Positions 1 through 20,503 of a DNA stretch of 20,503 bases are shown piece by piece. Below the pieces are notes generated by a model. It was not told where the DNA came from and ran no database searches. It saw nothing but the letters and a program-made list of their open reading frames with translations. How positions within the stretch are numbered: the stretch's first letter is position 1; every line of letters starts with the position of its first letter. The position numbers and the translations under genes were made by a program. This DNA comes from a virus (lineage: Duplodnaviria; Heunggongvirae; Uroviricota; Caudoviricetes), in IMG/VR virus record IMGVR_UViG_2684622771_000002. One strand, written 5' to 3'.

Positions 1-3000
1 TCATACGCTATACCGTTAAAAATAATGGGCGGAATAATAATCTGGCGGTCAAAGTTATGATCATCGCTGATGGTGACTGTAACCGTACCGTCTGGTGTTT
101 CCGTGTTACCCCACGTACCGACTTTTTTCGGGAAGGCTTTTGATACAGCTTTAACGAAATCCCCTCTGACCTGGGTCGCCTCCAGCATGCCCTTAATCGT
201 ACAGTTCTGGTTAATCGTGACATTGTTGAGCGTTCCTGAGTTCGCATTCACACTACCACTGATATCCGCATTTTTAGCGGTCAGCTTTCCGTCTGATGTC
301 AGGGAAAATACCGGAGGACTGCCACCGCTGGTAATGGCGGGGGCTGTCAGGCGCTTCAGGAACACGTCGTTCATGAATATCTGGTTGCCCTGCGCCACAA
401 ACATCGGCGTTTCATTCCCGTTTGCCGGGTCAATAAACGCGATACGATTGGCGGCAACCAGAAACTGGCTCAGCTTGCCTTCCTCCGTGTCCTCCATGCT
501 GAGGCCAATACCCGCGACATAATGTTTGCCGTCTTTGGTCTGCTCAATTTTGACGCCCCACATCGCATTCCATTTATCGTTAGCGTCCTTCCACTCTTTC
601 GAAAACTCATCCAGTCTGCTGGCGTTATCCTCCGTCAGATCAACTTTTTCCAGCAGCTCTTTACCGAGATGGGATTCGGTTATCTTGCCTTTGAAAAAAT
701 CCAGGTAACCTTCCGCATCATCGCTCGCCCGACCGACGGCCTCCACGAATGCCGATTTGCCAACGGTGTTCACACTGCGGATATAAAAGTAATAATCATG
801 GCCCGGTTTGATATTGATACTGGCGGCTATCCAGTACAGCCCCGCGCCAAGGTAGCGGGCTGTGGTTTCAACCTGCCTGATATCGGTAATCCGCGTTTCC
901 GAGAACCAGAACTCAAACTGTACCGTCGGATCATAAACCGCAAGATGCGGCGTGGCAGTTATCTGAAAATAGCCCGGCGTCAGCTCAATCCGCGACGGTG
1001 CTACCGGTGCGGCAATCCTGAACGATACCGACGCCGGATCGCCCTGCTGTCCCCAGGCATTTACCGCCCGGACTGTCAGCGTGTACCGTCCCAGCGCCAG
1101 TTGCGTGAAGCGGTATGTGGTTTCCGTCGTCCGGGCCGTGCTGACCAGCCGCTCACTGCCGTCATCCGCTGCCACGGTCAGGCGAAGCATAAAGCTCACC
1201 CCCTTCACCACCTTCGGCGTGTCCCAGCGCGCCAGCACCTGATATTCCCCGCTGTCTGCGGTGACTTCGGCAGTCAGGTGCTGCACCGCTGGCGGCGTGA
1301 CACCATTCACCGTGCCGCTCTGGTCGCCGTCAAAGTGCGCCCCGTTATCCACGATGGCTTCTTTTTCCGGTACATGCTGCACGGCAGTGATGGCATACGT
1401 GCCGTCATCGTTCTCACGGATACTCACACAGCGGAACAGGCGCTGGCGCAACGTCGGCAGCTTCAGCCCCCACACGCTGTATTCAGCAACGCCGTCAGGA
1501 ACACGGCTCACTTTCACCTTCACGCCGTCGGTGACGGACTGAACCTCCACGCTGACCGGATTGCCACTTCCGTCAACCAGGCTTATCAGCATGGTACCGG
1601 AGGATGGCAGCGTGATTTCACGGTCGAGCGTCAGCGTCCGGGTCTGGCTGTTTACCGCCAGCACGCGCCCGCCGATGCTGATACCCGCATAGTCATCATC
1701 ACAGATTTCAATGACATCGCCCGGCACATGGCGAAGCCCTTCTGCGCCCACGCTGAAGTCCACGGTCTGCGTTTCCAGCAGTTCTGTTTTAATCAGCCAC
1801 AGCCCGGCGCGGTGTGCCTGCCCCNNNNNNNNNNNNNNNNNNNNNNNNNNNNNNNNNNNNNNNNNNNNNNNNNNNNNNNNNNNNNNNNNNNNNNNNNNNN
1901 NNNNNNNNNNNNNNNNNNNNNNNNNNNNNNNNNNNNNNNNNNNNNNNNNNNNNNNNNNNNNNNNNNNNNNNNNNNNNNNNNNNNNNNNNNNNNNNNNNNN
2001 NNNNNNNNNNNNNNNNNNNNNNNNNNNNNNNNNNNNNNNNNNNNNNNNNNNNNNNNNNNNNNNNNNNNNNNNNNNNNNNNNNNNNNNNNNNNNNNNNNNN
2101 NNNNNNNNNNNNNNNNNNNNNNNNNNNNNNNTCTGCCCGTTCCATACCGGCATACAGCGCATCGCCGAGCAGAAATCACTGAGCACATCCCACGCCTTGC
2201 GCTGTGTGGTCAGGTACGCATTACAGGTGATGCGCGGCTCCGTGCCGCCAAAGCCGTCCGGCACTGACTGGTCGCAGTACTGGCCGATGACATACAGCGC
2301 CCATTTGTCCACATCCGCCGCACCAAGACGTTTCCCCATGCCGTAGCGCGGGTGGGTCAGCATATCCCACAGACACCAGGCCATGTTGTTGCTGTATGCT
2401 GGTTTTAACGTTCCGTCCCAGATACCGCTGTATTGTCGCGTCTGCGGGTTATAGTTCGACGGCACCTGCAGAATGCGCCCGCGAAGATGATAATTACGAC
2501 TNNNNNNNNNNNNNNNNNNNNNNNNNNNNNNNNNNNNNNNNNNNNNNNNNNNNNNNNNNNNNNNNNNNNNNNNNNNNNNNNNNNNNNNNNNNNNNNNNNN
2601 NNNNNNNNNNNNNNNNNNNNNNNNNNNNNNNNNNNNNNNNNNNNNNNNNNNNNNNNNNNNNNNNNNNNNNNNNNNNNNNNNNNNNNNNNNNNNNNNNNNN
2701 NNNNNNNNNNNNNNNNNNNNNNNNNNNNNNNNNNNNNNNNNNNNNNNNNNNCCCCATGCCATAGCGCGGATGGGTCAGCATATCCCACAGACACCAGGCC
2801 ATGTTGTTGCTGTATGCCGGTTTTAACGTTCCGTCCCAGATACCGCTGTATTGCCGCGTCTGCGGATTATAGTTCGACGGCACCTGCAGAATGCGCCCGC
2901 GAAGATGATAATTACGGCTCACCTGCTGGCTGCCGAACTGCTCCGAATCCACCTGTACGCCGACCAGTGCCGTGTTCGGGTAGCACTGTTTCACATCGAT

Positions 3001-3922
3001 GATTTCGGTGTATGACGACCAGAGCGTTTTGTTCTGCAGCTGGTCTGTGGTGCTGTCCGGCGTCATTCTGCGCATCCGGATATTAAACGGGCGCGGCGGC
3101 AGGTTATCCACCACCACCGAGGCCAGATACTGCGAGGTGGTTTTGCCCTTAATGGTGATGTCTTTTTCCGTCACCCAGCCACCGTTACGCTGTATCTGAA
3201 CCAGCAGGCGAACTTCAGACGGATTCCTGTCTCCCTTTGAGGTGGTTTTGCCCTTAANNNNNNNNNNNNNNNNNNNNNNNNNNNNNNNNNNNNNNNNNNN
3301 NNNNNNNNNNNNNNNNNNNNNNNNNNNNNNNNNNNNNNNNNNNNNNNNNNNNNNNNNNNNNNNNNNNNNNNNNNNNNNNNNNNNNNNNNNNNNNNNNNNN
3401 NNNNNNNNNNNNNNNNNNNNNNNNNNNNNNNNNNNNNNNNNNNNNNNNNNNNNNNNNNNNNNTGATGTCTTTTTCCGTCACCCAGCCACCGTTACGCTGT
3501 ATCTGAACCAGCAGGCGGACTTCCGACGGATTCCTGTCTCCCTTTGAGGTGGTTTCCACCAGTGCCTGTACACCGAAGGTAAAGCGCAGACGGTCGATGT
3601 TTGCCGACGTGATGGTCCGGGTGATCGGCGTGTCATATTTCACTTCCGTACCCAGCACCGTCTCGGAGCCGGAGGATTCAAATCCCTCCGGCGGTGACTG
3701 CTCCTGCTCACCTGCCCGGAACACCACCGTGACGCCGGAGATGTTGGTATTCCCCTCATTGTCCAGCACCGGCGTACTGTTCAGCAGCACGCTTTTTAAT
3801 CCATCCACCGGACCTTCAACCGGCCCTTCACTGATGGCATCGATCACACTCAGCAGCTGCGTGGACTTCAGGTTGTCCTTCGCTTCGCGCGGGGTATGCC
3901 CCTTACTGCTGCCTTTACCCAT
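1..3922 (-). CDS. J: Tail tip / host specificity protein J (central tail fiber); partial, C-terminus beyond the left window edge; interrupted by three N-runs and duplicated gap flanks
   Basis: ORF track 3254..3922 starts [24 protein letters not shown] (lambda gpJ N-terminus); 2494..3174 continues [16 protein letters not shown]...HPRYGMG; my translation of the minus strand at 2132-2500, 1741-1824 and 1-420 continues the J frame ([12 protein letters not shown]; [16 protein letters not shown]; [27 protein letters not shown]...[13 protein letters not shown]) with no stop reaching position 1. Start is 60 nt after the I stop, as in lambda. Confidence 0.9.
1825..2131. other. Run of 307 N (assembly or scaffold gap) inside J
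   Basis: Literal n characters. Flanks do not overlap; the J sequence missing between them is about 86 codons by comparison with lambda, so the gap size is roughly realistic. Confidence 0.95.
2334..2501. repeat. Gap-flank duplicate, copy 1 (168 nt of J coding sequence), 6 transition mismatches to copy 2
   Basis: Direct alignment with 2752..2919: identical except 6 transitions. Both encode the same J segment ([29 protein letters not shown]...HPRYGMG). Confidence 0.9.
2502..2751. other. Run of 250 N (scaffold gap) between two overlapping contig ends
   Basis: Literal n characters; the flanks 2334..2501 and 2752..2919 are near-identical copies, so the true gap length is negative (contig ends overlap). 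Confidence 0.95.
2752..2919. repeat. Gap-flank duplicate, copy 2 (168 nt of J coding sequence)
   Basis: See 2334..2501. Confidence 0.9.
3156..3248. repeat. Gap-flank duplicate, copy 1 (93 nt of J coding sequence); followed by a chimeric contig tail at 3249..3257
   Basis: Aligns to 3463..3555 with 2 transition mismatches. The last 9 nt before the N-run (tgcccttaa) repeat 3143..3151 instead of continuing the J frame, which the segment after the gap does continue. Confidence 0.85.
3258..3462. other. Run of 205 N (scaffold gap) between overlapping contig ends
   Basis: Literal n characters; flanks overlap (3156..3248 versus 3463..3555). Confidence 0.95.
3463..3555. repeat. Gap-flank duplicate, copy 2 (93 nt of J coding sequence)
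   Basis: See 3156..3248. Confidence 0.85.
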
Positions 3923-3982
3923 TCGTCATGCTCCATAAACGATAAAACCGCCCGGAGGCGATTTCACATAAAACATTTTGCA

Positions 3983-4654
3983 TCAGCGACCAATCACCAC
4001 AACCTGACCACCGTCCCCTTCGTCTGCCGTGCTGATCTCCTGAGATACCACACGTGACCCCACGCGCATTTCACCATACAGAACAGGCATAACATTGCCC
4101 TGGGCAACCATGTTATCCAGTGAGGAGAAATAGGTGTTCTGCTTACCGTTATCCGTTGTCTGTGTGCGGGGAGTTCTGGCTTTCGGTGCCAGCATCTGAG
4201 CCACACCGCCGAGCACCATACTGGCACCGAGAGAAAACAGAATGCCGGTCATACCACCGGCACCAATGGCAGCCCCCCATGCTGCAAGGGTGGCTCCGGC
4301 GGTAAAGAATGATCCGGCAATGGCGGCTGCTCCCAGGACAATCTGGAATACACCACCTGACTTGGCCCCGGCGACTCTGGGAACAATATGAATCACAGCG
4401 CCGTCAGGCAGAGCCTCATGTAACTGTGCCGTTAATCCGGACGTGCTAACATCCTGCCCGGCAATACGCACCTGATACCAGCCGTCGCTCAGCTTCTGAC
4501 GAAACGCAGGGAGCTGTGTGGCCATCGCCCGGATGGCTTCGGCACCCGTTTTCACACGAAGGTCGATGCGGCGGCCAAATCGTTGCAAATCCCCGTAAAG
4601 GCAGATGCGTGCCATGCCCGGTGACGCCAGAGGGAGTGTGTGCGTCGCTGCCAT
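3983..4654 (-). CDS. I: Tail tip assembly protein I
   Basis: ORF track 223 aa, MAATHTLPLASPGMARICLYGDLQRFGRRIDL...; length equals lambda gpI (223 aa); overlaps the 3-prime end of K by 103 nt exactly as lambda K/I do. Confidence 0.95.
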   Translation of the reverse strand: MAATHTLPLASPGMARICLYGDLQRFGRRIDLRVKTGAEAIRAMATQLPAFRQKLSDGWYQVRIAGQDVSTSGLTAQLHEALPDGAVIHIVPRVAGAKSGGVFQIVLGAAAIAGSFFTAGATLAAWGAAIGAGGMTGILFSLGASMVLGGVAQMLAPKARTPRTQTTDNGKQNTYFSSLDNMVAQGNVMPVLYGEMRVGSRVVSQEISTADEGDGGQVVVIGR

Positions 4655-5214
4655 TTGTCGGTGTACCTCTCTCGTTTACTCAGTTGTTCAGGAATATGGT
4701 GCAGCAGCTCGCCGTCACCACAGTAAATGGCGGCATGATTCGGCACCGATGAACCAAAACAGCACAGCAGCACATCGCCCGGCTGCGCCGCTGACAACGG
4801 CACCTGATACAGCCCTGTGGCCTCCAGATTATCCAGATAGAGATTCTGACCGTGACGCCACCAGTCATCCTCACGATGAAAATCCGGCATCTCAATCCCC
4901 GCCAGATGGTAAGCATCCCGGAACAGCGTGTAACAGTCCGTCACCCCGTGCTCAAAGCGCCGCCCGGTAAGATGTGGCACACAGCGGAACTTGTGAATCG
5001 CCCCCCGGCAGACCAGCCACCACGGCAAATCACTCTGCACCTGCAGCCGCCGGTCGGCCTCACTCAGCCAGGGCAGACCACCGTCCGGCTCACCGGAGAT
5101 ATTCACGCAGGGGAAATATCTTTCCCCCTCCGGCGTTCTTACCACGAAGCCGCACGACTCCGCTGGAGCACATCGCCGGGCGTGCGCCAGAATCGCTGAT
5201 TCTGTCTCTGTCAT
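4552..5214 (-). CDS. K: Tail tip assembly protein K (NlpC/P60 Cys-His motifs intact; MPN/JAMM motif incomplete, HxH absent)
   Basis: ORF track 220 aa starting 5 nt after the L stop. NlpC/P60-type motifs are visible (DCYTLFRDAY, NHAAIY, HHIPE). The JAMM-like tail GGLPWLSEAD is present but no H-x-H precedes it (reads GEPDGGLPWLSEAD). Confidence 0.9.
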   Translation of the reverse strand: MTETESAILAHARRCAPAESCGFVVRTPEGERYFPCVNISGEPDGGLPWLSEADRRLQVQSDLPWWLVCRGAIHKFRCVPHLTGRRFEHGVTDCYTLFRDAYHLAGIEMPDFHREDDWWRHGQNLYLDNLEATGLYQVPLSAAQPGDVLLCCFGSSVPNHAAIYCGDGELLHHIPEQLSKRERYTDKWQRRTHSLWRHRAWHASAFTGICNDLAAASTFV

Positions 5215-5219
5215 GGGAT

Positions 5220-5918
5220 TTACTGCGAAAGTTTGTTAATGGAAAGGAAGCCGCCAAAGTTGCCGACGTTATTGCGAAACTTACAGCCACTCAGGCATTT
5301 GCTGCATTTATCCTTCGTGATGTCGGACGTTGGCTGGTCATATTCATCCGCGACCGCCGGACCGTGATAACCGCACTCATCGCCGCGATAGGTCCAGGTG
5401 CAGGTGTTGGCCAGCATGATACGTCCCGGAAAAACAGCGCCATCTGTTTCCGTCGGCGTGGACAGTACAAAAGAGGCACTCACCGCGCTCAGTTCGCTGC
5501 ACTGCTCAATGCGCCAGCGGCTGATCACCTCCTGCTCCGGATCGGCGTCACTGTTTCCGTTGACGAAGTTCACCGCATCCAGAAAACGGGCGTAAACCTT
5601 ACGCCGGACCACCGTTCCGCCGACCAGACTCTGTAGATCTTCCGCCATCCCGGTGACCATACCGTACAGGTTAGAAACCATCAGCGTGGGGCGCGTACTG
5701 GTGCCTTTGCCATTCAGTTCAAAACCACTCCCCTGAATGGGATACGGCTGATACTGTCGCCCCTGCCAGGTGACCGGCTCACCTTTTTCGTTCTGCTCAT
5801 TACAGAAAAAATAACGTTCTCCACCGACCTCTGTCAGATCGATTTCCCAGAGCACCACGCTGGCCGACTGCTCCGCACGGGTGCATTCATTCAGTGTTTC
5901 CTGCCGGATATCCTGCAT
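5220..5918 (-). CDS. L: Tail tip protein L
   Basis: ORF track 232 aa, MQDIRQETLNECTRAEQSASVVLWEIDLTEVGGERYFFCNEQNEKGEPVTWQGRQYQPYPIQ; same length as lambda gpL; C-terminal Cys cluster (CSKCLSGC). Confidence 0.95.
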   Translation of the reverse strand: MQDIRQETLNECTRAEQSASVVLWEIDLTEVGGERYFFCNEQNEKGEPVTWQGRQYQPYPIQGSGFELNGKGTSTRPTLMVSNLYGMVTGMAEDLQSLVGGTVVRRKVYARFLDAVNFVNGNSDADPEQEVISRWRIEQCSELSAVSASFVLSTPTETDGAVFPGRIMLANTCTWTYRGDECGYHGPAVADEYDQPTSDITKDKCSKCLSGCKFRNNVGNFGGFLSINKLSQ

Positions 5919-6247
5919 CAGTTCACCACCTGTTCAAACTCTGCGCTGAACTCAACACGCAGCATACTGACCCGCGACGACCATTTTGCGCAGGTCACCT
6001 TTATCTGCCGCCACTCATAAGGCGGCGTCCACAGAAAGGCTTTCCAGCCCCCGTGCTCTTCCAGAAACGACTCCAGTACCATGGCCTCCTCACGGGGGAC
6101 AGAAAGCGTCACGCTGTACGTTTTCAGGTTGGCATTCAGCCCGGCAGGCGCTCGCTGGGAATAGCCATCACCAAAGCGCACCTTTCTTACAGAAGGGGCC
6201 GAAGCCACATCCATACCGGGTTTCACTTTCCAGCGGAAGGTTTTCAT
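5918..6247 (-). CDS. M: Tail tip protein M
   Basis: ORF track 109 aa, MKTFRWKVKPGMDVASAPSVRKVRFGDGYSQRAPAGLNANLKTYSV; same length as lambda gpM; 4-nt overlap with the H stop and 1-nt overlap with the L start. Confidence 0.95.
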   Translation of the reverse strand: MKTFRWKVKPGMDVASAPSVRKVRFGDGYSQRAPAGLNANLKTYSVTLSVPREEAMVLESFLEEHGGWKAFLWTPPYEWRQIKVTCAKWSSRVSMLRVEFSAEFEQVVN

Positions 6248-8805
6248 CGTCCACCTCCGGAGAACAGGCCACCATCACGCATCTGTGTCTGAATTTCATC
6301 ACGGGCACCCTTGCGGGCCATGTCATACACGGCCTTCATCATCTGTGGACCTGGCAGACCATTCGTACCGTCGTTCTGAATCACCACGTGATTGTTCTGA
6401 TTAAAATTAATGCCTTCAGCCCGCCGCATCTGCGCCGGACTTCCGGCACCGCCCACATAACCACCTTCCGCATAGCCGCGCATCAGCCGGTAGAGATTCC
6501 CCACGCCAATCCGGCTGGTTGCCTCCTTCGTGAAGACAAATTCACCACGGTGAACAATCCCCGCTGGCTCATATTTGCCGCCGGTTCCCGTAAATCCCCC
6601 GGTTGCAAAATGGAATTTCACCGCAGCGGCCTGAATGGCTGTACCACCTGACGCGGATGCGCCGCCACCAACAGCCCCGCCAATGGCGCTGCCGATACTC
6701 CCGACAATCCCCACCATTGCCTGCTTAAGCAGAATTTCTGTCATCATGGACAGCACGGAGCGGGTGAAGCTGCGCCAGTTCTGTTCACTGCCGGTCAGCA
6801 TCGCCGCCATATTCTGTGCAATACCATCAAAGGTCTGCGTGGCTGCACTTTTAACCTGTGACATACTGTCCGTGGCGCTCTCTTCCCACTCACTCCAGCC
6901 GGACTTCAGGCCTGCCATCCAGCTCCCGCGAAGCTGGTCTTCAGCCGCCCAGGTCTTTTTCTGCTCTGACATGACGTTATTCAGCGCCAGAGGATTATCG
7001 CCATACTGTTCCTTCAGGCGCTGTTCCGTGGCTTCCCGCGCTGCCTGCCGGTCAGTCAGCCCCCGGTTTTTCGCATCAATGGCTGCCCGTTTTGCCCGTT
7101 GCTGCTGTGCGAATTTATCCGCCTGCTGCGCCAGCGCATTCAGGTGCTCCTGATACGTAACCTTGTCACCAAGTGCAGCCAGCTGGCGTTTGTACTCCAG
7201 CGTCTCGTCTTTATGCGCCAGCAGGGATTTCTCCTGTGCGGACAGCTGGCGACGTTGTGCCGCCTCCTCCAGTACCGCGAACTGACTTTCTGCCTTCCAC
7301 AAATCCCGGCGCTGCTGGCTGATTTTCTCATTCGCTCCGGCATGCTTCTCCAGCGTCCGGAGTTCTGCCTGAAGCGTCAGCAGGGCCGCATGAGCACTGT
7401 CTTCCTGACGATCGCCCGCATACACCTTCACGCCGGACTGTTTCGGCTTTTTCAGCGTCGCTTCATAATCCTTTTTCGCCGCCGCCATCAGCGTGTTGTA
7501 ATCTGCCTGCAGGATTTTTCCGTCTTTCAGTGCCTTGTTCAGTTCTTCCTGACGGGCGGTATATTTCTCCAGCGGCGTCTGCAGCCGTTCGTAAGCCTTC
7601 TGCGCCTCTTCGGTATATTTCAGCCGTGACGCTTCGGTATCGCTCTGCTGCTGCGCATTTTTGTCCTGTTGACGCTGTTGATCTACCCTCTTTTGGGCTG
7701 CATCCCGCTCCAGGCGTTTTTTTTCACGATCATCCCAGTAACGCGCCCGTGCTTCATCGTTAACGAAATAATCATCCTTGCGCAGATTCCAGATGTCGTC
7801 TGCTTTCTTAAACGCAGCCTCTGCCTTAATCAGCATCTCCTGCGCGGTATCAGGACGACCAATATCCAGCACCGCATCCCACATGGATTTGAATGCACGT
7901 GCAGTCCTGTCTGCCCAGGTCTCCAGCGTGCCCATGTTCTCTTTCAGGCGGCGGGTCTGGTCATCAAACCCTTTCGTTGCGGCCTCGTTCGCCGCCTGCA
8001 ATGCCCCGGCTTCATCGCCGGAACGCTGCAACTGAGCAACATACGCAATCTGCTCCGCCGTCACGTTATGGAACTGGCGTGCCATCGCCGTCAGCCCCGA
8101 CGTCGGGTCTGTGGTCAGCTTCCCGAAGGCTTCAGCGACCTTGTCCACCTCCACGCCGGATGCATAGGAGAAACGCGCCACACTCTGGCTGATGGACGCA
8201 ATCTGAGCCTCACCGCTTACCCCCGCCTTAACCAGTGCGCTGAGTGACTCGCTGGTCTGGTTAAACGTCAGCCCTGCCGCCTGCCCGGCTCTGGACAGGA
8301 CCAGCATACGATCTGCCGTCAGTCCCGCCTGATTACCGGAAAGGACCAGCGTTTTGTTGAAATCGGACAGGGTTGAGTTGCCCTGATACCAGGCATACGC
8401 CAGCGCACCGGTCGCCACCGCCAGCGAGGTGGCCCCCACCATCGGCAGGGTGATCGCGCCGGCAAGCCCCCTGAACATGGGGATCATCCCGCCGAAGGAG
8501 TCCTTAACCTGACCACCCTGTTGCAGCAGGATCAGCCAGGGATTCTGCCCCCCTGCAAGCTGCGTGGCCACGTCGGTGAACTGTGCAGGCAGCATACGCA
8601 TGGCGGCTTTATACTGCCCGACGGAAATCCCCGCTTTCTGTGCAGCCAGCGCCTGTCGGCTCAGCGACTGTTCAACGACTGCCGCTGTTTTTTTCGCATC
8701 ACTTTCCGTACCGGAAAAATGACGCCTGACTCTGGCCATCTGCTCGTCAAATCTGGCCGCATCCAGACTCAAATCAACGACCAGATCGCCTACCGGTTCA
8801 GCCAT
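6244..8805 (-). CDS. H: Tail tape measure protein H
   Basis: ORF track 853 aa (same as lambda gpH), MAEPVGDLVVDLSLDAARFDEQMARVRRHF...; long coiled-coil-like central region; glycine-rich C-terminal part. Confidence 0.97.
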   Translation of the reverse strand: MAEPVGDLVVDLSLDAARFDEQMARVRRHFSGTESDAKKTAAVVEQSLSRQALAAQKAGISVGQYKAAMRMLPAQFTDVATQLAGGQNPWLILLQQGGQVKDSFGGMIPMFRGLAGAITLPMVGATSLAVATGALAYAWYQGNSTLSDFNKTLVLSGNQAGLTADRMLVLSRAGQAAGLTFNQTSESLSALVKAGVSGEAQIASISQSVARFSYASGVEVDKVAEAFGKLTTDPTSGLTAMARQFHNVTAEQIAYVAQLQRSGDEAGALQAANEAATKGFDDQTRRLKENMGTLETWADRTARAFKSMWDAVLDIGRPDTAQEMLIKAEAAFKKADDIWNLRKDDYFVNDEARARYWDDREKKRLERDAAQKRVDQQRQQDKNAQQQSDTEASRLKYTEEAQKAYERLQTPLEKYTARQEELNKALKDGKILQADYNTLMAAAKKDYEATLKKPKQSGVKVYAGDRQEDSAHAALLTLQAELRTLEKHAGANEKISQQRRDLWKAESQFAVLEEAAQRRQLSAQEKSLLAHKDETLEYKRQLAALGDKVTYQEHLNALAQQADKFAQQQRAKRAAIDAKNRGLTDRQAAREATEQRLKEQYGDNPLALNNVMSEQKKTWAAEDQLRGSWMAGLKSGWSEWEESATDSMSQVKSAATQTFDGIAQNMAAMLTGSEQNWRSFTRSVLSMMTEILLKQAMVGIVGSIGSAIGGAVGGGASASGGTAIQAAAVKFHFATGGFTGTGGKYEPAGIVHRGEFVFTKEATSRIGVGNLYRLMRGYAEGGYVGGAGSPAQMRRAEGINFNQNNHVVIQNDGTNGLPGPQMMKAVYDMARKGARDEIQTQMRDGGLFSGGGR

Positions 8806-9636
8806 ACCGGACTCCTCCTGCGATCCCTTCTGATACTGTCATCAGCATTACGTCATCCTCCGTCATGTCCGCCACATCCGGGGAAGCGGGGATAACTTCA
8901 TTCCCGTCCGGGCCAAAGCGGACACCTCCGGCAAGCCCTGCCGCTTTCTGCATCAGCACATCATCTTCAGGCTCTTCGTCAGCCTCGCGCCGGTTCAGCA
9001 GACTGAAATCCAGCGGATGCATCTCCGGATCGCTGAAAAACAGGCTGAGCACGGTGTACGTCAGCCCGGAAAAGTGCATATCCAGCAGAACATCATGAAA
9101 ATAATGGGTACTGTAAAAGCGGTGCCAGTCGGCATACTCCGTGGATGACATCCCGGCAAGCATGGCGCGCCAGTCGGGTCGCCCCATCTCACGCGCCAGT
9201 TTCAGGGCAAAACTCAGCTCACCGTCGAACACTTTCCCGCAGAAACAGGCTCTGCAGGCCCGGCGTCCTCTGCCTGTTCAGGAGCATCATTCACCACAAA
9301 CTCATACATACCGGACAGCCGGTACACCACGTTTTCAGCATGAGAAATTGCCTCTGTGGGCCAGGTGGTAAGCACTTCCTGCTCAATCTGTTTAACGGCT
9401 TCATTCATGGACGGCATCTGCGTCTTCTTCGGATGGTTATGCCACAGGGACATCGCAACCACAAAAGCGCCGGTTCTGATGGCGTCTTCCACAGTAAACT
9501 TCCGGTTGCTGTCTGACTCCGCCTGTTCTGCCTGCCGTTTCATCAGGTCGAGATGCTCAATACGCTGCAGGGCTGACAGTTCAGAAAGCGTGACGGTCAC
9601 ACCGTTATGTTCAAATGATTCGGTTTTCAGGAACAT
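8798..9636 (-). CDS. GT: Tail assembly chaperone G-T fusion, made by programmed -1 ribosomal frameshift from G into the T frame (T alone is 8798..9232)
   Basis: G ORF (9214..9636) and T ORF (8798..9232, FDGELSFALKLAREMGRPDWRAM...) overlap in the -1 relationship; slippery heptamer GGGAAAG sits at the G 3-prime end. Confidence 0.8.
9214..9636 (-). CDS. G: Tail assembly chaperone G
   Basis: ORF track 140 aa, MFLKTESFEHNGVTVTLSELSALQRIEHLDLMKRQAEQ...SAGKCSTVS; same length as lambda gpG; starts 15 nt after the V stop as in lambda. Confidence 0.95.
   Translation of the reverse strand: MFLKTESFEHNGVTVTLSELSALQRIEHLDLMKRQAEQAESDSNRKFTVEDAIRTGAFVVAMSLWHNHPKKTQMPSMNEAVKQIEQEVLTTWPTEAISHAENVVYRLSGMYEFVVNDAPEQAEDAGPAEPVSAGKCSTVS
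9232..9238 (-). other. Programmed -1 frameshift slippery site GGGAAAG (G to GT)
   Basis: Minus-strand sequence ...cctgtttctgcgGGGAAAGtgttcgacggtgagctga; G frame reads G-K-C-S-T-V-S-stop, -1 frame reads G-K-V-F-D-G-E-L (T). Coordinates set from the ORF-track frames, plus or minus 1 nt. Confidence 0.8.
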
Positions 9637-9651
9637 CGCTGACTCTCCGGA

Positions 9652-10392
9652 TTAACTGGCGGTGACGTTGATTTCTGCAACCGCAGCAAACTCACCATTA
9701 CCAGATACGACCGGAATGTTGACCTTGCCTGCAGCAACACCTTTCACGGTGATGGTCATACCACTGACCGACACGGTGGCTTTTGTTTTATCCGCAGACA
9801 CCGCACGGAAGCTCTTGTCGGTTGCGCCATCCGGCTGGAATGCCACGGTCAGCGTGGTGCTCTGCCCTTTCACTACGGAAGCACTGGCGGGTGTCACCGT
9901 CATGCCGGTCGTCGCCGTCACCGTGCTGCGATCTTCTGCCATCGACGGACGTCCCACATTGGTGACCTTCACCGTGCGGGTAATCACCTCCTTCGCCGTC
10001 ACCGCCTTACCGATACTGCTGACCCAGCCACGGAACACATCGACCGTGCCGTTCGGGAAGCGGATTTTATAGGCACGGGTATCACCTTCATTAAACCACG
10101 CCAGCAGCGCCTGCTGCCCCTGCTCTCCGGGCATCCACGCCAGCGTGAAGCTGGTATCTCCGGCAGATTTCTGCCCCTGCCCGGTCGCAGTCCAGTCTGC
10201 ATCTTCATCATCGAGATAGCTGTCGTCATAGGACTCAGCGGTCAGTTCGCCGGGCGTCAGGTCTTTAACTTTTGCCAGACGCGACCAGTCAACGTCTGAA
10301 AGCGGGTTCGCATAAGGGTCACCGCTCCCCTTATAAACCCACAGGGTGGTCCCGGCACCTTTCACCGGCATTGTAGGATTTGGTACAGGCAT
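9652..10392 (-). CDS. V: Major tail tube protein V
   Basis: ORF track 9652..10422; I place the start at the internal Met ([22 protein letters not shown]...), giving 246 aa and a 7-nt gap after U as in lambda; C-terminal Ig-like region present. Confidence 0.93.
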
Positions 10393-10399
10393 AGCGTCC

Positions 10400-10795
10400 T
10401 CACATTTCATAGATAATGACATAAGTCAGATCGGCTGAACTCCACAGGCCCGCATCATCGTCGCGCCGGTAGTCATAGCCGCTGGCCACCATACTGGTGA
10501 TCAAATCTGACAGTGCCGGGATATCGCTCATCACAGGATAAATCCGGGACTCCATCCACGAATCCAGCTCTGAATCCGGCACCTGAGCAGGCAGGAAAAC
10601 TTCAATATGCAGCTCCGCCTGCCAGGTATCGCTGTCCAGCTCTTCGCCCGTGTATTCAGCGCCGGTGAGATAAACGGCAATTGCCGGAAAATCTTCCTCA
10701 TCAAAAACAGCGGGGCGACCATCAAAAAGCGTCGCCCCGGTGTCATGCTTCTCCAGTGCATCCAGTACGGCTGCACGGAGTTCAGTATGTTTCAT
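10400..10795 (-). CDS. U: Tail terminator protein U
   Basis: ORF track 131 aa, [48 protein letters not shown]; same length as lambda gpU; 4-nt overlap with the Z stop. Confidence 0.95.
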
Positions 10796-11370
10796 CGCTT
10801 TATTACCATTCTCAGTTGATGCTGCAGCGCATAGCCCAGCTCTTTCGGAAGACGTTCACGCCGTATCCGTTCAATATTCTGTTTAAACGCCGTGGTCAGC
10901 GGCACCGCCATCGGGATTTTCACCACATCAATGGGGTAACGGTTTTTCCCGGCCACACGCTGCATAACATGCCACCGGCCGTTTTTCAGTTGCTGAATAA
11001 ACGCGCCGGGAATACGACGGTTACCCACCACAAGCACGCTGCCGCCACCTTTCAGGGATGAACGCTGCCCCTTTTTATGACGCCTGCGGCGGGACAGGAC
11101 AACCCGCGCATTACCCAGCTTGATTACGGGCAAATCCCCCCGGTTAACTTTGATTCTGGCCTGCGGATTTTTGACCGTGGCCCTTTTCAGCCTGGCCCTT
11201 TCCTTTACCAGTTTCCGGCGTACCTTTGTCTCACGGGCAACCTGTGACGCAGACTGCGATATCGCGGATGAAGCAACGCGGTTAATGGCCATTGCGGCGG
11301 CACCGGGCACCGCCGTTTTGCTGATACGGCTGAGGTTTTCAACGGCCTGCTCAAGACCTTTTATGGCCAT
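10792..11370 (-). CDS. Z: Tail completion protein Z
   Basis: ORF track 192 aa, MAIKGLEQAVENLSRISKTAVPGAAAMAINRVASSA...; same length as lambda gpZ. Confidence 0.95.
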   Translation of the reverse strand: MAIKGLEQAVENLSRISKTAVPGAAAMAINRVASSAISQSASQVARETKVRRKLVKERARLKRATVKNPQARIKVNRGDLPVIKLGNARVVLSRRRRHKKGQRSSLKGGGSVLVVGNRRIPGAFIQQLKNGRWHVMQRVAGKNRYPIDVVKIPMAVPLTTAFKQNIERIRRERLPKELGYALQHQLRMVIKR

Positions 11371-11381
11371 ACATCCCCCTT

Positions 11382-11735
11382 TCAGCGGCGACGGTTAACG
11401 GCAGGCGGTACGCCCCGTCCAAGCCAGAGATGACAACTTCCGCCATCATCCGGCGAAACCCGATCTACCCAGAAATTTTCCTCACCGATGGTCAGCGTGT
11501 CTCCACGCCGCAGCTGCCGCACCTCATCAGTCCGGACAAACAGGGACGGGCTGGAGCCTTCAACGCGCACGCCCTGTCCGGCATAGCTGATATTTTCAGG
11601 GTCATCAAAAACACCACGTATCACCGCACCTGACTGCTCACCGGATGTCATGGTGGCTGACGTTCCCATGTACCCGCGTATCGTTTCATCGGCGCGGGCA
11701 ATGGCAGCATCGAACAGGTTATCGAAATCAGCCAC
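11382..11735 (-). CDS. FII: Head-tail joining (tail attachment) protein FII
   Basis: ORF track 117 aa, MADFDNLFDAAIARADETIRGYMGTSATMTSGEQSGAVIRGVFDDPENISYAGQG; same length as lambda gpFII. Confidence 0.95.
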   Translation of the reverse strand: MADFDNLFDAAIARADETIRGYMGTSATMTSGEQSGAVIRGVFDDPENISYAGQGVRVEGSSPSLFVRTDEVRQLRRGDTLTIGEENFWVDRVSPDDGGSCHLWLGRGVPPAVNRRR

Positions 11736-11746
11736 AGCGCCTCCCG

Positions 11747-12145
11747 TTATTGCATTCTGGCCAGGCCGCGCTCTGTCATTTCGGCTGCCACACCGGCAGA
11801 GACACGAAACGCCGTTCCCGGCAGCACAAATGCCACAGGTTTATCCCGCGTGGCGTGAAGTGCATCAGTATGCAGCGTCACCAGTGCCACGACCGTGACC
11901 AGTTCAGCCGTATCCTGAATCACGGTATCCGGCTGCGCTGATACCACCTCATTTTCATGCCCGGTCAGCACATTTTCCCGGCTGAGAGGGGTGTCCTGAC
12001 CGGCAGTTTCATCCGTGTCATCAAGCTCTTCTTCCAGCTCTGCCACACGAAGCGCCAGTTCTTCTTTCGTTCCCGTCAAACTGACATCGCGGTTCAATTG
12101 CTCACCCAGCTCCTGAAGACGGGCAATCAGTTCATCTTTCGTCAT
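11747..12145 (-). CDS. FI: DNA packaging protein FI
   Basis: ORF track 11747..12184; start placed at internal Met (MTKDELIARLQELGEQLNRDVSLTGTKEELALRVAELEEELDDTDE), giving 132 aa and a 41-nt gap after E as in lambda. Confidence 0.9.
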   Translation of the reverse strand: MTKDELIARLQELGEQLNRDVSLTGTKEELALRVAELEEELDDTDETAGQDTPLSRENVLTGHENEVVSAQPDTVIQDTAELVTVVALVTLHTDALHATRDKPVAFVLPGTAFRVSAGVAAEMTERGLARMQ

Positions 12146-12186
12146 GAACTCCTCCACAGAGAGAAAATGGCCCCGAAGGGCCATGA

Positions 12187-13212
12187 TTACGCCAGTTGAA
12201 CGGACACGAACTCATCAGGATCAGCCAGCAGCATCAGCGGTGCTGACTGAATCATGGTGAACTCACGCGCCGGATCGCCGGTGGTCACCCAGTTTTTCGG
12301 GTAACGGGCAGAAGCGTTAATGCCTTCGCGCTGTGCGTCCGCATCCTGAATGCAGCCATAGGTGCGCAGACCGCGAGCCTGAGTGTTCCCCAGCACCATC
12401 GTGTTGTCCGGCAGGAAGTTCTTTTTGACGCCGTTTTCCACGTACTGTCCGGAATACACGACGATGGCCACATCGCCATACATTCCCTTATAGGACACCG
12501 CTTTGCCCAGGTCTTTTACCGCTGTCTCCAGCTCGGAATGAGAGCCGCGACGGGTATCCAGCTTCTCCTTGACGGCTTTGAAGGAACGGAACAGCGCCCA
12601 GCCTTTCGGGTCAAACACGATGATATTCACCACACCGCTGGCGTTCAGCGCGTAGGCTTCGATATCGTCGGTCGGGTCATACGTGGACTTGTCACGCTTG
12701 CTCCACTCCGTGACGCCGGACTGTGTGATGTTGTTCGCCGCACTGCGGCCCATATCCACCTCAACCGGATCGAAGGCTTCACCGGTCATGGTGTATTTGC
12801 CCTTGAGCACGGCAGAAACTGCCTGCATCTCTTCGACCTGAGCAATGGCCAGCTCTTCGTCACGCATGTTCTGCATGATGATGCGACGGCGGCGGTAAGC
12901 CGGGTCCGCCAGATTCTGCGGATCTTCATCCGGCAGGCGACGCAGGGTCATCTGCGGATTCACCTCATGCTTGGGTTTGACATATCCCGGCGTAAATTCA
13001 GAGGTGGAGCCGCCACGGGAACGGATAACCTCACCGGAAACAATCGGCGAAACGTACAGCGCCATGTTTACCAGTCCCGGAATTTGTGAGAGATAGACTT
13101 TCTCCGTAGTGAAGGGATAGCTCTCACGGAAAAAGAGACGCAGAAACAGCGGATCAAACTTAAATTTCTGCTCATTTGCCGCCAGCAGCTGGGCGGTTGT
13201 GTACATCGACAT
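12187..13212 (-). CDS. E: Major capsid protein E
   Basis: ORF track 12187..13239 (the track start is a GTG inside the upstream hairpin); start placed at ATG of MSMYTTAQLLAANEQKFKFDPLFLRLFFRESYPFTTEKVY, giving 341 aa and a 55-nt gap after D as in lambda. Confidence 0.95.
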   Translation of the reverse strand: MSMYTTAQLLAANEQKFKFDPLFLRLFFRESYPFTTEKVYLSQIPGLVNMALYVSPIVSGEVIRSRGGSTSEFTPGYVKPKHEVNPQMTLRRLPDEDPQNLADPAYRRRRIIMQNMRDEELAIAQVEEMQAVSAVLKGKYTMTGEAFDPVEVDMGRSAANNITQSGVTEWSKRDKSTYDPTDDIEAYALNASGVVNIIVFDPKGWALFRSFKAVKEKLDTRRGSHSELETAVKDLGKAVSYKGMYGDVAIVVYSGQYVENGVKKNFLPDNTMVLGNTQARGLRTYGCIQDADAQREGINASARYPKNWVTTGDPAREFTMIQSAPLMLLADPDEFVSVQLA

Positions 13213-13225
13213 AAAAAAATCCCGT

Positions 13226-13246
13226 AAAAAAAGCCACACAGGCGGC
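13226..13246 (-). terminator. Hairpin plus U-tract between D and E (GCCGCCUGUGUGGC followed by UUUUUUU); candidate partial terminator or mRNA stability element
   Basis: Minus-strand sequence ...ctaaaggccgcctgtgtggctttttttacgggatttttttatg; 5-bp stem (one G.U pair), 4-nt loop, 7 U, located 10-30 nt after the D stop. Function inferred from structure only. Confidence 0.4.
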
Positions 13247-13267
13247 CTTTAGTGATGAAGGGTAAAG

Positions 13268-13600
13268 TTAAACGATGCTGATTGCCGTTCCGGCAAACAC
13301 GGTCCGTTTTTTCGTCTCGTCGCTGGCAGCCTCCGGCCAGAGCACATCCTCATAACGGAACGTGCCGGACTTGTAGAACGTCAGTGTGGTGCTGGTCTGG
13401 TCAGCAGCAACCGCAAGAATGCCAACGGCAGCACCGTCGGTGGTGCCATCCCACGCAACCAGCTTACGGGTGGAGGTGTCCAGCATCAGCGGGGTCATTG
13501 CAGGCGCTTTCGCACTCAATCCGCCGGGCGCGGTTGCGGTATGAGCCGGGTCACTATTGCCCAGCGGCTGGTAATGGGTAAAGGTTTCTTTGCTCGTCAT
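13268..13600 (-). CDS. D: Capsid decoration protein D
   Basis: ORF track 13268..13606; start placed at [43 protein letters not shown], giving 110 aa and a 9-nt gap after C as in lambda. Confidence 0.95.
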
Positions 13601-13609
13601 AAACATCCC

Positions 13610-14215
13610 TTACACTGGTGTGTTCAGCAAATCGTTAACGGCATCAGATGCCGGGTTACCTGCAGCCAGCGGTGCCGGTGCCCCCTGCATCAGACGATCC
13701 AGCGCAGTGTCACTGCGCGTCTGTGCACTCTGTGGTGCTGCGGCCAGAATACGGCGGGCCGTTTCCACGGTCATACCGGGGGTTTCGGCCAGCACGCGTG
13801 CCTGTTCTTCGCGTCCGTGAGCCTCCTCACAGTTGAGGATCCCCATAATGCGACTGTTTTCTGCCGCAACCGCTGCGGTGATCTGCGCGTTCACGTCCGG
13901 CTGCGCCGCGCTGGCGTTCTCGCCCTCCGTCGCTTGCACCACGCCAGTAACGTCAGCCTGCGAAGCAGTGGCTGAAACAGTTGTTGATTGAGTCTCTTTG
14001 GTCATTCGCCCTCCTGAGAGACGGGATTTACGTGCATCCAGTGCATCACGCATGACGGTGATCGCATCGGTACTGTTAACAAGTTCATCAGCCAGTCCGG
14101 CATCAATGGCCTCCTGACCGCTGTACACTGCAGCCTCGGTATCCAGCACAGCCTGCACGGACAGGCCGGTATATGCCGACACCTTCTGTGCAAACATCCG
14201 GCGGGTTGCATCCAT
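13610..14215 (-). CDS. Nu3: Capsid scaffolding protein Nu3, in-frame internal initiation within C
   Basis: Internal Met at C residue 239 (MDATRRMFAQKVSAYTGLSVQAVLDTEAAVYSG...) gives a 606-nt nested gene, matching the lambda Nu3 length; assignment by collinearity, no independent signal. Confidence 0.75.
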   Translation of the reverse strand: MDATRRMFAQKVSAYTGLSVQAVLDTEAAVYSGQEAIDAGLADELVNSTDAITVMRDALDARKSRLSGGRMTKETQSTTVSATASQADVTGVVQATEGENASAAQPDVNAQITAAVAAENSRIMGILNCEEAHGREEQARVLAETPGMTVETARRILAAAPQSAQTRSDTALDRLMQGAPAPLAAGNPASDAVNDLLNTPV

Positions 14216-14909
14216 CCGGGACTGCAATGTTTCCCGGACATCATCCGGTAGATGGCTGTAGGGGTTGCCATCCACCTTATGGCTGCCGCTGTAAATCAGC
14301 GTGATTTCCACGCCCTGTTTCTCCAGTGCAGCGCCGTAATTACTGTGAGCCATCATGACGCCGATGGAGCCTGTCCGGGCGGTCTGCGTGACCAGACGCC
14401 GGGAGGCGGCACTGGCAAGCAGCTGACCTGCGCTGCAGTTCATGTCATTGGCCAGCGCCCATACCGGCTTTATGTCACGCACACGGGCGATGATGTCAGC
14501 GCAGTCAAATGCTCCCGCCACCATTCCGCCCGGTGTGTCCATATCGAGCAGAATGCCGTCCACCATCGGGTCGCTGGCAGCCTGTTGCAGACGGGCGATA
14601 ATGCCGTTGTAACCGGTCATCCCCGAGTACGGCTGCAGCGCCCGCGTCCGGCTGACCAGCGTGCCGGACACCGGCAGCACGGCGATGCCGTTCATTACCT
14701 GATAACTGCGGGCCTGTCGTGGTCCGTCATCATCACCGGATAACGCCAGCGCCGCGGGTGCCTCTCCGGCAGTCAGGCTGTCGCCGGATACTGCATCCGT
14801 CAGGCAGCTGATCCCAAGCTGGCCTGCAAGCGCACAAAAGAAAACCCGCGCATAGGCGGGTTCAAGCATCAGCGGCTCATTAAAAGCCATGCTGGCAATA
14901 TGCGGGAGA

Positions 14910-14929
<20 letters not shown>
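13610..14929 (-). CDS. C: Prohead (capsid maturation) protease C, fused in frame to the scaffold domain; GTG start 20 nt inside the B 3-prime end
   Basis: ORF track 13610..15064 reads through B; the lambda gpC N-terminus TAELRNLPHIASMAFNEPLMLEPAYARVFF follows a GTG codon at 14927..14929, giving 439 aa (lambda gpC length) and the lambda-like 20-nt B/C overlap. Confidence 0.9.
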
Positions 14930-18610
<3,681 letters not shown>

Positions 18611-18636
<26 letters not shown>

Positions 18637-19156
18637 TCAGCAACCCCGGTATCAGTTCATCCAGCGCGGCTGCTTTGTTCATGGCTTTGATGATATCCCG
18701 TTTCAGGAAATCAACATGTCGGTTTTCCAGTTCCGGAAAACGCCGCTGCACCGACAGGGGGATCCCGTCGAGAATACTGGCAATTTCACCTGCGATCCGC
18801 GACAGCACGAAAGTACAGAATGCGGTTTCCACCACTTCAGCGGAGTCTCTGGCATTTTTCAGCTCCTGTGCGTCGGCCTGCGCACGCGTAAGTCGATGGC
18901 GTTCGTACTCAATAGTCCCTGGCTGGAGATCTGTCTCGCTGGCCTGCCGCAGTTCTTCAACTTCCCGGCGCAGCTTTTCGTTCTCAATTTCAGCATCCCT
19001 TTCGGCATACCATCTTATAACGGCGGCAGAGTCATAAAGCACCTCATTACCCTTGCCACCGCCTCGCAGAACGGGCATTCCCTGTTCCTGCCAGTTCTGA
19101 ATGGTACGGATACTCGCACCGAAAATGTCAGCCAGCTGCTTTTTGTTGACTTCCAT
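18611..19156 (-). CDS. Nu1: Terminase small subunit Nu1
   Basis: ORF track 181 aa, MEVNKKQLADIFGASIRTIQNWQEQGMPVLRGGGKGNEVLYDSAAVIRWYAERDAE; N-terminal winged-HTH region; same length as lambda gpNu1. Confidence 0.97.
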
Positions 19157-19400
19157 TGTTCATTCCACGGACAAAAACAGAGAAAGGAAACGACAGAGGC
19201 CAAAAAGCCCGTTTTCAGCACCTGTCGTTTCCTTTCTTTTCAGGGGGTGTTTTAAATAAAAACATTAGGTTACGGCGAAGAAGAACGGAAACGCCTTAAA
19301 CCGGAAAATTGTCATAAATAGCGAAAACCCGCGCGCCTTCCGCCCCGTAACCTGTCGGATCGCCGGAAAGGACCCGCAAAATGATAATAATTATCATCTA
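19157..19400 (-). other. cos region: cosB (terminase and IHF binding interval, about 19157..19333), cosN, cosQ side (about 19346..19400)
   Basis: Minus strand reads ...GATCCGACAGGTTACG|GGGCGGAAGGCG|CGCGGGTTTTCGCTATTTATGACAATTTTCCGGTTTAAGGCGTTTCCGTTCTTCTTCG..., matching the lambda cos flanks as I recall them and ending at the Nu1 start. Confidence 0.8.
19334..19345. other. cosN 12-nt cohesive-end core, GGGCGGAAGGCG on the minus strand
   Basis: Position fixed by the conserved flanks GGTTACG and CGCGGGTTTTCGC; hand-counted, plus or minus 1 nt. Confidence 0.6.
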
Positions 19401-19544
19401 CATGTCACAACGTGCATCTACGCCATCAAACCACGTCAAATAATCAATTATGACGCAGGTATCGTATTAATTGATCTGCATCAACTTAACGTAAAAACAA
19501 CTTCAGACAATACAAATCAGCGACACTGAATACAGGGCAACCTC

Positions 19545-19778
19545 ATGTCAACGAAGAACAGAACCCGCAGAACAACAACCCGCAACATCCGCTTTCCTAA
19601 CCAAATGATTGAACAAATTAACATCGCTCTTGTTCAAAAAGGGTCCGGGAATTTCTCAGCCTGGGTCATTGAAGCCTGCCGCCGGAGACTGTGCTCAGAA
19701 AAAAGAGTTTCGCCTGAAGCAAACAAAGAAAAGAGTGACATTACTGAATTGCTCAGAAAACAGGTTAGACCAGATTGA
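19545..19778 (+). CDS. Small basic DNA-binding-like protein with ribbon-helix-helix-like pattern; probably DUF3950 family (YlcI / lambda p79-like)
   Basis: ORF track 77 aa, MSTKNRTRRTTTRNIRFPNQMIEQINIALVQKGSGNFSAWVIEACRRRL...; basic N-terminal arm, predicted strand RNIRFP, helix, G-x-S/N turn, second helix. Family name from memory, not searched. Confidence 0.65.
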   Translation: MSTKNRTRRTTTRNIRFPNQMIEQINIALVQKGSGNFSAWVIEACRRRLCSEKRVSPEANKEKSDITELLRKQVRPD

Positions 19779-19835
19779 AGCAATTTAGATAATCGTGCAG
19801 ACTACGCCCCCTCATATCACATGGAAGGTACTACA

Positions 19836-20246
19836 ATGGCTCAGGTTGCCATTTTTAAACAAATATTCGATAAAGTGCGAAATAATTTAAACTATCACTG
19901 GTTTTATTCTGAACTAAAACGTCACAATGTCTCACATTACATTTACTATTTAGCCACAGAGAATATTCATCTTGTTCTTGAAAACGATAATACGGTTTTA
20001 ATAAAAGGACAGGGTAAGGTTGTAAATGTAAGATTTTCAAAAAATAAATGCCTTATAGAAGCCACCTTAAAAGGATTCAAATCAGGAGAGTTATCATTTT
20101 ACGAATACAGGAAAAATCTTGCTACAGCAGGGGTTTTCAGATGGATTACAAATATCCACGAAAACAAAAGGTATTACTATACCTTTGATAATTCATTACT
20201 CTTTACTGAGAACATACAGAACACTACACAAATATTTCCGCACTAA
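19836..20246 (+). CDS. AT-rich accessory gene; probably DUF1398 family (YbcV/YdfO-like prophage protein), function unknown
   Basis: ORF track 19821..20246; I prefer the internal ATG at 19836 ([58 protein letters not shown]...), which has a GGAAGG Shine-Dalgarno 8 nt upstream and gives 136 aa. GC content is clearly below that of the flanking phage genes. Confidence 0.65.
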
Positions 20247-20254
20247 ATCATAAC

Positions 20255-20283
20255 GTCCGGTTTCTTCCGTGCCAGAACCGGAC
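20255..20283 (+). terminator. Perfect 8-bp inverted repeat (GTCCGGTT, 13-nt loop, AACCGGAC) 9 nt after the stop of the DUF1398-like gene; possible terminator or processing hairpin, no U-tract
   Basis: Read directly: taacGTCCGGTTtcttccgtgccagAACCGGACtcg. No T-run follows, so it is not a canonical intrinsic terminator. Confidence 0.3.
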
Positions 20284-20503
20284 TCGCTGGCATGATGAAA
20301 TATGTGTACCCGGTAACCCCGGTGTGCATCGTTTTTGATTATTCCCGCACACTCGCGCAGAAGGAGTTCCCCGTCGGGCTACGGTCTCTGTTAATACGGG
20401 AATACGGCGACGATTGGATTTGCCCCTATATTTCCAGACATCTGTTATCACTTAACCCATTACAAGCCCGCTGCCGCAGATATTCCCGTGGCGAGCGATA
20501 ACC

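Follow-up and report, generated by a model that had tools for sequence, protein, structure and literature searches.

In a small set of assemblies of Shigella sonnei, where a lambda-like prophage is widespread, gene K of this prophage carries an in-frame deletion of 27 codons that removes both zinc-binding histidines of the JAMM motif from the MPN/JAB domain of the tail tip assembly protein and leaves its NlpC/P60 domain in place. Comparison with related sequences indicates that the deletion is derived, very recent and rare, and we regard neutral decay of a probably cryptic prophage as its probable explanation. The allele was found in a stretch of 20,503 nucleotides (the window), which corresponds to S. 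sonnei contig CWYT01000074.1 of assembly GCA_001250955.1.

Results

Gene K in the late operon

The ORF list and translation place a lambda-type late operon, spanning Nu1 to J, on the minus strand of the window. Its gene order is H-M-L-K-I-J, with the neighbours of K confirmed by Pfam, so that the ORF at 4552..5214 (minus strand, stop codon included) occupies the position of a lambda-type tail tip assembly protein K. As the first-pass annotation of this DNA had read from the ORF list, it encodes 220 amino acids (beginning MTETESAILAHARRCAPAESCGFVVRTPEGERYFPCVNISGEPDGGLPWLSEADRRLQ...) and starts 5 nt after the stop codon of gene L, the spacer being TAAATCCCATG. Gene L itself (5220..5918, minus strand, stop at 5220-5222; ORF list, PF05100) is intact and encodes 232 amino acids. 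The 3′ end of K overlaps the start of gene I (3983..4654, minus strand; Pfam Lambda_tail_I, E 3.4e-27, and gene calls), which is likewise intact and encodes 223 amino acids from an upstream ATG or 190 from position 4555; gpI is presumed to be a ubiquitin-like partner or substrate of K. The other readable late genes of the window, from Nu1 to I, are intact and of normal length. In an annotated E. coli prophage the products from the portal protein to I have the same lengths, and its Nu1 and A ORFs correspond as well, which agrees with the earlier observation that the late genes other than K are normal. Outside the gap described below, K of the window is 96-98% identical to K of phage 434, of lambda and of an E. 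coli prophage.

An exact 81-bp deletion

Alignment with phage 434, with two independently sequenced lambda genomes (PV340536 and LC730321) and with an E. coli prophage gave a single clean gap of exactly 81 bp (27 codons), which changes Glu44 to Asp and removes residues 45-71 of a 247-residue protein in frame. The breakpoint lies inside codon 44 (GAG becoming GA/C), between window positions 5084 and 5083 on the minus strand (5083..5084); the junction reads GCCGGA/CGGTGG, the slash marking the breakpoint, and the fused codon, GAC, is at 5083-5085. The first-pass annotation had suspected an in-frame loss of about 27 codons by comparison with lambda. These alignments bear out the loss; the lambda stretch that it quoted was slightly off, with GEPEAISRMSPEDW where lambda has GEPEAYFRMSPEDW.... 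It had also put the distance from the L stop to the K stop at about 80 nt less than in lambda; the shortening is real, but its exact size is 81 bp, and it is only in comparison with NC_001416, a record one base short, that the gap comes out at 80 bp. A megablast search with window positions 4400-5400 matched 266 of 50,697 phage records, and among the matches listed (30 phage records) the alignments were in two pieces, with 1,080-1,082 record bases per 1,000-1,001 query bases, all 30 having the extra 81 bp. We looked for microhomology or direct repeats at the junction and none was present, a nearby CCGGTG repeat being out of register. Slippage as the origin of the window deletion is therefore not supported, unlike the case of the del55-83 allele discussed below.

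The missing base in the lambda reference also explains the short form in which lambda K is usually annotated. NC_001416/J02459 reads GGAGGC-TATTTCC where PV340536 and LC730321 read GGAGGCGTATTTCC, one G being absent from the reference; KT232076, DE3, the lambda imm21 and imm434 hybrids and many lambdoid phages have 72 bases where the reference has 71. OR974322 and OR474059, whose provenance is unclear, also match the reference sequence. With the extra G, lambda K starts at an ATG 5 nt after L, is 247 residues long and has a complete JAMM motif, including the H-S-H that the first-pass annotation had allowed might be absent from lambda. Without the G the upstream frame is broken, and K is consequently annotated as a protein of 199 residues beginning at M48 (NC_001416, UniProt P03729). 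The earlier proposal to extend P03729 to the upstream in-frame ATG thus fails on the reference, which is one G short of the independent lambda resequencings. Our literature search did not find a published note on this discrepancy in the K reference. The widely copied 199-residue annotation has its start within the MPN domain and leaves out the catalytic Glu, a point relevant to modelling or annotating K homologues.

Loss of the JAMM histidines

In the JAMM motif, E-x(n)-H-S/T-H-x7-S-x-x-D, two histidines and the aspartate bind zinc, the glutamate is the general base and the serine stabilises the intermediate, and mutation of JAMM residues abolishes Csn5 activity (PMC300881). Intact K matches this motif exactly, with E19, H68-S-H70, seven residues and S78-E-A-D81. 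The window protein, which reads ...CVNISGEPDGGLPWLSEADRRLQ... across this region, retains E19 (aligned with a column that is glutamate in 98 of 101 homologues), G72-G73 and S78-x-x-D81, the last as its own S51-E-A-D54 with the oxyanion serine and the third zinc ligand. It has lost H68-S-H70, which lies within the 27 deleted residues (AYFRMSPEDWLQAEMQGEIVALVHSHP in the parent protein). The residues 8 and 10 positions before S51 are P43 and G41, exactly the retained S-x-x-D with Pro and Gly in place of HxH that had been described from the translation.

What is left of the MPN/JAB domain falls on either side of the junction. The part before it (residues 1-43; 5086..5214, minus strand) comprises helix 1 and strands 1-2, as judged from a partial Prok-JAB match and structure models, and carries the JAMM glutamate E19 at 5158-5160; the part after it (residues 45-78; 4981..5082, minus strand) corresponds by protein alignment to residues 72-105 of intact K and carries S-x-x-D at 5053-5064. 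Against Prok-JAB (PF14464) the window protein scored 20.3 bits over residues 4-39 (profile positions 4-40 of 114), below the curated Pfam cutoff of 25 bits, whereas intact K scored 52.3-53.9 bits. The JAB domain of the window protein is thus internally truncated, and the protein does not have the two-domain JAB plus NlpC/P60 architecture.

The AlphaFold model of an intact close homologue (P0024, pLDDT 85.5) consists of a helix (3-15), two strands (21-27 and 30-36), a helix (51-60), a strand (62-69), a further helix (79-88) and two further strands (92-96 and 99-103), followed by the NlpC/P60 domain. Mapped on this model, the deletion takes out a loop together with helix 51-60 and the strand terminating in H68-S-H70, from which we infer that the MPN fold of the window protein would lack core elements. 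In the AlphaFold model of the window protein (75.7 overall) the confidence of the N-terminal blocks falls from about 90 to 55-84, the NlpC/P60 blocks being at 78-92; this drop is no more than suggestive and is not taken to show misfolding, model confidence not being a measure of stability. The N-domain model of intact K matches P. furiosus JAMM1 (5ld9; target TM-score 0.63, rmsd 3.0 Å), Rpn11, CSN5 and AMSH. Searching PDB sequences with intact K gave a single match, the uncharacterised JAB protein 2kks, and no solved K-like structure.

The NlpC/P60 domain (residues 84-197; 4624..4965, minus strand) is intact. It matches PF00877 over profile positions 1-105 of 105 with 49.5 bits (E 4.5e-13), against a curated cutoff of 23 bits, and its C94 (4933-4935), H160 (4735-4737) and H172 (4699-4701) correspond to C121, H187 and H199 of intact K. 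H173 is kept as well, and the motifs DCYTL, NHAAIY and HHIPE are all present, as had been noted at first reading. The C-terminal cysteine-peptidase domain is therefore untouched and may still fold.

To place these residues in the K family, 1.84 billion representatives were scanned with HMMER, which gave 1,725 K homologues at E values up to 1e-10, and conservation was read from an alignment of 101 full-length representatives that are 31-58% identical to K. H68 and D81 are conserved in all 101, H70 in 100, S78 (as Ser or Thr) in 100 and E19 in 98, and the NlpC/P60 triad of C121, H187 and H199 in 100 each. Moreover, 1,720 of the 1,760 records with a K match in the phage collection (about 98%) cover at least 80% of the two-domain protein. 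Residue conservation and the prevalence of the two-domain form together indicate that both active sites are under strong purifying selection in the family. Since two of the three zinc ligands are gone, and since the JAMM residues are essentially invariant in 101 divergent homologues, established JAMM enzymology predicts that the isopeptidase site of the window protein is almost certainly dead. The first-pass proposal of a lost metalloprotease site beside a retained NlpC/P60 domain is accordingly backed by alignment, Pfam scores, family conservation and structure model alike.

Recent origin and distribution of the allele

Exact look-ups of the neighbouring I and A proteins led to a complete chromosome of 4.82 Mb, CP104423.1, whose prophage has an intact K of 247 residues, recorded as C40 family peptidase [Shigella sonnei]. 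A single mismatch and no gap separate chromosome and window over 13,793 nt (99.993% identity), and the two are 100% identical for 2,391 nt up to the deletion junction, at which the chromosome has an additional 81 nt. In the parent prophage (L011) these additional 81 nt, GGCGTATTTCC...CAGCCACCC, stand exactly at the junction. The identical junction is present in three separately deposited S. sonnei assemblies (L004, L006 and L005, the last being the window), and an exact-protein look-up recorded the 220-residue protein on four contigs, all named Shigella sonnei. Compared over K and I, the three loci differ solely in two synonymous bases in K of the window; the deletion is the only difference between L004 or L006 and CP104423.1 over these two genes, gene I of the sister assemblies being identical to that of the parent prophage. 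An exact look-up of the Nu1 protein was unspecific (35,593 blocks).

The intact allele of 247 residues was found on at least 1000 contigs, against four for the deleted allele. A 60-bp query spanning the junction had no match in 5,426 complete E. coli genomes at E 1e-12 and gave only split half-matches in complete E. coli genomes at E 1e-5, and exact junction patterns found nothing in GTDB species representatives, IMG/VR or JGI metagenomes. We also considered the reverse polarity, in which the short form would be ancestral and the others would carry an insertion, and rejected it because the segment is present in all 101 divergent homologues and in the near-identical parent prophage. By these comparisons the deletion is derived, very recent and rare.

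Rare in-frame deletions of K occur also in E. coli prophages, where they affect both domains. Two 9-bp direct repeats (GGCTGCAGG, at K nucleotides 161 and 248) exactly bracket the del55-83 allele (P0027, P0031, P0033, P0037 and P0041), which recurs on several backgrounds; further examples are del54-81 (P0030), del66-93 (P0043) and del46-88 (P0069). Each MPN-deleted allele was seen on 1-6 contigs and none came from a phage record. Deletions are about equally common in the NlpC/P60 and MPN domains, as expected for unselective decay.

Insertion sequences and other lesions in the prophage

The contig break is caused by an IS2 element, the end of which (20414..20503, no strand assigned) lies about 1.26 kb upstream of Nu1 and matches at 100% regions annotated as 'IS3-like element IS2 family transposase'; the same IS2 junction is found in the complete chromosome L017. 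A terminase look-up showed that in complete chromosomes with the same prophage IS2 lies between the lysis/KilA-N genes and DUF1398-Nu1. An IS1 between Q/porin and the holin gene was seen in related complete chromosomes only, not in the window's own assembly. Taken together, these positions separate the late promoter region from the structural genes by two insertion sequences. Other strains (L019 and L021) have an integrase-AlpA-Bro-primase element that interrupts the portal gene, and L012 and L018 have further split genes, which may be sequencing errors. Given that IS1 and IS2 part the late-gene activator Q from the structural genes and that other strains have further lesions, the prophage was probably already cryptic. 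Q-modified RNA polymerase resists terminators, however, so the two insertions need not abolish late transcription.

Discussion

We favour a defective tail module that arose by neutral decay over a tolerated loss of the MPN site, because a rare and very recent allele in an IS-disrupted prophage stands against JAMM residues that do not vary across the family. The deletion would then be one more selectively neutral event in a small S. sonnei clade whose prophage was probably cryptic beforehand, and the prophage, if it can still be induced, would most likely form no functional tails unless another resident lambdoid prophage supplies K. The window comes from a draft genome with several lambdoid prophages, in which 81 bp could have been lost by mis-joining or, as the first-pass annotation had allowed, by collapse. 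In gene J of the same contig three N gaps were bridged by scaffolding, and the contig ends on either side of them overlap at only 96-98% identity, a sign of paralogous J copies in the genome and of prophage copies that confused the assembly. K, however, sits in a gap-free stretch of 17 kb, its junction has no repeat or microhomology that could collapse, and three separate assemblies share that junction, with the intact allele on at least 1000 other contigs, so that an assembly artefact is very unlikely. A further alternative is selection for the deleted allele. A crippled prophage K might poison tail-tip assembly of superinfecting lambdoid phages as a dominant-negative defence, and there is circumstantial encouragement for this in the in-frame allele keeping an interaction-competent C-terminal domain and in tail-assembly interference being a known defence strategy, though the paper on that strategy does not mention K. 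The allele is nevertheless confined to four contigs with no sign of spread, it is doubtful whether a lysogen would express it from a late operon broken by insertion sequences, and we found no precedent that involves K; we give this interpretation very little credence.

A working K of 220 residues is nonetheless conceivable from the sequence, since the deletion is in frame and the other readable late genes (Nu1 to I) are intact. The MPN/JAB domain would in that case be dispensable for tail assembly, and the shortened protein would do its essential job through NlpC/P60; in a variant of this idea the JAB domain might instead act in counter-defence by taking ubiquitin-like tags of the host off the central tail fibre. 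According to the literature, lambda tails are not assembled without gpK, virions do not contain it, and neither its location nor its role is known, which leaves room for a dispensable domain. For K, Iyer, Burroughs and Aravind (2006) predicted a JAB domain that acts on gpI by cleaving its ubiquitin-like domain, and Hör et al. have speculated that DUB domains in siphophage tail-assembly proteins counter the Bil defence; a literature search found no experimental test of the K JAB site. A deletion that spares NlpC/P60 and every neighbouring gene, and the existence of at least five other in-frame deletions in the MPN region of E. coli prophages, would also fit such a loss. Set against it are the invariance or near-invariance of the JAMM residues in 101 divergent homologues, the two-domain form of about 98% of phage records with a K match, and the rarity of MPN-deleted alleles (1-6 contigs), none of them from a phage, all 30 of the phage records listed having the extra 81 bp. 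NlpC/P60 deletions are, moreover, about as common as MPN deletions, and the window deletion removes core fold elements beyond the ligands alone. On balance we consider tolerated loss unlikely.

Under neutral decay the finding itself is minor, a further lesion in a decaying prophage, with four contigs on record. As a natural deletion it is clean all the same, in that the metal-binding core of the JAB domain has been removed and the rest is identical to a known intact parent, and it could be used in a complementation test. There is a slim chance, somewhat below that of tolerated loss as such, that the 220-residue K is a natural separation-of-function allele, which would support tail-tip assembly through NlpC/P60 while the JAB domain serves another purpose. 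If so, the conserved JAB domain may clear the central tail fibre of ubiquitin-like tags of the host's Bil type, in line with the speculation of Hör et al., and the window allele and the recurrent del55-83 would be ready-made reagents for a question about JAB function that dates from 2003-2006.

Comparison with known systems

The closest well-known counterpart of the window protein is lambda gpK, with which it shares the position in the L-K-I-J cluster, the 5-nt spacer between L and K, the overlap with I, the NlpC/P60 motifs and 96% amino-acid identity outside the gap. It differs from lambda gpK in lacking residues 45-71 with H68-S-H70, in the E44D substitution and in falling below the Prok-JAB threshold. 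Intact K has the full motif of the JAMM/MPN+ metalloisopeptidases (AfJAMM, P. furiosus JAMM1, Rpn11, Csn5 and AMSH); the window protein, in contrast, keeps the glutamate and S-x-x-D but has lost the two histidines that bind zinc, along with their strand and helix, and therefore resembles an MPN-minus remnant rather than an enzyme. The other MPN-region deletions of E. coli prophages are, like that of the window, rare and in frame; they span 27-43 residues, disrupt the MPN core and leave NlpC/P60 intact, and most of them also remove H-S-H. Their breakpoints differ from that of the window allele, which has no flanking repeat and a single origin. Finally, Iyer, Burroughs and Aravind (2006) described versions of K with NlpC/P60 only as probable degenerate forms typical of integrated prophages. 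The window protein is like these in lying next to I without a functional JAB domain, but it still keeps about 78 JAB residues, and in its case the existence of the intact parent allele in an otherwise near-identical prophage dates the event as very recent.

Recurrent in-frame deletions in K

Among the K proteins of E. coli prophages in alignment A4, residues 55-83 are recurrently deleted in frame (P0027, P0031, P0033, P0037 and P0041), with loss of both the H-S-H and the S-x-x-D elements of the JAMM motif, and this deletion is found on several different sequence backgrounds. It is bounded exactly by two 9-bp direct repeats, GGCTGCAGG, that lie 87 nt apart (lambda K nt 161 and 248), a placement that suggests a hotspot for slippage. 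Further in-frame deletions of K are rare (P0030, P0043, P0069, P0082, P0095, P0107, P0117, P0126 and P0129) and are found in the MPN domain as well as in the NlpC/P60 domain.

Composition of the window contig

The window differs from the two sister assemblies that share its K deletion at two synonymous sites, K nt 537 (window 4678) and K nt 552 (window 4663), which lie shortly upstream of where gene I starts and next to the position of the ribosome-binding site in the phage 434 annotation. The differences may be real SNPs, or the consensus may have been contaminated by a paralogous copy of K. Gene J in turn contains three runs of N (window 1825-2131, 2502-2751 and 3258-3462), and the flanks of two of them overlap (2334-2501 with 2752-2919; 3156-3248 with 3463-3555). 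Since these overlapping flanks are only 96-98% identical, the contig is a scaffold mixing reads or contigs of more than one J copy; the genome of the isolate probably holds another lambdoid tail module.

Insertions in the prophage

The contig ends in an IS2 terminus (window 20414-20503), about 1.26 kb upstream of Nu1 and just past a DUF1398 gene (19821-20246), and this insertion is shared with complete chromosomes carrying the same prophage. In the complete chromosome CP104423.1 (locus L017, 3402-4100), and likewise in a further locus, L018, the holin gene of this prophage is separated by an IS1 from the Q antiterminator/porin genes; with the IS2, two insertion sequences thus stand between the late promoter region and the structural genes. 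Other strains have an element inserted in this prophage's portal gene, which breaks off after 293 codons (L019 13007-20000, from CP041322.1; L021 3905-12000). The element encodes capsid and decoration homologues of its own as well as an integrase, AlpA, Bro-N, a D5-type primase and SSB, and has the appearance of a phage satellite or of a second integrative element.

The lambda reference sequence of K

Comparison with loci L007 and L008 showed that one G is absent from gene K in NC_001416/J02459, at lambda about 14,267 (L002 about 13400+868), where the reference reads GGAGGC-TATTTCC and the independently sequenced lambda genomes PV340536 and LC730321 read GGAGGCGTATTTCC. Many other records spanning the site, among them DE3 and the imm21 and imm434 hybrids of lambda, likewise carry one base more than NC_001416; the NC_001416 state recurs in OR974322 and OR474059, both of uncertain provenance. 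The missing G breaks the upstream frame, and the NC_001416 annotation consequently gives lambda K as 199 aa from M48, as against 247 aa including the JAMM Glu.
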